In this document: positions 1-56,764 of the stretch, one piece after another
Layout of the letters: every line of letters starts with the position of its first letter
Numbering within the stretch: position 1 is the first letter of the stretch
Assembly (NCBI GenBank): GCA_964508295.1
Contig: CAZDSQ010000001.1
Coordinates: 1-56,764, forward strand
Source of the DNA: an uncultured Oscillospiraceae bacterium
Lineage (GTDB): Bacteria > Bacillota > Clostridia > Oscillospirales > Ruminococcaceae
Direction: 5' to 3'
Length of the DNA stretch: 56,764 bases
Made by a program: the position numbers and the translations under genes
The notes under the pieces: model-generated
Seen by the model: only the letters and a program-made list of their open reading frames with translations
What the model was told of the DNA's origin: nothing
Database searches by the model: none

Positions 1-2
1 AT

Positions 3-647
3 ATGAATGTTAAGATCGGCCCTACACACGCAGGCATTACCGTTGGCGAGGACGGTGCAACCCATCAGTGCAACGAGGATATCGCTCTCATGCGCACGAT
101 CCCCGGTATGACAATCATCAACCCTTGCGATGACGTTGAGGCTAAAAAGGCTGTTTTTGCCGCTTATAAGCACGAGGGGCCTGTTTATATGAGATTTGGC
201 AGACTTGCTGTTCCCGTTGTAAATGACGAGGATTACGAGTTTGAAATCGGTAAAGGCGTAACTCTTAGAGAGGGAACCGACGTTACAATTATCGCAACCG
301 GTCTTGAGGTTTCGCAGGCTCTTGAAGCTCACGAAATGCTCAAAGCTGAGGGTATCTCTGCAAGAGTTATCAATATTCACACCATTAAGCCTCTCGACGA
401 GGAAATCGTTGTTAAGGCCGCAAAAGAAACCGGCGCCATCGTTACTGCTGAGGAGCATAGCATAATTGGCGGACTTGGTGAGGCTGTTGCAACAGTTGTT
501 TGCGACAAATGTCCTGTTCCTGTTGTAAAGGTTGGTGTTAAGGATTGCTTCGGCTATTCCGGCCCCGCTGCAAAACTTATCCAGCTCTTTGGTCTTGATG
601 CAGAAACTATTGCAGATAAAGCTAAAGAAGCTATCGCAAAGAAATAA
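3..647 (+). CDS. Transketolase C-terminal subunit (5' end lies outside the window)
   Basis: ORF is open from the window edge. Translation contains GEDGATHQCNEDIALMRTIPGMTIINPCD and IHTIKPLD, typical of the split transketolase subunit B. Confidence 0.85.
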   Translation: MNVKIGPTHAGITVGEDGATHQCNEDIALMRTIPGMTIINPCDDVEAKKAVFAAYKHEGPVYMRFGRLAVPVVNDEDYEFEIGKGVTLREGTDVTIIATGLEVSQALEAHEMLKAEGISARVINIHTIKPLDEEIVVKAAKETGAIVTAEEHSIIGGLGEAVATVVCDKCPVPVVKVGVKDCFGYSGPAAKLIQLFGLDAETIADKAKEAIAKK

Positions 648-665
648 ATACAAATTAAAAGTAAA

Positions 666-696
666 ACCGCTCTCTTAAAAAAGAGGGCGGTTTTTA
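666..696 (+). terminator. Rho-independent terminator after the transketolase gene
   Basis: 11-bp stem ACCGCTCTCTT/AAGAGGGCGGT with an AAAA loop, followed by a T-run. Confidence 0.6.
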
Positions 697-709
697 TTCC
701 CTATAAAAA

Positions 710-737
710 GAAAAGCCGCTTTTTAAGCGGCTTTTTG
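710..737 (-). terminator. Terminator downstream of the aspartate kinase gene (usable in both directions)
   Basis: Stem AGCCGCTT/AAGCGGCT flanked by an A-run and a T-run, immediately 3' of the minus-strand ORF ending at 743. Confidence 0.55.
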
Positions 738-742
738 TTGTT

Positions 743-1951
743 TTAGATGTTAAAGAAAGCATCGTGAATAACTCTTGCAGCCTTGTCGCTCTCAGCCTCG
801 TCAATGATAACCGAAACCTTGATTTCGCTCGTGGTAATCATGCTGATGTTTATGTTTGCATCAGCAAGAGCCTCAAACATTTTAGCAGCGATGCCGGGGT
901 TGCTCTGCATACCTGCGCCAACGAGGGATACCTTCGAAATCTTGTCTTTGGTAACAACCTTGGTTGCGCCGAACATATCAAGATTGTCATTGATAACCTG
1001 AACAGCGAGGTCAAGATTGTCTTTGTTAACAGTAAAGCTGATATCCTTTGTATTTTCACGGCCTACAGACTGAAGGATAACATCAACATTAACCTTTTTC
1101 TGAGCGAGAAGTGAGAACATCTTGAACGCAATACCGGGCTTGTCGGGAAGACCGATAACTGCAACCTTAGCTATATCTTTATCAACTGCAACGCCTCTAA
1201 CCAACATTTTTTCCATTTTAACGACCTCCTTAACCTTTGTACCGGGTTTTCTTTCTAAACTTGATAAAACTTCGAGTTCAATATTGTGTTTCTTTGCGAG
1301 CTCAACAGAACGGTTGTGAAGAACTTGTGCGCCGAGAGAAGCAAGCTCAAGCATCTCATCAAAGGTGATCTCGTCAAGCTTCTTGGCGGTGGGAATCTTT
1401 CTGGGGTCTGAAGTATAAATTCCGTCAACGTCGGTGTAGATCTGGCAAAGATCGGCTTTAAGAGCAGTTGCAAGAGCAACGGCGCTTGTATCAGAGCCGC
1501 CACGACCGAGAGTGGTTATATCATCATATTTATTAATACCCTGGAAGCCTGCAACGATAACAATATTCTTTTTGAGGATCTCGTTGTGAAGTCTGTCGTT
1601 AGTGAATTTAGAAATTCTTGCATTTCCGTAGTTTGAGTCGGTCTTAAGACCAACCTGCCAGCCGGTAAGCGAAATAACAGGGAAGCCCATTCTTTCGATC
1701 GTCATAGCTAGAAGCGAGATAGAAATCTGCTCGCCTACAGAAAGAAGAACGTCCATCTCTCTTTTTGAGGGAGAGGGGTTAACCTCTTTTGCTTTCTCAA
1801 TGAGGTCGTCGGTCGTATCACCTTGAGCAGAAACAACAACCACAACGTCGTTTCCGGCTTTATATGTGTCGGTAATGATTCCGGCAACGTTTCTAAGCTT
1901 CTGTGCGTCTGCAACAGAACTTCCTCCGAATTTTTGAACTATAAGTGCCAT
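743..1951 (-). CDS. lysC: Aspartate kinase
   Basis: 402 aa. N-terminus MALIVQKFGGSSV, then GRGGSDTSA, and two C-terminal ACT-like repeats. Lies directly downstream of hom. Confidence 0.9.
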   Translation of the reverse strand: MALIVQKFGGSSVADAQKLRNVAGIITDTYKAGNDVVVVVSAQGDTTDDLIEKAKEVNPSPSKREMDVLLSVGEQISISLLAMTIERMGFPVISLTGWQVGLKTDSNYGNARISKFTNDRLHNEILKKNIVIVAGFQGINKYDDITTLGRGGSDTSAVALATALKADLCQIYTDVDGIYTSDPRKIPTAKKLDEITFDEMLELASLGAQVLHNRSVELAKKHNIELEVLSSLERKPGTKVKEVVKMEKMLVRGVAVDKDIAKVAVIGLPDKPGIAFKMFSLLAQKKVNVDVILQSVGRENTKDISFTVNKDNLDLAVQVINDNLDMFGATKVVTKDKISKVSLVGAGMQSNPGIAAKMFEALADANINISMITTSEIKVSVIIDEAESDKAARVIHDAFFNI

Positions 1952-1981
1952 AGTGAAATCTCCGTTTCCTAATCTAAGATA

Positions 1982-3214
1982 TTATTTAAGCACTCTGAAG
2001 AAGGAAAGAACCTCTTCACCATGCTGTTTTAACTCGTTTAATGCGCTTTCAAAAGATGCTTCTTTTATTGACTTGGTTATAAACATAGTCTGCTCGCCGT
2101 CATCAAAAACAAGGTCGCCTTCACCAAAAAGGGAAGTAAGACTTGCTTTTGCAGTTTCGGTGCCTTTAACACGCAGACAGAAGGCAAACTCTCCGTCTTT
2201 GCGGTCAATAACCTTGTCCTTGCTGCCGTCCTGCCAGAAAACAGGCTCGTCGGTAGGAGCAAAGCGAACGCACTCAATAATGTCAGAAACAACTGCGCTT
2301 GCAGTAGGCAGCTTTCCAGCGCCTCTGCCGTAAAAGGCAACCTCTCCAACTGCGTCGCCAACAGCAACAACACCGTTAAATACGTCTTTTATGTTTGAAA
2401 GGCGGCTTGTGGGTGCAACCATCATAGGAGCAACTAGAACCTGAAGCTTTCCATTTTCAACACGTTTGCAGTAAGCAATAAGCTTGATTGTATAACCGAT
2501 TTTGGTGGCTGCAGCAACGTCATCAGATGTTATTTTTGTGATTCCCTCGGTGCAAACGCTCTCGGGATAAATATGCTCGCCCGAAATAAGAGAGGCAAGG
2601 ATACAGATCTTGCGGCAGGCATCGTGGCCGTCAATGTCAGCAGAGGGATTGCGCTCGGCATATCCAAGCTTTTGTGCGAGGGAAAGAGCATCCTCAAACG
2701 ACATTTTTTCCTCAAACATCTTTGTAAGAATAAAGTTGGTAGTTCCGTTAACTATACCCGCAACCTGTTCAATGTTGTTTCCAATAAGACACATTCTCAA
2801 AGGACGGATAATGGGAATACCGCCGCCGACACTTGCCTCAAACAAGTATAGCACCTTATTTTCTTTTGCAATCTCCAGAAGCTCGGCACCCTTTGTTGCA
2901 ACAAGCTCTTTGTTAGAGGTTACAACGCTTTTTCCGGCCTCGAGACAACGTTTAGTAAAGTCGTAGGCGGGCTTTATGCCGCCGATAACCTCGGCAACAA
3001 CGGTAACCTCAGGGTCATTTACTATAATCTCGAAATCGTAAATGAACTTTTCATCAAAGCCGGTTCCTTTGTGCTCAACGATATCGAGTATGTATTTAAT
3101 GTCAACATCAGGGTTAATTTTCTTTTTAATACTGTCAAGGCTGTTGTAAAAGGCTTCAACAACGCCTGAGCCTACAACACCGTAACCCATTACTGCAATT
3201 TTCTGACCTGCCAT
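1982..3214 (-). CDS. hom: Homoserine dehydrogenase
   Basis: 410 aa. GYGVVGSG Rossmann motif, catalytic region FEASVGGGIPII, C-terminal ACT-like domain. Only 30 nt upstream of lysC. Confidence 0.9.
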   Translation of the reverse strand: MAGQKIAVMGYGVVGSGVVEAFYNSLDSIKKKINPDVDIKYILDIVEHKGTGFDEKFIYDFEIIVNDPEVTVVAEVIGGIKPAYDFTKRCLEAGKSVVTSNKELVATKGAELLEIAKENKVLYLFEASVGGGIPIIRPLRMCLIGNNIEQVAGIVNGTTNFILTKMFEEKMSFEDALSLAQKLGYAERNPSADIDGHDACRKICILASLISGEHIYPESVCTEGITKITSDDVAAATKIGYTIKLIAYCKRVENGKLQVLVAPMMVAPTSRLSNIKDVFNGVVAVGDAVGEVAFYGRGAGKLPTASAVVSDIIECVRFAPTDEPVFWQDGSKDKVIDRKDGEFAFCLRVKGTETAKASLTSLFGEGDLVFDDGEQTMFITKSIKEASFESALNELKQHGEEVLSFFRVLK

Positions 3215-3401
3215 TTTTGCACTCCGTTTTCTTAATTTTCTACAAATGTCAAATTATAATATATAAAAATATTTTACATTATTTTTAGGCGCATTTCAAG
3301 AGCAAAACGCCACTTTTTTGGCATTAAATCGGCAAAAAAGCAAATAATTATTAAATTACGAATAAAATATACAGAATAAAAGGGGAAAGAAGAGAATTTG
3401 T

Positions 3402-4478
3402 ATGTACCAAAACGCCTGCAAAACAAAATATCTGCATAAACTTTTTCCTGCCTTTGTGGTGATTGCAGTTGTATTTGCGATAAGGTATTTAGGTGCCTTT
3501 CTTTTGCCGTTTGTAATTGGGTTTGCTTTTGCAATGCTTATACGGAGCTTTGTGAAATTTATCGAGGGCGTTACTGGAATGAACTCAAAAATCTCGGCGG
3601 GAATCTGTACGACTGTGTGTTATGTTTTGATTTTTTTACTTATTTACTTTATTGTAAGTCTTTTTACCGATGAAATAATCCGCTTTTTTGATAACCTTCC
3701 GCAAATTTATGAAAGTAAAATTGTGCCGACAATCAAAAAGATTGAGCAGCTTATTATAGGTTTTGGCGGTAAAAACAGCGAGTTTGAGAAAATGATTACA
3801 AGCTTCTTGATGGGTGCAGAAAATGAGCTTTCTGCTTTCTTCAAAACGCTTTCGGGAAATGCCGCCGAAAGTCTTGCAAAACTGCTTTTAAAAATTCCGG
3901 ACCTGCTTGTAACAATAACGGTAACGATAGTTTCTTCGTTTTTTATTAGCATTGATTATACTGCGATAAACGACTTCTTTTTATCTCAGCTAAAGCCAAA
4001 ATCAAGAGAAAGATTTACCCAAATAAAAGAGGTGTTTTTTAAGTCAGTAAGTAAAATATGTATTTCGTATTTTCTGATTTTCTTGATAACATTTGCAGAG
4101 CTTTCGGCAGGACTGTTTCTCCTAAAGGTTAAACACGCGTTGATAATTTCCTTGGTCATTGCCGTTGCTGATATTTTCCCTGTAATAGGAACCGGAACTA
4201 TACTTTTACCTTGGGCGATAATTGAAATATTAAACGGTAACAAGCCACTTGCACTTGGAATATTTGTTCTTTTCCTTATTATATCGGTTGTAAGAAATAT
4301 AATAGAGCCTAAAATTATCGGCAAAAACAGCGGTATCCACCCCGTTGTTACAATGATTGCAATGTATGTTGGTCTTAAACTCGGCGGCGTGATTTGTGCG
4401 GTAGTATTGCCGTTTGTGCTCATTGTTTTAAAGGAACTAAACGATAAAAATATCATCACCATCTTCCGCAGAGCATAG
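3402..4478 (+). CDS. AI-2E/PerM family integral membrane protein (YtvI-like sporulation membrane protein)
   Basis: 358 aa and polytopic. C-terminal half (FPVIGTGTILLPWAII...EPKIIG) resembles the YtvI/AI-2E family. Confidence 0.7.
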   Translation: MYQNACKTKYLHKLFPAFVVIAVVFAIRYLGAFLLPFVIGFAFAMLIRSFVKFIEGVTGMNSKISAGICTTVCYVLIFLLIYFIVSLFTDEIIRFFDNLPQIYESKIVPTIKKIEQLIIGFGGKNSEFEKMITSFLMGAENELSAFFKTLSGNAAESLAKLLLKIPDLLVTITVTIVSSFFISIDYTAINDFFLSQLKPKSRERFTQIKEVFFKSVSKICISYFLIFLITFAELSAGLFLLKVKHALIISLVIAVADIFPVIGTGTILLPWAIIEILNGNKPLALGIFVLFLIISVVRNIIEPKIIGKNSGIHPVVTMIAMYVGLKLGGVICAVVLPFVLIVLKELNDKNIITIFRRA

Positions 4479-4621
4479 GTAGCAAGAAAATAAATCTCCT
4501 CATATTATGTATTAGTCAAAATAAAAAATCTTGACTGTTTAAATCAAGATAATGTTGGTAAAACTATTTTTGACAGATGAAAGCTTTCAAAAGGAATTGA
4601 AATAAACGGAGTGTGAATACC

Positions 4622-4981
4622 TTGACTGTAAAAAGAGGAGAAATATATTATGCTGATCTAAGTCCTGTTGTCGGCTCAGAGCAGGGCGGCGTAAGACCTG
4701 TACTTATCGTTCAGAATGATGTTGGGAACAAGTTCAGCCCAACAGTTATTGCGGCGGCAATAACAAGCCAGCAGGGCAAAAGTAAGCTGCCTACACATAT
4801 AGAGATCCAGTCTGTTGGCTGTGGACTTTCAAAGGATTCGGTTGTGCTTCTCGAACAGATAAGAACGATTGATAAAAAGCGTCTTAAGGAAAAAATGGGA
4901 GCTCTTGATACAAAATCAATGTATCAGGTCGATAACGCTTTGTCTGTAAGCTTCGGCCTTTCAAACAGCAGTCCTACATAA
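4622..4981 (+). CDS. mazF: MazF/PemK-family endoribonuclease toxin (NdoA-like)
   Basis: [35 protein letters not shown]...LPTHIEI...[13 protein letters not shown] is near-collinear with B. subtilis NdoA. A TTG start at 4622 is preferred (GGAG 10 nt upstream). The ORF track starts at GTG 4613. Confidence 0.85.
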
Positions 4982-5014
4982 TCTTGGTGGGACAAAAATA
5001 AAAGGGTTAATTTG

Positions 5015-5045
5015 CGATGCGACTATTATGTCGCATCGTTTTTTG
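5015..5045 (+). terminator. Rho-independent terminator after mazF
   Basis: 9-bp stem CGATGCGAC/GTCGCATCG, 6-nt loop, followed by TTTTTTG. Confidence 0.7.
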
Positions 5046-5107
5046 TTGAAAAAATTAATATGGTGTGATATACTGTTTATATAATTGCTTTTGGAGGAAA
5101 AAGATAG

Positions 5108-6070
5108 ATGGATTGGCTTGAAATAAAGGTTTTTACAAACACAGAGGGAATAGAACATATCGGCGGAATGCTCTTAATGCTTGGAATAAATGGATATTCT
5201 GTTGAGGACAAAAATGATTTTGAAGAGTTTCTTACCCAAACAGAGATTTATTGGGATTATGTTGACGAATCTCTTAATAGATTAAAGACCGTTGAAACAA
5301 CCGTCACATTTTATGTTACTGATGATGCAGAGGGCAGAGAACAGCTTTCTCTTGTTCGCAGCGAGCTTGAAAGAATACGCTCAAATGTCGGTAATTCTCT
5401 CGGCAGACTTGAAATGGATATTTCGGGTCTGCAACAATGCGATTGGGAAAACGGCTGGAAAAAGTATTTTAAGCCATTTACGGTAGGAGAAAGCCTTATA
5501 ATTATTCCGTCGTGGGAACAAATTCCCGATGGAAATACCCGCAAGGTTTTGACTATTGACCCCGGTATGAGCTTTGGCACGGGTCAGCATCACACAACTA
5601 AGCTGTGCATAGAAACCTTAGAAAAATGTGTGTTTAACGGGTGTAAAGTATTAGACCTTGGCAGCGGTAGCGGCATTCTTTCGATAGCTTCTTTGCTGCT
5701 TGGAGCAAGCTCTGCAACGGCGGTAGATATAGATCACCTTGCAGTTGATGTTTCTAAGGATAACGCGGCTCTTAACGGATTTTACGAGCCTGAATTTACG
5801 GCATATCAGGGCGATATTTTAAGCAACAATGATGTCAAGGCAAAAATAAGCGGTAAATATGATATAGTTGTTGCAAATATTGTTGCCGATGTTTTGATTG
5901 CATTCGCTCCTGTTTTTAAAGACTATATGCACGAAAACACAAAGCTTGTCTGCTCAGGAATAATCGCCCATAGGCTTGAGGATGTTAAAAATGCGTTAAA
6001 GCAAAATGGGTATAATATTATATCTCAAAAAGAAGAATCCGAGTGGTTTGCTGTTGAGCTGAGTTTGTAA
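5108..6070 (+). CDS. prmA: Ribosomal protein L11 methyltransferase
   Basis: 320 aa. IDPGMSFGTGQHHTT and the SAM motif VLDLGSGSGILSI. Confidence 0.85.
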   Translation: MDWLEIKVFTNTEGIEHIGGMLLMLGINGYSVEDKNDFEEFLTQTEIYWDYVDESLNRLKTVETTVTFYVTDDAEGREQLSLVRSELERIRSNVGNSLGRLEMDISGLQQCDWENGWKKYFKPFTVGESLIIIPSWEQIPDGNTRKVLTIDPGMSFGTGQHHTTKLCIETLEKCVFNGCKVLDLGSGSGILSIASLLLGASSATAVDIDHLAVDVSKDNAALNGFYEPEFTAYQGDILSNNDVKAKISGKYDIVVANIVADVLIAFAPVFKDYMHENTKLVCSGIIAHRLEDVKNALKQNGYNIISQKEESEWFAVELSL

Positions 6071-6081
6071 AGAGGTTTCTT

Positions 6082-7020
6082 ATGAGTTTTAAAAATGAGT
6101 ACAGAATAGTAAAAACTAAAAGAAACAAAATAAATCCCTCTTTGATTGTATGGGCAGTTGTAGTTTTACTTATTTCTTTTTTGATCATGGCGGTGCTAGG
6201 CGCCTTTTCGGGAGATAATAAAAATGTATCTTCTTTGGCATCTGAGTCAAGCGCTGTAAATGCGATAACGGAAACAAGTTCACAAGAGTCTTCATCAGAG
6301 GAATCAACTTCGTCAGAAGTAAGTTCTGCGCATGCTTCAACCTCTTCACAAACACAAACCTCGTCCTCAAAATCCGAAACAAGCAGTAGGACTTCATCTG
6401 TTGTAACTTCGTCGGCATCAAACATTACAGCAAAAGTTCCTAACGGAGATTGGCGACTTATTATTGCGAACAAGCAGTATCCGCTTCCCGAAAGCTATGA
6501 GGTGAATGTTTCATATGTTTCGGGTAGTTATAGGCTGGATAGCCGCATTGTAGATGCATATAATTCTATGATTGCCGGAGCAAAAGAGGATGGAATAACT
6601 CTAAAAATTATTTCGGGCTTCAGAACATACCAAGGACAGACAACCTTGTTCAATAATAAAGTAAACAAGTATCTGAATCAAGGATATTCAAGAGAAAAGG
6701 CAACCGAGCTTGCCGCTCAGTATGTTGCCCCGCCGGGAACAAGCGAGCATTTAACCGGGCTTGCGGTCGACCTTATTTCTACAAACTGGTATAGTTATAA
6801 CAGCGATTTGAATTCTAACTTTGAAAACACAAAAGAATTTGAGTGGCTTTATAACAACTGCGCTGAATATGGCTTTGTTTTGAGGTATCCTAAAGATAAA
6901 GAGGCTATTACGGGATATTCCTATGAGCCTTGGCATTACAGATATGTTGGTGTTGAGGCGGCAAAAGAAATTATGAGCAATAAAATTTGCCTTGAAGAGT
7001 ATGTAGAGCGTTTTAACTAA
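6082..7020 (+). CDS. M15B (VanY-type) D-alanyl-D-alanine carboxypeptidase, membrane-anchored with a Ser/Thr-rich linker
   Basis: N-terminal TM segment and a Ser-rich spacer. Catalytic motifs SGFRTYQGQ, PGTSEHLTGLAVDL and EPWHYRYVG. Confidence 0.75.
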   Translation: MSFKNEYRIVKTKRNKINPSLIVWAVVVLLISFLIMAVLGAFSGDNKNVSSLASESSAVNAITETSSQESSSEESTSSEVSSAHASTSSQTQTSSSKSETSSRTSSVVTSSASNITAKVPNGDWRLIIANKQYPLPESYEVNVSYVSGSYRLDSRIVDAYNSMIAGAKEDGITLKIISGFRTYQGQTTLFNNKVNKYLNQGYSREKATELAAQYVAPPGTSEHLTGLAVDLISTNWYSYNSDLNSNFENTKEFEWLYNNCAEYGFVLRYPKDKEAITGYSYEPWHYRYVGVEAAKEIMSNKICLEEYVERFN

Positions 7021-7040
7021 AAGGAGTAAATGGTGTTTTT

Positions 7041-8279
7041 ATGATCGAGCTTGAAAAGCGCGTGCAGAGATGCCTGCTTGTTGGAGTTGATACAGCAGAA
7101 TATGACTGTGAAAGCTCGCTTGATGAGCTTAAAATGCTTTGTGAAACTGCTGGCGGCGAAGTCGTTGGCTTTGCGTCGCAAAAATGCGATGCGCCCGATA
7201 AAACAACCTGCGTCGGAATAGGAAAACTCAAGGAAATTGCGCTTTTCTGCGATGTGAACGAGGTTGATCTTGTTATCTTTGACCTTGAGCTTTCTGCAGT
7301 TCAGCTTAAAAATATTGAAAATGTAATCTCCTGCGCTATAATTGACCGCACTATGCTGATACTCGATATTTTTGCAGGTAGAGCAAATACTGCTGAGGGC
7401 AAGCTACAGGTAGAATTAGCACAGCTTAAATACCGTCTGCCGCACCTTTTGGGAAAGGGAAGTGCTCTTTCTCGTCTTGGCGGCGGTATAGGAACGAGAG
7501 GCCCCGGTGAAAGCAAGCTGGAAAGTGATAGGCGGCATATCCACCGCCAGATCGATTCGCTTGAAACAGAGCTTGAAAAAGTAAAGAAAAGAAGAGAAAC
7601 CACACGCCGAGCAAGAAAAGAAAACGAGATAAGCACAGTCGCTCTCGTTGGATACACCAATGTTGGAAAATCTACTATTCTCAACAAATTGACAGGCTCA
7701 GATGTTCTTTCTAAGGATATGCTTTTCGCAACCCTTGACCCAACAACCCGAAGCCTGACTCTTGAGAATGGGCAAACAGTTCTTTTGACCGATACGGTTG
7801 GCTTTGTCAGCAGACTTCCGCACCAGCTCGTCTCTGCATTTAAATCTACTCTTGAAGAAGCTGTTTACGCCGACCTTATTTTGAATGTCTGTGATATAAG
7901 TTCTGAGGACTATGAAAATCAGCTTGCAGTTTCTAACAAGATTCTTTTGGAGCTTGGCTGCGATGAAAATAAAATCATAACAGTCTATAATAAATGCGAC
8001 AAGCTTATTGGCGGAATAGGCGTTTTGATTGATAACAAATCGGTTGTGATTTCTGCTCATTCAGGTTTTGGGCTGGATAATCTTTTAAAGAGGATAGAGG
8101 ACGAGCTTTGCAGTACAGTAAAGTTGGATCTCTTGTTTCCTTATGACAAGATGGATCTGATAGCAAAAATAAGAAAAAACGGAAACGTTGTATTACAGGA
8201 ATACAGCGAAAGCGGCGTTTCGGTTACTGCTTACGTGTCGAAAAAGGAAATATATCTTGTCGAAAAATATATAGTTTAA
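7041..8279 (+). CDS. hflX: GTPase HflX
   Basis: 412 aa. HflX N-domain (IFAGRANTAEGKLQVELAQL), G1 motif GYTNVGKST and G3 motif DTVGF. Confidence 0.9.
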   Translation: MIELEKRVQRCLLVGVDTAEYDCESSLDELKMLCETAGGEVVGFASQKCDAPDKTTCVGIGKLKEIALFCDVNEVDLVIFDLELSAVQLKNIENVISCAIIDRTMLILDIFAGRANTAEGKLQVELAQLKYRLPHLLGKGSALSRLGGGIGTRGPGESKLESDRRHIHRQIDSLETELEKVKKRRETTRRARKENEISTVALVGYTNVGKSTILNKLTGSDVLSKDMLFATLDPTTRSLTLENGQTVLLTDTVGFVSRLPHQLVSAFKSTLEEAVYADLILNVCDISSEDYENQLAVSNKILLELGCDENKIITVYNKCDKLIGGIGVLIDNKSVVISAHSGFGLDNLLKRIEDELCSTVKLDLLFPYDKMDLIAKIRKNGNVVLQEYSESGVSVTAYVSKKEIYLVEKYIV

Positions 8280-8304
8280 AAAAATAAAGAAATTTTTAAA
8301 AAAG

Positions 8305-8334
8305 TTGTTCATTTTTTAAAAATTGTGTTATAAT
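8305..8334 (+). promoter_or_regulatory. Putative sigma-A promoter of nadB-nadC
   Basis: TTGTTC, 18-nt spacer, then an extended -10 TGtTATAAT, about 55 nt upstream of the nadB ATG. Confidence 0.4.
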
Positions 8335-8387
8335 GAATTAAAGCAATGTTTTGTTGCTTGTTTTATGTTATCAAAGAGGACAAAAGT

Positions 8388-9854
8388 ATGAAAAATCATT
8401 ATGATGTTTTAGTTATCGGAACGGGTGCCGCGGGTCTTTACGGTGCGCTTCATATCTCTCCCGAGATGAGTGTTCTTTCTGTCTGTAAGGGTGAGATTTT
8501 GCTCAGTAACAGTGACCTTGCTCAAGGCGGTATTGCTGCAGTTACTCTTGATGAGGATAAATATGAGTACCACATCAAAGACACAATGATCGCGGGCGGT
8601 TATGCAAATAATCCTGATTCTGTTTATGAGCTTATTATCGAAGGTCCGAAGGATGTTATGAATCTTGCAAGGCTCGGTGTTGAGTTTGATAAAAATGAGG
8701 ACGGAAGCTATAATATGACCCTTGAGGGCGGACATTCGCTGCCCAGAATTCTTCACCGCAAGGATTCAACAGGTAATGCAATCGTTACAACGCTCTCACA
8801 GGTTGTATCTAAGCTTCCTAATGTTACGATTTCTGAAAACACTCAGGCTATAAAACTCGTTAAAGAGGGCGGAGTGTTCTTTGCAACTCTGCTTATCGGC
8901 GATGAACAAAGCGTTGTTTCTGCTGACTATGTTCTTATGGCAACTGGCGGAATAGGCAGAGTGTATGAGTATACAACCAATTCTAAGATTGCTACGGGGG
9001 ACGGAATAGTACTGGCGCATAAGATGGGCGCTGTTGTTGAGAATATGCATTTAATTCAGTTCCATCCTACCGCGTTTGCTCACGAGGATAGGGAAAGACT
9101 GCTTATTTCTGAGTCTGTAAGAGGCGAGGGTGCGTATCTACTTAACTGCAATTTTGAGCGCTTTATGCATAATTATGACGATCGTTGTGAGCTTGCTCCG
9201 CGTGATGTTGTTTCAAAGTGCATTATGCAGGAAGAAAAGAAAACCGGCAGCAATAAGTTTTATCTTAATATTTCGCACGAGGACCCCGAGTTTGTTATAG
9301 ACCGTTTCCCGATGCTTTACGAAAAGCTTAAGGCGGAGGGATTTGATATGACGCGCGATAACATTCCTGTTTATCCCTGCCAGCACTATCTTATGGGTGG
9401 AATACGTGTTGATCTTAATGGTCAGACCACCATCGAGGACCTTTATGCTGCGGGCGAATGTACCCACAGCGGTGTACACGGAAACAACCGCCTTGCAAGC
9501 AATTCGCTTCTTGAGGCTGTTGTTTTTGGCAGAATGGCTGCCCTTGAAATCAATAGGAAGTTTAAGGAAAACGGCAAAAAAGCATCTGTTTCTGAGCCTG
9601 CTGATATGATAGAAAAGTGTGGAAATACACCGCTTCCTCACGGCTACAGAACAAAGATAAGACATCTATTGCAAAAGGGCTTTTACGTTGTGCCTGATGT
9701 TGAGGCGGCTAAAAACTCTATAAATGAGGTTAAAGAAATCCAAAAGATTTTGGAAAATAAGGATTTTGTGATTTCAAGAGATCTTGTTGAAGCAAGAAAT
9801 ACTGCTATAATTGCCAACATTATTCTTAATGATGTAATAAATGCCAATTCTTAA
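8388..9854 (+). CDS. nadB: L-aspartate oxidase
   Basis: Start chosen at MKNHYDVLVIGTGAAGL (AGAGGA RBS). FAD motif, HPTA and GGIRVD motifs. Confidence 0.9.
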   Translation: MKNHYDVLVIGTGAAGLYGALHISPEMSVLSVCKGEILLSNSDLAQGGIAAVTLDEDKYEYHIKDTMIAGGYANNPDSVYELIIEGPKDVMNLARLGVEFDKNEDGSYNMTLEGGHSLPRILHRKDSTGNAIVTTLSQVVSKLPNVTISENTQAIKLVKEGGVFFATLLIGDEQSVVSADYVLMATGGIGRVYEYTTNSKIATGDGIVLAHKMGAVVENMHLIQFHPTAFAHEDRERLLISESVRGEGAYLLNCNFERFMHNYDDRCELAPRDVVSKCIMQEEKKTGSNKFYLNISHEDPEFVIDRFPMLYEKLKAEGFDMTRDNIPVYPCQHYLMGGIRVDLNGQTTIEDLYAAGECTHSGVHGNNRLASNSLLEAVVFGRMAALEINRKFKENGKKASVSEPADMIEKCGNTPLPHGYRTKIRHLLQKGFYVVPDVEAAKNSINEVKEIQKILENKDFVISRDLVEARNTAIIANIILNDVINANS

Positions 9855-9866
9855 AGGAGTTTTTAA

Positions 9867-10703
9867 ATGAAATTACCGCAGTTTTATGTTGACGACATTA
9901 TAAAAAGAGCAATTACTGAGGATATAAACTACCTTGATGCTACGACCGATTATCTTATTGATGAAAATGCAAAAACAACGGCATATTTTGTTTCAAAAGA
10001 CGAGGGTGTTCTTTGCGGAATTGAAATTGCTATGAGAGTTTTTGAGCTTCTTGATGATAAGGTTGAATATACTCTACATAAAAAAGACGGAGATGCTGTT
10101 TCAAAGGGTGATCTGATTGCTGAAATGAGCGGAAACACCGCGGCGCTTTTAAAAGGCGAGAGAACTGCATTAAATCTCCTGCAGCATATGTCTGGTATCG
10201 CTACCGCAACAAATCGCTGCGTAAAGCTTGTTGAGGGAACCGGCGCAGCCGTTGCCGAGACAAGAAAGACACTCCCTGGATTACGCGCTCTACAGAAATA
10301 TGCCGTAACAGTCGGCGGCGGAAAAAATCACCGCTACAATCTCAGCGATGCGGCTATGCTTAAGGATAATCATATTGATGCCTGCGGCTCTATCAAAAAC
10401 GCCGTTGCTGCTTTCCGCAGCAAGACTGGTCATATGATTAAAATTGAGGTCGAGGTCAGAGATTTTGACGAGCTTAACGAGGCCCTTGATGCTGGCGCTG
10501 ATGTTATTATGCTCGATAATATGAGCTGCGAGCAGATGACGCAGGCTGTTAAAATCGTTGCAGGCAGAGCTAAGACCGAAGCCTCGGGCAATATAACCCT
10601 TAATAATATTGCAGAGGTTGCTAAAACTGGTGTTGACGTTATAAGCCTTGGCGCTTTAACTCACTCGGTAAAAGCCTTTGACATCTCGATGAAAATTAAA
10701 TAA
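9867..10703 (+). CDS. nadC: Nicotinate-nucleotide diphosphorylase (carboxylating)
   Basis: 278 aa. GERTALNLLQHMSGIAT, TRKTLPGLR and IMLDNM motifs. Confidence 0.9.
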   Translation: MKLPQFYVDDIIKRAITEDINYLDATTDYLIDENAKTTAYFVSKDEGVLCGIEIAMRVFELLDDKVEYTLHKKDGDAVSKGDLIAEMSGNTAALLKGERTALNLLQHMSGIATATNRCVKLVEGTGAAVAETRKTLPGLRALQKYAVTVGGGKNHRYNLSDAAMLKDNHIDACGSIKNAVAAFRSKTGHMIKIEVEVRDFDELNEALDAGADVIMLDNMSCEQMTQAVKIVAGRAKTEASGNITLNNIAEVAKTGVDVISLGALTHSVKAFDISMKIK

Positions 10704-10740
10704 AACAAAAACCGATAGCATTTTGCTATCGGTTTAATTT

Positions 10741-11712
10741 TTATATGCCTTTTTTCTTTAAAATACGAATGTCGTTTCCGCAAAATCTTAAATGCTCGTA
10801 GCAACCGAGAAGCCTTGAAGCAATTCTGTCGCTATAGCGCTGGGAAATTTCAGAGGGGGTAAGGTTTGCAGTGATAATAGTTGGCTTTTCCTCTAAAATT
10901 CGTGTATTTACAATGTTATAGAGCGCTGAAATAGTAAACGAGGTTGTAAATTCAGCCCCCAAATCGTCAATTACGAGCAAATCACAGGATAATATATTTT
11001 CAATGCTTTGCTCAGGCCTTTCCTGATTAAAGCGTTGCTTTTCAAGCGAGGTGAAAAGGTCGGGAGCAGACATATAAACGACGTTAAAGTTTTTTTGCTG
11101 AACGGTTTTTGCAATGGCAAGGGAAATGTGTGTTTTTCCTATTCCTGTTCCGCCGAAAAGCAAGAGGTTGGGGGAGGAATGTGAAAACTCCTCAGAATAC
11201 TGCTTGCAGTTTTCAAAAATGCTCTGCATTATGTTGTGGCAGGGAATGTTACCGAGCGTTTCGGGGTAGTATTTTAAATCAAAGGTATCAAAGGGATTTG
11301 GCTCTCCTGAACAGATCTCTTTTTCTTTTTCGAGCGAGCCTATAACTTCAATCAAGCACTCGCAGGGCATAGCATCAACAAAGCCGGAATCGTTACACTT
11401 TTTGCATGCGTAGTTTATATCAAGAAAATCCTTTGAAAATCCGTTTTGCGAGAGCAGATCTTTTTTTCTTTCAATGAGTGCGTTGTTTCGCTCCTTGATT
11501 TTGTTAAGCGAGGTGGTAAAATCGCCTTTGTGACTTAAAACCTCTCTTGAAATCAAAGAGCCTGACAGGGAAAGCTCGCTGTCGATTTCTTTAAGCTCGG
11601 GGATCTTATCATAAGCTATTTTTTTGTTTTCTTCAAAAATTCTTATTGCAGATTTTCTGCGGCTGTTTACAATTTCACCCGCCTGCTTTAATAACTCTAT
11701 AGAATATTTCAT
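10741..11712 (-). CDS. DnaI/DnaC-like helicase-loader ATPase
   Basis: 323 aa. Cys-rich N-domain (CKKCNDSG...CEC), Walker A GGTGIGKTH, Walker B LLVIDDLGAE. Immediately downstream of a DnaD-domain gene. Confidence 0.75.
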   Translation of the reverse strand: MKYSIELLKQAGEIVNSRRKSAIRIFEENKKIAYDKIPELKEIDSELSLSGSLISREVLSHKGDFTTSLNKIKERNNALIERKKDLLSQNGFSKDFLDINYACKKCNDSGFVDAMPCECLIEVIGSLEKEKEICSGEPNPFDTFDLKYYPETLGNIPCHNIMQSIFENCKQYSEEFSHSSPNLLLFGGTGIGKTHISLAIAKTVQQKNFNVVYMSAPDLFTSLEKQRFNQERPEQSIENILSCDLLVIDDLGAEFTTSFTISALYNIVNTRILEEKPTIITANLTPSEISQRYSDRIASRLLGCYEHLRFCGNDIRILKKKGI

Positions 11713-11730
11713 TTAAATGTCCTTTCAAGC

Positions 11731-12768
11731 TTACTTTTTCTTGGAAAGATTGGGAACGGTATAATCTGAAAAACCGTCAAATTCCTGCGCGTCAAAGGTC
11801 TTGTTAACAGAGTCACTCTGTCTGTTTTTTTCGTTTTCTTCAACGGCATCTGGAGTCTTAATATCTTTGCCGTACCAGCTCGATAAAATCTTATTTATGT
11901 ATGGGAAACTGAGTTTAGATGTATTGTCAAGACACATTTCATAAGCTAATTTTAGCATTTCAATGCTAAACTGCCATTTATCAAGCCAGACAGAAACGAA
12001 CTCTTTTTGCTTTGAGGTTAAGTTTCTATCGTGAATACCAAAAGCAGATTTAACAAGATACTCGTTGTTTTTCTCTGTGATCAAAGCCTTTATGTGATCC
12101 TCAACTGCCTTGTGGGTGTCGATGCCTTGGTCTGCCCAGCTATATGCGGTTTTCTCGATAAAGCGCATATTTGCCTTATCAATCGAGATGCAGTATTCAA
12201 TCAGCATAACGATTATATCGGCGGGCAGTCCTGCATAATCGAACATAGAAACTAAAACCGAAATCTCGCTTTGATTTAAAAATCTGCCAAACAAATGCTC
12301 GGTTTCTGAAACAAGCCATTTAAGCTCGTTTGCACTTTCGATCCTTTTGGATAACTCAAAGCCTGAAAGACGAATGGGATCATTTGTTCTGATTTTAATG
12401 CTCTTATTTACGGTGATTTCAGCTTCCTTTTTGGGCGTATCGATAGCTTTTTGTACAAGAGACTTGTCTGAAGTAACAGTCTTAGGCGTTTTTGTGATAT
12501 CTTTGCTCTCTGCGGGGGAAAGAGCGGTATCGTTTTTGGAAATGACCGAATGTTCCGTCCAGAAATCGATTGCGTCAGATACATTAGCCTCTGATACTCC
12601 TGAGATTTCGCTGATTTCTTGTTTGGACAAATTGTTTCCTGCGTTGGCTAGCAAAACAAGAAGCACCTTAACAAAGTCCTCTTTGGCAAGCTTTATGTAT
12701 TTCTCAACAATACTGTTTGGAACGGCAAATACTTTATTCCATTCTCCGAGTTCGAGTTTATAACTCAT
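11731..12768 (-). CDS. DnaD-domain replication initiation / membrane attachment protein (DnaB-like)
   Basis: 345 aa. C-terminal DnaD-type repeats (LTSKQKEFVSVWLDKWQFSIEMLKLAYE...YINKILSSW). Confidence 0.7.
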   Translation of the reverse strand: MSYKLELGEWNKVFAVPNSIVEKYIKLAKEDFVKVLLVLLANAGNNLSKQEISEISGVSEANVSDAIDFWTEHSVISKNDTALSPAESKDITKTPKTVTSDKSLVQKAIDTPKKEAEITVNKSIKIRTNDPIRLSGFELSKRIESANELKWLVSETEHLFGRFLNQSEISVLVSMFDYAGLPADIIVMLIEYCISIDKANMRFIEKTAYSWADQGIDTHKAVEDHIKALITEKNNEYLVKSAFGIHDRNLTSKQKEFVSVWLDKWQFSIEMLKLAYEMCLDNTSKLSFPYINKILSSWYGKDIKTPDAVEENEKNRQSDSVNKTFDAQEFDGFSDYTVPNLSKKK

Positions 12769-12944
12769 TTCATCAATTCCTTAATTAGTTTTGAAAGGGT
12801 GGGGAAGTAACTTTTAATATTATATCATACAATTTTAAAATAGTGTAGTTATTTTTTATTTGTTTTTTGTGTCTTTTTATAAATTAATCTGATTTTTTGC
12901 TTTAAAATAGTTGCTGTAAAAGACATAATACACCGTAAACTGTG

Positions 12945-13126
12945 GTTTACATAATTTAGTTTACATAATTATTGTGAGGTTTACATAATTACTGTGATGT
13001 AAATTCTGTAATAATGACGAAATTGTAGAAAATGTGTTTGTTGCCTTGAAAATTAACAAAAAATGTATTATTATTTATAATACAAACAGATTAGTTCTGT
13101 TTTACATAATTTTTCTTTACATATAT
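12945..13126. repeat. Array of TTTACATAAT-type motifs in the 389-nt AT-rich spacer between the DnaD-domain gene and spoIIM
   Basis: Perfect GTTTACATAATT at 12945-12956, 12959-12970 and 12979-12990. One inverted copy (GATGTAAATT, 12996-13005). Degenerate copies at 13101-13110 (TTTACATAAT) and 13116-13125 (TTTACATATA). Confidence 0.85.
12978..13005 (-). other. dif-like 11-6-11 element (candidate Xer recombination site)
   Basis: The minus strand reads AATTTACATCA-CAGTAA-TTATGTAAACC. The right arm matches 10 of 11 positions of the B. subtilis dif XerD arm TTATGTAAACT. Confidence 0.3.
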
Positions 13127-13178
13127 TCTTTTCACAGCTCATATATTTGTATAAAAAATGTGGGCAAAGGTGATCATA

Positions 13179-13799
13179 ATGAAAAGAATTATAAGGACAA
13201 GCGCTCTCAAAAACGGTTTATTTTCTCATAACCGTTTTTTTATTTCTGTCTTTTGGCTCGTTGGCATCGGAATTTTGCTTGGTACAGCCGCGGCAGGTAT
13301 GTTCTCGGGCGATGATAATTCCTTTGTAAATAACGTCTGGCAGACTTATTTTTTAAAACGTGAAACGGGGAGTATTTTTTCCTGCTTTGTAGGTACAATT
13401 TCTTCCTCAATAATGGTTTTGCTGTTATTCTATTTACTTGGCCTTTGCGCTATAGGATCGCCGTTTTTGTACTTAACTCTTGTTTTTGACTCTGTTGGAA
13501 AAGGCCTTGTTTTCGGCTTTTTATATCTTCAATATGGATTTTGGGGTATTTTAAAATCCTTTGTATTTTTGCTCCCTCAAAATGTTCTTATCTGTCTTTT
13601 GTTTATCTATGCAGTTAACTTTTCGGTTAAAATGTCAAGGCAGATGCGCTGTCTTTTGTCTGATAACAACATGACAGTGGATTACCACCTTAATTTTAAG
13701 AAGTACAATCAAAAGTATTTATTTTTTGGCTTTTGTTTAGTTTTAATCAGCGTATTTGATGCCATTATGTCACGATTTACGTATTTGATTATAAAATAA
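13179..13799 (+). CDS. spoIIM: Stage II sporulation protein M-like membrane protein
   Basis: About 206 aa with 5-6 TM segments. The FLLPQNVLICLLFIYAVNFSVKMSRQ segment parallels the B. subtilis SpoIIM FPQN region. Start taken at MKRIIR with an AAGGTGA RBS. Confidence 0.6.
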   Translation: MKRIIRTSALKNGLFSHNRFFISVFWLVGIGILLGTAAAGMFSGDDNSFVNNVWQTYFLKRETGSIFSCFVGTISSSIMVLLLFYLLGLCAIGSPFLYLTLVFDSVGKGLVFGFLYLQYGFWGILKSFVFLLPQNVLICLLFIYAVNFSVKMSRQMRCLLSDNNMTVDYHLNFKKYNQKYLFFGFCLVLISVFDAIMSRFTYLIIK

Positions 13800-13823
13800 A
13801 ATTTTAAGAAAGGAAGTGTTTAT

Positions 13824-14714
13824 ATGTTCGATATGCTCCAAGAATATAAAGTGTATCTGAAAGACAAGCTTTGCGTTTCAAAGAGCACCTACGATGCTTA
13901 TGTCCGGGACGTTTCGTCGTTCCTGAGCTATGTAGACATTTCCGTTTCCCACGATATCCGCGATGTCAGAGAAAATGATCTTGAGGGCTTTAAAAAAGCT
14001 CTTGAAATGCGTGGAAAAACACCCGCAACTGTAAACCGCAGTTTTGCATCGGTCAAGAGCTTTTACAGATTTTTGCGTGTTGCAGGAATTCAGAGCTATG
14101 ACCCTACTGAGAAATTCCACGCCGTAAAGCAAGAAAAAAAGCTCCCCACAATTCTTTCCGGAAAAGAAGTGGACAAGCTTTTAAGAATTCCGGATGTAAA
14201 TACTCCCAAGGGCTGTAGAGATAAGGCTATGCTTGAGCTTCTGTATGCAACGGGAATGAGAGTTTCCGAGCTTATTGATTTAAATCTTGACGATATTCAG
14301 TTGGGCAGAAGTATTGTTTCTTGCCGAAGCGGAAATGTGATAAGGAGTATTCCTATTTATTCCGCGGCAAAAAATGCGATCAAAGATTATCTTTTAAGGG
14401 TTTATCCTTATTATTCTCAAAATGATAATAACGCTCTTTTTATAAATATGAACGGTACAAGGCTTACAAGACAAGGCTTTTGGAAAATAGTTAAGCATTA
14501 TGCCGATGAACTTGGTCTAAAGGTTGAAATAACCCCACACACACTTCGCCATTCGTTTGCGGCGCATCTTATTGAAAACGGAGCAAGCGTTGAGGATGTT
14601 AAGGAAATGCTTGGACATGCAGATATTTCATCAACACAAATTTATGCACAAATTGTAAATAATCGGTTTAAAGATACATACAACCGTTGCCATCCGCGCG
14701 CAAAAAGTGTATAA
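13824..14714 (+). CDS. xerD: Tyrosine site-specific recombinase XerD/XerC family
   Basis: 296 aa. N-terminal SAM-like domain and catalytic region ATGMRVSEL...HTLRHSFAAHL...LGHADISSTQIY. Confidence 0.85.
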   Translation: MFDMLQEYKVYLKDKLCVSKSTYDAYVRDVSSFLSYVDISVSHDIRDVRENDLEGFKKALEMRGKTPATVNRSFASVKSFYRFLRVAGIQSYDPTEKFHAVKQEKKLPTILSGKEVDKLLRIPDVNTPKGCRDKAMLELLYATGMRVSELIDLNLDDIQLGRSIVSCRSGNVIRSIPIYSAAKNAIKDYLLRVYPYYSQNDNNALFINMNGTRLTRQGFWKIVKHYADELGLKVEITPHTLRHSFAAHLIENGASVEDVKEMLGHADISSTQIYAQIVNNRFKDTYNRCHPRAKSV

Positions 14715-14745
14715 TAACTGTAAAAAATGGCTTTGGAGGAAAGAA

Positions 14746-15549
14746 ATGGGTAATTTTTTAGGAGGAATGTTCGATCCAACGCGGGAAGGTCCTGGAGTTT
14801 CAAAGGATGGTCCTCAGAAAAAAAGATTTTTTTTGTTTTTTGAAATTTATTTCAGAAAATTTACAAAAATTGTTCTTTTGAATTTAATATATGTTCTGGT
14901 TTGTTTGCCGATTGTAACAATTGGTCCTGCTACGGCAGCAATGACATACTGTATGAGAAACTTTTCAAGGGAAGAACACGCTGATATTTCCGACTTTTTT
15001 GACCAGTTTAAAAAGAATTTCTGGCAGTCGCTTTTAGTCAGCGTAATTCAGCTTGTTTGCTTTGTTGTAATTGCATTTGGATTATTTTTTTACTACAGTC
15101 TTATGTCCCAAGGAAATGTTTTTGGATTTTTTGGATTTTGTTTTGCTGTTATGGCAGCGGTTTTGTTTTTATTCATGTCATATTATATTTATATGATAAT
15201 AGTTACTTTTAAGCAGAATCTTCGTCAGCTTTTCAAAAACTCGTTTTTATTTGCATTCCTTGGATTAGGCAGAAATATTATTACAACTATTATACTTGCT
15301 TTAATTTATGGATGGTTTATAATTTATGGCGTTCTCCCTACGGTTATGCCGTTATTTGATCCTGAATTTCCGGCATCTCTTGATGCAGCAAGCCTTGCTC
15401 TCGCAATGTATCTTTTGTTCATTCCGTCTCTTACGTCACTTATCGTAAACTTTAATATTTATCCTTGTGTTAAGAAATTTATGTTGGATCCTGCAATGGC
15501 CGAGCTCGAGAGGCAAAGGCAGGAGGAAGAAACTGTTTTTGAAGATTAA
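14746..15549 (+). CDS. DUF624/YesL-like membrane protein
   Basis: Start at MGNFLGGMFD (GGAGGA RBS), followed by 4-5 TM segments. Family assignment is from recollection only. Confidence 0.5.
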   Translation: MGNFLGGMFDPTREGPGVSKDGPQKKRFFLFFEIYFRKFTKIVLLNLIYVLVCLPIVTIGPATAAMTYCMRNFSREEHADISDFFDQFKKNFWQSLLVSVIQLVCFVVIAFGLFFYYSLMSQGNVFGFFGFCFAVMAAVLFLFMSYYIYMIIVTFKQNLRQLFKNSFLFAFLGLGRNIITTIILALIYGWFIIYGVLPTVMPLFDPEFPASLDAASLALAMYLLFIPSLTSLIVNFNIYPCVKKFMLDPAMAELERQRQEEETVFED

Positions 15550-15592
15550 ATTATAATTAAAAGAGCCTAACCTCTTCGGTTAGGCTCTTATG

Positions 15593-17830
15593 TTATTCTG
15601 CTACGCTTGACGATTCTGTTGTAGATGAAGCTTCGGTTTGTGAAGAAGCTTCGCTCGAAACAGCTTGTTGAGTACTCGATGAAGGTTTGTGAGAATCACA
15701 AATGCTTGGGAGTTTATCTTTATCGTAATATCCGATTTCGGTTGATGTGCATCTGCTTGATGCAAGCTTACCTGTTTCTAAGCAATATGTGCATTCAATA
15801 ACATTCTCAGAATCAATAAACTCTTTGGTTGGTTTTCCGGCCATAATAGGAGTCATAATCTTTTTCCAAAGTGACGGGGTAGATACATTTATGCCTGTTA
15901 AAGTTTTAGGGGTATCATATCCGTACCATAGTGCCGAGACATTGTAGGGAGTAAGACCTACAAACCAGATGTCCTTTTTGTCGTTTGTTGTACCTGTTTT
16001 ACCGCCTGTTGGCATATTATTAAGCTTAGCAGCGCGACCGGTTCCATAAGTTCCGGTACAAACACGCTGAAGCATTTTATTCATAATAACAGCAGTTTCT
16101 TCGCTAATTACACGTTCAGGATCAGTTTCTTTTTCTAATATTATATTTCCGTTGGCATCTTCGACTCGGAGATAGGTTACAGGCTCATTATAGTATCCGC
16201 CATTTGCAAATATTTGATATGCAGCTGCAAGTTCAAGAGGTGAAATACCATCTGTAAGACCGCCGAGACTCATAGGAGAAAGGTTAATATCAGAAAGAAC
16301 ATTTGTTCCAACCTTTCTTGATGAAACAAGAGATGTGATACCAAGCTTATCGGTAAGAAAGTTAAAACTTTCTCTTGGTGTAAGCGTTTGCGAAAGTTGA
16401 ACCGGAATTGTGTTAACGGAACGTTGGAGTGCATACTCGATCGGCATATTACCAAGGTAACCGTTATAGTAGTTACTAAAAATGGTGCCGTCAGAAAGCT
16501 CAATCTTCTTATCGGTCATAATTGTTGACCAGTTGATAAGTCCTTTTTCGATTGCAAGTCCGTAAATGGCAATGGGTTTAATTGTAGAACCCGGTTGCCT
16601 AAGTGCAGAGGTTGCACGGTTGAAAAGAAGATCGCCTTTTTTCTCGCCAAGGCCGCCAACCATAGCCTGAACACGACCATCCAATCCTATAATAACCATT
16701 GCAGCTTGAGGAGAAACAGCACCACTGACTTTTGGGAAAGCGGTCATGCTTTCAAATTGTTCCTCTAAGGTATCCTGCATTTTGATATCCATCGGGGTAT
16801 AAATTTTAATTCCGTGAAGAGTTACAACCTCTTGTGCATAGCTTCTTTGATAGCCTTTCTTTTCTACAAGGTCATTAATAACGTCAACCATAACCTGATC
16901 AACATAATAACTCTGATAGCTGTTTACATCGGATTTAAATTGTTCTTTTGTAAATACAAGAACTTCATTGATTGCTGCATCATATTCCTCTTGAGTGATC
17001 ATTTCCTGCTCAAGCATCATTCCCAAGATCATATCACGACGCTCTTTGTTGTTTTCTTCACTGCGAAATGGACCATATTTTGTTGGGTACTGTGTGATAG
17101 CTGCGAGGGAAGCACATTCTGCCAATGATAGTTCAGAAATATCTTTATTGAAATAGGCCTTTGCTGCAGCTTGAACGCCATTAAGGTTTTGGTCCAATGG
17201 CATAATGTTGAGATATGCTTCGAGTATTTGATTTTTAGTATAGTTTTGCTCGAGGTTTACAGCGGTTAAAATTTCTTTGATTTTTCGATCGATCCTGTGT
17301 TGATTTTCGCCGGTAAGATTTTTGACAAGCTGTTGTGTAATGGTGGATGCACCAAATTCAGTGTCATAGAATTTTAAAAACATATTTGCGAATGCATAGA
17401 CTGTTCTACCCCAGTCAACACCATTATGGTCAAAAAATCTCTTATCCTCGACTGCAACAACGGCATCTTTCATATTTTGAGGAATTTCGTCATAATCAAC
17501 CCAAATTCGATTTTCGCCAGCCCAGATCCTTTCGCATTCAGCATATTCACCGTTTTCGTCCAGGCCATATACAATAGAGGTATAGTCAAGAGATTCTTTG
17601 TCAATATCAAGCTCAAAATCACCCGATTCAAACCCTTGAATAGCAATAACAACTATTGAAACAGTAACAATGCAGACAGTTAAAATACAGACAAGAAAAA
17701 CGGTAAGCAAAGATTTTCCTAGAGTTTTTAGCACTTTCTTTGTTTTTGGCTTAGATATTCCTTCTTTAGCAGTTAAGGTGAGTTCCTTGATTTTTGATCT
17801 CAGCTCATTGAGCTTAAATTTTTTGTTCAT
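15593..17830 (-). CDS. Class A penicillin-binding protein (PBP1A: transglycosylase/transpeptidase)
   Basis: 745 aa. GT51 motifs EDKRFFDHNGVD and STITQQL. Transpeptidase motifs STIKP, SVN and KTGTT. Ser-rich C-terminal tail. Confidence 0.9.
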   Translation of the reverse strand: MNKKFKLNELRSKIKELTLTAKEGISKPKTKKVLKTLGKSLLTVFLVCILTVCIVTVSIVVIAIQGFESGDFELDIDKESLDYTSIVYGLDENGEYAECERIWAGENRIWVDYDEIPQNMKDAVVAVEDKRFFDHNGVDWGRTVYAFANMFLKFYDTEFGASTITQQLVKNLTGENQHRIDRKIKEILTAVNLEQNYTKNQILEAYLNIMPLDQNLNGVQAAAKAYFNKDISELSLAECASLAAITQYPTKYGPFRSEENNKERRDMILGMMLEQEMITQEEYDAAINEVLVFTKEQFKSDVNSYQSYYVDQVMVDVINDLVEKKGYQRSYAQEVVTLHGIKIYTPMDIKMQDTLEEQFESMTAFPKVSGAVSPQAAMVIIGLDGRVQAMVGGLGEKKGDLLFNRATSALRQPGSTIKPIAIYGLAIEKGLINWSTIMTDKKIELSDGTIFSNYYNGYLGNMPIEYALQRSVNTIPVQLSQTLTPRESFNFLTDKLGITSLVSSRKVGTNVLSDINLSPMSLGGLTDGISPLELAAAYQIFANGGYYNEPVTYLRVEDANGNIILEKETDPERVISEETAVIMNKMLQRVCTGTYGTGRAAKLNNMPTGGKTGTTNDKKDIWFVGLTPYNVSALWYGYDTPKTLTGINVSTPSLWKKIMTPIMAGKPTKEFIDSENVIECTYCLETGKLASSRCTSTEIGYYDKDKLPSICDSHKPSSSTQQAVSSEASSQTEASSTTESSSVAE

Positions 17831-18034
17831 TTAAATTCTCCTTAGAAACCTCAAGACTGAAGAGGGTTTTAAGATAAATTTGTTATATTGTTCCAGAAAA
17901 CTTTTATATTAGTATACCACAAAAAATACAGTTTGTTAAGTCTTTTTTTAAATTTAACAAATTAAGTTCAAATTGAATAAAATATTGAATAGTTTCCAAT
18001 ATTTTTCAAAAGATAATGAAAAGGAGGAAATAGA

Positions 18035-18361
18035 ATGAAGACTACTAAAAAAAAGAAAAAAATTATTAAAATAGTTTCTATATCAATCTTTGCTTTGTTT
18101 TGTCTTGGGTTTGCGGTATTTAATATATTTAATTTTATCTATGAGGACAGACAAATTCAAACATACGAAAATGAGAGATATATAGTTGGAGTATATGAGG
18201 AAAAAATTGCTGTATTTACTCAAGGAGACAGTGTTCCAATAGAGGTTTACGATGTATATGTCACAACACTTCCTGAAAATGATGAAAAGGCTCTTAGAAA
18301 GGGAATAGAGGTATACGGAAAGGTAAAACTTAAATATGTGATTGAGGATTATACAAGTTAA
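18035..18361 (+). CDS. Small membrane-anchored protein with a BofC-C-like domain (hypothetical)
   Basis: 108 aa. Lys-rich N-terminus plus one TM. GVYEEKIAVFTQGD...TTLPENDEKALRKGIEV resembles the BofC C-terminal fold pattern. Confidence 0.4.
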   Translation: MKTTKKKKKIIKIVSISIFALFCLGFAVFNIFNFIYEDRQIQTYENERYIVGVYEEKIAVFTQGDSVPIEVYDVYVTTLPENDEKALRKGIEVYGKVKLKYVIEDYTS

Positions 18362-18462
18362 GGAGGCTAATACATTATGCCTCTTTTTTATTTTGCTGTA
18401 ATAAAATCAGCAACCTGCGAATAAGATTGAGTAAGCCTTGTCCAAAGAAAAGAGGAAGTAGT

Positions 18463-19419
18463 ATGAGCTCATTTTTAAAAAATATAAGAGAAGCAACCGC
18501 GTTTTTGCCCGACAGAATAAGATATCCTGTTTCTGCAATTGGTGAAAAGCTTGCGTCTCAAATAAACGAAATACGGCTTAAAAGGCTTTGTCCTGTTGTT
18601 ATTGTAACATCAAATGAGCGTTGCTTTTTAAAATATGACGGAGCTACTACACTAAATTCTTTAGAATCGTCAGTCTGCAGAGTTGAAAACAATGATATGG
18701 ATGAGGCAGTAAGAAAGCTTTGTAACTACTCTGTTCACGCTTTTCAGAATGAGCTTAAAAATGGGTTTATAACCGTTTCGGGTGGGCATAGAGTCGGAAT
18801 AAGTGCTACTGCGGTGACCAACGCTCAGGGCGAAATTACTGCAATAAAAAACATATCCTCACTTAATATAAGAATAGCAAGGGAAATCGATGGCGCCGCA
18901 GATGACATCATAAACAATGTGTTTTATGACAGAATCCGCTCTGTTTTAATAGTTGGCGAGCCTTCAAGCGGCAAAACAACTGTGTTAAGAGATTTGGCGG
19001 GCAGACTGTCTGGTTCAGAGTTTGGGTATCTGAGGGTCTGCATAGTGGACGAGCGGAGCGAAATTGCGGCAACAAGCGAGGGAATAAGCAAAAACAATCT
19101 TGGTTTTGGCTGTGATGTGCTTGACGGTTATCCAAAGGCTGACGGAATGATGATTGCACTAAGAGCAATGTCACCTGATATAATCGTCTGTGACGAAATC
19201 GGAAGCGATAAGGACGTGATCGCAATAGAAAATATTGCAAATGCGGGAACAAAACTTATCGCAAGCATTCACGCAGAGGGTTTTTCTCAGCTCTTAAAAA
19301 GACCGCAGTTTGTAAAGCTTATGCGCACTGCAGTGTTTGAAACTGCAGTTGTGCTAAAGGGTAAAGAAAACCCCGGTAAAATCAAAGAAATTGTATCATT
19401 AAAACGTTATTGGAGATAG
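18463..19419 (+). CDS. spoIIIAA: Stage III sporulation protein AA (ATPase)
   Basis: Walker A GEPSSGKTT and Walker B IVCDEIG. First gene of an eight-gene cluster with the canonical AA-AH order and sizes. Confidence 0.85.
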   Translation: MSSFLKNIREATAFLPDRIRYPVSAIGEKLASQINEIRLKRLCPVVIVTSNERCFLKYDGATTLNSLESSVCRVENNDMDEAVRKLCNYSVHAFQNELKNGFITVSGGHRVGISATAVTNAQGEITAIKNISSLNIRIAREIDGAADDIINNVFYDRIRSVLIVGEPSSGKTTVLRDLAGRLSGSEFGYLRVCIVDERSEIAATSEGISKNNLGFGCDVLDGYPKADGMMIALRAMSPDIIVCDEIGSDKDVIAIENIANAGTKLIASIHAEGFSQLLKRPQFVKLMRTAVFETAVVLKGKENPGKIKEIVSLKRYWR

Positions 19420-19423
19420 ATTG

Positions 19424-19936
19424 ATGATAAAGCTTTTTGGATGTCTTTTGATTGTGTCATCATCGGTTTGCATAGGAATAAGCTACATAAATACGCTTAA
19501 AAAAAGAGTCAACGGAATTTCTATAATGATTGAGCTTCTGTCCGCTCTTAAAATAAAAATAAATTATGAGTTTTCAGCATTGCCGGATCTCTTGACACAA
19601 ATGCAGAAAAAAGCAACAGATAGCGAGTTAATACTCTTAAACGAGTGTGTTTCGTGCTTAAAACGCGGCGCTGATCTTAAATCTGCTTGGAATGCAGGCA
19701 TAGGAATGTTTTCAGAGCAAATGCACCTCACCAAAAAAGATACAGAGGTTTTAAATGAGTTTGCGATATGCCTTGGTGACAGTGATATTAGCGGTCAGAT
19801 CTCAAATATACAGCTATATACCGAAATGTTAAAAAAGAATTTGAGTGAGGCAGAAGGTGTTTTAAAAGAAAAATCAAAAGTAACACTGAGTTGCAGCTTG
19901 TTCGGCGGTTTAATATTTTTTGTGCTATTGATTTAG
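19424..19936 (+). CDS. spoIIIAB: Stage III sporulation protein AB
   Basis: 170 aa with N- and C-terminal TM segments, in operon position 2. Confidence 0.8.
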   Translation: MIKLFGCLLIVSSSVCIGISYINTLKKRVNGISIMIELLSALKIKINYEFSALPDLLTQMQKKATDSELILLNECVSCLKRGADLKSAWNAGIGMFSEQMHLTKKDTEVLNEFAICLGDSDISGQISNIQLYTEMLKKNLSEAEGVLKEKSKVTLSCSLFGGLIFFVLLI

Positions 19937-19954
19937 CAATCGGAGGAAAAGGAA

Positions 19955-20149
19955 ATGGATGTAGATCTGATATTTAAAATTGCGGCTATAGGAATAATTG
20001 TTTCGGTGCTAAATCAAGTTCTTATTCGCTCCGGAAGAGAAGAACAAGCAACTATGACAACACTCGCGGGACTTATTGTTGTACTTATGATGATGATCTA
20101 TCAGATAAGTGACCTTTTTGACACCGTAAAAAGCGTTTTTGGGCTTTAG
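19955..20149 (+). CDS. spoIIIAC: Stage III sporulation protein AC
   Basis: 64 aa with two TM segments (DLIFKIAAIGIIVSVLNQVL...), in position 3. Confidence 0.8.
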   Translation: MDVDLIFKIAAIGIIVSVLNQVLIRSGREEQATMTTLAGLIVVLMMMIYQISDLFDTVKSVFGL

Positions 20150-20157
20150 GAGAAAAA

Positions 20158-20553
20158 ATGGACATTGTTTCAGTGGCGGTAGTTGCTCTTTTGGCGGCAC
20201 TTTTAGCGGTTGTTATAAAACAGTACAAGCCCGAATACGCGGTTGCAATAACCATAATAACGGCTGTGATTATTTTGATTGGTATAATGTCAATGATTGT
20301 TCCAATTGTTTATGAAATCAGAAAAATGATGGACCAAGTCGCAATAGACTATGATTACATAACAGTGCTGATTAAAGCTGTTGGAATATGCTATATAACA
20401 CAGTTTGCAAGTGATACTTGCAAGGATGCGGGACAAATTTCTATATCAAATAAAATTGAACTTGCGGGAAAGGTTGCTTTATGCATTTCGGCGCTTCCTC
20501 TTTACAGGGATTTGCTTTCTTTGACCCAGACAATTATAGGAAAGGCAATATAA
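20158..20553 (+). CDS. spoIIIAD: Stage III sporulation protein AD
   Basis: 131-aa membrane protein, in position 4. Confidence 0.8.
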   Translation: MDIVSVAVVALLAALLAVVIKQYKPEYAVAITIITAVIILIGIMSMIVPIVYEIRKMMDQVAIDYDYITVLIKAVGICYITQFASDTCKDAGQISISNKIELAGKVALCISALPLYRDLLSLTQTIIGKAI

Positions 20554-20556
20554 AAG

Positions 20557-21651
20557 ATGAAAAAAACAGTAATCTTTGCGTTTTTTTTGCTTGTTTTTGC
20601 ATGCTTTTCGGTTACAAGCTATGCCGCGGAAAGCTCTGTTGAGGATATTTTCCCAGATGACACGCAGCAGTTTCTAAATGAAAACGGCTTTAAAGACCTT
20701 GATATAGAAGCACTACTTAATCTGTCGCCAAGCGAGGTTGTTGAGTACATAGTTAACTCTGTAAAAAATGAGATCGATGCGCCGTTTATTTTATTTTATA
20801 TTGTTTTCCTTGTGATAATAATCACATCTATTGCCTCGGGAATAAACGGGGGATTTTTAAGCGCAGAACTTGGTAAAAGCTTTTCCGTAGTAGCTGTTCT
20901 TTCGGTTTGTACAACTGCAATAGTACCGATAATCGCCTGCATAGAGGAAACAAGACTGTTTATTACACAAATGAGCGGCTTTGTAAAGGTTTTTGTGCCG
21001 GTTTTGTCAGGGGTAATGATTGGCGGCGGGCAGGTAAACAGCGGAGCAGGTTATCAGCTTGTTATGATTTTTGCCGCTGAATTTCTGTCGACTTTTTTGT
21101 CGGGAATTATCCTGCCGCTGATACTTATGTATCTTGCTTTAGCAACAGTCAGCAGAATAACTGCTGGATTTAAAATAGATTCAATAACCGATTCAGTCAA
21201 ATCTGTTGTAAATTGGTCACTTTCTCTGCTTATGGGTGCTTTTGTCGGGCTGATAACAATAAAAGGACTTATTGGTACGGGATCAGATTCGCTTGCTCTT
21301 CGCACAGGAAAGTTTTTTGTGGGCAGTTTTGTTCCGGCCGTTGGCGGAGCATTAGCTGAGGCGGCATCAACAGTTCAAAAAAGCGTTGGACTAATAAAAA
21401 ACACAACAGGAGTTTTTGGAATAATTGCAGCGGTGCTCTATTTTGTTCCGCCGCTTATCAAAATACTGGTATATAAGCTTACCTGCGATTTAAGCTCAAT
21501 AATAGGGGATATGCTTGGCGCGGAGAAATTGGCGGGACTTTTGAAGGATATTTCAGCAGTTTTAGGACTTTTAACATCGGTAATTCTGAGCTACGGCGCT
21601 TTGGTTATACTTTCAACTGCCGTAACACTCATTATCGGGAGCGGAGGATAA
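20557..21651 (+). CDS. spoIIIAE: Stage III sporulation protein AE
   Basis: 364 aa with a signal peptide and a polytopic core, in position 5. Confidence 0.8.
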   Translation: MKKTVIFAFFLLVFACFSVTSYAAESSVEDIFPDDTQQFLNENGFKDLDIEALLNLSPSEVVEYIVNSVKNEIDAPFILFYIVFLVIIITSIASGINGGFLSAELGKSFSVVAVLSVCTTAIVPIIACIEETRLFITQMSGFVKVFVPVLSGVMIGGGQVNSGAGYQLVMIFAAEFLSTFLSGIILPLILMYLALATVSRITAGFKIDSITDSVKSVVNWSLSLLMGAFVGLITIKGLIGTGSDSLALRTGKFFVGSFVPAVGGALAEAASTVQKSVGLIKNTTGVFGIIAAVLYFVPPLIKILVYKLTCDLSSIIGDMLGAEKLAGLLKDISAVLGLLTSVILSYGALVILSTAVTLIIGSGG

Positions 21652-21652
21652 C

Positions 21653-22159
21653 TTGGAGGCTGTAAAGGTTTGGGGCTTTTCAATGTGCGCGGCAGTTGTT
21701 ATAGGCTCTGTGGTGTCAATGATAGTGCCGTCGCTTGAAAAGCAAAAGATGATGAAGCTGATAATTTCAGCATTTGTGCTTACCGGAGTTCTTTCACCTA
21801 TGCTTAATTTAATTGATAAGATTGATTTATCATTGCAGGCATCAGCCGAAAACGTAGTAGAAGAACAGTACTATGTTCTTGATGATGACCGATTAAGTGA
21901 GCTTGAAAACAGCGTTTCTCAGTCACTTTTTCCATTAGTAGAAGCCGAATTAGAGGTTTTGGAGCAATCCCGTGACTTCGGGATAAACACAGAGCTTAAG
22001 CAATCGGATGATGGAATACGTATAGAATGTGTGAATATTACTGTTATGGACTTGCATAAGATAGACAAGGATAGTTTAAAAGCTACTCTTGAGAAAAGTT
22101 TAGGGCTTCCAATAAGTATAAATGTTGCAAATGCCGAGGAGAATACCAAAAATGAGTGA
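21653..22159 (+). CDS. spoIIIAF: Stage III sporulation protein AF
   Basis: 168 aa with two N-terminal TM segments, in position 6. TTG start downstream of GGAGGA. Confidence 0.7.
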   Translation: MEAVKVWGFSMCAAVVIGSVVSMIVPSLEKQKMMKLIISAFVLTGVLSPMLNLIDKIDLSLQASAENVVEEQYYVLDDDRLSELENSVSQSLFPLVEAELEVLEQSRDFGINTELKQSDDGIRIECVNITVMDLHKIDKDSLKATLEKSLGLPISINVANAEENTKNE

Positions 22160-22700
22160 CAAGTTAAAATACTTTACAGATAATATTGCAAAAAAACTCG
22201 GAAACAAAAAGACGGTAAGCGTAATTTTAGTACTTGGAATATGCGGAATGCTTCTCATTGGCATTTCAGATGTATTTTCAGGAAATAACGCTTCTCAAGA
22301 AAGCACCGTTACAGTTGAAGAATACATAAAGACTCTCGAGGAAAGAACAAAAGATATGCTCACTTCAATTGAAGGCGCAGGAAAATGCAAAATTATGATT
22401 ACTGCGGAAAGCTCGTCGGAACAAAACTTTGCAACAGACGATTCAATTTCGCAGGATATCCAATCCGATCAAGATGAAACCCAAAATAAAACAGATGTCG
22501 AAAAAGAAATTGTAATGGTTGAGGATTCTAACGGTAAAAAAATAGCGCTTGTAAAAAATGTTATTGAACCAAAAATCAGAGGGGTATTAGTTCTATGTGA
22601 AGGTGCGGATAATATCGAGATAAAGGAAACGATAACGAACGCTGTTAAGACTTTGTTGGGTATATCCTCAAATAAAATCAGCGTAATTAAAATGAAATAA
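22152..22700 (+). CDS. spoIIIAG: Stage III sporulation protein AG
   Basis: ATGAGTGA start/stop overlap with spoIIIAF. One TM plus the C-terminal ring-domain signature PKIRGVLVLCEGA. Confidence 0.75.
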   Translation: MSDKLKYFTDNIAKKLGNKKTVSVILVLGICGMLLIGISDVFSGNNASQESTVTVEEYIKTLEERTKDMLTSIEGAGKCKIMITAESSSEQNFATDDSISQDIQSDQDETQNKTDVEKEIVMVEDSNGKKIALVKNVIEPKIRGVLVLCEGADNIEIKETITNAVKTLLGISSNKISVIKMK

Positions 22701-22713
22701 GGGAGAAAGTGTT

Positions 22714-23247
22714 ATGAAACTCAATGTACTAATCAGAAAAAGACAGTTAATTTTGGCGGCGCTTGTTGTCGTACTTGGTGTAGCGGTTTATCTCAATTGG
22801 GAGTTTTCTAATAATGATGTGAACTTAGAAACATCGGGAGACAGTGATAAGGTTTACGGTGAAACTCAGCAAACCGGCGTTGAGGTAACAGAAACTTCTG
22901 AGGCATATTTTGCTCAAGCAAGGTTAAACAGACAAAAAAATCGAGATGAGGCACTTGAAAGTGTTCAAACTATGCTCGAAGACACAACTTTGACCGAGGC
23001 ACAAAGAACTCAAATAACACAAAAAGCTGCGGAAATAGCGGAGCTCGCAAAGAGTGAAACAGATATTGAGGAGCTTGTAAAAGCAAAGGGATTCAGCGAG
23101 TGCGTTGCATTTGTTGATGGCGAAACCGCTAGTGTTGTGGTAAGTTCAACGGGACTTTCGGAGGAGGAAGCAGCACAAATTTTTGAGATCGTTTTGCAAA
23201 AAACAAAAATAAATTCAGAAAATATTAATATTGTTGAAGCAAAATAG
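22714..23247 (+). CDS. spoIIIAH: Stage III sporulation protein AH
   Basis: 177 aa with an N-terminal TM, a charged linker and a C-terminal YscJ/FliF-like domain, in position 8. Confidence 0.75.
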   Translation: MKLNVLIRKRQLILAALVVVLGVAVYLNWEFSNNDVNLETSGDSDKVYGETQQTGVEVTETSEAYFAQARLNRQKNRDEALESVQTMLEDTTLTEAQRTQITQKAAEIAELAKSETDIEELVKAKGFSECVAFVDGETASVVVSSTGLSEEEAAQIFEIVLQKTKINSENINIVEAK

Positions 23248-23275
23248 TTGTGTATTTTGAAATTTGTGGTATAAT
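23248..23275 (+). promoter_or_regulatory. Putative sigma-A promoter for asp23-nusB
   Basis: TTGTGT, 16-nt spacer, then an extended -10 TGgTATAAT. Confidence 0.5.
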
Positions 23276-23349
23276 ATAAGTGTATATTTAAGGATTATGT
23301 GCATAAAAATGCATTTATGCATGTATCAATAAAGGAGGATGTATTTACC

Positions 23350-23727
23350 ATGAGTTATCAAAATGATTTTTCTGAGCGCATTGACAATGTCGGAAATCTT
23401 AAGATTTCCGAGGACGTAGTTGCAGCTATCACAAGAATTGCTACAAAGGAAATTGAGGGTGTTGCAGAGCTTGCAGTTGCTCCTTCAAGCATCAAGGGAC
23501 TTTTTAAGTCGAAACCCGTTAAGAGCGCTGTTTCGGTTGATCTTAATGACGGCGTGGCTGTTATTGATGTTTACTTAAAGATTAAATACGGAGCAAAGGT
23601 TCAGACTGTTGCCGCTGAAATCCAGAAGAAGATCAAGGATTCTGTTCAGAATATGACTTCGATTGCAGTCTCTAAGGTAAATATTCACGTTTCCGGAATT
23701 GTGATTGAAGATAAAAACAGAAAATAA
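23350..23727 (+). CDS. Asp23/Gls24-family alkaline shock protein
   Basis: LKISEDVVAAITRIATKEIEGV, typical of the Asp23 family. Occupies the position of B. subtilis yqhY upstream of nusB. Confidence 0.8.
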   Translation: MSYQNDFSERIDNVGNLKISEDVVAAITRIATKEIEGVAELAVAPSSIKGLFKSKPVKSAVSVDLNDGVAVIDVYLKIKYGAKVQTVAAEIQKKIKDSVQNMTSIAVSKVNIHVSGIVIEDKNRK

Positions 23728-23730
23728 ACA

Positions 23731-23760
23731 AATAAGCCCGTTAGGGCTTATTTGTGTTTT
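23731..23760 (+). terminator. Terminator or attenuator after asp23
   Basis: Stem AATAAGCCC/GGGCTTATT with a GTTA loop and a T-rich tail. Confidence 0.6.
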
Positions 23761-23785
23761 TGACTATGTGAACAGGGGATAACAA

Positions 23786-24202
23786 ATGACACGAAGCGAA
23801 TCAAGAGAGCAGGCGTTTATTCTTAATTTTGAAGCGCAGTTTTCAGATGCAGGCATTGATGAGATTATCGAGCTTGCAAGCGAAATGCGTGATTTTAAGG
23901 TGTCTGCTTTTGCATCAAGTTTAATTCATTTTACACAGGAAAACTGTGAGCAAATTAACAATACAATAGCAGGCTTTGCAAAGCGCTGGGATATGAAAAG
24001 AATCAGTAAGGTTTCTCTTTCCGTTCTCCAGCTTGCAATAGGTGAGATAATGCAGTTTGACGATATTCCCGTCAGCGTTACCATCAACGAGGCAGTTGAG
24101 CTTTGCAAGAAATACGGCGGAGATGAGGATTTTTCGTTTGTTAACGGAATTCTCGGCTCCTATGTTAAGACCTTGGACCGTGCCAACGGAAAGGGAGAAT
24201 AA
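23786..24202 (+). CDS. nusB: Transcription antitermination factor NusB
   Basis: 138 aa. RSESREQAF start and a VNGILG C-terminal motif. Confidence 0.9.
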   Translation: MTRSESREQAFILNFEAQFSDAGIDEIIELASEMRDFKVSAFASSLIHFTQENCEQINNTIAGFAKRWDMKRISKVSLSVLQLAIGEIMQFDDIPVSVTINEAVELCKKYGGDEDFSFVNGILGSYVKTLDRANGKGE

Positions 24203-24204
24203 CT

Positions 24205-25146
24205 GTGTCTGTTTATTTGGGAATTGACACAAGTAATTACACCTCGTCCGTTGCGGCTTACGACTCGGATAGCGGCAAGATGCTTTCTGAAAAGCTTCTC
24301 TTGCCTGTCAAAGAAAATAGCTGTGGCTTAAGGCAGAGCGATGCGGTTTTTCTGCACGTCAAACAGTTAGGAGATGTAGCAGAGGCGGTATTGTCAAAGC
24401 TTAATGAAAAGCCTGTTGCAATTGGTGTCTCGGTTTCTCCTTGCGACAATGAGGGCTCGTATATGCCTTGTTTTCTCGTCGGTAAAATGCTTTCGCAGGC
24501 GCTTTCTGCAGCCTATGGCTCAAGACAGCATTTCTTTTCACACCAGAGAGGGCATATTGCAGCGGCGCTTTATTCGGCTGATAGGCTTGATTTAATAAAA
24601 AACGAGTTTCTTGCGCTACATATTTCTGGCGGAACGACCGATTTACTTAAAATCACACCCGATGCAGAAAAAATCATTTCTGTAGAGTGCATAGGCAAGA
24701 GCCTTGATATTAAAGCGGGACAAGCTATTGACAGAGTCGGAGTAATGCTGGGTCTTGACTTTCCTTGCGGTGCTCAGCTCGAAGAGCTTGCAAGTAAATC
24801 AGACAGAAGCTTTAAAATAAAACCCTGCGTTAAGGGTACGGACTGTAATCTTTCGGGACTTCAAAATCAGGCTGAAAAGATGCTTGATTTTGGTAAAAAC
24901 AGCGCTGATATTGCAAGGTATTGCCTTGATTTTGTCGGTGAAACTATTGACAAAATGTGCGAGAATGCTCGCAAAATATATCCGGACCTTCCGTTTGTTT
25001 TTGCAGGCGGAGTTATGTCCAATAAAAAGATAAAAGACAATTTATCACAGAAGTATAATGGAATATTTGCAGAGGCGAGGTTTAGTAGCGATAACGCGGC
25101 GGGAATAGCGGTGTTGTGTAAAATTCGTGATGAGCAGTTTAAATAA
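24205..25146 (+). CDS. Divergent Kae1/TsaD-like (peptidase M22 / ASKHA fold) protein
   Basis: 313 aa with a GTG start. LGIDTSNYTSS, an H-x4-H motif (HQRGH) and GGVMSNKKI echo the TsaD motifs, but the protein is shorter and divergent. Confidence 0.55.
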   Translation: MSVYLGIDTSNYTSSVAAYDSDSGKMLSEKLLLPVKENSCGLRQSDAVFLHVKQLGDVAEAVLSKLNEKPVAIGVSVSPCDNEGSYMPCFLVGKMLSQALSAAYGSRQHFFSHQRGHIAAALYSADRLDLIKNEFLALHISGGTTDLLKITPDAEKIISVECIGKSLDIKAGQAIDRVGVMLGLDFPCGAQLEELASKSDRSFKIKPCVKGTDCNLSGLQNQAEKMLDFGKNSADIARYCLDFVGETIDKMCENARKIYPDLPFVFAGGVMSNKKIKDNLSQKYNGIFAEARFSSDNAAGIAVLCKIRDEQFK

Positions 25147-25165
25147 AGCTGAAAGAGGAATAAAA

Positions 25166-26437
25166 TTGGAGCAGGTAATTTCGGTTTCACAAGTTAATAA
25201 ATACCTGAAACTGAAAATGGACCACGATGTCCGACTCAGTGATATTTATATTGGGGGAGAAATCTCTAATTTTACAAATCACATTAAAAGCGGGCACTTT
25301 TATTTTTCTCTCAAGGATAGCGAAAGCATAATTAAAGCGGTAATGTTTCGCCAGCACGCCTCAAATGTTAAATTTACTCCTAAAGATGGCCAAAAGGTTA
25401 TTGTCAGAGGGCAGGTTTCGGTTTTTGAGCGGGACGGGATATATCAGATATATGCAACGGAAATGTTACCCGACGGGGCGGGAAATCTTGCTCTTGCTTT
25501 CGAGGAATTAAAAGAGAAGCTTAAAGCAGAGGGTATATTTGACGAGGCACATAAAAAGCCGCTTCCAAGCTACCCCGAAAAAATCGGAATTGTAACCTCT
25601 CCTACTGGGGCGGCAATTCAGGATATGCTCAATATTTTTAGTCGTCGCTATCCTATTTGTGAGCTTGTTTTGTATCCCGCATTGGTGCAGGGAGAAAATG
25701 CCGCAAAAACTGTAATTGACGGCATTAAGTACTTTAACAATAACGAAAATGTAGATGTTATTATAATAGGGCGTGGCGGCGGAAGCGCCGAGGAGCTATG
25801 GTGCTTTAATGACGAAATGCTCGCAAGAGAGGTCTATGCCTCTGAAATCCCCGTTGTTTCGGCGGTAGGACACGAGACTGATTTTACTATTTCGGACTTT
25901 GCCGCAGATCTCAGGGCACCGACACCATCAGCGGCCGCAGAATTATGTACACCCGATATAAATACCTTACTTTTCCGTATTTCAGAATTATCGCAAAAGC
26001 TTAATTCAGTTATCGAAAATAAATTATGCTATTATAATGAGAAGATACACAATTTAGAAAACAGACCTTGTATTCGTGATGTTCAGTTTTATATAGACAA
26101 TATGCGCTCTAAGCTCAATTTCTTTCTAAGCAGACCTTGCCTTAGCAAACCTGAAGAGCTTTTTGATAAGCAAAAAGCGTGCCTCAATCAGAAGGTTTCT
26201 GATGTTTCCGCTTTATCAGAACAGCTTTTGCATAAAAGACGCCTCGTGCTTGTAAATTACGCTGCAAAGCTTGATGGACTTAGTCCTTTAAAGGTCTTAA
26301 CAAGAGGTTTTTCAGCAGTAACAAAGGATAATAACATAGTGACTGCGAATGGTTTAAATGAAGGCGATGAAATTTCAATACTTTTTCACGATGGAACTGC
26401 CGATGCGCGTGTTACTTCCGTAAAAGAAAGAGGATAA
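25166..26437 (+). CDS. xseA: Exodeoxyribonuclease VII large subunit
   Basis: TTG start after AGAGGA gives MEQVISVSQVNKYLK. OB-fold N-terminus and GRGGGS motif. The ORF track's ATG at 25127 overlaps the upstream gene. Confidence 0.9.
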   Translation: MEQVISVSQVNKYLKLKMDHDVRLSDIYIGGEISNFTNHIKSGHFYFSLKDSESIIKAVMFRQHASNVKFTPKDGQKVIVRGQVSVFERDGIYQIYATEMLPDGAGNLALAFEELKEKLKAEGIFDEAHKKPLPSYPEKIGIVTSPTGAAIQDMLNIFSRRYPICELVLYPALVQGENAAKTVIDGIKYFNNNENVDVIIIGRGGGSAEELWCFNDEMLAREVYASEIPVVSAVGHETDFTISDFAADLRAPTPSAAAELCTPDINTLLFRISELSQKLNSVIENKLCYYNEKIHNLENRPCIRDVQFYIDNMRSKLNFFLSRPCLSKPEELFDKQKACLNQKVSDVSALSEQLLHKRRLVLVNYAAKLDGLSPLKVLTRGFSAVTKDNNIVTANGLNEGDEISILFHDGTADARVTSVKERG

Positions 26438-26441
26438 AATT

Positions 26442-26648
26442 ATGATGGACAGTAAAATAACTTTTGAAGACGCAATGAAAAGAATAGAAGAGATCGTTTC
26501 CGTTTTGGAAAACGGAAATTCTTCTTTGGATCAGTCACTTGAGCTTTTCGAGGAAGCTACAAAGCTTTGCGCTTTTTGCAATAAGCGCCTTGAAACCGCC
26601 GAACAAAAGGTTAAAAGCCTGGCTATAAATAACAATGAGGATAAATAA
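26442..26648 (+). CDS. xseB: Exodeoxyribonuclease VII small subunit
   Basis: 68 aa. FEDAMKRIEEIVSVLENG...LDQSLELFEEATKL. Confidence 0.85.
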   Translation: MMDSKITFEDAMKRIEEIVSVLENGNSSLDQSLELFEEATKLCAFCNKRLETAEQKVKSLAINNNEDK

Positions 26649-27533
26649 ATGTCTGATTTTGAAGTAAAACTGCAGGAATATTGTTCTTTGGTTGAAAAAG
26701 AACTTAATAATATTTTAAATCGTAATGATTTCAACAAGCAGGTGCTTTTTGATGCTATGAATTATAGTGTTGAGGCAGGTGGTAAAAGAATTCGTCCCGT
26801 TTTGCTTTTGGAGTTTAACAGAATTTGCGGCGGAGATGTTAAATCTGCTCTTCCGTTTGCCTGTGCAATGGAAATGATACACACATATTCGCTAATTCAC
26901 GATGATCTTCCTTGTATGGATGATGATGATATGAGAAGAGGAAAGCCCTCCTGCCACAAGGCTTTTGGTGAGGCGAACGCGCTTCTTGCGGGAGATGCTC
27001 TTTTAAATCTTGCTTTTGAAACAATGCTTTCTATGGAAAGCAATATTAAGCCCGAGCTTAAACTGAAGGCTGCTTCGGTAATTGGCAATTTCTCGGGCGC
27101 TGACGGAATGATCGGCGGTCAGGTTATCGACCTTCAAAACGAGGGTAAAGAAATATCCGAGGAGCTCCTGCTGACATTATACAGAGATAAAACAGCGGCG
27201 CTTTTGAGAGCCGCATCAACTGCAGGGGTTATTCTTGCAGGCGGTGATCAAACTAAAATTGAGGCTGCTGACTGCTTTGCTGAAAAGATCGGTTTAGCTT
27301 TTCAAATTATTGATGACATTCTCGATTGTGTCGGCGATGCATCTGTACTTGGCAAACCGATAGGCAGTGATGAAAAGAATAACAAAACGACCTATGTTTC
27401 CTTTCACGGAATTGATGGGGCAAAGGCTAACGCTTTAAAACTTACTAATGAAGCGGTATCTGCCTTGGATGCTTTTGAGGACAATACCTTTTTAACACAA
27501 TTATCTGACTATTTATGTACCAGAAAAATGTAA
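26649..27533 (+). CDS. ispA: Farnesyl/geranylgeranyl diphosphate synthase (polyprenyl synthetase)
   Basis: First DDxxD region (LIHDDLPCMDDDDMRRG) and second region (FQIIDDILD). Confidence 0.85.
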   Translation: MSDFEVKLQEYCSLVEKELNNILNRNDFNKQVLFDAMNYSVEAGGKRIRPVLLLEFNRICGGDVKSALPFACAMEMIHTYSLIHDDLPCMDDDDMRRGKPSCHKAFGEANALLAGDALLNLAFETMLSMESNIKPELKLKAASVIGNFSGADGMIGGQVIDLQNEGKEISEELLLTLYRDKTAALLRAASTAGVILAGGDQTKIEAADCFAEKIGLAFQIIDDILDCVGDASVLGKPIGSDEKNNKTTYVSFHGIDGAKANALKLTNEAVSALDAFEDNTFLTQLSDYLCTRKM

Positions 27534-27548
27534 AAAAAAGGAATGCTT

Positions 27549-29411
27549 ATGGAAAATAAAATTCTAAAAAAAATAGAATCACCGCAGGATGTTAAAAATC
27601 TTTCTGCATGTGAGCTTGAGCCGCTTTGTAGCGAAATAAGAGAAACCTTAATAGAAACCCTTTCAAAGAACGGGGGACACCTTTCCTCGAATTTGGGAGT
27701 GGTTGAGCTTTCTGTTGCGTTGCATAGAGTTTTTGAAAGCCCCAAAGACCAAATTGTGTGGGATGTTGGGCATCAGTCCTATACCCATAAAATTCTAACC
27801 GGCAGAAGAGAAAGAATGGGCACATTAAGAACTAAAAACGGCTTGTCGGGTTTTCCCACTCCTAAGGAAAGCGAGCATGATGCCTTTGTAACGGGGCACA
27901 GCAGCACCTCTCTTGCGGCCGCATTTGGTTTAGCAAGAGCAAAGACCATTGCAGGCGAGGATGGTCACGTTGTCGCAGTCGTTGGTGACGGAGCGGCAAG
28001 CGGCGGAATGTTCTACGAGGGTCTTAATAATATCGGAAGATACCACGACCGTCTTGTTGTAATTTTGAATGATAATAAGGTTTCGATTTCAAAAAACATC
28101 GGCGGTGTTGCAAAATACCTTTCAGAAATTCGCGTAAGGCCTAAGTATTTTAAGGCCAAGGATAAGATCGAGCGCTTTATTACCGAGCTTCCGTTTATAG
28201 GAAAATGGCTACGCAGACGTATTATTCGCTCAAAATCAATGCTTAAATATGCGCTTTATCATTCAACTTGGTTTGAGGAATTTGGATTTACCTATCTCGG
28301 TCCTGTTGATGGACACGATGTAAACTCTCTTTGTGAGGTTTTGGAGCGCGCAAAGTTCTTGAATAAGCCTGTTTTTGTTCATATTGAAACTGTGAAGGGC
28401 AAAGGCTACAAGTATGCCGAGGAAAACCCAGGCGCATATCATGGCGTTTCTTGCTTTGATATTCAAAAGGGGCATGGCGTTAATATCACATCAGAAGGTT
28501 TTTCTGAGGCTTTTGGTAAGATACTTACTAAGCTTGGAAAAGAGGACACAAGCATTTGTGCAATTTCCCCCGCAATGAAATATGCCTCGGGACTTAACTT
28601 GTTTGCAACAGAATATCCAAGGCGATTTATTGATGTTGGAATTGCAGAGCCTCTTGCGGTTACCTGCGCTGCTGGAATGGCTAAGAACGGGCTTGTTCCG
28701 GTTGTAGCAATATATTCAACATTTTTACAGCGTTCCTATGATCAGGTGCTTCACGATGCTGCTATAGATAATCTGCATATTGTTTTGGCGGTTGACAGAG
28801 CGGGAATAGTTGGTCCCGACGGCGAAACTCATCAGGGAATTTACGATGTTGCATTCCTTTCAACGATTCCTAATGTTACAATTTATTCTCCGTCCAATTT
28901 AACGGAATTAGAGCTTTGCTTAAACAGAGCAATTTACGATGAAAAGGGCGTTGTGGCGGTAAGATACCCTAAGGGTTGCCCAGAAACTATTGCTGAAAGA
29001 TTTGACCTGTCTGATGCTAAAAAAACTTTCTATAAATCGCAAAAAGATAACACTTCTTGTCTTGTAATTACCTACGGTAGAGAATATGCCCAGTGTGTAA
29101 AGGCTGTAGAAAAGTTTGAAGAAGAAAATATCGGTGTTGATATTTTAAAGCTTGTTAAGCTTGAGGTCTCGGCTGAGGTTATCGACATTGTGAAGAAATA
29201 TGACAGGGTTATATTTGTTGAAGAGGGCGTAGAGCGTGGCTCGGTTTCAGAGCTTTTTGGCTCTGAGCTTGCAAAGATCGGCTTTAAAGGTAAATATACA
29301 ACAAGAACGCTTGGTAATGGCTTTGTTTCACACCAAACCGTTAACGAGGCTTTGGAAGAGTACAAGCTAAACAGCAAAAATATCTATGAACTTATAAAGG
29401 AAACAATATAA
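27549..29411 (+). CDS. dxs: 1-deoxy-D-xylulose-5-phosphate synthase
   Basis: GGHLSSNLGVVELSVALH, GHSSTS and GDGAASGGMFYEGLNN motifs. The second in-frame ATG is chosen for better RBS spacing. Confidence 0.92.
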   Translation: MENKILKKIESPQDVKNLSACELEPLCSEIRETLIETLSKNGGHLSSNLGVVELSVALHRVFESPKDQIVWDVGHQSYTHKILTGRRERMGTLRTKNGLSGFPTPKESEHDAFVTGHSSTSLAAAFGLARAKTIAGEDGHVVAVVGDGAASGGMFYEGLNNIGRYHDRLVVILNDNKVSISKNIGGVAKYLSEIRVRPKYFKAKDKIERFITELPFIGKWLRRRIIRSKSMLKYALYHSTWFEEFGFTYLGPVDGHDVNSLCEVLERAKFLNKPVFVHIETVKGKGYKYAEENPGAYHGVSCFDIQKGHGVNITSEGFSEAFGKILTKLGKEDTSICAISPAMKYASGLNLFATEYPRRFIDVGIAEPLAVTCAAGMAKNGLVPVVAIYSTFLQRSYDQVLHDAAIDNLHIVLAVDRAGIVGPDGETHQGIYDVAFLSTIPNVTIYSPSNLTELELCLNRAIYDEKGVVAVRYPKGCPETIAERFDLSDAKKTFYKSQKDNTSCLVITYGREYAQCVKAVEKFEEENIGVDILKLVKLEVSAEVIDIVKKYDRVIFVEEGVERGSVSELFGSELAKIGFKGKYTTRTLGNGFVSHQTVNEALEEYKLNSKNIYELIKETI

Positions 29412-30218
29412 ATGCAGAAAAAGAGACTTGATGTTATTCTCTTTGAAAAAGGGCTTGCTCAGTCAAGAGAACGCGCTAAATCACTTATAATGTCGGGCGT
29501 TGTTTTTGTTGATGACGAGAGAATTGACAAGGCAGGTGTGACAATTTTCGAAGATGCTAAAATTGAAATTCGCGGAAACACATTAAACTATGTTAGCCGC
29601 GGCGGATTAAAACTTGAAAAGGCAATGCAACTCTTTCCCATAAACCTCGAAAACAAGGTTTGTATGGATATTGGCGCATCAACAGGTGGATTTACCGATT
29701 GTATGCTTCAAAACGGAGCGGTTAAGGTTTTTGCAGTTGATGTTGGTTACGGTCAGCTTGCCTGGAAGTTAAGATGCGACGAGAGGGTTGTCAACTTAGA
29801 AAGAACAAATGTAAGGTACCTTACATTAGAGCAGGTTGGACAAGCTATTGATTTTATAAGCATCGATGTTTCGTTTATCTCTTTAAAGCTTGTTTTGCCG
29901 GTTGCAAAATCGTTTTTGCAGGAGAACGGAGAATTAGTCTGCCTTATAAAGCCTCAGTTTGAGGCGGGTAGGGAAAAAGTCGGCAAAAAAGGTGTTGTAA
30001 GAGATAAGCAGGTGCATATTGATGTGGTAAATAGCATCATTTCATTTGCTCGAGAGTTGAAATTTGATGTAAAGGGATTAACCTTTTCACCGGTTAAGGG
30101 CCCTGAGGGCAATATAGAATACCTTTTGTATCTCAAAAAGGGAACGGGAATAAGCGAAATAGAAGAGAATGCAGGAGAAAAAATAGTTTCTGCATCGCAT
30201 GATGAACTTGATAAATAA
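29412..30218 (+). CDS. tlyA: TlyA-family rRNA 2'-O-methyltransferase
   Basis: S4 domain (KRLDVILFEKGLAQSRERAK) plus an FtsJ-like SAM motif (DIGASTGGFTD). Confidence 0.85.
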   Translation: MQKKRLDVILFEKGLAQSRERAKSLIMSGVVFVDDERIDKAGVTIFEDAKIEIRGNTLNYVSRGGLKLEKAMQLFPINLENKVCMDIGASTGGFTDCMLQNGAVKVFAVDVGYGQLAWKLRCDERVVNLERTNVRYLTLEQVGQAIDFISIDVSFISLKLVLPVAKSFLQENGELVCLIKPQFEAGREKVGKKGVVRDKQVHIDVVNSIISFARELKFDVKGLTFSPVKGPEGNIEYLLYLKKGTGISEIEENAGEKIVSASHDELDK

Positions 30219-30223
30219 AAGAG

Positions 30224-31084
30224 GTGAACGTTTTGAAGGCGCTGTTGCTTCCAAACTTTCAAAAAGAAGATTGTTCATATATAATGCAGTCTGTTATTGA
30301 GGCTCTTGAAAAGGATGGCCTTGAGATTTATGTTCTCGATGATATAAAAGAGAGTGTAGCGGACGACAGAGTTAAGAGTATTTCCTCGGACAAGCTTTAT
30401 GAAAATATTGATTTTGCCGTTACAATAGGCGGTGACGGAACCATAATCAGAACCGCCAACCTTCTTCTTGAATATGAAATACCAATAATTGGGGTAAACC
30501 TTGGCACACTTGGTTTTCTTACCGGAATTGAAAAAGATGAGATAAATTTGCTACATAAAATATCGCAAGGAAAATACAGCATTGAGGAACGGCTTGTTCT
30601 TAGGGTCGATATCGAAAACAAAGACGGAAAAACCTCTTTTAATGCAATAAATGATGTTATTATTTGCAAAAATGCTTTTTCTGGAATCATTGATATTGAT
30701 GTAAATTGCGGCGGGATTGAAACGGCGCATTACAGAGCTGATGGAATTATTCTTTCAACGGCATCGGGCTCAACTGCTTACGCTATGTCGGCGGGCGGAC
30801 CGATTATGCACCCAGCTGTAAAGGCAATATCCCTTACACCTATTTGTGCTCATTCGTTGATGTCAAGGACTATTGTTTTACCCGAAAACGAAACTGTTAC
30901 TGTTAAGACCAACGCAAATCTTGATAAAAAAACGGCCTGTGTTGTTGCTGATGGACTGTGTTCGCAGCAAATAACCGAAAACGATAAAATAACCATTAAA
31001 AGATGCAATAAAAATGTAAAATTTATTTGTCTTGATGGCAAAAATTATTACTCTGCTATAAATCAAAAGCTGATGGAAAGGTAG
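30224..31084 (+). CDS. nadK: NAD kinase
   Basis: GGDGT motif (TIGGDGTIIR), NLGTLGFL and STASGSTAYAMSAGGP. Confidence 0.85.
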   Translation: MNVLKALLLPNFQKEDCSYIMQSVIEALEKDGLEIYVLDDIKESVADDRVKSISSDKLYENIDFAVTIGGDGTIIRTANLLLEYEIPIIGVNLGTLGFLTGIEKDEINLLHKISQGKYSIEERLVLRVDIENKDGKTSFNAINDVIICKNAFSGIIDIDVNCGGIETAHYRADGIILSTASGSTAYAMSAGGPIMHPAVKAISLTPICAHSLMSRTIVLPENETVTVKTNANLDKKTACVVADGLCSQQITENDKITIKRCNKNVKFICLDGKNYYSAINQKLMER

Positions 31085-31549
31085 TTGAATCTCGTGAAAC
31101 AGAAAAGACAAGAAAAGATCCTTGAAATAATTTCAAAAAATGACGTTGACACACAAAGCAGGCTCATGGAGCTTCTTAAAGAAGGCGGATTTTCTGCAAC
31201 ACAAGCAACGCTTTCCAGAGATATTCGCGAGCTTCGTTTAATCAAGGTAATGACTGATACCGGAATTTATAAATATGATGTTCCCACTCAGGAAAAGGTA
31301 AGCGAGCTTAGCACAAAGTTCCGCGCAATCTTTTCTGAGGCGGTCGTTAGTATTGACTATGCTTTCCATATTGTTGTTTTAAAGTGTCACACAGGTATGG
31401 CAAATGCTGCCTGCGCCGCGCTTGATAATATGAAGATCCGCGATGTTGTTGGATCTATTGCAGGCGACGATACTGTTTTTATTCTTTTAAGAAGCGAGCA
31501 GCAGGCGTTAAAGCTCGTTAGCGAAATTCGTCAAATTATTAAAGGATAG
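31085..31549 (+). CDS. argR: Arginine repressor
   Basis: Winged-helix N-terminus (QEKILEIISKNDV.TQ..L...L...G...TQATLSRD) and C-terminal GTIAGDDT-like motif (GSIAGDDTVF). The start could instead be GTG 31094. Confidence 0.85.
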   Translation: MNLVKQKRQEKILEIISKNDVDTQSRLMELLKEGGFSATQATLSRDIRELRLIKVMTDTGIYKYDVPTQEKVSELSTKFRAIFSEAVVSIDYAFHIVVLKCHTGMANAACAALDNMKIRDVVGSIAGDDTVFILLRSEQQALKLVSEIRQIIKG

Positions 31550-31567
31550 TAAAAGGGGACATTTGCA

Positions 31568-33229
31568 ATGCTGATTCAGCTTCAGATTGAAAATGTAGCG
31601 GTAATTGAAAAGGCAAATATTGATTTTTCTGCGGGCTTTAATGTCTTGACAGGCGAAACCGGTGCGGGTAAATCAATTATTATCGACTCAATAAACGCTG
31701 TAACCGGAGAGAAAACCTCAAAAGATATTATCAGAACAGGCGCATCAAAAGCTAAGATCTCGGCAGTTTTTGGCGAGTTTGAGGATAATGCTGTTGATGC
31801 TTTAACCGAGCTTGGTTGTGATATTTCCGAGGACGGAATGCTTTTATTAAGCCGCGAGCTGTCATCTGAAGGCAGGAGTGTTTTCAGATTAAACGGCGCT
31901 ATCGTCCCCATGGCTGTTGTCAAGCAAATTGCACCGATACTTATTAACATTCACGGCCAGCACGATAGCCAGCAGTTGTTTTCTCCTTCAAAACACATTG
32001 GTTTTATTGATGGATATGCTTCTTTGACCGATAAGGTTTCAGAATACAAAGCTATATATAAGGAAATGTGCGAAGTAAAAGACACGCTTTTGAGTCTTGA
32101 AACTGACGACGAGCTTAAAGAAAGAAAAATCGAGCTTTTAAGCTTTCAGATTGATGAGATTTCTGCCGCAGAGCTTCAAAACGGAGAGGAAGACGAACTT
32201 CTTAGCCGTAGAGATATGATTAAAAATTCAGGGAAATTGGCTGAAAGTGTTTCCTCTGCCCACAGTATTCTTAACGGAGATGACAGAAGCGAGGGAGCAT
32301 TAAGTCTTTTGCGAGATGCGGCATATGCGATCTCCCAAATTTCTGAATTCGACAGCGTTTTCTCGGCTCTTTCCGAGAGAGCTAACAATGTTGTCTATGA
32401 ATTAGAGGATATTTTCTCTGAGATCCGCGCCGCTGACGGTCGTTTTGATTTTGACGAAAATGAGCTCGACTTAGTTGAGGAAAGGCTTGACCTTATATTC
32501 AGACTCAAACAGAAATACGGCGGAAGCGTCGAGGACATTCTTTTAAAGCTCGAGACGCTCCAAGCTGAGCTTGACGGCATAACCTTTGGTGAGCAAAGAA
32601 AAGAGGAGCTTGAAAATAAATACAAGCTTTTAAAAGAAAAAGCGACTGCTATTGCCGAGGAAATTTCCAAAGAGAGATCCGTTGCAGCTACTAAGCTTTG
32701 TGAGCAAATTATGAGTGAGCTTAATTTCCTTGATATGCCCAATGTAAAGTTTGCAGTTGAGCAAAACAGAGTTGAGCTTAAGTCAGACGGCTGTGATCAG
32801 ATCGAGTTCTTAATATCTGCAAACAGCGGAGAAGAGCTTAAGCCTATTTCAAAAATCGCTTCGGGCGGTGAATTGTCAAGAATAATGCTTGCAATCAAAA
32901 CCGTACTTACCAACGGAGATTTAACAGGCACCCTTATCTTTGACGAAATTGACACGGGTGTCAGCGGAAAGACTGCAAGAAAAATCGGCGAAAAAATTAG
33001 ACTTGTTTCAAAAAACAAGCAGATTTTGTGTGTAACACACCTTGCACAGATTGCATCTCTTGCAGATTCGCATCTCTATATTGAAAAGAAGCAAATCGAT
33101 GATAAAACATATACATCTGTAAGAGTTCTTGATGAAAACGAGCGTGTTTATGAGGTTGCTCGGATAATGGGCGGAGAAACTGTAACCGATGCGACACTTG
33201 AGGCTGCACGCGAACTTATCTTAGTTTAA
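31568..33229 (+). CDS. recN: DNA repair protein RecN
   Basis: 553 aa. Walker A GETGAGKS, a coiled-coil middle, the signature SGGELSR and Walker B LIFDEIDTG. Confidence 0.9.
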   Translation: MLIQLQIENVAVIEKANIDFSAGFNVLTGETGAGKSIIIDSINAVTGEKTSKDIIRTGASKAKISAVFGEFEDNAVDALTELGCDISEDGMLLLSRELSSEGRSVFRLNGAIVPMAVVKQIAPILINIHGQHDSQQLFSPSKHIGFIDGYASLTDKVSEYKAIYKEMCEVKDTLLSLETDDELKERKIELLSFQIDEISAAELQNGEEDELLSRRDMIKNSGKLAESVSSAHSILNGDDRSEGALSLLRDAAYAISQISEFDSVFSALSERANNVVYELEDIFSEIRAADGRFDFDENELDLVEERLDLIFRLKQKYGGSVEDILLKLETLQAELDGITFGEQRKEELENKYKLLKEKATAIAEEISKERSVAATKLCEQIMSELNFLDMPNVKFAVEQNRVELKSDGCDQIEFLISANSGEELKPISKIASGGELSRIMLAIKTVLTNGDLTGTLIFDEIDTGVSGKTARKIGEKIRLVSKNKQILCVTHLAQIASLADSHLYIEKKQIDDKTYTSVRVLDENERVYEVARIMGGETVTDATLEAARELILV

Positions 33230-33248
33230 ATGAGAGGGATTGTTTAAG

Positions 33249-33464
33249 GTGAAGGTTAAACTTTTTAACAAGAAAATTGAACCTGCTTGTATGTATTGTC
33301 GATTTGGCAAACGAAACGGGGAGTCTGAAAGGGTATTTTGCGAGAAAAAGGGAATAGTGGATGCTTTTTCAAGCTGCAGGAAGTACGATTATGATCCTCT
33401 AAAGCGAGTTCCAAAAAAGGTTGATTTTGAGTCAGACTTATCAAAAGAAGACTTTGAGATATAG
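33249..33464 (+). CDS. Small Cys-rich hypothetical protein
   Basis: 71 aa from GTG 33249 (RBS GAGAGGG). Contains CMYC...C...C. Function unknown. Confidence 0.35.
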   Translation: MKVKLFNKKIEPACMYCRFGKRNGESERVFCEKKGIVDAFSSCRKYDYDPLKRVPKKVDFESDLSKEDFEI

Positions 33465-33489
33465 TTTTTAAAAAAATATGCAAAAACCC

Positions 33490-33518
33490 TTGAAAAATAT
33501 AAATTAATGTGTTATTAT
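33490..33518 (+). promoter_or_regulatory. Putative sigma-A promoter of secG
   Basis: TTGAAA, 17-nt spacer, TATTAT. Confidence 0.5.
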
Positions 33519-33552
33519 TTTATAGTTGAAAAAGTTTTCGGAGGAAATTTAA

Positions 33553-33804
33553 ATGAACGTTTTTGAAATAATTGCAGGTATTTTTCTTATCTTAACCAGC
33601 ATTGCAATCATTGTTCTTGTTATGCTTCAGGATTCATCAGATTCTATGTCATCTGCTGTTACTGGCGATGTTTCTCAGTCATATTTTAATAACAACCGCG
33701 GCAGAACAAGAGAAGAAAAGCTTAAGAAATTTACAAAGATCTGTGTTATAGTTTTCCTTGTACTTACCCTTGCAGTTGGCGTTGTCAGCAGATTTGTTGG
33801 TTAA
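33553..33804 (+). CDS. secG: Preprotein translocase subunit SecG
   Basis: 83 aa with two TM segments and a central loop (LQDS.....SSAVTG), typical of SecG. Confidence 0.75.
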   Translation: MNVFEIIAGIFLILTSIAIIVLVMLQDSSDSMSSAVTGDVSQSYFNNNRGRTREEKLKKFTKICVIVFLVLTLAVGVVSRFVG

Positions 33805-33882
33805 GTTTTATTAAGTTAAGTGTCAAAACCCTGCATCCCGATAGGCTTGCAGGGTTTTTGTATACATATCAGAGGTGTCTTT

Positions 33883-34632
33883 ATGTCAAACAGTAAGAAA
33901 ATAATTATATCGCTTATAGTTGCTTTGTCTGCAATTATTCTGGCAGCATGTATAGCAATAGTTGTTATTCTCGGAGGGGGTAGAGACAGACAAAATGATA
34001 TTCCCGATGTTTCATCAACTATAGTAACTGCTGAAAAAATTGATGAACCTGTTGATTTCGAAAAGCTTTGGGAAACTAACGAGGATATTTATGCCTGGAT
34101 CCGTGTCCCTAATACAAACATAGACTATCCTATATTGCAGCATAAGACTAACGATGAGTTTTACCTCCACCATAATATTTACGGCGAATATGAATATGCC
34201 GGTGCGATTTACAGCGAGAAAAGATGCAACACAAAGGATTTCACAGATAAAAACACAATGTTGTACGGTCATAATATGACCAAAGGCTATATGTTTGAAA
34301 ACCTTCACAAATTTCAGGATCAAGATTTTTTTAATCAAACTACCGAGTTTTATATCTACACTCCTGAGCAAAAGCTGACTTATAAAATTGTATCAGCATT
34401 TCAATACAACAATTACCATATTATGTATTCCTTTGATTTTACCACCGATGAAGGATGTCAAAAATATATTGACACCATCAAAAATCCCGGTTACAGCGCC
34501 GTAAATGTAAGGGAAGATATTGAGGTTACAACCGAGGATAAGCTGGTCACATTAAGCACCTGCCTTGGAGATGGCAAGGAATACAGGTACCTTGTGGTTG
34601 GTGTTTTAAGCAATATTGAAGAAATAAAATAA
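33883..34632 (+). CDS. srtB: Class B sortase
   Basis: N-terminal TM, YGHNM, and the catalytic TLSTC motif (VTLSTCLGDG). Confidence 0.8.
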   Translation: MSNSKKIIISLIVALSAIILAACIAIVVILGGGRDRQNDIPDVSSTIVTAEKIDEPVDFEKLWETNEDIYAWIRVPNTNIDYPILQHKTNDEFYLHHNIYGEYEYAGAIYSEKRCNTKDFTDKNTMLYGHNMTKGYMFENLHKFQDQDFFNQTTEFYIYTPEQKLTYKIVSAFQYNNYHIMYSFDFTTDEGCQKYIDTIKNPGYSAVNVREDIEVTTEDKLVTLSTCLGDGKEYRYLVVGVLSNIEEIK

Positions 34633-34638
34633 CTTTTT

Positions 34639-34670
34639 GAGGCTGTTTAAGAAATTAAGCAGCCTTTTTT
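34639..34670 (+). terminator. Rho-independent terminator after srtB
   Basis: 10-bp stem GGCTGTTTAA/TTAAGCAGCC with a 4-nt loop and a T6 tail. Confidence 0.65.
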
Positions 34671-34701
34671 CGTAAAATCGCACAAAATATTTAATAAATA
34701 T

Positions 34702-34730
34702 TTGAAATTATATTAAATAAATAGTATAAT
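34702..34730 (+). promoter_or_regulatory. Consensus-like sigma-A promoter of the hprK operon
   Basis: TTGAAA, 17-nt spacer, TATAAT, 33 nt upstream of the hprK ATG. Confidence 0.6.
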
Positions 34731-34762
34731 AAAATATATATAACTTTTTAAGGAGAATAAAT

Positions 34763-35716
34763 ATGGCTGATTTTTCGGTTTCTCTTGAAAAAATCAAAAA
34801 AGAGTTGACTCTTGAAGAAATTCATTCGCCTTTTGATTGCGCTCAAATGAAGATATTCAGTAATGAGGTGAATAGACCCGGACTGCAGTTTGTGGGTGAC
34901 TACGATCATTATGATGAAAAGCGAATTCAGATTATCGGAAATGCTGAATACGGATATATAGAAAAACTTTCAAGTGAGCAGAAGGAAAAGGTTTTAGACA
35001 GCTTTATGTCACACAAGCCGCCCCTTGTTGTTGTGGCACGGTCTAAAGAAATAATCCCTGAAATGCTTGATGCCGCAAAAAAGTACGGTGTATTTTTAAT
35101 GCGAACTGCTGAGGCGACCTCTCATTTTCTTGCTGCAATTATTTCCTTCTTGAATGTTGAGCTTGCTCCCAGAATTACCAGGCACGGCGTTTTGGTAGAG
35201 GTTTACGGTGAAGGTATTCTTATTCTCGGCGAAAGCGGAGTTGGTAAGAGCGAAACCGCTATTGAGCTCGTTAAGCGCGGACACCGACTGATTGCTGATG
35301 ATGCCGTTGAAATCCGCAGGGTTTCTGCTACCACTCTTGTTGGTACCTCGCCTGAAAATATCCGTCATTTTGTTGAGCTTCGCGGAATAGGAATTATAAA
35401 TGTAAGACAGATTTTCGGTATGGGCGCAGTTAAGGTTACCGAGAAGATTGATATGGTTGTAAATCTTGAGCCATGGGACAATAAAAAGATATATGATCGC
35501 ATTGGAATTGAGAGCGAAAAAATTGATATTCTCGGCATAACAGTTGAAAGCCTTACGATTCCTGTAAGACCTGGGAGAAACCTTGCCATTATTTTAGAGG
35601 TTGCGGCTATGAGCAACCGCCAGAAAAAGATGGGTTATAACGCCGCTGAAGAGCTTATGAAGCAGCTTGGCATGGTTGATGACGAAACTGTTGGAGATAT
35701 AGCTCCGAGAGCATAA
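34763..35716 (+). CDS. hprK: HPr kinase/phosphorylase
   Basis: 317 aa. Walker A GESGVGKSE and the signature LIADDAVEI. Confidence 0.9.
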   Translation: MADFSVSLEKIKKELTLEEIHSPFDCAQMKIFSNEVNRPGLQFVGDYDHYDEKRIQIIGNAEYGYIEKLSSEQKEKVLDSFMSHKPPLVVVARSKEIIPEMLDAAKKYGVFLMRTAEATSHFLAAIISFLNVELAPRITRHGVLVEVYGEGILILGESGVGKSETAIELVKRGHRLIADDAVEIRRVSATTLVGTSPENIRHFVELRGIGIINVRQIFGMGAVKVTEKIDMVVNLEPWDNKKIYDRIGIESEKIDILGITVESLTIPVRPGRNLAIILEVAAMSNRQKKMGYNAAEELMKQLGMVDDETVGDIAPRA

Positions 35717-35726
35717 AGGAGAAATT

Positions 35727-36686
35727 ATGAACTATTATATAGGTGTTGATTTAGGAGGTACCAATATTGCCATTGGTATTGTAGACGATGATAAGAAAAT
35801 TGTACTTAAAAAGAGCATTCCAACCGCTTGCCCCAGAAGCGCGGAGGAAATAGTTGACGATATAGTTAAAACCATAAACGAGCTTTGCGAAAGCACTAAT
35901 ATTTCATTTAATGATTTAAAATGGATCGGCATTGGAACTCCCGGTTCGGTAAATTCTGAAACAGGGGTCGTTGAAAGAGCGCATAATTTAGGCTTTTTTG
36001 ATACACCGCTTAAGAATCTTATTTGCGAGCAAGTTAATGTAAATTGTTTTGTTGAAAATGATGCTAACGCCGCAGCCTATGGTGAATTTCTTGCGGGCGC
36101 GGCAAAAGGCTCTAAAGATGCTATTTGCGTTACTATCGGAACGGGAATTGGCGGTGGAATAATAATTGACAGCAAAATTTACAGCGGCTCCAACTTCTTT
36201 GGTGCGGAGCTCGGACATATGGTTATTGAAATGAATGGCAAACAGTGCAACTGCGGTAGAAAAGGCTGTATGGAGCAGTATTGCTCTGCAACGGCACTTA
36301 TAGGTCAAACAAAAGATGCTATGCAACAAAACAAAGATAGCCTTTTGTGGCAAGAGTGTGGCGGAGATATAGAAAAAGTAAACGGAAGAACTGCTTTTGA
36401 TGCTATGCGAAAAGGTGATGCGACCGCCAAAAAGGTTGTTGACACATATATCGGCTATCTCGGCTGCGGATGCACTAACCTTATAAATATTTTCCAGCCC
36501 GATATTCTTATGATAGGCGGAGGAATTTCAAAGGAAGGAGAGACCCTTCTTGCGCCTATCAGAGAATACGCAACAAGGGAGTCATTCGATTGCAACCCCA
36601 TAAAAGCAACAAAAATTGTTGCTGCTGAGCTTGGAAATGATGCAGGAATAATTGGCGCTGCTATGTTAGGTCTTTTACACCAATAA
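35727..36686 (+). CDS. glcK: ROK-family glucokinase
   Basis: GVDLGGTNIA, and the ROK zinc motif CNCGRKGCMEQYCS. Confidence 0.85.
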   Translation: MNYYIGVDLGGTNIAIGIVDDDKKIVLKKSIPTACPRSAEEIVDDIVKTINELCESTNISFNDLKWIGIGTPGSVNSETGVVERAHNLGFFDTPLKNLICEQVNVNCFVENDANAAAYGEFLAGAAKGSKDAICVTIGTGIGGGIIIDSKIYSGSNFFGAELGHMVIEMNGKQCNCGRKGCMEQYCSATALIGQTKDAMQQNKDSLLWQECGGDIEKVNGRTAFDAMRKGDATAKKVVDTYIGYLGCGCTNLINIFQPDILMIGGGISKEGETLLAPIREYATRESFDCNPIKATKIVAAELGNDAGIIGAAMLGLLHQ

Positions 36687-36699
36687 ATTTTGAGGTGAT

Positions 36700-37602
36700 T
36701 TGTTGTTTACCAACTTTCAAAATCAACTAAAATTAAATAATATTTCATTTTCTTTAAATGAATCTATGAAAAAGCATACATCATTTAAAATCGGCGGTGC
36801 TGCAGATGTATTTGTTACGCCCGATTCTATTGAAAAATGCTGTAAAGCTATTTCATTTTGCAGGGAATTTAATGTATCTTACGTGATTATTGGCAAGGGC
36901 TCTAATCTTCTTGTGAGTGATGAGGGTTATAGAGGCGCGGTTATCTGCATTTCAAACCTGATTTCAGATATTAAGCTCATAGATAGTAATACGATAAAAT
37001 GCGATGCAGGAACGCTATTGTCGGCGGTTTGCAATTTTGCGCTTGATAACGAGCTTGCAGGAATGGAGTTTGCTTACGGAATTCCAGGAAGCCTTGGCGG
37101 TGCAGTTGTAATGAACGCGGGCGCGTACGGCGGCGAAATGAAGGATATAGTTTGCGGCTGCGAGTATATAGATGAAGAGGGAAATTTGCATAGTATAAAC
37201 GCTGATGAGTTTGATTTTTCGTACAGACACAGCTATTTTTCTGATAAAAGCCTTTGCATAGTAAGTGTTACTCTTAGACTAAATAAGGGCAATCATACTC
37301 AGATAAAGCAAACAATGACTGAACTCTTAAGTAGACGAAAAGAAAAACAGCCGCTTGATTTTCCAAGCGCTGGAAGTACCTTTAAGCGCCCCGAGGGGAG
37401 CTATGCTTCTATGTTAATTGACCAGTGTGGTTTAAAAGGCTTCAGAGTAGGGGATGCGCAGATAAGTGAAAAGCACGCAGGCTTTGTTATAAACTTAGGC
37501 AACGCAACCTGCAATGATGTTCTTTCTTTATCACAAAAAGTTGCTGAAATCGTTCTTGAAAAAACGGGATACAAGCTTGAATTGGAAGTTAAAATAATTT
37601 GA
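36700..37602 (+). CDS. murB: UDP-N-acetylenolpyruvoylglucosamine reductase
   Basis: FAD-binding domain (KIGGAADVFV, IIGKGSNLLV) and C-terminal SAGSTFKRP. Confidence 0.9.
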   Translation: MLFTNFQNQLKLNNISFSLNESMKKHTSFKIGGAADVFVTPDSIEKCCKAISFCREFNVSYVIIGKGSNLLVSDEGYRGAVICISNLISDIKLIDSNTIKCDAGTLLSAVCNFALDNELAGMEFAYGIPGSLGGAVVMNAGAYGGEMKDIVCGCEYIDEEGNLHSINADEFDFSYRHSYFSDKSLCIVSVTLRLNKGNHTQIKQTMTELLSRRKEKQPLDFPSAGSTFKRPEGSYASMLIDQCGLKGFRVGDAQISEKHAGFVINLGNATCNDVLSLSQKVAEIVLEKTGYKLELEVKII

Positions 37603-37614
37603 TTTGGAGTTTTT

Positions 37615-38475
37615 ATGGAAATAGTTATTGTAACGGGTCTTTCAGGCTCGGGAAAATCTCGCGCAATGGTTGCGCTTGAGGATATTGGATATTTCTGTAT
37701 TGACAATATGCCGCCTCAGTTAATACCTAAAATATCTGAGATTTGCACTAATGGCAAAAACAAAAAGCTCTCCAGGGTTGCTATTGCAACAGATGTTCGC
37801 GGCGGAGATTTGTTCTATGCTCTGTATGATGGGCTTGACGAGCTAAAAAAGCAAAATATTTCTTATAAAATTCTTTTTCTTGATAGTGTTGATGCTGTTC
37901 TAATGAACAGATACAAGGAAACACGCCGCAAGCATCCGCTTGATGATGGAATGCTTGGAACTCAGTCTGCTATAAACGCTGAAAGAGCAATGCTCAGGCG
38001 CATCAGAGAGTCTGCCGATTACATAATTGATACCTCGTTTTTATCGCCCTCGCAGCTAAAGGAACGGATAATAGGTCTGTTTTTAGGCGATAAAAGAAAG
38101 TCGATGATTGTGCAGTGCGTCTCATTTGGTTTTAAATATGGCTTACCCAACGAAGCGGACCTTGTTTTTGATGTAAGATGTATTCCTAATCCTTTTTATA
38201 TTGATGAACTTAAAGACAAAACGGGATTAGATGAGTCGGTTTATGATTATGTAATGAAGTGGCCTCAAGCGCAGATTTATGAGAAAAAATTGGTCGATAT
38301 GATTGATTATCTAATTCCTTTGTATATAGACGAGGGAAAAAGTCAGCTCGTTATTGCGATTGGCTGCACCAGTGGAAAGCATCGCTCGGTCGTGTTTTCT
38401 GAAATACTCAAAAAGCATATTTCTGAAAACGGAATAAATGTAAGAGTAAATCATAGGGATATTGACAAAAAATAA
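37615..38475 (+). CDS. rapZ: RNase adapter / nucleotide-binding protein RapZ (YvcJ)
   Basis: Walker A GLSGSGKS, DNMP, and C-terminal GCTSGKHRSV. Confidence 0.9.
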   Translation: MEIVIVTGLSGSGKSRAMVALEDIGYFCIDNMPPQLIPKISEICTNGKNKKLSRVAIATDVRGGDLFYALYDGLDELKKQNISYKILFLDSVDAVLMNRYKETRRKHPLDDGMLGTQSAINAERAMLRRIRESADYIIDTSFLSPSQLKERIIGLFLGDKRKSMIVQCVSFGFKYGLPNEADLVFDVRCIPNPFYIDELKDKTGLDESVYDYVMKWPQAQIYEKKLVDMIDYLIPLYIDEGKSQLVIAIGCTSGKHRSVVFSEILKKHISENGINVRVNHRDIDKK

Positions 38476-38490
38476 AGTAGGTAAACTCAA

Positions 38491-39399
38491 ATGACTTTTT
38501 CAAATCAGGTTAAAATTGAGATATGCGAAGCATATAAGATGCCTGATAGCTGTAAAGCTTCTTTGCTTTACGGCTTGCTTTGCTCTGCAAAAGCATATTC
38601 CGAGAGGGAAATCGAGTTTTTATCTGAATGTAATGAGGTTGCGGTATACTTTTCCAAGCTGATTGGTCGTCTTTATCGCATTAATGCGCCCGTTTTAACT
38701 CTTTTTGCCTCAAAGGAACAAAAGAAAGACTTGTATCAGGTTAAAATTGATGATGCAAAAATCTGCAAAAACATATGCGACAGCTTTAACTGCGGCAAGT
38801 TCTCTGAGATAATAAGCTTGCTTTCGCTTGACGAAGCTATTACATGGGCTTATATAAAGGGCGCTTTTTTGGGATGCGGCTCCATTGCCGATCCTTCTGC
38901 AGAATATCACCTTGAACTTTCCTTCAAAAACAAGGATTACGCAGTTTTTACTCATAATATGCTAACTGCACTTGAGTTTTCTCCTAAAAGAATGGCAAGG
39001 CGAGAAAATGAAGTTGTATATTTTAAAGATAGCACTGCAATAGAGGATATTTTAACCGGAATTGGTGCTATTAAAAAAAGCTTGGAGCTTATGGACTCCA
39101 AGGTTATAAAAGACCTCAGAAACAGAATAAATCGCAGAAACAATTGCGAAACCGCCAATCTTAAAAAGACTATAAATGTTGCGTTAAATCAAGTCGATGC
39201 AATAAATTACATAGCTTCAAAAAGAGGTATGGAGTTTTTGCCTGATGACTTGCAAAAAATTGCTAATTTCAGGCTTGAAAATCCCGAAATGCCGCTTAGC
39301 GAAATGACACGTGAGTTAAATGGCCAATTCAGTAAATCGGGAATTGACAGGAGACTAAAAAAAATAGTTCAGATTTCAGAGGAATTAAAACAAAAATAG
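38491..39399 (+). CDS. whiA: Sporulation/cell-division transcription regulator WhiA
   Basis: 302 aa with LAGLIDADG-like repeats and a C-terminal HTH (LSEMTRELNGQFSKSGIDRRLKKI). Confidence 0.9.
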   Translation: MTFSNQVKIEICEAYKMPDSCKASLLYGLLCSAKAYSEREIEFLSECNEVAVYFSKLIGRLYRINAPVLTLFASKEQKKDLYQVKIDDAKICKNICDSFNCGKFSEIISLLSLDEAITWAYIKGAFLGCGSIADPSAEYHLELSFKNKDYAVFTHNMLTALEFSPKRMARRENEVVYFKDSTAIEDILTGIGAIKKSLELMDSKVIKDLRNRINRRNNCETANLKKTINVALNQVDAINYIASKRGMEFLPDDLQKIANFRLENPEMPLSEMTRELNGQFSKSGIDRRLKKIVQISEELKQK

Positions 39400-39411
39400 G
39401 GAAGTGAGTTT

Positions 39412-42400
39412 ATGTCCGAGTTTGTGCATCTCCACGTTCACAGCGAATACAGCCTACTTGACGGCGCTTGCAGAATCAAGCGTCTTGTTAGTCGTGCAAA
39501 AGAGCTCGGACAACCTGCCGTTGCAATAACCGACCACGGAGTAATGAACGGCGTTGTTGATTTTTATAAAGAGTGCATTGCGCAGGGAGTTAAACCCATC
39601 ATTGGCTGTGAGGTTTATGTTGCTCCGAGAACAAGATTTGACAAGGTTTCGGGTATTGATGTGTCGCCTTATCATCTTGTTTTGCTTTGTAAAAATAATG
39701 TTGGCTACCAAAATCTTATTAAAATGGTTTCCCAGGCTTTCACCGAAGGATTTTACACTAAACCAAGAGTTGATTTAGAGCTACTTGAAGAAAATTCCGA
39801 AGGTCTTATTGCGCTTTCTGCTTGCCTTGCAGGAGAAGTTCCCAGAAAACTTGTGAATGATGATTATAACGGCGCCAAAGCCGCTGCCGAAAGATATATT
39901 GACGTTTTTGGAAAAGAGAACTTCTTTATCGAAATTCAGGACCACGGAATTGTAGAGCAGAAAAAGATTTTAGGCGATTTAAATAGACTTTCAAAAGAGC
40001 TTGGCGTCGGTCTTGTTGCAACAAATGATGCTCATTATATCGAAAAAATTGATTCAAAAATGCAGAATGTTCTGATTAGCATTCAGACAGGCAAGACTAT
40101 TTACGATGAGGGCGGACTTGAATTTTCTACAGAGGAATTTTATATAAAATCCAAAGAGGAAATGGAAAAATTGTTTTCTGCCTTTGATGGTGCTATTGAA
40201 AATACGGTTAAAATTGCTGATATGTGCAATGTAACATTTGAGTTTGGAAACACTAAACTGCCTAATTACACCGCGCCCACAGGTGAAAATAACCGCGATT
40301 ATTTCTATAGACTCTGCTTTGAGGGGCTTTATAGAAATTACGGCAAAGATGTTGACGAGAAAATAGTTGACAGATTAAATTATGAGCTTTCAATCATAGA
40401 AAAAATGGGATATATCACTTATTATCTCATTGTTTATGATTTCATTCGCTTCGCTAGGGAAAATGATATTCCCGTTGGCCCAGGCAGAGGCTCGGGCGCG
40501 GGAAGCCTTGCGGCTTATTGCATTGGTATAACGGGAATTGACCCAATCAGATACAATCTTCTCTTCGAGCGTTTTCTTAACCCCGAAAGAGTCAGTATGC
40601 CTGACTTTGACGTTGACTTTTGTTACGAGCGCAGGCAGGAAGTTATTGACTATGTTATAAGAAAATACGGCGCTGATCACGTTGCACAAATCGTTACTTT
40701 TGGTACGATGGCGGCAAAGCAGGCTATTCGCGATGTAGGCAGGGCGCTTGGAATGAGCTATCAAGCAGTTGATGAAATCGCCAAGCTTGTCCCCAACGAC
40801 CTTAAAATCACAATTGAAAAAGCACTTAATTCTTCTGAAAAGTTAAGAGAAAAATACAACGAGAGCGCGCAAATCAAAGAGCTTATTGATATGGCTCAAA
40901 AGGTTGAGGGAATGCCGCGCCACAGTTCTATGCACGCGGCAGGTGTTGTTATCACTGACAAGCCGGTTTCGGACTATGTTCCTTTGCAAAAAAACGATGA
41001 CAGCGTTGTAACCCAGTTTCCAATGACCACCCTTGAAGAGCTTGGCCTTCTTAAGATGGACTTTCTTGGGTTGCGCACACTTACTGTGATTGACGATACT
41101 GTAAAGCAGATAAAAAAAAGAAATCCCAAATTTGATGAAAACAGCATATCTATAAATGACAAGGAAACCTTTTTAATGCTCTCAAAGGGCAACACAAAGG
41201 GCGTTTTCCAGTTTGAATCTGCCGGTATGAGAGAGGAGCTTATGGCTCTTAAACCTGAAAATATTGAGGATCTAATTGCTATTATCTCTCTATATCGTCC
41301 GGGACCTATGGATTCTATTCCGCAGTATAATAAAAACCGCCACAATCCCGAGGGCATAACCTACAAGCATCCGCTGTTAAAGCCCATATTAGAGGTTACC
41401 TATGGTTGCATCGTTTATCAAGAGCAGGTTATGCAGATTTTCCGCGAGCTTGCGGGATACTCTCTTGGAAAGGCTGACCTTGTAAGGCGCGCAATGTCAA
41501 AGAAAAAATTTGACGTTATGGAAAAGGAACGCAAGAACTTTATTTACGGTTCTGACGAGTGCGATGGAGCGATCAAGCGTGGCGTTGATGAAAAAACCGC
41601 CAACGAGATATTTGACCAGATGCTGAGCTTTGCTTCTTACGCCTTTAATAAATCTCATGCGGCGGCTTACGCGTTTGTTTCATACAAAACTGCATATCTT
41701 AAATGCCATTATCCCGTTGAATTTATGGCAGCGCTTATGACAAGCGTGCTTGAAAATACAGACAAGCTGATTTCCTATGTTTCTGCTTGTAGCGAAATGG
41801 GAATCAAGGTTTTGCCGCCTGATATTTCAAAGAGCGATATGGGCTTTACTGTTGATAATAACAACATTCGTTTTGGACTTCTTGCTATTAAAAACCTTGG
41901 AAAAGGTGTTATTAACTCAATAATAAAAAGTCGCCAACAGCAAGGCGAGTTTAAGTCCTTCTATGATTTCTGCAAGCGACTCAGCGGCAAGGATTTTAAC
42001 AAAAAGTCCATTGAAAGCCTAATAAAGAGTGGTGCGCTGGATTCACTCGAGTATAATCGCAGGCAGATGCTTGAGGGTTACACCGAGGTGCTTGACGGTG
42101 TTGACGCCGAGAATAAGAGAACAATGTTCGGTCAAACCAACCTATTTGCGATGGAAAGCGTAAGCTTTACAGAGTCAAGCGGAGTGTCACTTGCACCCAA
42201 AGAGGAGTTTACAAACGATATAATTCTTAAGTTTGAAAAAGAAACTGTTGGAATGTTTATCTCTGGACACCCCATTACGCCGTATACTTCGCTTATTAAA
42301 AAGCATAGTTTTGTTACAAGCGGCGATTTAAACGATGGCTCTGGGCGCTTTTATGATGGGCAAAAGGTAAGTGTTCTGGGGGTAATTACTCAAATCAAGC

Positions 42401-42876
42401 TTAAAAACACAAGATCTAACAGATCGATGGCATATATTACATTAGAGGATATGGAAGGCGAGATCGAGGTTCTTGCATTCCCGAATATTCTTGCGAGATT
42501 TGAAAGTATGCTTTATGAGTATAAGGTTGATAACCAAAAGAGCATAGTTGTTATAAACGGTTCACTTGATATGAAGGACGAGGGAAGTGCTAAGCTTATA
42601 TGTGACAGCGTTTCTTTTGCAGAGGATCTTGTAAAACCTGAGCCTAAAGAGAAAAAGCTATTCCTGAAAGTGCCTTCTGAGGACTCTTACGAATACAAAA
42701 GCATCTTAAATCTTATTTCACGCGCCGGCCGGGGAGATTATCAGGTTATCGTGCGAATTGCTGATAACAACAAGCTTCTTAAATTAGGTGACAAATTCAC
42801 AACCGACTGTAACTACATTCTTATTGGTAACATTCGCGATTTGATAGGTGATGAGTGTGTTGTGATAAGAGATTAG
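39412..42876 (+). CDS. dnaE: DNA polymerase III alpha subunit (DnaE type)
   Basis: 1154 aa. PHP domain FVHLHVHSEYSLLDG, palm motif PDFDVDF, and a C-terminal OB fold. Confidence 0.95.
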   Translation: MSEFVHLHVHSEYSLLDGACRIKRLVSRAKELGQPAVAITDHGVMNGVVDFYKECIAQGVKPIIGCEVYVAPRTRFDKVSGIDVSPYHLVLLCKNNVGYQNLIKMVSQAFTEGFYTKPRVDLELLEENSEGLIALSACLAGEVPRKLVNDDYNGAKAAAERYIDVFGKENFFIEIQDHGIVEQKKILGDLNRLSKELGVGLVATNDAHYIEKIDSKMQNVLISIQTGKTIYDEGGLEFSTEEFYIKSKEEMEKLFSAFDGAIENTVKIADMCNVTFEFGNTKLPNYTAPTGENNRDYFYRLCFEGLYRNYGKDVDEKIVDRLNYELSIIEKMGYITYYLIVYDFIRFARENDIPVGPGRGSGAGSLAAYCIGITGIDPIRYNLLFERFLNPERVSMPDFDVDFCYERRQEVIDYVIRKYGADHVAQIVTFGTMAAKQAIRDVGRALGMSYQAVDEIAKLVPNDLKITIEKALNSSEKLREKYNESAQIKELIDMAQKVEGMPRHSSMHAAGVVITDKPVSDYVPLQKNDDSVVTQFPMTTLEELGLLKMDFLGLRTLTVIDDTVKQIKKRNPKFDENSISINDKETFLMLSKGNTKGVFQFESAGMREELMALKPENIEDLIAIISLYRPGPMDSIPQYNKNRHNPEGITYKHPLLKPILEVTYGCIVYQEQVMQIFRELAGYSLGKADLVRRAMSKKKFDVMEKERKNFIYGSDECDGAIKRGVDEKTANEIFDQMLSFASYAFNKSHAAAYAFVSYKTAYLKCHYPVEFMAALMTSVLENTDKLISYVSACSEMGIKVLPPDISKSDMGFTVDNNNIRFGLLAIKNLGKGVINSIIKSRQQQGEFKSFYDFCKRLSGKDFNKKSIESLIKSGALDSLEYNRRQMLEGYTEVLDGVDAENKRTMFGQTNLFAMESVSFTESSGVSLAPKEEFTNDIILKFEKETVGMFISGHPITPYTSLIKKHSFVTSGDLNDGSGRFYDGQKVSVLGVITQIKLKNTRSNRSMAYITLEDMEGEIEVLAFPNILARFESMLYEYKVDNQKSIVVINGSLDMKDEGSAKLICDSVSFAEDLVKPEPKEKKLFLKVPSEDSYEYKSILNLISRAGRGDYQVIVRIADNNKLLKLGDKFTTDCNYILIGNIRDLIGDECVVIRD

Positions 42877-42928
42877 AGGATGTAACATAAAGTAAAAAAG
42901 ATGAGCGATTTGTCCATAAAAAAGTTCT

Positions 42929-42966
42929 TGTCAAATATTGACATAAATGTAACATAGTTATAAACT
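42929..42966 (+). promoter_or_regulatory. Putative pfkA promoter with a perfect inverted repeat over the -35 box
   Basis: TGTCAA-ATA-TTGACA at 42929-42943. TTGACA (42938-42943), 17-nt spacer, TAAACT. Confidence 0.4.
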
Positions 42967-43002
42967 TATTTATAGTATATACTATATTATGGAGGAATCA
43001 GT

Positions 43003-43962
43003 ATGCGATCAATCGGTGTTTTAACAAGCGGAGGAGATGCTCCCGGTATGAACGCTGCCGTTCGTTCGGTTGTGCGCTGTGCTCTCGCTGAGGGATTTAA
43101 GGTTTATGGTATTTATGATGGTTATAACGGTCTTATCAATGGCAAAATTGAAGAGATGTCCGTTAATAGTGTTTCTAATATTATAAATAAGGGCGGTACA
43201 GCTATTTATACCGCAAGATGCCTTGAGTTTAAGGATCAGGAAGGCGTTTTAAAGGGAAAAGAAACCTGCGAAAAGCTTGGCATTGAAGGTCTTGTTGTTA
43301 TTGGAGGAGATGGATCTTTCCGTGGTGCAGCTGATCTTTCGTCAGCCGGCATTAACTGCGTAGGTATCCCCGGAACTATTGATAATGATATTACCTGTAC
43401 CGATTATACAATTGGTTACGACACAGCAATGAACACCGTTGTTGATTTAATTGATAAGCTTCGCGACACCTGTAACTCTCACGCTCGTTGCAGCGTTGTT
43501 GAGGTTATGGGCAGAAGATGCGGCGACCTTGCTCTTAATGCAGGTCTTGCGGGCGGTGCAACAGCTATAGTTGTTCCTGAAATTCCTTTTGATTTTGAAA
43601 AGGATATTCTTGCAAAGGTTGTTGACGCTAAAAACAGAGGCAAGCACAACTTCATCGTTGTTGTTGCTGAGGGAATCGGTGGCTCTGCTGAAATTGCAAA
43701 GAAGATCGAGGAAGCTACCGGAATTGAAACCCGTGCCGCTATCTTAGCACACATTCAGCGTGGTGGCGCTCCTTCCGCAAAGGACAGAATCATTGCTTCA
43801 AGAATGGGTAAATATGCTGTTGACCTCTTAAAGAATGGAATCGGTAACAGAGTTGTTGCTATGAAGGGTAACGAAATTGTTGACTATAATATCCACGAGG
43901 CTCTTAAAATGAAAAAGAGCATCGATCAGGAGCTCTTTAAGCTGGCAGATTTAATTAAATAA
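43003..43962 (+). CDS. pfkA: ATP-dependent 6-phosphofructokinase
   Basis: 319 aa. GVLTSGGDAPGMNAA, GGDGS and PGTIDND motifs. Confidence 0.92.
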   Translation: MRSIGVLTSGGDAPGMNAAVRSVVRCALAEGFKVYGIYDGYNGLINGKIEEMSVNSVSNIINKGGTAIYTARCLEFKDQEGVLKGKETCEKLGIEGLVVIGGDGSFRGAADLSSAGINCVGIPGTIDNDITCTDYTIGYDTAMNTVVDLIDKLRDTCNSHARCSVVEVMGRRCGDLALNAGLAGGATAIVVPEIPFDFEKDILAKVVDAKNRGKHNFIVVVAEGIGGSAEIAKKIEEATGIETRAAILAHIQRGGAPSAKDRIIASRMGKYAVDLLKNGIGNRVVAMKGNEIVDYNIHEALKMKKSIDQELFKLADLIK

Positions 43963-43966
43963 AACC

Positions 43967-44003
43967 AGAACCCTATGTAATTTGTTACATAGGGTTCTTT
44001 TTT
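43967..44003. terminator. Bidirectional terminator at the convergence of pfkA and the FAD-protein gene
   Basis: 14-bp perfect stem AGAACCCTATGTAA/TTACATAGGGTTCT with a 4-nt loop, a T-run downstream and an A-run upstream. Confidence 0.75.
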
Positions 44004-45595
44004 TATATAGGTTTATATTTTTCGATCAGAGCAAGCGCAACTTTAATGCCGTCAACTGCAGCGCTCATGATTCCGCCTGCATATCCCGCGCCTTCACCGC
44101 ATGGGTAAAGTCCACTTACAGACACAGACTCCAGATTTTCTCCACGCAGAATTCTGACTGGAGATGATGTTCTTGTTTCGATGCCGGTTAAAATAGCGTC
44201 ATTTGCATCAAAACCGCGTATTTTTCGCCCAAAATCATTTAAACCGAATTTCATCATATCTGAAATTTCAGAGGGGAAAATAGCGTTAAAATTGCATTCT
44301 TTTACACCGAGCGAGTAGGTGGGCTCAACTCTGCCTATATTAAGCTCGGCTTTGTTGTTAAGAAAAGCACCAATATTTTGAGCGGGGGCAGAGTAGTTAC
44401 TGCCTCCTGCAACAAATGCGGCTTTTTCGTATTTTCTCTGGAAGTTGATTGCATCCATAGGATTTTCGCCGAAATCCTTTCCCGAAACCGAAACAACAAG
44501 CGCGCTGTTTGCATTTTTGCCGTCTCTCGCGAAAACACTCATTCCATTTGTAACAACAGTTCCTGCTTCGGAGGACGACGGCACAACAGTTCCGCCTGGG
44601 CACATACAAAAGGTGTAAACAGCTCTATCATTTTTTCTGAGCGAAAGCTGATATTCACCCTTTGAAAGAAGCGGATGACCTGCGTATTTTCCGTATAAAC
44701 CAAAATTTATGTCGTCCTGCAGATGCTCAATTCTGACGCCAATTGAAAATGGCTTTGTTTGCATTATAATATCCTTGCTAAGTAGCATTTCAAAGGTATC
44801 TCTGGCACTGTGCCCGATAGCTAAAACAAGAGTAGAGCAGGGAATAGGCGAGTTATTTATGAAAATTCGCTCAATTTTGCCGTTTTTGACCGCTAAATCA
44901 GTTAACTGAGAATGATTTAAAACCTCGCCGCCGAGCAAAATAATCTCGGTTTTGATTGATTTAACGACCTCTCTCAAATAATCCGTTCCAATATGCGGCT
45001 TTGCCTTTTTAAGAATCTCAGACGGTGCGCCAAAACGAACAAGTTCATTTAAAACAAAATCACAAAGAGGATCATTGATTCGGGTGGTAAGTTTACCATC
45101 AGAAAAAGTTCCTGCGCCGCCTTCACCAAACTGAACATTGCTTTGGGTATCAAGCTTACCGGTTTCCCAGAACAGAGAAACATCCTTTACGCGCTTATCT
45201 ACTTCTGCACCGCGTTCGATAATAATCGGTCGATAGCCGTATCTTGCTAATACCAAGCCAGCAAACATTCCGGCGGGTCCAAAGCCAACAATTACAGGTC
45301 TGTTTTTTAATTCGGTTTTTCCGCAAGTGGCTTTTGGAAGTGATGATGTAATATTTCTAAAAGTTATTTTTGAGTTGTTGAGCTTTTTAACAAGAGTTTT
45401 CTCGTCTTTTTCAGTTACAAAACCAACAGATGAAACAAGCTGAGGTTGTTTCCTGTGTCTTGCATCTATTGATGTTTTAAGTACAAAGCAATCTAATATA
45501 TCATTATTAGACAACGAAACAAGCTTTGTTGCTTTTTCTATTGACAAGTTAGGATTATCATTAAGGTTTGTTATAATATCAGAAACAACAATCAA
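44003..45595 (-). CDS. FAD-dependent protein (COG2509-like uncharacterised dehydrogenase)
   Basis: 530 aa. Dinucleotide-binding motif VIVGFGPAGMFAG and C-terminal CGEGAGYAGGI. Confidence 0.7.
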   Translation of the reverse strand: MIVVSDIITNLNDNPNLSIEKATKLVSLSNNDILDCFVLKTSIDARHRKQPQLVSSVGFVTEKDEKTLVKKLNNSKITFRNITSSLPKATCGKTELKNRPVIVGFGPAGMFAGLVLARYGYRPIIIERGAEVDKRVKDVSLFWETGKLDTQSNVQFGEGGAGTFSDGKLTTRINDPLCDFVLNELVRFGAPSEILKKAKPHIGTDYLREVVKSIKTEIILLGGEVLNHSQLTDLAVKNGKIERIFINNSPIPCSTLVLAIGHSARDTFEMLLSKDIIMQTKPFSIGVRIEHLQDDINFGLYGKYAGHPLLSKGEYQLSLRKNDRAVYTFCMCPGGTVVPSSSEAGTVVTNGMSVFARDGKNANSALVVSVSGKDFGENPMDAINFQRKYEKAAFVAGGSNYSAPAQNIGAFLNNKAELNIGRVEPTYSLGVKECNFNAIFPSEISDMMKFGLNDFGRKIRGFDANDAILTGIETRTSSPVRILRGENLESVSVSGLYPCGEGAGYAGGIMSAAVDGIKVALALIEKYKPI

Positions 45596-45658
45596 TTGCT
45601 TTCACCTCTCATTTTACAAAATGAAGCCGCCCCGCATTAGCAGAGCGGCTTTTTGAAT

Positions 45659-46918
45659 TTAGTCAGCTCGAACTACAACTTCATAACTTCCGTATGCCCA
45701 GAAAACACCTTTTTTAGTAGGAACAGTAATTGTGGCAGGAAGAGTTGTTACGCCGCTTGAAAGCGTAGTAGCCGAAAAATCAACTTCTATAATAATATCC
45801 TGAGCAGTGATGCTGTTGATGATTGTTCGTTCTCCAACTAAAACAACATTACTGAGTTTCTTTGTAATAAGACTTATTTCCTTGTCCTCAGGGGCGCTGA
45901 TAAATTTAAACTGATTTACAGAGAATGTTTTTTGTTGCATATTGTTTGAAGGAATCGTTACATCAACCGAGGTTGTGTTTGCGATGTTTATAAATCCTGA
46001 CGGGAGTTCGATGTCTAATGTTACAACATCACCGGGTTTAACACTCTTTAAATCAACATATCTGACATAAAGCTGTGACATTGCATCAATAGTTTCAACA
46101 GGACCCGCAACCTCAATCTCTGTGAGTGAAAGTGTATATGCAAACTCACTGTCTGTAAAATTAGTGGGCTTATTTATAAAATCAGCGGCGATTGGGAGCT
46201 TTTTAATTTTAAGAACCGGAACAGAAACATCCACAACCTCTTTGTCAAAAGTTATACTCTGACTTTCAACAGTATTTCCGGACTCATCATAGAGAACTAA
46301 GGGAACTGATGTAAATGTAGCTGTTTCTGTTAGATCTTTTTTACGGTCATTTATTTTTGCAATACAGTTTGTGACTGTATTTATAACACTTTCAGGACCA
46401 GAAATAGTGACTTCTTGAGAGGTAGGATAACCTTTATCAAGCATAAACTCGTCTTTAGCCGAGAGATTTGAAATATCGGTTGTAATTGGAAGAGTTTTTG
46501 TTGATAGCTTGTCAAAATTAACTTGAATTGATTTTGGTGAATAATCAAGAACGGTTAAATTCTTGTTTTGATCTCTAAGACTCACATCAATGTAAACTGT
46601 ATGTTTACCCGTAGTAGTAACTCTACCAACAGAAAGACTAACCAAAAAATCTTCTTTTGTGACAGAATTTAAGGCACCGCGCGAGCCAGAAAGGGTAATA
46701 TCAACTGCGTCTTCGCTGTGATCAAAGGTGCTTAATCCCAAGGCGGCAACTGCTGTTCCCTCTACAGAGAAGTCAATAGGAACATTCCTAATAATTTTTT
46801 CACTTTCTGTTTTAACTGTAAGTGTTACGGCAGACCAAATAATTACAGCACCAATAATGGAAAAGACCTTGCAAAATGTTTTATTATCAAACAGTCTGGA
46901 AATATTAAAATGTTTCAT
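45659..46918 (-). CDS. cdaR: YbbR-domain protein (CdaR, regulator of diadenylate cyclase)
   Basis: 419 aa with an N-terminal TM and repeated YbbR-like beta domains. Overlaps the cdaA stop by 4 nt. Confidence 0.8.
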   Translation of the reverse strand: MKHFNISRLFDNKTFCKVFSIIGAVIIWSAVTLTVKTESEKIIRNVPIDFSVEGTAVAALGLSTFDHSEDAVDITLSGSRGALNSVTKEDFLVSLSVGRVTTTGKHTVYIDVSLRDQNKNLTVLDYSPKSIQVNFDKLSTKTLPITTDISNLSAKDEFMLDKGYPTSQEVTISGPESVINTVTNCIAKINDRKKDLTETATFTSVPLVLYDESGNTVESQSITFDKEVVDVSVPVLKIKKLPIAADFINKPTNFTDSEFAYTLSLTEIEVAGPVETIDAMSQLYVRYVDLKSVKPGDVVTLDIELPSGFINIANTTSVDVTIPSNNMQQKTFSVNQFKFISAPEDKEISLITKKLSNVVLVGERTIINSITAQDIIIEVDFSATTLSSGVTTLPATITVPTKKGVFWAYGSYEVVVRAD

Positions 46919-47811
46919 TTTGAATTCCGCCTTCCCAGAACTGATTTTATTTTGCTTTGTTTTTTTTGAATTTGATTTCCGTTCTCATCAAGATCAAATT
47001 CAAGCAGGTTTTCGGTAAGATATTCTTTGAGGGTTTCTTTTGTGAAATTGCGGATAAGCTTGCCATCAGTTGCAATGGAAATAATTCCTGTTTCCTCAGA
47101 AACTACAATCACGATTGCATCTGAAACCTCACTGACGCCCAAAGCTGCTCTGTGCCTTGAGCCAAGACTTATATTTTCAACCTTGTCAGAAGGCTGGAAG
47201 AAGCAGCTTGCGGCATACAGTCTTCCGTCACGAATTATAAGTCCGCCGTCGTGAAGGGGCGAATTAGTAAAAAAGATGTTTGTAATCAAAGAAACTGAGG
47301 GAATTGAGTCAATAACAACTGCGCGCTCAACGCTTTCGCCTAAACGAGTTTTACGCTCGATAACAATCAAGGCGCCGGTTTTGTCGCAGGACAAGCGGTA
47401 ACAAGCCTCACAAATAGGGTCAATAGAATATCTCCATTTGGAGTCGGTGTCCTTAGAAGGTTGCTTAAAAATATGCGAAATCTGGCTACGGCCAACCTTT
47501 TCAAGTGCTCTTCTGATTTCAGGTTGGAATATAAGCGCGATAGCAACAAGACCATATTGAAAAACATACTGCAGAATAAAAGAGATAGTTGTTAAATCAA
47601 ATACTATTGCAAAAAGGTAAAATACAAGGAAAAGAATAATTCCTTTAACGAGCTGAGCAGCCCTTGTTTCCCTTACAAACTTAATTGCAAAATATAAGAT
47701 AACGGCAACAAGGGCGATATCTATCAGATCAAGATACCACCTGTCAAAATTAATCAAATCATTAAATAGACTGGAAAAGAAATCTCCAACTGCAATAAAA
47801 AAATCCTGCAT
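46915..47811 (-). CDS. cdaA: Diadenylate cyclase CdaA
   Basis: Three N-terminal TM segments and a DAC domain (GALIVIER, HDGGLIIRD, GSRHRAALG). Confidence 0.9.
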   Translation of the reverse strand: MQDFFIAVGDFFSSLFNDLINFDRWYLDLIDIALVAVILYFAIKFVRETRAAQLVKGIILFLVFYLFAIVFDLTTISFILQYVFQYGLVAIALIFQPEIRRALEKVGRSQISHIFKQPSKDTDSKWRYSIDPICEACYRLSCDKTGALIVIERKTRLGESVERAVVIDSIPSVSLITNIFFTNSPLHDGGLIIRDGRLYAASCFFQPSDKVENISLGSRHRAALGVSEVSDAIVIVVSEETGIISIATDGKLIRNFTKETLKEYLTENLLEFDLDENGNQIQKKQSKIKSVLGRRNSK

Positions 47812-47912
47812 ATTAACACAATTCCTTTGCTTATTATGCTTTTATACTATTATTTTACCATATTTTTTAGAAATTTCAATGAGTTTTTGTCTATTTAATA
47901 ATAAATTTATAA

Positions 47913-49049
47913 TTATATTTGCCTTAGAATATTGCAGAGATAATCAATCTCTTTTTCAGTATTAAAATACGAAAAACTTACCCTTACAGTACCTGTTTCT
48001 CTTGTTCCCAAAAAGCTGTGTGCTATTGGAGAGCAATGTAAACCGCTTCTGACGGCTATATTATACTTGTCAAGTGTATCAGCAATATCTGTAGAGGCTT
48101 TGCCCTTTACATTGAATGAAACAGTTGCGACTGCCTTGTTTTCGGCTGGCTCGCTTGAATAAAGCAAAATATGTGGCATTTGAATCAGTTTTTTGTAAAA
48201 ATAACGTGCCAGTTCAAGTTCGTGACTGTAAATATTATTTATTCCAACTTTATTTATGAAAGAAATGCCTGCGGATAAACCTGCTGCGCCAGATACGTTA
48301 ACAGTTCCGCTTTCAGCCACATCAGGCAGAAAATCAGGCTGTTCTAAACTTGTTGAAACACTTCCGGTGCCGCCGTAAATAATAGGGGAGAGCGAAATTT
48401 TTTGATTTATTATCAGTAAACCTGTACCAGTGGGTCCAAATAGACCCTTGTGACCGGGGCAGCACAAGATATCTATGCTGTCCTGATGCATGTTTATTGG
48501 AATAATGCCTGCGGTTTGCGATGCATCTACGCAGAAAATCAGATTTTTACGCCTGCAGAGCTCTGAAATTTCTTTAATTGGTGCGATTTTTCCGGTAACA
48601 TTAGATGCATGAGTGCAAATTATCATTTTTGTGTTGACATCGGCGAGTTTTTCGAACTCTTTAACGGCCAAATCTGCGTTTTCGAATGAAATTTTAGCAA
48701 CTTTATAACTGCAGATATTATTGCTTTTAAGATAATCTAACGGCCGCATAACAGAATTATGTTCAAAATTAGAAACAATAGCATTTCCGCCGTTTTTCAT
48801 TACGCTGAATATAGCTAAATTAAGTGCCTCAGTACAGTTTTTTGTTAATATAACACGTTCACAATCAGGCATTCCAAAGAAATCAGCCGCTTTTTCTCTT
48901 AAATTATATACTATTTTGGCCGCATTTAAGGACATTTTATGGCCACTTCTACCAGGGTTTCCACCATATTTTGTAATACTATCGTAAACAGCCTTTGCAG
49001 TTTCGGGCGGTTTTGGATAAGAAGTGGCCGCATTATCAAAATAAATCAT
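47913..49049 (-). CDS. Class V aminotransferase-fold cysteine desulfurase family protein
   Basis: 378 aa. PLP lysine region CCPGHKGLFGP and active-site Cys region RSGLHCSP. Confidence 0.8.
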   Translation of the reverse strand: MIYFDNAATSYPKPPETAKAVYDSITKYGGNPGRSGHKMSLNAAKIVYNLREKAADFFGMPDCERVILTKNCTEALNLAIFSVMKNGGNAIVSNFEHNSVMRPLDYLKSNNICSYKVAKISFENADLAVKEFEKLADVNTKMIICTHASNVTGKIAPIKEISELCRRKNLIFCVDASQTAGIIPINMHQDSIDILCCPGHKGLFGPTGTGLLIINQKISLSPIIYGGTGSVSTSLEQPDFLPDVAESGTVNVSGAAGLSAGISFINKVGINNIYSHELELARYFYKKLIQMPHILLYSSEPAENKAVATVSFNVKGKASTDIADTLDKYNIAVRSGLHCSPIAHSFLGTRETGTVRVSFSYFNTEKEIDYLCNILRQI

Positions 49050-49282
49050 AAGTACACCTCGTCATCCGATCGTATGTCATTTATCTTGATATTGTTTTTT
49101 TCTAAGATATTTTTTGCGGCTTCCAGTTGATTAGAATTTATTACAACACTATAGCCACAGCCACAGCTGCTGAATTGAGAGGGAGTTTTAACTACCAAGC
49201 CATAAATATGATTTGCACTAAGAACTTTTTCTGATTTCATTGCAAATGTAACCGAAGGCATATTTATATAAATTTTTTGCAT
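49046..49282 (-). CDS. DUF3343-like small protein (putative sulfur/selenium carrier partner)
   Basis: 78 aa from MQKIY (RBS AGGAAGGTG). CGCG motif. 4-nt overlap with the downstream desulfurase gene. Confidence 0.6.
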   Translation of the reverse strand: MQKIYINMPSVTFAMKSEKVLSANHIYGLVVKTPSQFSSCGCGYSVVINSNQLEAAKNILEKNNIKINDIRSDDEVYL

Positions 49283-49440
49283 GAAAACACCTTCCTGAAT
49301 TTTTAAATTTAAAACCATTACATTATATGCAATAGAAAAAAATTTCGATAAAAGATCAGAAGATGTTTTAAAACAAATTTATAAAATATATAGTTTAAAT
49401 ACAAATCCATTCATTATAAAAAGAGGGATAAAAGCAGTAA

Positions 49441-49758
49441 ATGAGCTATTTTGCCAATGTTTCGGCACTTATTGCTTCCCCGAGTTATACAAAATATTTA
49501 TTTTGTCTATGTATTTCTGCTGTTCCCTATGTCCTCTCAGACCGAAAGCGTATGCGCAAGAATATGGAACGTTTAAAGGGATATTTCTACGCTATGCTGC
49601 TTGAATATGACCATTGGTCTGATTCAGCTCGGCAAGAGTTTCTCGATGAAGCTCGATTGCGGTTTGAATCGCAAAAGAAATATAATTTTTTCCGTGATGA
49701 GCTTGTCGATACTGTTAAAGGTTATGAGCCTGGTTATCAGCCTTTAACAGTTGCTTAA
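49441..49758 (+). CDS. Junction ORF: short host-derived 5' end fused at attL to what appears to be the displaced 3' end of the prophage rep gene
   Basis: The att core is read in the same codon phase (L-F-C-L) here and at the 3' end of rep. The frame stays open for 82 codons beyond the core. Confidence 0.5.
   Translation: MSYFANVSALIASPSYTKYLFCLCISAVPYVLSDRKRMRKNMERLKGYFYAMLLEYDHWSDSARQEFLDEARLRFESQKKYNFFRDELVDTVKGYEPGYQPLTVA
49489..49510 (+). repeat. attL core (direct repeat)
   Basis: ACAAAAT-ATTTATTTTGTCTAT. The 15-mer ATTTATTTTGTCTAT (49496-49510) is identical to 54463-54477. Confidence 0.8.
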
Positions 49759-49768
49759 GGTGATTAGT

Positions 49769-49939
49769 ATGAAAAAATCACTTCATCCGATCCACCCTTT
49801 TTTCCGTTGTGTAGATTCAGCTATTTTCTTTGATTTCGTAGAGTATGTTTTGCGCAATTTTAAGTGCGAGCTTTTTCAGCTTCCCCAGGATGAACAACTT
49901 TATTTATTTTCGAGATTTAGGCTATTGGAGTATATGTGA
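49769..49939 (+). CDS. Prophage hypothetical protein (56 aa)
   Basis: ATG preceded by an AAGGTGA RBS. Same strand and tightly packed. No recognisable motif. Confidence 0.4.
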   Translation: MKKSLHPIHPFFRCVDSAIFFDFVEYVLRNFKCELFQLPQDEQLYLFSRFRLLEYM

Positions 49940-49984
49940 TTATGCAATGTAATGATATTTAATTATTTTAAGGAGTGTAATTTT

Positions 49985-50266
49985 ATGATTAAATGTACAA
50001 TTGAAGGTCTTTTTGTAGGTAGTTCTCAGATGGCTAATAGAAATGGCAGCGGCACCACTACTGTCGCAGATATCTACGTTATTAAGCTTAAGAAATCTTT
50101 TCAGATTTTCCGTTATGAACAGCAGCACCAGGACGGTACCGTTGTTTCAATCCCTTGTGAGCTTCGTTTCCGTCAGGATGGCTCTCCTTATTTTGTTTAT
50201 TTAGCTCCTTCTGAAGCGCTGCAGAACGAAGCTGATAAAAATAACTCTGTAAAGGAGAATAAATGA
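49985..50266 (+). CDS. Prophage small protein in the gV position (candidate ssDNA-binding protein)
   Basis: 93 aa with a strong AAGGAG RBS. Beta-rich composition. Size and position immediately upstream of the coat genes match inovirus gV. No sequence motif was recognised. Confidence 0.35.
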   Translation: MIKCTIEGLFVGSSQMANRNGSGTTTVADIYVIKLKKSFQIFRYEQQHQDGTVVSIPCELRFRQDGSPYFVYLAPSEALQNEADKNNSVKENK

Positions 50267-50451
50267 TGGACGGTGTTACTATGTCTACAATACTCACCAG
50301 TATTGGTGCTGTTTTTACCCAGGTTGTTACTTGGGCTGGTGATGTCCTCGGTCTGATAGCTTCAAATCCCATCCTCCTGCTTCTTTGTGTTGCTCTTGTG
50401 ATTGTCGGTTTTGTTGTTGGCTGGGTCTCTCGCCTATTCCGTACAAATTAA
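50263..50451 (+). CDS. Coat-like single-TM peptide, paralogue 1
   Basis: 62 aa (56 aa if it starts at 50281). Amphipathic N-terminus, a 20-residue hydrophobic core LLLLCVALVIVGFVVGWV, and a basic tail SRLFRTN. Confidence 0.5.
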   Translation: MMDGVTMSTILTSIGAVFTQVVTWAGDVLGLIASNPILLLLCVALVIVGFVVGWVSRLFRTN

Positions 50452-50464
50452 GGAGGTCTGATTT

Positions 50465-50635
50465 ATGGATACTATTCTCAGTAATATCGGTTTAGTTTTT
50501 ACCCAGGTTATCGCCTGGGCAGGAGATGTCCTCGAGCTTATTGCAACAGAGCCTATTCTTTTACTTATGTGCGTTGCACTTGTAATCGTTGGATTTGTTG
50601 TCGGCTGGGTCTCTCGCCTATTCCGTACTAACTAA
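50465..50635 (+). CDS. Coat-like single-TM peptide, paralogue 2 (below the ORF-track size cutoff)
   Basis: 56 aa: MDTILSNIGLVFTQVIAWAGDVLELIATEPILLLMCVALVIVGFVVGWVSRLFRTN. AAGGAGG RBS 8 nt upstream. 46 of 56 residues are identical to paralogue 1. Confidence 0.5.
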   Translation: MDTILSNIGLVFTQVIAWAGDVLELIATEPILLLMCVALVIVGFVVGWVSRLFRTN

Positions 50636-50640
50636 AGCTT

Positions 50641-50670
50641 AAAGCCCTCGCTCTGAGCGGGGGCTTTATT
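50641..50670 (+). terminator. Strong rho-independent terminator directly after the coat-like gene pair
   Basis: 11-bp GC-rich stem AAAGCCCTCGC/GCGGGGGCTTT with a 5-nt loop and a TTTATT tail. Confidence 0.75.
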
Positions 50671-50686
50671 CAAATAAGGTGATTTT

Positions 50687-51673
50687 ATGAAAAAGAAAAT
50701 TATATGCCTTGTTTCTTCAGTTCTTTTATCTGTATTCCTTTTTTGTATGCCGACTTTTGCATACTCTCAGCTTTTTACAAATTACTTTAATTTGAATTAT
50801 ATTTCATTAGGTTCTTTGCCTGCTTCTGACTACTATAATATTGTTAATCAGGAAGCTGGACAGATGGATGTTAAAACTTCTGACGGTAGTGATTTTGCCG
50901 AGTTTAGCTATATTGATATCTATTTTAGCTATTTCGGTACAACTATCAATGCTGGTGATCGCTTTGTAGGTTCTTTTTATTTCGTTGTATCAGACTATGC
51001 CTCAAATGGCAAAAATCCGAATAGTCCGCCCGCTACTTCAAGTATTCAAGCTCAAATTAATGGCGGTAGCTCTACTGTAATTGGAAAAGTTACTTTAGTA
51101 GCTCATTCTTATGATACTTCTATAAACTCAAATTTATATCGTTTTAAGGTTGATTTTGACTGTTATTTCAAAGAAACTGTTGAGCGTATGCAATGTTCAA
51201 TTCGCGTAAACTTTAATGGTTTTACCCCTCAGACTTCTCATATGATTTCAGCACAATTTCTTGAGATCTATAATTTTTATTTAGGTGCTGCCGATGCTCC
51301 TGAAGCTCCGAAGTATAGTGACCCTTACGATTCTTATGGGTCTGATCTTGATTCAACCGTGGATGGGATAGATAATTATACAGATGAGGAACAGGAAATT
51401 CTTGATAAAACCGAGTCTGGCAGAAATGAAGCTTTGCAGCTTTTCAATAATTTGACCGATACCGTTGGTCAGATTTCTCATACTCTTTTGGCCGTAACTT
51501 ATGGTTTGAATTACTTTATCGGTTCAAGTGCTTTGCTTCATTCGATTTTGTATATTTCTCTTGCTCTCGGTTTTGTGCTATTTATTTTCAATGCAGTCCC
51601 CTCTTTATCTCATTCCCGTTCTCGTTCAGAACCCAGGAATACTAATTCTGGTAAGAAAGGTGATGGTGGTTAA
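50687..51673 (+). CDS. Prophage secreted protein with a C-terminal membrane anchor (pIII-like minor coat / adsorption protein candidate)
   Basis: 328 aa. Signal peptide MKKKIICLVSSVLLSVFLFCMPTFAYS, an acidic linker, and a C-terminal TM LLHSILYISLALGFVLFIFNAV followed by a basic tail. Confidence 0.5.
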   Translation: MKKKIICLVSSVLLSVFLFCMPTFAYSQLFTNYFNLNYISLGSLPASDYYNIVNQEAGQMDVKTSDGSDFAEFSYIDIYFSYFGTTINAGDRFVGSFYFVVSDYASNGKNPNSPPATSSIQAQINGGSSTVIGKVTLVAHSYDTSINSNLYRFKVDFDCYFKETVERMQCSIRVNFNGFTPQTSHMISAQFLEIYNFYLGAADAPEAPKYSDPYDSYGSDLDSTVDGIDNYTDEEQEILDKTESGRNEALQLFNNLTDTVGQISHTLLAVTYGLNYFIGSSALLHSILYISLALGFVLFIFNAVPSLSHSRSRSEPRNTNSGKKGDGG

Positions 51674-51906
51674 TGCTTAATTTCTTTGATATGTTGGCTG
51701 AATGTTTTGACTTAATTCTTGCCTTTTTTACTACTATTGCAACTCTGATAACTAATTTCTTATCTGGACTTGTTACTGCTTTTAGAATCTTAACTGACGT
51801 TGTTACCATTCCCGTTATTTTTACTGCTTTTGTTCCTGGTATTATTTCATCTGCAATTTTTATCTTTGTTGCTCTGGGTGTCATAAAGTTTATTATAGGA
51901 CGGTGA
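51673..51906 (+). CDS. Prophage hydrophobic protein (77 aa, pVI-position)
   Basis: TAATG overlap with the upstream gene. Two to three TM segments. Confidence 0.45.
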   Translation: MLNFFDMLAECFDLILAFFTTIATLITNFLSGLVTAFRILTDVVTIPVIFTAFVPGIISSAIFIFVALGVIKFIIGR

Positions 51907-51910
51907 GATT

Positions 51911-52096
51911 ATGGGAAATATTACTGGTTGCTTTACTCTTATAGTTGATTTTTTCTGGGATTTTGTTACTCTCCTGGATTCAAAAGTAAGGTTTGATTTC
52001 TTTGGAGCTCTTTCGATTTCTATAGTTGATATTTTTGTCGGTTTTATTATTTTAGGATTTGTTATATCTGTATTTTGGAGAGGTGCAAAAGCATGA
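51911..52096 (+). CDS. Prophage hydrophobic protein (61 aa)
   Basis: Two predicted TM segments. Its stop overlaps the next start (ATGA). Confidence 0.45.
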   Translation: MGNITGCFTLIVDFFWDFVTLLDSKVRFDFFGALSISIVDIFVGFIILGFVISVFWRGAKA

Positions 52097-52212
52097 TTAT
52101 TTTATCTTGTTTACCATTTATTCTTGAAGGCTTTACTTACGTATCGGGTGTTTTTTTACTGTCTTATGTTTTTGGAATCGTATTTAAACTATTCGGAGGT
52201 GCTCGCCGATGA
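52093..52212 (+). CDS. Prophage micro-ORF (39 aa, hydrophobic), not in the ORF track
   Basis: MIILSCLPFILEGFTYVSGVFLLSYVFGIVFKLFGGARR. ATGA overlaps at both ends. Confidence 0.35.
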   Translation: MIILSCLPFILEGFTYVSGVFLLSYVFGIVFKLFGGARR

Positions 52213-52286
52213 GCTTGCAGGTAATTCTTTTAATGGCTATATTTATGGTTTTATGTATTTTTGTTTTTGGTGGAGGTGTTAATTGA
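52209..52286 (+). CDS. Prophage micro-ORF (25 aa, hydrophobic), not in the ORF track
   Basis: MSLQVILLMAIFMVLCIFVFGGGVN. It bridges the neighbouring ORFs exactly through overlapping stop/start codons. Confidence 0.25.
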   Translation: MSLQVILLMAIFMVLCIFVFGGGVN

Positions 52287-52480
52287 TGCAAACAATTCTT
52301 GATGCCCTTAGAGCTGTTCTTGGTGAGCCTGATTTTTATAAACAGCTTACAAGTAGCAGTAACTATACCTGGGACTATGCTGCAATGATTGAATATATGG
52401 TTGGTGCTCTTATCCTCTGTATCGTTGTTTCATCCGTTTTCCGCATAGTCGCTCTTCTTTTCAAAAGAGGTAAAAACTGA
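52286..52480 (+). CDS. Prophage small membrane protein (64 aa)
   Basis: GGTGGAGGTG RBS. Soluble N-terminus, one C-terminal TM and a basic tail KRGKN. TGATG overlap with the ATPase gene. Confidence 0.45.
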   Translation: MQTILDALRAVLGEPDFYKQLTSSSNYTWDYAAMIEYMVGALILCIVVSSVFRIVALLFKRGKN

Positions 52481-53241
52481 TGATTAGAGTATTTTTCGGT
52501 AATATCGGATGCGGCAAGACTACCCTGGCAGCACGTCAGTTTTATAAGTGCCTTCGACGTGATCAGCGAGACGTTAATAGAAAACGTACACCACTTTATG
52601 ACTATTACATTTCAAATTTTGAATGTGAGCTTGCGCAGTTCTGCCGCCTTGCCGATCTCGGACGTTGGACTTTCCCTGAACATTCGTATATCATTATCGA
52701 CGAAGCTGGCATTGAGTATAATAACCGTAAGTTTAAATCTCTCCCACAAGAAACGATTGCTTGGCTTAAGCTTAGCCGACACTACAAATGCGACGTTGAT
52801 TTTCTCTCTCAGAGCTGGGATGATATGGATATTACGATTCGCCGCCTGGCATCAGAGCTGTGGTATGTACGTAAGCTCGGACCTTTCACAATGCTTCGCC
52901 GAATATATAAACGAGTAGGCATTGACTCAGAAACCCACCAAATTTGCGATTTTTACGAGTTTGGCAAAATACTGCCTTGTATACTTCCCCCACCTTTTAG
53001 GCAGCATAACATCGAAATTTTCCTGCGAAAACCCTATTATAAATACTTCGACAGTTATACTAAACCCGAAACCCCCGTCTTTCCTTTCTCAGAGCTTAAA
53101 GCAAAAGCTGTTCCTTTTCCGAAGCAGCTGCTTACCTGGATAAAAGGAATTGGGCCGCGCGCCCTTAGCGCAGTTACCAGATTGCAGCTTAAAGAGAAGC
53201 TTGCCCTGGTCCTCGACCGCCTGCGCTGCAGGAAACAGTAA
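52480..53241 (+). CDS. Zot/pI-like P-loop ATPase (filamentous phage assembly protein)
   Basis: 253 aa. Walker A GNIGCGKT, Walker B YIIIDEAG, and the Zot-family block LSRHYKCDVDFLSQSWDDMD. Confidence 0.75.
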   Translation: MIRVFFGNIGCGKTTLAARQFYKCLRRDQRDVNRKRTPLYDYYISNFECELAQFCRLADLGRWTFPEHSYIIIDEAGIEYNNRKFKSLPQETIAWLKLSRHYKCDVDFLSQSWDDMDITIRRLASELWYVRKLGPFTMLRRIYKRVGIDSETHQICDFYEFGKILPCILPPPFRQHNIEIFLRKPYYKYFDSYTKPETPVFPFSELKAKAVPFPKQLLTWIKGIGPRALSAVTRLQLKEKLALVLDRLRCRKQ

Positions 53242-53268
53242 ATTCTCCTGCCTTTTGTTACCAAAAAA

Positions 53269-53314
53269 AGACAAACAAAACCCGCCAAACATATTGGCGG
53301 GTTTTAGTTTGTCT
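53269..53314 (+). other. Long near-perfect hairpin (terminator and/or packaging-signal / origin candidate)
   Basis: 20-bp stem (AGACAAAC+AAAACCCGCCAA pairing with TTGGCGGGTTTT+GTTTGTCT) with a single A bulge and a 5-nt loop, 28 nt after the ATPase stop. Confidence 0.6.
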
Positions 53315-53344
53315 GACGCCCCAAAACCCCGAGGGGTATCACGG

Positions 53345-53396
53345 GGTTAAAATTCCTCATATAATCCTTGGGTTAAAATTCCTCATATAATCCTTG
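53345..53396 (+). repeat. Perfect 26-nt tandem duplication GGTTAAAATTCCTCATATAATCCTTG x2
   Basis: Copies at 53345-53370 and 53371-53396 are identical. The second copy runs into the -35 box of the rep promoter. Confidence 0.9.
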
Positions 53397-53422
53397 ACAA
53401 ATGCAAAATTATGCCTTAAAAT
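53394..53422 (+). promoter_or_regulatory. Consensus sigma-A promoter upstream of rep
   Basis: TTGACA (53394-53399), 17-nt spacer, TAAAAT (53417-53422). Confidence 0.65.
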
Positions 53423-53429
53423 GAAAATA

Positions 53430-53497
53430 CCGGATGCGCAGCATCCGTCTAAACATCCGGTACCGGTCGCTGAGGGGCAGTTCCCTTACTGCCCCCT
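53430..53497 (+). other. Cluster of GC-rich hairpins in the rep leader (origin / nick-site candidates)
   Basis: CGGATGC-GCA-GCATCCG (53431-53447). Palindrome CCGGTACCGG (53457-53466). GGGGCAG-TTCCCTTA-CTGCCCC (53474-53495). Confidence 0.5.
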
Positions 53498-53516
53498 GCA
53501 AACTTTAAGGGAGTGA

Positions 53517-54485
53517 ATGACTATGACACAAGAATTTTTCGAGAAAAATTACAAATTCGGAATGGACTGGTTGAACGGTGTTCTACCACTTACTGAGGTT
53601 GACGAGGTTTTTGATATGCTCGAATCCTTTTCGTCTAAGCTTAAGAAAGATCGTTGGAAGCTTATGTCGAAGGGTAAGTATAACTATCAAGTCCGTTATT
53701 GCCTTGATGATAAAGGTTTTATTCAGCTTATGTATAATACTGATTATTATGATGCTGACGGGAATCCTGGACTTACTGCATTAAATCCCGATGAATCAAA
53801 TAACCCCTATATTTTCTTTTCTATTTCGGGTGATGGTATCAGATACCTTGCTTCTATCGGTGGCGAAATGACCGCTTTAAATAAGCTTTTATGCTATTTT
53901 TATGCAAATGGTTTCAAAGCTACTCGTTTTGATGTCTACTGCGATATTCTTGATAAAAGAAATGAAATCGTTCCTCTTCTGAAGAAGTCTTTTGATTATT
54001 TTATTCATCCAAGAGTTAGTTATCCTACTTTAACTACTGGTTTTCATCGCGATCGTAAAAATATTCAAATCCGTTATTCTTATGATGATGATGGCAAGAG
54101 ATTCTATAATCTGCAGTTAGGTCATCATGGCTCTTTATTCGGTATGTTCCGTTGCTATAATAAGCTTATTGAGGTGCAGGATGGCAGACTTGCAGGCTTT
54201 TCATCCGAGATTTTAAAGCAATACGGTGTATCTGATTATTGGTATAGGTTAGAGTATGAGATACACGAACATGCTGCAGCTTGTTTTAATGCTGCTATGC
54301 AGGAGAGCTGCGAAAACAATCAGCTTTCTGTTCGGAGTATTTTTTGTGTTGCTGCAGAAAAAATGTTTTCTCCTGTTACTGTTAAAGGTTTAGGTATGAA
54401 GCTTGCTGATTCAGATAAGTGTGTTATATGGCTTGATTTTCTCAGCTTCGTTCGACAAAATGATTTATTTTGTCTATTTATGTAG
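53517..54485 (+). CDS. Rep_trans-type rolling-circle replication initiator (apparently C-terminally truncated by integration)
   Basis: 322 aa. FGMDWLNGV, TRFDVYCDI, FRCYNKLIE and WYRLEYEI match my recollection of the PF02486 family blocks (RstA/RepC-like). The last 3 codons plus the stop lie beyond the att core. Confidence 0.75.
   Translation: MTMTQEFFEKNYKFGMDWLNGVLPLTEVDEVFDMLESFSSKLKKDRWKLMSKGKYNYQVRYCLDDKGFIQLMYNTDYYDADGNPGLTALNPDESNNPYIFFSISGDGIRYLASIGGEMTALNKLLCYFYANGFKATRFDVYCDILDKRNEIVPLLKKSFDYFIHPRVSYPTLTTGFHRDRKNIQIRYSYDDDGKRFYNLQLGHHGSLFGMFRCYNKLIEVQDGRLAGFSSEILKQYGVSDYWYRLEYEIHEHAAACFNAAMQESCENNQLSVRSIFCVAAEKMFSPVTVKGLGMKLADSDKCVIWLDFLSFVRQNDLFCLFM
54455..54477 (+). repeat. attR core (direct repeat)
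   Basis: ACAAAATGATTTATTTTGTCTAT, differing from attL by one inserted G. Confidence 0.8.
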
Positions 54486-54510
54486 ATTTTTTAAAGTGAC
54501 TTCCCTATAA

Positions 54511-54540
54511 TAAAAACATCCCGATTTTTATCTCGGGATG
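54511..54540 (-). terminator. galT terminator
   Basis: 8-bp stem CATCCCGA/TCGGGATG with an 8-nt loop. A T-run on the minus strand, 10 nt after the galT stop. Confidence 0.7.
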
Positions 54541-54550
54541 CTCTGTATTT

Positions 54551-56050
54551 TTATTTTACGGAATTAACAAATTTCATAAATGCATCTCTTCCGTCTTCTG
54601 TGCATTTGTAAACTCCTGCACATTCCAAAACTTTTCCAAATACAATTCCAACTTCTTTTTCAATAATTTCATTAATATTATCTTTATTTAAATCGGAATA
54701 TTTTTGTTTGATTTCATCTACCCAATCGGCATGCTTCTCAAGTTCTGCATCAGCGCGAATATCGTCTCCATTGATTATAGCATCGCAGAGTCTTGAAAGT
54801 TCCCTTTCGAGCCTTGCAGGAAGAACGGCTAATCCCATAACCTCTATAAGACCGATATTTTCCTTCTTAATATGATGATATTGTGCGTGCGGATGATAAA
54901 CACCAAGCGGATGCTCTTCTGATGTGATATTGTTACGAAGAACTAAGTCCATCTCAAACATATCGGCATTTTTTCTTGCAATAGGAGTTATTGTGTTGTG
55001 AGGCGCACCATCGGTTTCGGCAAAAATAAAAGCTTCCTCGTCGGTATACCCTCTCCACTTTGTTAAAATTTTATCAGACAGTTCAATTATTCTATCGGTG
55101 TTTTTTCCACGCAATCTGATAACAGACATCGGCCACTTAACAATTCCTGCCTCAACATCATCAAAACCATCAAATTTAATGGTTTTTTCAATCGGAGCCT
55201 TTGCCATAGCAAAATCATATCTTCCGCCCTGGAAATGATCGTGGCTTAAAATAGAGCCGCCAACGATCGGTAAATCAGCATTTGAACCCAAGAAATAATG
55301 CGGGAAAAGCTTTACAAAGTCAAAAAGCTTAACAAACGTGGCCTTCTCTATTTTCATAGGAGTGTGCTCAAAGTTAAACACGATACAATGCTCATTATAA
55401 TAGACGTAGGGTGAATACTGAAGACCCCAAGCGCTCTGGTTTACTGTTATAGGAATGATCCTGTGATTTTGTCTTGCAGGAGAATCAACTCTACCAGCAT
55501 ATCCCTCGTTTTCGCGGCACAAAAGGCATTTGGGATATCCACTCTGCTTTGCATTTTTTGCAGCAGCGATTGCCTTGGGATCCTTTTCAGGTTTTGAAAG
55601 ATTTATTGTGATGTCTAAAGTGCCGAATTCTGTTTCGGTTGTCCATTTCCTATCCTTTTTAATTCTGTCAACGCGAATATAGTTACTGTTACGGCTTAAA
55701 TCATAATAAAATTCGGTTGCAGCCTTAGGGCTACTCTGATATAAAGTGTTAAATTCCTTTATAACCTCGCTCGGCCTAGGCATAACTGCGCCCATAATCT
55801 TTGTATCCAATAAATCGCGATAGACGATACTATCCTCTATTATCCCCTGCTCTATCGCATAATCGCAAATTCCGTTTAAAATTACACAGAGGTCAGCGTC
55901 TTCGCTTGCCTCATATGTATACTCATTTAAATTAAGAATTTCGATTATTCTGTTAACAGTGTAAGTTTTATCAAGCTCATTGATAAGCTTTTTATCAAGG
56001 GCATAGTTAACAAGAGCCGTAATTAACTGGTTTATGTTCATAAAATTCAC
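54551..56050 (-). CDS. galT: UDP-glucose--hexose-1-phosphate uridylyltransferase (type 2 GalT)
   Basis: 499 aa, Gram-positive long form. HDHFQGG active-site motif. Confidence 0.9.
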   Translation of the reverse strand: MNFMNINQLITALVNYALDKKLINELDKTYTVNRIIEILNLNEYTYEASEDADLCVILNGICDYAIEQGIIEDSIVYRDLLDTKIMGAVMPRPSEVIKEFNTLYQSSPKAATEFYYDLSRNSNYIRVDRIKKDRKWTTETEFGTLDITINLSKPEKDPKAIAAAKNAKQSGYPKCLLCRENEGYAGRVDSPARQNHRIIPITVNQSAWGLQYSPYVYYNEHCIVFNFEHTPMKIEKATFVKLFDFVKLFPHYFLGSNADLPIVGGSILSHDHFQGGRYDFAMAKAPIEKTIKFDGFDDVEAGIVKWPMSVIRLRGKNTDRIIELSDKILTKWRGYTDEEAFIFAETDGAPHNTITPIARKNADMFEMDLVLRNNITSEEHPLGVYHPHAQYHHIKKENIGLIEVMGLAVLPARLERELSRLCDAIINGDDIRADAELEKHADWVDEIKQKYSDLNKDNINEIIEKEVGIVFGKVLECAGVYKCTEDGRDAFMKFVNSVK

Positions 56051-56120
56051 TCCAAGATTTAATAAGAATAAGACAAAACAGCCTTAGCAAAATCTAAGGC
56101 TGTTTTTAATAGGTTTTGAG

Positions 56121-56537
56121 TTAGTCGTCCTGCTCCTGTTCGCAGCAATCACAATCGTCACAATCGCAATCACAGCAGTCGAGGTCAAACTCTAAAGTTT
56201 CACCGCAGTTGGGACACTGAAGCTCGCCATCATTAAGAATAGCATCATCAATATAAATGTCGTCACCGCAGTTGGGACAAGTAATTTTAATAAGCTCGTC
56301 CTCATCTTCTTCGTCGTCCTCATAAAAGTCTTCCTCTAACGACTCGAGATCCTCGTCGATTAAGTCTACCTGCTCGGTAACAACTGCGAGCTCATCATCA
56401 AGATCGGCAACTGTGAGTGCGATATCATCAACAAGGTCGATAAGTGCATTGATAAGCTTGGTTTCAGGTTTTGCTTCGTCAAGCGCAAGACCGCTTGCAA
56501 GACCCTTTAAATATGCCGCTTTTTCTGTTAAGGTCAT
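56121..56537 (-). CDS. Highly acidic zinc-ribbon protein with a Cys/Asp-rich tail (hypothetical)
   Basis: 138 aa. Helical acidic N-terminal half, CPNCG...CPNCG ribbon, and the terminal sequence DLDCCDCDCDDCDCCEQEQDD. Confidence 0.6.
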   Translation of the reverse strand: MTLTEKAAYLKGLASGLALDEAKPETKLINALIDLVDDIALTVADLDDELAVVTEQVDLIDEDLESLEEDFYEDDEEDEDELIKITCPNCGDDIYIDDAILNDGELQCPNCGETLEFDLDCCDCDCDDCDCCEQEQDD

Positions 56538-56569
56538 TTAAAATGCCCCCTTTATATTTTTTGAAAAGG

Positions 56570-56764
56570 TTATGCTCTTTCCATGTATTCTCCGGTTCTG
56601 GTATCAATTCTGATGATATCACCTTCATCAATAAAGAGAGGAACGCGGATTTCCGCACCGGTTTCAAGAGTTGCGGGTTTACTTGCATTAGTAGCTGTGT
56701 CGCCCTTGAATCCTGGATCGGTCTGAGTTACCTCGAGCTCTACAAAGAACGGGGGCTCAACGCC
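56570..56764 (-). CDS. efp: Elongation factor P, C-terminal part (5' end lies outside the window)
   Basis: The reverse-strand translation reads [64 protein letters not shown]. It is absent from the ORF track because no start codon lies in the window. Confidence 0.85.

Follow-up and report, generated by a model that had tools for sequence, protein, structure and literature searches.

An apparently intact inovirus-type prophage of about 5 kb in a gut Oscillospiraceae bacterium, with its rep gene split at a probable dif site

A compact run of plus-strand genes is found towards one end of the window (the whole 56,764-nt stretch of Oscillospiraceae DNA that was analysed), with galT to its right and genes for a Se/S-carrier (DUF3343-type) and a cysteine desulfurase to its left, and raises the questions of what it is and how it came to be there. 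An earlier note on this sequence had named the same flanking genes and read the block as a filamentous, inovirus-like prophage lacking an integrase. The galT product is 95% identical to a protein annotated as Oscillospiraceae bacterium. We conclude that the block is a genuine, apparently intact inovirus-type filamentous prophage of ~5 kb in a gut Oscillospiraceae bacterium. It is probably an intact temperate inovirus (order Tubulavirales) that was integrated by a host Xer-type tyrosine recombinase at a probable dif site.

Extent of the insertion and occupancy of the site

Comparison with genome L025, which is collinear with the window everywhere but in the prophage block, identifies 49,496-54,478 as an insertion of 4,945-4,967 bp. 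The alignment blocks in L025 overlap each other by 21 bp, so the att core is single in L025 and double in the window, and the empty site of L025 (AGTAGACAAAA-TAAATA-TTTTGTATAAC) is the predicted attB; the prophage reading had anticipated such a site in a related genome. The insertion is flanked by a direct repeat (49491-49514 and 54458-54481) matching at 21 of 24 positions, with an exact core of 15 bp (ATTTATTTTGTCTAT) and a spacing of 4967, in agreement with the unit of ~4967 nt proposed earlier. That length had been thought to fall at the small end for the family, which is not the case, as uncultured gut inoviruses in GenBank with related Zot proteins are 4.6-5.2 kb.

Among close strains the site is polymorphic and may be empty, occupied by the window phage or occupied by another phage. 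Relatives are also known in free circular form, as contigs of 5.0-5.3 kb with the same gene order; the contigs of L016 and L017-L019 have 30-nt overlaps at their termini, and L017-L019 are circular permutations of one another from three separate sequencing runs, with Rep proteins of 402 or 411 aa. Mobility of the block is thus supported by the empty site in L025, by the circular relatives and by the other elements at the site in sister genomes. Pfam and PHROG searches found no recombinase gene within the element, consistent with its description as integrase-less.

Gene content of the element

All of the same-strand ORFs that had been listed exist, and all 13, even those of 25 and 45 aa, are conserved in diverged relatives, where their order is the same. 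The proposed circular gene order is also correct, except that rep does not lie at one end but extends across the junction. Reading rightwards from the 3' part of rep, the first ORF (49751..49939, 62 aa) is conserved, being 63-66% identical in L001, L003 and L016, and has no family match in Pfam or PHROG. The 93-aa product of the next gene (49985..50266), in the gV position, is predicted by AlphaFold (pLDDT 82.8) to form a five-strand barrel with an OB-fold, for which the top Foldseek matches are bacterial SSBs and RPA (probability 1.0, TM 0.55-0.62, with weak E-values of ~1e-2), and on this model it is a candidate ssDNA-binding protein. It is followed by two paralogous coat-like genes of 62 and 56 aa (50263-50451 and 50465-50635; repeat family D1) that are 76% identical over 172 nt and whose products each have an acidic N-terminus, a single hydrophobic helix and a basic C-terminus. 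All relatives retain coat-like genes; L001 and L016 have one copy each. The strong terminator described downstream of them corresponds to a hairpin at 50640..50668 (-21.5 kcal/mol, z = -3.25), which has a stem of 13 bp and UUUAUU after it.

The pIII-like protein of 328 aa (50687..51673) has the signal peptide and C-terminal membrane anchor attributed to it, and has no family match in Pfam or PHROG; its N-terminal half is variable, and conservation among relatives is confined to residues ~195 to 325. Next come the tiny hydrophobic proteins, which number five (77, 61, 45, 25 and 65 aa; 51673..52480) and have overlapping stops and starts. Each is kept in several relatives, and the 65-aa ORF is present in all seven elements compared, including the most distant, L015. 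The Zot/pI-like assembly ATPase (52480..53241, 253 aa; motifs GNIGCGKT and YIIIDEAG) matches PF05707 at 32.8 bits against a gathering cut-off of 20.3 and PHROG 197 (Zot-like) at 1.5e-14, as had been foreseen, and gives 69 tblastn matches to uncultured inoviruses, the best being bajarodino virus 44 at 48%. A point against this reading is that the protein has no obvious transmembrane segment. Between this gene and rep is the structured intergenic region (53242..53516), where a hairpin of 20 bp (53269-53314) is accompanied by a tandem pair of perfect 26-bp repeats (53344-53395), a sequence resembling a promoter (53394-53422) and additional hairpins. Folded as ssDNA it reaches -54.2 kcal/mol against -28.5 +/- 3.5 for shuffled sequences (z = -7.3), and it has no Rfam match; it is a candidate for the replication origins and packaging signal.

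Inovirus identity is supported by the Zot Pfam match, the Rep_trans initiator, the OB-fold protein in the gV position, the collinear gene order, the structured intergenic region and a T-rich coding strand, with an AT skew of -0.18 in the prophage compared with ~0 in the flanks. The Zot/pI-type ATPase together with the small membrane proteins would serve in phage assembly and extrusion.

The split rep gene, the attachment site and the route of integration

The gene at the right end (53517..54485) encodes a 322-aa Rep as integrated, with a complete Rep_trans catalytic fold and a stop codon contributed by the host sequence. The 3' part of rep is at the opposite end of the prophage (49496..49758), where it encodes a C-terminal four-helix domain of ~80 aa and is cut off from the remainder by integration. 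Fusing 49496..49758 to 53517-54470 yields an in-frame Rep of 402 aa, collinear with homologues of 391-402 aa. The left-most ORF (49441-49758) was considered as a separate gene and rejected, since it represents the 3' end of rep and is in frame when joined.

The 322-aa ORF contains the motifs FGMDWLNG, TRFDVYCDI, RCYNK and WYRLEYEI, and the family has an invariant R212-x-Y214-x-K216 motif as well as E246, E248 and H250. The expected Rep_trans profile match was obtained for the family rather than for the window protein itself, which has no Pfam match at E<=1 and hence none to PF02486 directly; PF02486 is matched by 46 of the 58 family members, and the family profile matches PDB 4cij at 5e-6. The AlphaFold model (pLDDT 91.7) also matches 4cij (E=2e-15, target TM-score 0.71), and the assignment of a Rep_trans fold is indirectly but strongly supported by this predicted structure and the family profile. 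The model places C-terminal helices at residues 331-388, a domain with no detectable relatives outside the Rep family, and the integration break falls within a low-confidence linker (residues 311-330). The family has no match in 50,697 GenBank phage records, nor in an IMG/VR scan.

The phage attachment site thus lies inside rep, in the linker between the catalytic and four-helix domains, and integration cuts the gene in two; consequently Rep is 311-329 aa long in all seven prophages examined. In each of the seven, rejoining the ends restores the frame and gives 392-421 aa, the length found in free circles. The same division is seen across the family, in that all 64 homologues of at least 378 aa are on contigs of at most 6.7 kb, and every contig longer than 9 kb has a Rep form of 309-329 aa.

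Truncation of rep, the imperfect attR with its 7-bp spacer and the irreversibility of CTXphi-type integration (PMC6744903) could be taken to mean that the element is a cryptic, immobile remnant, trapped with an inactive Rep and without phage output, and the circular form is known from relatives and not for the window element itself. We think this quite improbable, given that none of the 13 ORFs is disrupted and their order is that of the circular relatives, that all 7 prophages examined keep the C-terminal rep fragment in frame, and that close strains have the site empty, with this phage or with another.

The complete dif-like site is at the left junction (attL, 49484..49511, GTTATACAAAA-TATTTA-TTTTGTCTATG), where the host contributes the left arm and centre and the phage the right arm; this site matches the single one of the empty L025 locus. 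The right junction (attR, 54450..54478, GTTCGACAAAA-TGATTTA-TTTTGTCTATT) has a phage-derived left arm and centre (within rep codons 312-320) and a right arm derived from the host. The host target is a near-perfect 11-6-11 palindrome, GTTATACAAAA-TATTTA-TTTTGTCTATT. In the seven attB sites that were reconstructed, an asymmetric 6-bp centre is flanked by inverted arms of 11-14 bp, the arms being perfect in three lineages (L007/L010, L011 and L015) and near-perfect elsewhere. Each attP has 3-6 nt of the centre and one arm in common with the host site; the second arm is degenerate in the L003, L007, L008 and L015 lineages and good (8/11) in the window attP, whose spacer, like that of attR, is 7 bp and not 6 bp. 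In the free phage L017, attP agrees with the L008 host half-site at 22 of 23 positions. Phage centres co-vary with host centres, which accounts for the opposite prophage orientations in the window and L003, and in L007 and L008.

The site is also used by unrelated integrase-less elements, in either orientation and also in arrays, examples being the inovirus of L022-L024, which has Rep_OBD and Zot, and an element of 2.5 kb that is repeated in tandem in L003. This bears on a scheme in which the Rep_trans protein itself would integrate and release the prophage by nicking a hairpin-loop sequence common to phage and host and joining the strands, the duplicated core providing Rep with one copy for initiation and a second for termination. 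The att core can indeed form a hairpin and is inside rep, a position resembling that of the origin in pT181-type plasmids, which is within repC; the prophage Rep retains its whole catalytic fold, and only one strand-specific half-site is common to phage and host. Such a scheme is nevertheless very unlikely, because elements with unrelated initiators are at the same site (Rep_OBD in L022, REP_ORF2-G2P in L003), the 11-13 / 6 / 11-13 geometry is that of tyrosine-recombinase cores, the homology spans the spacer and one arm as in Xer-exploiting elements, and the origin more probably lies in the intergenic region, which is separate and strongly structured.

Which tyrosine recombinase acts is suggested by the site itself. 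It is conserved across genera in differing gene neighbourhoods, occurs once in the empty locus and is 5.5 kb from a terminus-like switch in GC skew and gene strand in both the window and L025. Eight of the 11 bases in its right arm (TTTTGTATAAT) agree with the XerD arm of E. coli dif (TTATGTTAAAT; PMC2731167), and in L007, L008, L010 and L015, which represent other genera, genes of the xer family, with best matches to XerD or XerC, are ~70-200 bp away; the window contains no xer gene, and the linkage is absent from its own lineage. We therefore consider the palindrome most likely to be the chromosomal dif (dimer-resolution) site, on circumstantial grounds, and the pattern to be that of CTXphi, VGJphi and other Xer-exploiting elements, so far described from Proteobacteria, with Xer the presumed enzyme. 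An alternative is that the palindrome is not dif but a conserved recombination site of another kind, acted upon by a host tyrosine recombinase distinct from the dimer-resolution Xer. The host arms are more palindromic than those of a classical XerC/XerD dif, being nearly perfectly symmetrical, their inner bases are CAAAA/TTTTG and not the canonical ATAA/TTAT, and there is no clear skew switch at the site in L008, L010, L011 or L015 (3-10 kb flanks). One element co-resident in L003 encodes a short tyrosine recombinase, and in some hosts the enzyme may therefore not be Xer. Set against the conservation and single occurrence of the site, its terminus-like position in two genomes, its 6-bp spacer and the adjoining XerD- or XerC-like genes, we regard this alternative as unlikely.

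Under the preferred reading of Xer-mediated integration, a free circle of ~4,967 nt would replicate by the rolling-circle mode using the 402-aa Rep_trans initiator and, having no recombinase of its own, would enter the chromosome by site-specific recombination catalysed by the host Xer-type enzyme, its attP mimicking only the central region and one arm of the host site. Integration would leave the 322-aa Rep, possibly altered in activity, at one prophage end and the final 80 codons at the opposite one, and would regenerate a complete dif-like site at attL; excision, should it occur, would restore full-length rep.

Comparison with known systems

Small Zot-encoding prophages or episomes that, like the window phage, lack a secretin and have flanking direct repeats are known from Firmicutes and Actinobacteria, in Clostridium CAK1 and Propionibacterium B5. 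The Enterocloster inoviruses (PMC10061712) are likewise small Zot-encoding Firmicutes elements of gut Clostridia with flanking direct repeats and no secretin, although at 6.5-8.5 kb they are larger than the ~4,967-nt window phage; the mechanism of integration is not discussed in that paper (PMC10061712), in which integrase and Xer do not appear. Linkage of a recombinase gene to its site, as in L007, L008, L010 and L015, is seen with XerS and difSL of streptococci (31-bp site, XerS ~356 aa; PMC1914069), whereas the genes adjoining the palindrome match XerD or XerC best and the linkage is absent in the window lineage.

The initiators of the pT181 family (RepC/RepD, and Geobacillus Rep, PDB 4cij) have the same fold, R-x-Y-x-K motif, acidic/His cluster and ~310-aa catalytic core; the window Rep differs in its ~18% identity, its extra C-terminal four-helix domain (331-388) and in being phage-encoded. 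Partition of a viral gene holding attP has a precedent, by analogy only, in the archaeal dsDNA fusellovirus SSV1, in which attP lies inside the integrase gene and integration partitions the gene and excision restores it. SSV1 splits its own integrase, whereas the window phage splits its replication initiator and would depend on a host-encoded recombinase.

Close parallels exist with the Vibrio/Xanthomonas IMEX (VGJphi, TLCphi and CTXphi; PMC5357621, PMC4246890), which are likewise integrase-less inoviruses that insert at a host dif-type 11-6-11 site, have an attP that is dif-like in one arm and the centre with a degenerate second arm, and regenerate a dif site at one junction; their TLC-RS1-CTX arrays are comparable to the stacking of different elements seen here. 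All IMEX listed in a 2017 review come from Proteobacteria. By contrast, the window phage is in a Gram-positive-type clostridial host (Oscillospiraceae) with a nearly perfectly palindromic site occupied by phages in both orientations, and its initiator is of the Rep_trans and not the RstA/gpII type. IMEX use Xer, as the window phage probably does. Relative to the Xer-exploiting phages of Proteobacteria, what is new is the clostridial host and a rep coding sequence that contains the phage's own attachment site and is split on integration.

The prophage block, the empty site and free circular relatives

Between 49.4 and 54.5 kb the window carries thirteen ORFs on a single strand, with the stops and starts of several of them overlapping, and the host genes on either side are on the minus strand. 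A Se/S-carrier (DUF3343-type) gene and a class-V aminotransferase/cysteine desulfurase gene lie to the left and galT lies to the right, in agreement with an earlier note on this DNA that described a compact same-strand block interrupting minus-strand genes. The coding strand of the block is richer in T than in A (AT skew -0.18), a bias absent from the host flanks. An imperfect 24 nt direct repeat (49491-49514 and 54458-54481; 21 of 24 positions identical) recurs at a spacing of 4,967 and contains an exact 15 nt core, ATTTATTTTGTCTAT.

An unoccupied version of this locus, for which the earlier note had proposed to look, is present in L025 (GCA_054279615.1), which was located through galT homologues. 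Its galT is 92% identical to that of the window, and 268 bp beyond it comes the Se/S-carrier gene. The two genomes are collinear on both sides of the block at 88-89% identity, and the left and right alignments share 21 bp of L025, so that the att core is single there and double in the window; the limits of the element are exactly the att cores. An exact-protein look-up of the Se/S-carrier gene gave no match, and that of the cysteine desulfurase gave just one 1.4-kb contig. The probable assignment of the host to the Oscillospiraceae rests on a 95%-identical galT so named and on a 75-80%-identical metagenome-assembled genome, L003.

Four short contigs that were fetched, L016 (5,072 nt) and L017-L019 (5,332-5,333 nt), each have a 30 nt terminal overlap, and these circular relatives are 5,042 and about 5,302 nt long, beside 4,967 nt for the window unit. 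The contigs L017-L019, each from a sequencing run of its own, are circular permutations of each other. Every one of the thirteen window ORFs, even the 25- and 45-aa ones, is kept in collinear order in the circles and in other prophages. The block and its relatives fit the inovirus layout, a small circle of about 4.5-12 kb whose genes share one strand and run from replication through structure to assembly.

The 253-aa protein (52480-53241) matches Pfam Zot (PF05707) at 32.8 bits, above the gathering score of 20.3, and PHROG 197 at 1.5e-14, so that its earlier description as a Zot/pI-like ATPase stands, and the motifs quoted for it and for the replication initiator are all found in the translations. 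No transmembrane segment is obvious in it, and relatives differ in the length of its C-terminal third (203-286 aa); in both respects it is unlike the pI of Gram-negative inoviruses. There are 69 tblastn matches to it among GenBank uncultured gut inoviruses, and inoviruses of gut Clostridia are already known (PMC10061712). Because the Zot-matching gut inoviruses span 4.6-8.5 kb, a genome of about 5 kb is not exceptional, and the suggestion that it falls at the small end of the family does not hold.

The 93-aa protein in the gV position is predicted to form a five-strand OB barrel (AlphaFold pLDDT 82.8), the nearest structures being SSBs and RPA, with weak E-values. The coat-like gene is a tandem duplicate (50280-50451 and 50464-50635, 76% nucleotide identity) with two copies in the window and L003 and one in the free genomes L001 and L016; its products have the sequence features of a single-helix coat only, with no family match in Pfam or PHROGs. 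The strong terminator reported downstream of the pair is recovered as a hairpin with a 13-bp stem (-21.5 kcal/mol). The description of the element as integrase-less also holds, in that no integrase or transposase match is seen in the ten largest of the thirteen ORFs, all but those of 61, 45 and 25 aa (Pfam, PHROGs), or in five of the ten (NCBIfam).

The intergenic region upstream of rep (53242-53516), read earlier as structured, folds as ssDNA far above shuffled sequence (z = -7.3). Within it are two tandem copies of a perfect 26-bp repeat, GGGTTAAAATTCCTCATATAATCCTT (53344-53395). The pair stops precisely at the -35 hexamer of the top-ranking promoter match ahead of rep and is a possible operator or iteron. 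At the DNA level the window resembles L003 only from the second copy (53370) onwards. An Rfam scan of 49000-55000 found no family.

Division of rep between the two ends of the prophage

The left-most ORF of the block is the 3' end of rep. Segments 53517-~54470 and ~49504-49758 join in frame to give a protein of 402 aa, which is collinear to its end with homologues P0002-P0007 (391-402 aa). The same relationship is seen in all seven integrated prophages compared, in which the integrated Rep has 311-329 aa and joining brings it to 392-421 aa, and a C-terminal motif is conserved. Rep homologues fall into two length classes. The long one (378-446 aa, 64 proteins) is confined to contigs of at most 6.7 kb, and the short one (249-338 aa, 24 proteins) takes in all contigs above 9 kb, the largest of 176 kb.

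Direct searches with the 322-aa Rep (Pfam, NCBIfam, PHROGs, PDB sequences) gave no usable match, and it was therefore assigned through family-level and structural evidence. PF02486 (Rep_trans) is matched by 46 of 58 aligned family members (best 1.5e-10), and a profile of the family retrieves 4cij, a rolling-circle initiator from Geobacillus, at 5e-6. The AlphaFold model (pLDDT 91.7, pTM 0.89) resembles 4cij chains A-D in Foldseek with E-values of 2e-15 to 2e-14 and target-normalised TM scores of 0.68-0.73 (0.71 for the match at 2e-15). The earlier assignment to Rep_trans thus stands for the family and the fold, but the protein has no PF02486 match of its own, either at E<=1 (322-aa form) or at E<=0.01 (402-aa form). 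The invariant R212-C-Y214-N-K216 is a candidate for the site of the catalytic tyrosine. Scanning IMG/VR viral contigs with Rep turned up no relative, a tblastn search of 50,697 GenBank phage records with the joined Rep found no match, and the C-terminal domain gave two weak matches and no functional clue among 1.8 billion representative proteins.

The break falls at residues 311-330, the sole low-confidence stretch of the model, which in the prediction separates the Rep_trans domain from a C-terminal four-helix domain (residues 331-388). The Rep truncated in the prophage is predicted to keep the entire 4cij fold. At the left junction (49441-49503) a host-derived ATG and 21 codons precede the C-terminal rep fragment in frame, forming a 105-aa chimeric ORF, the expression of which is doubtful because the start is not conserved in L003. 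In the free circle the junction of ~54467 to ~49496 would read CGACAAAATGATTTATTTTGTCTATGTATTTC and encode the 402-aa Rep.

Attachment sites and a probable host Xer recombinase

We compared the junctions of the window prophage with those of L003, L007, L008, L010, L011 and L015. The reconstructed host sites consist of inverted arms of 11-14 bp flanking an asymmetric 6-bp centre, the arms being perfect in L007/L010, L011 and L015 and near-perfect in the remaining ones. Examples are CAATTATACAAAA-TGAATA-TTTTGTATAATTG in L007, AACTTCGCAAAA-CATTGA-TTTTGCGAAGTT in L015 and GTTATACAAAA-TATTTA-TTTTGTCTATT in the window, the last borne out by the empty site of L025, where the 11-6-11 palindrome is single. 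The phage sites are all inside rep and have 3-6 nt of the centre and the downstream arm in common with the host. The other arm of attP is degenerate in the L003, L007, L008 and L015 lineages; the window attP has a good second arm (8/11) and a 7-bp spacer. The complete dif-like site is kept at attL. Likeness of attP to one arm plus the centre, with a dif-like site regenerated, is seen in seven prophages and three free genomes, and the site of the free phage L017 agrees with the L008 host half-site at 22 of 23 positions. Orthologous sites hold prophages in opposite orientations (the window versus L003, and L007/L010 versus L008), and the phage centre agrees with the host-centre strand that fits each orientation. 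No exact match to the 22-nt host-site pattern occurs in JGI metagenome contigs. That the palindrome is a mere transcription terminator was considered and rejected, as it is AT-rich, conserved in sequence in non-homologous neighbourhoods and apart from the GC-rich terminator of galT.

The best reading of the integration is that a host Xer-type recombinase acts at dif, the single-copy 28-bp (11-6-11) site of chromosome dimer resolution at the terminus. In its arms and 6-bp spacer the palindrome has the geometry of a tyrosine-recombinase core, and the arm TTTTGTATAAT agrees at 8 of 11 positions with the XerD arm that PMC2731167 gives for E. coli dif. Judged from sequence, the window element and its site have features of the kind that PMC5357621 and PMC4246890 give for Xer-exploiting elements. 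The site is 5.5 kb from a switch of genes and GC skew from plus to minus, in the window as in L025. In the window this switch, with a skew of about +0.15 turning negative, is marked by convergent genes for pfkA (plus) and an FAD-dependent protein (minus) at 43962-44003 and gives the window the look of a replication terminus. In the Proteobacteria tabulated in PMC2731167, dif lies some 0.2-78 kb from the skew maximum (39.1 kb for E. coli K12), and the 5.5 kb of the window, whose host belongs to the Clostridia, is within that proteobacterial range. The short flanks of L008, L010, L011 and L015 show no clear GC skew switch at the site; in these four and in L007 the skew around the att site can be read over short distances only.

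No xer gene is present in the window. In four genomes of other genera a gene best matching XerD or XerC is about 70-200 bp from the site, outside the direct repeats and in host synteny. We considered whether this neighbour in L007, L008 and L015 is a phage integrase and rejected this, since it is outside the repeats and in conserved host synteny (adh - spoIIM - xer); it is found on whichever side of the prophage carries the host flank. A spoIIM and XerD-like recombinase pair is directly beside the palindrome at 3482-5020 of L007, 11013-12567 of L008 and 3906-5444 of L010, three genomes of another genus. The other flank of L010 carries an SMC-FtsY-...-LeuS block, as found upstream of galT in the lineage of the window.

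Other elements at the site and the wider reading

In L022-L024, whose galT is 95% identical to that of the window, the site is taken by an unrelated, integrase-less inovirus of about 4.3 kb (L022 11570-15899) that encodes an initiator of the Rep_OBD type and a Zot of 203 aa. The attP of this inovirus falls between genes and has a 10-bp spacer at the galT-side junction; the end at which a complete dif-like site re-forms is the opposite one from that in the window. A further element, of 2,544 bp, is present in at least two tandem copies in L003 (9081-14169 of the Oscillospiraceae MAG SVOZ01000001.1), placed between the Rep_trans prophage and the host flank, and has about 43% GC in a 36% GC host. 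Its products are an initiator of the REP_ORF2-G2P type (263 aa) and a tyrosine-recombinase catalytic domain standing alone as a protein of 208 aa, and each copy is bounded by a two-arm dif-like site, TTTATGCAAAA-CCCATA-TTTTGTATAAC. An assembly gap (N10) is at 9067-9076 of L003. An alternative to the use of a host recombinase is that Rep itself mediates integration; the site is used by elements with three different initiators, which therefore argues against it. Absence of a recombinase gene from the element, and one site shared by unrelated elements or by arrays, both seen here, are traits of Xer-exploiting elements.

Integrase-less filamentous phages that hijack chromosome dimer resolution at dif are a textbook mechanism. 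The Xer-exploiting examples listed in one review (PMC5357621) are all proteobacterial, and our search of the literature consulted for such elements in Gram-positive bacteria or Clostridia found nothing relevant. Neither did we find a description of an attP embedded in rep that partitions the initiator gene in the lysogen, nor of a near-perfectly palindromic site used in both orientations. We propose, tentatively and with the odds against all parts holding together, that these prophages could be the first Xer-exploiting phage family of Clostridia, that their sites may pinpoint the previously undefined dif of Oscillospiraceae, and that the position of attP in the Rep linker might constitute a lysogeny switch. 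Integration would then strip Rep of a C-terminal domain required for productive replication, and an active initiator would be re-formed only through excision.

Were the same mechanism at work in phages of gut Clostridia, the strategy would reach an abundant, poorly cultured part of the human and animal gut microbiota. It would also provide a sequence-level handle on Oscillospiraceae dif and on a hot spot that gathers several kinds of small element, and the phages would be a simple model for a viral replication gene that lysogeny physically divides. To find related prophages, one may look for a Rep of some 315 aa whose end is the host half-site and whose remaining 80 codons lie about 5 kb upstream.

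Two known systems offer parallels. The spoIIM/XerD-like pair beside the palindrome recalls the gene-to-site linkage of xerS-difSL, and the L003 prophage with its tandem 2,544-bp copies resembles the TLC-RS1-CTX arrays at Vibrio cholerae dif.

Follow-up and report, generated by a model that had tools for sequence, protein, structure and literature searches.

The locus analysed here raises the question of how a filamentous phage of about 5 kb, in which no integrase could be recognised, came to be inserted in the chromosome of a clostridial host, and what it means that one of the repeats bounding it lies inside the phage's own replication gene, rep. The whole stretch of DNA analysed, 56,764 bp in length, is referred to as the window. 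We propose that an integrase-less inovirus entered a 28-bp dif-like site by means of an attP located inside rep, most probably through the host Xer system in the manner of an IMEX, and we assign this reading a probability of roughly 0.8. The evidence consists of the anatomy of the element, the comparison of its Rep with homologues from integrated and free genomes, the architecture of the attachment sites, and the relation of those sites to host recombinase genes. Coordinates of the features are collected in Table 1.

The element is an inovirus-like prophage, as judged from its direct repeats, its Zot/pI matches and its gene order, and its exact boundaries are ambiguous inside the 15-bp core of the repeats. 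Its ORFs are on the + strand throughout. Two short paralogues of 56-62 aa with a hydrophobic core, at 50263-50635, have a coat-like appearance and look like candidate coat proteins, and no family match was found for them in Pfam or PHROGs. A 328-aa protein carries a signal peptide and a C-terminal anchor, and rep occupies the right end. The gene order is that of the free phage genomes L010 and L011, circularly permuted; the inovirus order of rep, small proteins, coat, adsorption protein and pI, which is that of L010, fits this small one-strand element. Save for Zot, searches of Pfam and PHROGs with the rebuilt Rep (see below) and eight other ORFs returned no match. No integrase or transposase was found by these searches among the nine ORFs searched and the rebuilt Rep, a recombinase would not fit into the short ORFs that remain, and likewise none was found among the called genes of L005-L008. 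No recognisable repressor was found in the element. An attachment site of the tRNA type was ruled out, there being no tRNA or tmRNA genes in the window. The left host flank encodes a Se/S-carrier-like protein, a cysteine desulfurase and a CdaA-like cyclase, and the right host flank is galT. Relatives of Rep were not found among IMG/VR viral contigs, nor did tblastn against 50,697 GenBank phage records yield a match.

Table 1. Features of the prophage, its attachment sites and the host locus, in window coordinates. In the two predicted sequences the slash marks the junction.
Feature	Coordinates	Strand	Sequence or basis
Inovirus-like prophage	49511..54477	+	4,967 bp; direct repeats, Zot/pI matches, gene order
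Host-derived 5' extension	49441..49510	+	yields a 105-aa chimeric ORF, 49441-49758
Displaced 3' part of rep	49511..49758	+	end of the predicted linker and predicted four-helix C-terminal domain; rebuilt residues 321-402
Zot/pI-like morphogenesis ATPase (inovirus hallmark)	52480..53241	+	PF05707, E = 6e-8 (passes cut-off); phrog_197, E = 1.5e-14
Terminator-like hairpin after zot	53277..53305	+	equivalent hairpin of different sequence in each relative
Conserved AACCCCGRGGGGTATCACGGGGTTAAA element, candidate replication origin (double-strand origin, dso)	53324..53356	+	distinct from att
Promoter-like site upstream of rep	53394..53422	+	TTGACA-17-TAAAAT; 11/12 consensus matches, top of scan
rep' (truncated Rep, 320 aa)	53523..54485	+	whole predicted Rep_trans-fold catalytic domain; P0002, model, Foldseek
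galT terminator hairpin	54517-54540		
attL	49484..49511		GTTATACAAAA / TATTTA / TTTTGTCTATG; complete 28-bp dif-like site; 15-bp core 49496-49510
attR	54450..54478		degenerate phage left arm GTTCGACAAAA, TGATTTA, host right arm TTTTGTCTATT; core 54463-54477
attB of the window, reconstructed			left GTTATACAAAA, centre TATTTA, right TTTTGTCTATT
attB of L006, reconstructed			left ATTATACAAAA, centre TGAATA, right TTTTGTATAAT
attB of L007, reconstructed			left ATTATACTAAA, centre CATTCA, right TTTAGTATAAT
Predicted attP junction			...GACAAAATGATTTATTTTGTCTAT / GTATTTCTGC...
Predicted empty attB			...TATACAAAATATTTATTTTGTCTAT / TTATGTAG...
Host XerD-like tyrosine recombinase, candidate integration enzyme	13824..14714	+	spoIIM at 13158-13799 precedes

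A preliminary description of this DNA had drawn attention to a 15-mer repeated at the two ends of the element, and this observation was borne out. The sequence ATTTATTTTGTCTAT occurs in the window in exactly two copies, at 49496-49510 and 54463-54477, both on the + strand; the number expected by chance is 0.01, and two or more matches were obtained in 0 of 100 shuffles. When the repeat is extended by the preceding ACAAAAT, 22 of 23 positions match, with one extra G in the right copy, just as had been described. The two copies also share their codon phase: the first nucleotide of the 15-mer falls at codon position 2 in each ORF, with the right copy translated as D-L-F-C-L-F-M-stop and the left copy as Y-L-F-C-L-C-I-S. 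Joining 53517-54477 to 49511-49758 in silico, the fusion that had been predicted to follow from recombination between the cores, gave a stop-free ORF of 1209 nt and 402 aa. The single rebuilt ORF is thus upheld, although its size is probably 400 aa rather than the 402 aa first given. A start at the second ATG, 53523, is likelier because GGGAG lies 9 nt upstream of it and because both P0002, the database's call for the window Rep at 320 aa, and P0001, its closest full-length homologue, begin with MTQEFF. The split Rep is therefore probably 320 aa long and the rebuilt one 400 aa (322 and 402 aa if counted from the ATG at 53517). The final two codons and the stop of rep' (TTT ATG TAG) are host DNA. 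The displaced 3' piece does lie at the opposite end of the element, as had been claimed, but the chimeric ORF starting at 49441, as which that piece had been described, is probably incidental, because its host ATG is found only in the window. No in-frame start was found in the equivalent host stretch of four other integrated loci (L001, L005, L006 and L007).

Comparison with homologues indicates that the longer, rebuilt protein is the natural form of the gene in free phage. A search with the fused protein returned 88 homologue clusters, all of which were aligned. The protein is about 400 aa long in 64 of them, and their contigs are all 6,712 bp or shorter (median 4.8 kb). It is short in the other 24, every one of which ends at the alignment column of window residue 320-324, with an [L/F]V terminus in 22; the contigs of short clusters reach 72, 77, 93 and 176 kb. 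No homologue among the 88 clusters ended at any third position. The preliminary description had allowed that homologous Rep proteins might simply end near residue 320; all 64 clusters from phage-sized contigs reach about 400 aa, and in the alignment the 49511-49758 piece matches a conserved C-terminal region (VPY...KYN..RDE) of the full-length homologues. Overall, the fused protein is 85% identical to P0001. The predicted junction also exists in nature. It is spanned without a break by L012, at 82% nucleotide identity, and by L010, in which ACAAAATGATTTATTTTGTCTATGT matches the reconstructed attP at all 25 nt, the 'indel' G included. Circularity was checked for two phage-sized contigs, L011 and L013, both of which have 30-nt terminal overlaps and are thus circular genomes of about 5.04 kb in which rep is intact. 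Conversely, four integrated relatives, one in an Oscillospiraceae MAG (L001), two in further NCBI genome assemblies (L005 and L006) and L007, have terminal repeats of 12-15 bp and the Rep C-terminal piece at the left end, and excision in silico produced an open Rep ORF of 395-421 aa in each. The claim that integration truncates Rep and that excision would rebuild the ORF is accordingly supported by the 88 clusters, by the natural junctions and by the four integrated relatives, and on these sequence comparisons the split of Rep is real and recurrent across the family. An analogy with gene X of Ff phages, in which the C-terminal piece would be made from an internal start, was dropped, as no Met or start codon is conserved across the family.

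The position of the crossover within the protein was evaluated with an AlphaFold model of Rep, behind which stand 65 sequences (pLDDT 91.4, pTM 0.88). In the model, residues 1-314 form an alpha/beta domain, which a coil (315-330, block pLDDT 67-69) connects to four helices (331-388). Foldseek matched it significantly in the PDB only to chains of 4CIJ, the RepBst rolling-circle initiator, with E = 2.9e-15, a probability of 1.00 and a target-normalised TM-score of 0.70 over about 316 columns against a 267-residue target chain; when the whole model was used, no credible match was found for the C-terminal domain. At the sequence level no Pfam match was found for the window Rep at E <= 0.1. PF02486 was nonetheless matched by 18 of 25 aligned members (best E = 1.5e-10), and homologues bearing it, such as P0009 and P0017, are 49-50% identical to the window Rep. 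We place the window Rep in the Rep_trans family on the basis of these homologues and of the predicted fold, without a direct Pfam match. R212, Y214, N215, K216 and E219 are invariant across the 65 sequences (R-x-Y-N-K-x-x-E), and the motifs RxYNKxxE and YRLEYExH are invariant across the family; we take Y214 to be the equivalent of the active-site tyrosine of RepC and RepD. Among known Rep_trans initiators, which include pT181 RepC, pC221 RepD and RepBst, the predicted fold of residues 1-314 matches RepBst (4CIJ). Compared with these initiators, the window Rep family comes from a filamentous phage rather than a plasmid and is extended by a linker and a helical domain some 80 aa long; the Rep of the window itself has diverged too far to give a Pfam match. 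In the model the crossover, at residues 316-320, falls within the low-confidence interdomain linker, so that the prophage Rep is predicted to keep the whole catalytic fold and to lose the phage-specific helical domain.

Reconstruction of attB at five loci revealed the nature of the target. All fit, exactly or nearly, a 28-bp palindrome of the form 11-6-11, ATTATACWAAA-N6-TTTWGTATAAT; the fit is exact in L006 and L007, which have perfect 12-bp arms and a 6-bp centre, and one arm deviates in the window, L001 and L005. A CCCC run is conserved on one flank of attB. In the attL of the window the left arm and centre come from the host and the right arm is common to host and phage; this attL is the sole full 11-6-11 motif match in the window, so the host is predicted to keep a usable site after integration. 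In attR the centre is 7 nt, the extra G included, and no 11-6-11 match is present within 2 mismatches. Every attP has a degenerate left arm and a preserved right arm, along with 3-6 nt of the centre next to it; the centre of the window attP is 7 nt against 6 nt in attB, and an intact attP is present in four free genomes. The right arm also bears on the reading frame. In most hosts it reads GTA-TAA in the frame of Rep, which is why truncated Reps end in ...LV or ...FV; phage copies have GTA-CAA, GTA-GAA or GTA-TAT at the same position, so the stop is avoided. The frame of the window right arm differs from that of most hosts, and the stop comes two codons later. An unoccupied attB of the window species was not found in an exact-pattern scan of metagenome contigs, and the orthologous locus of L001 is also occupied.

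The intergenic region between zot and rep has a conserved layout comprising the terminator hairpin, then the candidate origin, the best promoter-like site and a structured leader. The AACCCCGRGGGGTATCACGGGGTTAAA element is conserved in the window, L001, L010 and L011 despite an overall identity of only about 69%, and is a better candidate origin than the att core; it would presumably serve as the site at which replication starts. The -35 hexamer of the promoter-like site is conserved in relatives, and the assignment as the rep promoter is a consensus match only, the count of promoter-like sites in the element being no higher than in shuffles. With this one strong, conserved consensus match as its basis, the circular genome looks like one transcription unit starting with rep and continuing as far as zot.

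These features suggest the following mechanism. Host Xer tyrosine recombinase(s) would integrate the phage of about 5 kb at the 11-6-11 palindromic dif-like site by means of an attP that copies the centre and right arm of the site and is written into the rep reading frame at the interdomain linker. Upon integration, Rep terminates just inside host DNA, with the C-terminal domain lost and the predicted catalytic fold kept; the C-terminal piece and all downstream genes are moved to the far end, away from the rep promoter-like site, and an essentially intact host site is left at attL. Transcripts of rep' from the right-end promoter would be expected to stop at the galT terminator hairpin. The virion and assembly genes at the left end would be without that promoter, and the host genes leftward of them point away. 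Recombination of attL with attR would restore both the circular genome and the 400-aa Rep. We infer from this arrangement that splitting of the operon may silence the prophage and that excision may take place in vivo. Such a split could quiet the prophage without a repressor and could prevent a rolling-circle start in the chromosome.

Of the other explanations, the one that survives best is that integration is one-way, as it is for CTXphi, whose prophages are not known to yield phage except by replication. There would then be no excision, and new genomes would be made from the prophage or from tandem copies via the truncated Rep, which in the model does retain the whole Rep_trans fold; moreover, the centres of attL and attR, at 6 and 7 nt, differ in a way that could block the reverse reaction. 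We nevertheless regard this explanation as unlikely. The att sites are ordinary double-stranded 'right-armed' direct repeats, a type reported to be excisable in XacF1 (PMC5666396). Only a single origin-like element is present in the prophage, so that a rolling circle started within the chromosome would lack a second origin at which to end, and the gene is complete in all 64 full-length clusters, whose contigs of 6.7 kb or less represent free genomes.

Several observations connect the proposed integration to the host Xer system. The XerD-like protein of the window scores 302.8 bits against TIGR02225 (cut-off 329.6) and 281.2 bits against NF001399 (cut-off 279). Its gene is not adjacent to the att site, from which it lies 35 kb away, and is 45-46% identical to the xer genes abutting the L005 and L006 prophages. 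About 60-125 bp separate the prophages of L002, L005 and L006 from a host xerD-like gene that follows spoIIM; XerD is the best-scoring model for these genes, at 302-316 bits against TIGR02225, just below the cut-off, and they pass NF001399. The cumulative GC skew of the window climbs to a peak at 44,031 and declines thereafter. The att site lies 5.5 kb from this peak, a separation that falls among those reported for predicted dif sites and skew shift-points (PMC3025954). Gene orientation changes where the skew does, and the right flank amounts to 2.3 kb only. The flanks of L001 and L005-L007 (1.6-8 kb) are too short for an informative GC skew. The perfect-armed motif was found in at least 120 metagenome contigs, with one site each among the matches listed, including contigs of 0.4-1.5 Mb. 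A tyrosine-recombinase gene is nearby in 52 of the 120 matches listed, within about 50-700 bp in 49, and the recombinases examined beside the motif are XerC-like proteins of 329-352 aa. Rep was not detected in any motif stretch among these 120. In L001 a related phage occupies the orthologous host locus, whose flanks are 75-78% identical to those of the window and inverted relative to the phage, and the arm of the palindrome that it uses is the opposite one. Directly beside this phage, at the same site, is an unrelated 2.5-kb element in tandem copies, which encodes a 208-aa tyrosine recombinase. Stacking of this kind is typical of IMEX arrays. The site looks like a host chromosome-dimer resolution (Xer/dif) site, and its sequence and setting suggest that it may be the host's true dif and that integration is probably catalysed by host Xer. 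Its inner arm bases, AAAA/TTTT, are clearly different from the ATAA/TTAT of the textbook Firmicutes dif.

The recombinase could instead have been provided in trans by some other tyrosine-recombinase gene, for instance that of a co-resident element of the 2.5-kb type, in which case the site would be a mobile-element att rather than dif. The 208-aa enzyme encoded at the same site in L001 is compatible with this idea, as are motif-adjacent metagenome genes, which fall below the NCBIfam XerC cut-off (218 versus 335 bits). No such element lies beside the prophage in the window, L005, L006 or L007, however, and the site is single on contigs of up to 1.5 Mb among the matches listed, next to conserved chromosomal xerC-like or xerD-like (spoIIM-linked) genes; the window site is, in addition, near the GC-skew maximum. 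We therefore judge a supply in trans to be improbable.

It is more improbable still that Rep itself integrates the phage, the att palindrome being its nick site and becoming joined to a look-alike host hairpin. Origins of the pT181 family do lie inside rep (repC), and relaxases and HUH Reps can catalyse site-specific integration; the palindrome in the attP core, GACAAAAT-GATTT-ATTTTGTC, can form an 8-bp hairpin, and Rep has a predicted Rep_trans fold. The host target, however, is an 11-6-11 recombinase-type site found by xer genes and widespread in contigs without a detected Rep, and phages whose Reps are about 50% identical use different cores that track the site of their own host. The conserved candidate origin is a different element, located between zot and rep, and an unrelated element encoding a tyrosine recombinase uses the same site in L001. 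Finally, the notion that there is no split, with Rep naturally about 320 aa, 49511-49758 an independent gene and the 15-mer in frame by accident, can draw on plasmid Rep_trans proteins that have no C-terminal domain (RepBst, about 268 aa) and on the short ORFs that gene callers place at the left ends of L006 and L007, but is scarcely credible given that both parts form one ORF in 64 of 64 clusters from phage-sized contigs, that 24 of 24 short versions end at one column, in host DNA, that the C-terminal piece has neither a conserved start codon nor a conserved internal Met at its beginning, and that no free genome with a stop codon between the two parts was found.

With Xer-mediated entry at the dif-like site as the preferred reading, a further step would be that Xer recombination at dif acts as an on/off switch through the attP inside rep, giving lysogeny without a repressor. 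We put this forward tentatively and hold it to be possible rather than probable; the anatomy is well supported, and the switch role is plausible.

That filamentous phages integrate at dif by way of Xer is well documented (PMC5357621, PMC4246890). CTXphi, VGJphi and TLCphi of Vibrio and Cf1c and XacF1 of Xanthomonas are like the window family in having no integrase and a dif-like attP in which one arm and the centre are reproduced. Common to these IMEX phages and the window family are also insertion at a single palindromic 28-bp host site, regeneration of a usable host site at one junction and the stacking of different elements (in L001). The attP of the window, with its right arm and part of the centre, is similar to the 17-bp 'right-armed' dif-like attP described for Vibrio IMEXs (PMC12715192). 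Unlike those phages, the window family has a gut or rumen Clostridia host (Oscillospiraceae / Acutalibacteraceae MAGs) rather than a proteobacterium, a Rep of predicted Rep_trans fold, a site that differs from classical dif, an attP inside rep, and a use of Xer that is presumed here. A precedent for an attP within a coding region is XacF1, whose attP lies inside ORF12, a putative regulator or immunity determinant that is split at dif integration (PMC5666396). The two systems share an att site in a coding region, gene pieces at opposite prophage ends and Xer (presumptively for the window phage); XacF1 splits a putative regulator, whereas the window phage splits its replication initiator, exactly between two predicted domains. 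In phage Mx8 (intP) and in fuselloviruses such as SSV1, attP lies inside the element's own integrase gene. There too, a gene essential to the phage is rewritten or divided by integration and made whole again by excision. What is split in those cases is the gene for the recombinase; in the window phage it is that for the replicase, and the recombinase would come from the host. The XerS/difSL and XerH/difH modules (PMC5357621) resemble the present sites in that the 28-bp site is often a few hundred bp from a xer-like gene and in that the arms are nearly perfect inverted repeats. They differ in that the recombinases neighbouring sites of the window type are of XerC/XerD size and type (296-352 aa) and that the centre is 6 bp. 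In a literature search of incomplete coverage, precedents for an attP inside an ORF were found only for regulators (XacF1) and none inside rep, and Xer use by inoviruses of Gram-positive gut bacteria was not found; an Enterocloster study and a large inovirus survey mention only 'direct repeats'.

A practical consequence concerns annotation. Prophage predictors and gene callers will list a 'short Rep' at one end of such elements and, at the other, a small ORF that is spurious, and 24 of the 88 Rep database clusters, about a quarter, are truncations of this kind. Xer-exploiting filamentous phages, known so far chiefly from proteobacteria, would by these findings also occur in uncultured Clostridia of gut and rumen, for which a candidate dif-like site is indicated. 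With an att site placed in the linker of the initiator, the integrated and free states carry different Rep proteins, which is a compact design. Were replication to depend on the C-terminal domain, or the operon to be silenced by the split, this arrangement would explain the lysogeny of a 5-kb phage that has neither an integrase nor a recognisable repressor. Should the switch hold true, the state of a host chromosome-maintenance site would directly gate the replication and production of the phage.

The inovirus carries a pair of adjoining ORFs, 62 and 56 aa long, that are paralogues with a hydrophobic core and an identical basic tail (VSRLFRTN). An equivalent pair is present in L001, the orthologous locus of an Oscillospiraceae MAG with a related integrated phage, with ~70% identity across 172 nt. 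These ORFs are likely duplicated major coat protein genes. The promoter-like site of rep is closely preceded by GGGTTAAAATTCCTCATATAATCCTT, which is tandemly duplicated in the window and single-copy in L001 and in two free phage-genome contigs, L010 and L011. The rep 5' leader contains the conserved paired segments CGGATGCGCAGCATCCG, CCGGTACCGG and GGGGCAG...CTGCCCC, which are also found in L001 and partly in L010; this region may act as a structured leader with a regulatory role, or as a single-strand origin.

Coordinates of the features described
Locus	Positions	Strand	Feature
Window	43,003-45,595		gene orientation switch, + to -
Window	50263-50635		62- and 56-aa ORFs
Window	53343-53395		tandem duplication
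Window	53430-53500		rep 5' leader
L001	9066-9075		scaffold gap
L001	9076-14163		2,544-bp unit, two tandem copies
L001	9407-10033	-	208-aa tyrosine recombinase
L001	10015-10806	-	REP_ORF2-G2P-type Rep
L003	10481-12397		Rep relative

L003, a contig of another Oscillospiraceae MAG, carries a Rep relative that is more distant (37% identity), and two tyrosine-recombinase-like stretches occur ~3.5-5 kb downstream of it. Integration in this lineage may depend on an integrase of its own instead of Xer.

In L001, a second element occupies the dif-like site used by the inovirus and lies directly beside it. A duplicated stretch of 127 nt flanks the adjacent scaffold gap. The repeated unit encodes both a recombinase and a Rep, and its junction has AAACCCATATTTTGTATA in common with the phage attachment site attP; the unit resembles a small integrative element of the rolling-circle type.

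Gene orientation in the window switches near position 44000 and cumulative GC skew has its maximum at 44,031, which together suggest that the window spans the replication terminus; the spoIIM-xerD-like gene pair is found 30 kb left of the switch. The perfect-armed site ATTATACWAAA-N6-TTTWGTATAAT occurs once per contig in at least 120 metagenome contigs (L014-L133) from gut, rumen and fermenter, some of them 0.4-1.5 Mb long, and one flank usually carries GGGGA/TCCCC. A nearby tyrosine-recombinase gene was found in 52 of the 120 matches listed, ~50-700 bp from the site in 49 of these 52, and the recombinases examined are XerC-like proteins of 329-352 aa. This site may represent, for a large group of Clostridia, the uncharacterised dif or a xer-dif module.

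Follow-up and report, generated by a model that had tools for sequence, protein, structure and literature searches.

The window analysed here, i.e. the whole stretch of 56,764 nucleotides from an uncultured Oscillospiraceae bacterium, carries a small inovirus-like prophage with the following features:

49511-54477, + strand: inovirus-like prophage of 4,967 bp, recognised from the ORF map, the Zot/pI and Rep_trans proteins and the AT skew
49441-49758, + strand: ORF with its start in host DNA, crossing attL and continuing into the 82 C-terminal codons cut off from rep
50263-50635, + strand: tandem gene pair whose translations (62 and 56 aa) are small, major-coat-like transmembrane proteins
50687-51673, + strand: candidate pIII-like adsorption protein of 328 aa (signal peptide, C-terminal anchor and position)
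52480-53241, + strand: hallmark protein of inoviruses, a Zot/pI-like ATPase for assembly (PHROG 197, E = 1.5e-14; Pfam Zot, E = 6e-8)
53517-54485, + strand: truncated rep, a Rep_trans rolling-circle initiator gene, with 320 phage-encoded residues followed by F-M-stop from host DNA

All prophage genes are located on the + strand, which is T-rich, the AT skew within the element falling as low as -0.245. The two coat-like genes form a direct repeat (D1) with 76% identity. Pfam and PHROGs searches with the ten phage ORFs yielded Zot/pI as the sole family; the 328-aa protein gave zero matches in either collection, and its position and sequence features suggest the pIII-like adsorption role. The rep product was assigned to Rep_trans through its homologues (PF02486 was detected in 18 of 25 family members), and it matched the Rep protein of PDB entry 4CIJ (E = 2e-6). 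Neither an integrase nor a transposase was found in the prophage by these means (the ten ORFs against Pfam and PHROGs, with Rep_trans coming from the homologues), in agreement with an earlier sequence-only reading of this DNA. Relatives were gathered by exact-protein look-ups; scans with a Rep alignment added 0 loci from viral_contigs and one (tiny) locus from metagenome_contigs. One close relative (L129) is a free 4,947-bp contig with the same gene set and an uninterrupted rep of 400 aa. Given the Zot ATPase, coat-like ORFs, rolling-circle Rep, size of ~5 kb and single coding strand, the element at 49511-54477 is best explained as a temperate inovirus (filamentous phage) whose host is one of the gut Clostridia.

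The prophage is bounded by a short direct repeat. At the right end, attR reads ACAAAATGATTTATTTTGTCTAT (54455-54477), followed by TTATGTAGATT (54478-54488), while at the left end attL reads ACAAAAT-ATTTATTTTGTCTAT up to 49510, after which comes GTATTTCTGCT. The two sites share an exact block of 15 bp, ATTTATTTTGTCTAT (49496-49510 in attL, 54463-54477 in attR). The junctions were resolved into the following elements:

49478-49494, + strand: host half of attL, CCCC-GAGTTATACAAAA, made up of the left arm and a C-run that extends it
49495-49500, + strand: 6-bp central (crossover) region of attL, TATTTA
49501-49513, + strand: right arm at attL, TTTTGTCTAT + GTA, shared with or derived from the phage
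54451-54467, + strand: phage-derived half of attR, a degenerate left arm TTCGACAAAAT plus central GATTTA
54468-54480, + strand: host right arm at attR, TTTTGTCTATTTA
54478-54488, + strand: XerD-arm-like 11-mer TTATGTAGATT, consisting of the last 3 nt of the true right arm and an AT-rich flank

The target of integration is a 13-6-13 palindrome, GAGTTATACAAAA-TATTTA-TTTTGTCTATTTA, whose left arm agrees with the oriented consensus ...ctCCCt.AATTATACAAAA of 107 sites, and whose right arm departs from the consensus TTTTGTATAATTg at three of 13 positions and fits it at the other ten. After integration attL is a near-intact palindrome, its right arm differing at a single position from the arm TTTTGTCTATTTA of the reconstructed attB. 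The central region at attR is GATTTA (54462-54467), so that attP and attB in the window share 5/6 central positions, the mismatch being the first one or else reflecting a 1-nt spacer; alternatively, the phage half of attR can be parsed as arm TTCGACAAAA with a 7-bp spacer, TGATTTA. A second copy of the arm within the phage (AGTTATACTAAA, 53053-53064) lies without an adjacent centre or arm and at chance frequency, and was rejected.

The attP site lies within the coding sequence of rep. Joining 53517-54477 to 49511-49758 restores a single rep ORF of 402 aa, and homologues of ~400 aa, found on ~5-kb contigs, are collinear with it. Rep forms of 310-330 aa were found on long contigs (70-176 kb), and all these truncated forms end at an identical alignment column. 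The uninterrupted rep of the free relative contains ...ACAAAATGATTTATTTTGTCTATGT..., the same as the reconstructed attP core. Integration shortens Rep by 80 residues.

The attB site was rebuilt in six independent integrations, and each was a 12/13-6-12/13 palindrome:

window: GAGTTATACAAAA TATTTA TTTTGTCTATTTA
L002: CAATTATACTAAA CATTCA TTTAGTATAATTG
L006: CAATTCGGCTAAA TATTCA TTTAGTATAATTG
L007: CAATTATACAAAA TGAATA TTTTGTATAATTG
L130: type as in L007
L131: AACTTCGCAAAA CATTGA TTTTGCGAAGTT

The centres of attP and attB are identical at 6/6 positions in all five relatives (L002, L006, L007, L130 and L131). Across the family one attP arm agrees with the host site at 10-13 of 13 positions, next to a degenerate second arm, and members differ in which of the two host arms is copied, which hints that the arms may be equivalent. 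The attP sequence co-varies with the host site across relatives; in L131, where the host arms are divergent, the phage arm is altered likewise (23-bp identity). The prophages in L006, L007, L130 and L131 directly adjoin genes of Xer-family recombinases. Other inovirus lineages, as well as short inserts, were found at the same site in L072, L068 and L016, with half-site duplications; such stacked inserts resemble the arrays of IMEX elements (integrative mobile elements exploiting Xer) at Vibrio dif1.

The palindrome is widely distributed. The consensus AATTATACAAAA-N6-TTTTGTATAATT(nAGGG) was present in at least 116 Clostridia genomes, mostly of Oscillospirales type. The pattern TTATACWAAAN6TTTWGTATAA was found in at least 120 stretches of species-representative genomes, nearly all of them from Clostridia among the matches listed, compared with ~4 chance matches estimated for the whole collection. 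There may be a single site per genome, as no assembly appeared twice among the matches listed. The reverse complement of TATTTA, TAAATA, recurs among the centres. In 62 loci among the matches listed with at least 1.5 kb on both sides, mean GC skew was +0.066 to the left of the site and -0.070 to the right. The left value exceeded the right one in 57 of the 62 (binomial p = 3e-12), with signs (+,-) in 42 loci and (-,+) in one. Genes converge on the site, coding being 69% on the + strand to its left and 67% on the - strand to its right. In L006, L007 and L130 the skew left of the prophage is weakly negative locally, and the switch is not visible there.

A gene for a Xer-family tyrosine recombinase adjoins the site in 44 of ~105 listed loci (about 40%). 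Some 40 of these 44 recombinases are of a ~330-aa type, with the 5' end of the gene 1-150 bp from the site. This protein scored best against XerC, XerA and XerD models, and much lower against XerS (153 bits) and a XerH PDB chain (58 bits). In some genomes a second, XerD-like gene adjoins the site.

Two further features of the window bear on its place in this site family:

13158-14714, + strand: host spoIIM and a gene for a XerD-like tyrosine recombinase of 296 aa (Pfam SpoIIM; Phage_integrase and Phage_int_SAM_1)
43962-44003, no strand: point of gene-orientation convergence and cumulative GC skew maximum, 5.5 kb from attB

The polarity switch near 44 kb noted in the sequence-only reading was borne out, gene orientation and GC skew both turning at ~44.0 kb; once the prophage is taken out, cumulative skew peaks at 44,000. 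At up to three mismatches the full site occurs only once in the 56.8-kb window. For this host, the local data on dif character are one full site and a skew maximum 5.5 kb away. The ~330-aa site-linked type of Xer is absent from the window, and the XerD-like gene is present 35 kb from the site. Its product is 45-46% identical to those of the XerD-like genes adjoining the site in L006 and L007, and is a candidate for the catalyst of integration or its partner.

Window proteins were almost missing from sequence collections. Exact-protein look-ups with galT (two start codons) gave no empty attB in close relatives, and a look-up with the cysteine desulfurase gave only a 1.4-kb contig. None of the palindrome-bearing loci was syntenic with the window, and an empty site from the same species was not obtained.

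Taken together, these observations make it probable that the inovirus integrates at a dif-like site of its host by means of an attP located in rep, using the host Xer recombinase(s), since the phage itself encodes no recombinase. The host site is a ~30-bp near-perfect palindrome with 12-13-bp arms (AATTATACAAAA / TTTTGTATAATT), an asymmetric 6-bp centre and a G-run on one flank. The attP keeps the centre and a single good arm, the second arm being degenerate, and a crossover within or adjoining the centre would leave a near-intact palindrome at attL, presumably still competent for chromosome dimer resolution. Integration would cripple attR, which should slow excision. With rep losing its last ~80 codons, full-length Rep would be made only after excision, and integration and excision would thus switch Rep between truncated and full-length forms. 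From the comparisons above we infer that Xer proteins catalyse the exchange, and likewise which Xer acts and in what order the strands are exchanged. By its position and conservation, the palindrome behaves as a putative chromosome-dimer-resolution (dif) site, at which dimers would be resolved.

The sequence-only reading had also suggested a Xer site for the integration, with XerD arm TTATGTAGATT and centre GTCTAT. Taken as a canonical XerC/XerD dif, this site would have a degenerate XerC arm ATATTTATTTT and be entered by TLC- or VGJ-type integration. The 11-mer does adjoin the repeat flanking the prophage and is identical to the B. subtilis XerD arm TTATGTAAACT at 9 of 11 positions, the terminus is near and the phage has no integrase. 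However, matches with at most two mismatches are about as common in the window as expected by chance (44 versus 33.1 +/- 5.7; 3 of 100 shuffles reach 44), and in the five related integrations the same host-side spot of attR reads TAATTGGGTGT, TAATTGGCAAT, TAATTGAGGGT, TAATTAAGGGT and ACTGTAGTGAT. On a matrix derived from 13 published Firmicutes dif sites, which themselves score 29-42 bits (shuffled windows, up to 11-15), the proposed 28-mer ATATTTATTTTGTCTATTTATGTAGATT scored -23.7 bits. In 6/6 cases it is the other, strongly conserved palindrome that overlaps the junction, in the window ~10-20 bp to the left of the proposed arm. GTCTAT falls within its right binding arm, the centre being TATTTA (GATTTA at attR), and the identity between phage and host ends inside that arm, not at a boundary between centre and arm. 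Judged from the sequence, TTATGTAGATT resembles a XerD arm by chance and lies in the wrong register, and the doubt expressed earlier about the XerC arm was justified for the same reason of register. What survives, with strong comparative support, is an integrase-less phage at a putative dif-like site near the terminus, where it would borrow a host Xer-type recombinase, and an attP that mimics this site by copying the centre and one arm; the copied site is a non-canonical palindrome. No match to the B. subtilis dif was found at up to three mismatches in this terminus-containing window, where the matrix gave at best 12.0 bits (shuffle level), and -0.7 bits in the reconstructed attB. A relaxed dif core pattern matched only a repeat cluster at 12.9 kb (TTATGTAAAC, 12944-13005), rejected as dif because it consists of three direct repeats without a 6-bp spacer architecture or a skew switch. 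We therefore regard canonical dif as a very remote explanation.

Two other explanations keep the palindrome and change its role. Rep_trans itself might integrate the phage, nicking the loop of a hairpin or cruciform formed by the host palindrome and joining it to a phage origin inside rep. Rep_trans proteins act as strand-transferases, the pT181 origin lies inside repC just as attP lies inside rep here, and the host site is an ideal hairpin-former with a 6-nt loop. This is nevertheless improbable. The palindrome occurs in more than 100 genomes, mostly with no phage gene detected nearby, at the terminus and beside xer, and so belongs to the host independently of any phage. The attP of most relatives is one-armed and cannot form a matching hairpin. 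In the window, the small arm/arm inverted repeat GACAAAAT/ATTTTGTC in the phage half of attR is visible in the fold, but a folded single-stranded attP of the CTX type was rejected, its structure not being significant (z = -0.08). Conservative reciprocal hybrids with identical 6-bp centres are the signature of a tyrosine recombinase, and the same site is used by Zot-bearing prophages in which Rep_trans queries found no rep. Somewhat less improbable, though still unlikely, is that the palindrome is a site of a host tyrosine recombinase other than the dimer-resolution site, e.g. an operator, perhaps autoregulatory, of the ~330-aa gene or a domesticated element's att site, and that the phage borrows this recombinase. 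This would fit the position of the site 1-150 bp upstream of the ~330-aa gene in ~40% of genomes; in addition, the arm contains TGTATAAT, readable as an extended -10 box, the G-run on one side could serve as a ribosome-binding site, and both Xer-like proteins fall below the XerC and XerD equivalog cut-offs. Against it, the site is equally conserved in the ~60% of genomes without an adjacent ~330-aa gene (the window among them), and the G-run persists whichever side carries the gene. A position at the skew switch with converging genes defines dif and not an operator, a canonical dif was not found in the terminus-containing window, and the XerS and XerH systems, too, typically have xer linked to dif (PMC5357621).

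The preferred reading, Xer-dependent integration at a dif-like site, has parallels in several known systems. The IMEX phages of Vibrio and Xanthomonas (VGJphi, CTXphi and TLCphi types) are likewise inoviruses without an integrase, their attP mimics dif with a matching centre and one poor arm, a usable dif is restored at a single junction (here presumed for attL), and multiple elements are stacked at one site (PMC5357621). In contrast to them, the present host is a Gram-positive Clostridia bacterium, and the target is a 12/13-6-12/13 palindrome with a sequence unrelated to the XerC/XerD arms. The attP is double-stranded in type and located inside rep, without a CTX-like folded single-strand site, and family members copy either arm. 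In Legionella, the att site of mobile element LME-1 similarly revealed an unrecognised dif (Nicholson et al. 2022, PMC9765430). Like the present palindrome, that dif is conserved within its clade in varying gene neighbourhoods, intergenic, AT-rich and near the GC-skew inflection, with perfectly symmetric arms unlike known Xer motifs, and in either case partial mimicry leaves one site intact and the other modified. For the Legionella system, the dependence on XerL and the phenotypes in dimer resolution were proven by experiment, whereas the present site is known from comparison; LME-1 is not an inovirus, and its dif has 10-bp arms versus 12-13 bp plus a G-run here (PMC9765430).

A dif beside xer in many genomes is also seen for XerS/difSL of streptococci and XerH/difH of Helicobacter and Campylobacter, and both the difH left arm AGTTATGAAAA and the window left arm AGTTATACAAAA end in centre-facing A-tracts. 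The present system shares the arm symmetry of a single-recombinase module. However, xer linkage occurs in only ~40% of genomes and not in the window, the linked ~330-aa recombinase scores far lower to XerS and XerH (153 and 58 bits, as above), and a second, XerD-like gene is present, site-adjacent in some genomes. The inoviruses of Enterocloster, with sizes of 6.5-8.5 kb, likewise have Gram-positive gut-commensal hosts and occur as small pI/Zot prophages flanked by direct repeats (Burckhardt et al. 2023, PMC10061712). They are secreted as circular ssDNA, the present family being known from sequence; a term search of that paper gave no match for dif, integrase or recombinase, nor does it describe an integration mechanism (PMC10061712). 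Our family differs in its size of ~5 kb and in having attP inside rep.

In searches of a literature library, neither the site nor Xer-dependent inoviruses of Clostridia were found described, and the arm sequence did not appear in such a context. We give roughly even odds to the broader proposal that the palindrome AATTATACAAAA-N6-TTTTGTATAATT(nAGGG), including variants of its arms (e.g. AACTTCGCAAAA), and the ~330-aa Xer whose gene often adjoins it constitute an undescribed dimer-resolution system of much of the gut Clostridia, exploited by ~5-kb inoviruses with attP in the rep frame. Within the Oscillospirales its range may comprise Acutalibacteraceae, Ruminococcaceae, Oscillospiraceae, Butyricicoccus and others. 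Published predictions of Clostridium dif either fail altogether or lie 137-175 degrees off the GC-skew switch (Kono et al. 2011), and such a system may therefore have been overlooked. If the palindrome is the dif of major gut Clostridia, this gap would be filled, and it would provide a simple replication-terminus marker for hundreds of uncultured gut species, a candidate for Xer-cise style marker removal in anaerobes that are hard to engineer, and a defined landing site at which more integrated elements could be found. The exploitation of Xer by filamentous phages would be extended to Gram-positive commensals, in an unusual layout with the attachment site encoded in the replication gene and either arm of the host site copied, depending on the lineage.

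The inovirus-like prophage of the window spans 4,967 bp (49511-54477). Its ORFs all run along the + strand; this strand is rich in T, with AT skew falling to -0.245. The element has no gene for an integrase, a transposase or any other recombinase. The bases at both junctions are those given by the sequence-only reading, and the block of exact attL/attR identity is 15 bp, ATTTATTTTGTCTAT.

Junctions and genes of the prophage
attL, ending at 49510: ACAAAAT-ATTTATTTTGTCTAT, then GTATTTCTGCT
50263-50451 and 50465-50635, + strand: two tandem coat-like transmembrane ORFs
+ strand: candidate adsorption protein, 328 aa
+ strand: several small membrane ORFs
+ strand: Zot/pI ATPase (Pfam, 6e-8; PHROG 197, 1.5e-14)
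53517-54485, + strand: rep of the Rep_trans family, 322-aa ORF
attR, 54455-54477: ACAAAATGATTTATTTTGTCTAT, then TTATGTAGATT at 54478-54488

The coat-like genes form a tandem duplication (172 nt, 76% identical), their products being nearly identical over the C-terminal half. PF02486 was present in 18 of 25 aligned relatives, and the profile matches a staphylococcal plasmid Rep structure. The region upstream of rep (53242-53516) contains a terminator-like hairpin (53279-53306), two further GC-rich hairpins and a perfect 26-bp tandem duplication of GGGTTAAAATTCCTCATATAATCCTT (53344-53395); it is probably the phage origin, a packaging signal or the rep promoter region.

When the phage sides of attR and attL were joined, a single ORF of 402 aa was obtained. 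In the protein database, Rep homologues of ~400 aa are found on ~5-kb contigs and versions of 310-330 aa on contigs of 70-176 kb, and all truncated Reps stop at one alignment column, at the motif N-x-[IYL]-[HF]-[LFC]-[VL]. A 4,947-bp contig of a close relative (L129; Rep 75% identical) carries an uninterrupted rep containing ...ACAAAATGATTTATTTTGTCTATGT..., which is attP as reconstructed for the window. Taken together, these observations show that the prophage boundaries are correct; Rep loses its final 80 residues upon integration. From an ATG in the host sequence, an ORF (49441-49758) crosses attL and continues into the 82 C-terminal codons severed from rep; this fusion, lacking in relatives such as L002, may be accidental.

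The empty host site was rebuilt for the window and for contigs of five relatives with an integrated prophage. Every attB proved to be a palindrome, with arms of 12-13 bp flanking 6 bp.

Rebuilt attB sites (arm, centre, arm)
Window, 49482-49510 plus 54478-54480: GAGTTATACAAAA TATTTA TTTTGTCTATTTA
L002: CAATTATACTAAA CATTCA TTTAGTATAATTG
L006: CAATTCGGCTAAA TATTCA TTTAGTATAATTG
L007 and L130: CAATTATACAAAA TGAATA TTTTGTATAATTG/A
L131: AACTTCGCAAAA CATTGA TTTTGCGAAGTT

In each case attP has the 6-bp centre and one arm in common with attB, while its second arm is degenerate; the window attP can alternatively be read as TTCGACAAAA, a 7-bp spacer and TTTTGTCTATGTA. The arm with the G-run is the one copied by the phages in L007 and L130, and the opposite arm by those in the window, L002 and L006; this explains why prophages next to the same xerD gene are oppositely oriented.

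Integration at a Xer/dif site had been proposed from an 11-mer beside attR, TTATGTAGATT, read as a XerD arm next to a central region GTCTAT. The proposal is borne out in part: the concept was right, but the motif and register were not. The real crossover region is TATTTA (49495-49500), and the 11-mer shares just 3 nt with the right arm of the real site. Its resemblance to the XerD arm is not significant, as TTATGTAAACT with up to two mismatches occurs 44 times in the window (33.1 ± 5.7 expected). On a position matrix built from 13 Firmicutes dif sites given in Kono et al. (2011), the proposed 28-mer scored -23.7 bits, compared to 29-42 for true sites and 11-15 for shuffled windows. No canonical dif was found anywhere in the window. 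Three direct repeats of AATTATGTAAAC, one of them an exact TTATGTAAACT, occur with an inverted copy at 12944-13005 (- strand), where the promoters of a DnaB_2/DnaI-like gene pair and of a spoIIM + XerD-like operon (13.2-14.7 kb) diverge. These repeats were rejected as dif, having no dif architecture, and may be an operator; a XerD-arm-like word upstream of the xerD-like gene is curious.

The pattern TTATACWAAAN6TTTWGTATAA was scanned over one genome per species, yielding at least 120 stretches, compared to an estimated ~4 chance matches in the whole collection. Among the matches listed, no assembly occurs twice and nearly all are Clostridia (Acutalibacteraceae, Ruminococcaceae, Oscillospiraceae, Butyricicoccus type); the few others listed (Flavobacterium, Chitinophagales, Nitrosocosmicus, Spirochaetia) fit the chance estimate in number. 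The Spirochaetia chromosome OZ244590.1 has two matches 82 bp apart (1256-1363 of locus L033), within an apparent tandem repeat and with no skew switch; they are unrelated to the Clostridia site and probably belong to a repeat family matching by accident. Brought into one orientation, 107 sites give the consensus AATTATACAAAA T[GAC][AC]A[TA]A TTTTGTATAATT nAGGGnAG; at least 86% of them have the G-run on one side. The window's site fits it, CCCC flank included, and the only full-site match in the window is at attL.

Across the 62 loci where the palindrome has 1.5 kb or more of sequence to either side, the left flank had a mean GC skew of +0.066 and the right flank one of -0.070. Left skew exceeded right skew in 57 of them (p = 3e-12), with the pattern (+,-) in 42 and (-,+) in one. 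Of the coding sequence, the + strand carries 69% in the left flank and the - strand 67% in the right. Skew pattern and gene orientation constitute a replication-terminus signature. In the window, with the prophage removed, cumulative skew peaks at 44.0 kb, 5.5 kb from the site. A Xer-family tyrosine recombinase gene abuts the palindrome in 44 of ~105 loci. About 40 of these genes encode a ~330-aa type and start 1-150 bp from the palindrome; a few are of a ~300-aa XerD-like type, with the gene end adjacent. The ~330-aa protein scored 218 bits for XerC, 209 for XerA and 204 for XerD, all under the curated cut-offs; among solved structures it is closest to XerD and XerA. The palindrome might, less probably, be an operator or a non-dif recombinase site, a reading that is hard to square with the skew switch and with the 60% of genomes in which palindrome and gene are unlinked.

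Six palindrome-bearing genomes have a Zot-like gene beside an intact palindrome. Half-site copies were found 5.6 kb from the intact site in L072 (288-5918; left arm and centre, no mismatches) and 1.1 kb from it in L016 (4075-5204); L068 (41-6080) has a right-arm copy at 5.2 kb and a further half-site 820 bp upstream. Bracketed by such copies and the intact palindrome are short inserts of 0.8-1.1 kb and inoviruses of other lineages, whose Zot differs and for which no Rep_trans match was obtained. Thus, several inovirus lineages and short inserts use the same site, and the arrangement of the copies is suggestive of Xer-exploiting elements in tandem arrays or as remnants. One palindrome stays intact upon integration, as at Vibrio dif1.

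The most probable mechanism is recombination of the double-stranded replicative form with the host site, carried out by Xer-family tyrosine recombinase(s) of the host. By analogy with VGJphi-type integrative mobile elements exploiting Xer (IMEX), the matching centre and single good arm suggest that exchange would be started by subunits on the conserved arm, and the mismatch or extra base by the degenerate arm of the window attP would disfavour the second exchange. Integration mediated by Rep itself is unlikely, since the palindrome is conserved as a feature of the host, most attP sites are one-armed, single-strand structure in the attP region is not significant, and Zot-bearing prophages without a detectable Rep_trans gene use the same palindrome. 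After integration, attL is a near-intact site (right arm changed at 1 of 13 positions), and the crippled attR should stabilise the prophage. A comparable stabilisation has been reported for Legionella LME-1.

The logic is that of IMEX phages, and closest to LME-1/XerL of Legionella, where the att site of a mobile element revealed an unrecognised, perfectly symmetric dif. The present system differs in host clade and site sequence, in the location of attP inside rep and in that phages copy either arm. No description of the palindromic site or of Xer-dependent Clostridia inoviruses was found in the literature searched. In Table S1 of Kono et al. (2011), canonical dif predictions for C. botulinum strains lie 137-175 degrees off the GC-skew shift point, and no prediction succeeded for C. 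perfringens or C. beijerinckii; mis-assignment of dif may thus be more widespread in Clostridia. In L131, a distant relative (Rep 32% identical; sites at 2990-3030 and 7960-8000), the host arms differ from the other attB sites and the phage arm has altered in step (23-bp identity). A 323-aa Xer gene starts 120 bp from its palindrome and is 52% identical to the one beside AATTATACAAAA-type sites. This pair could serve the study of how arm specificity evolves.
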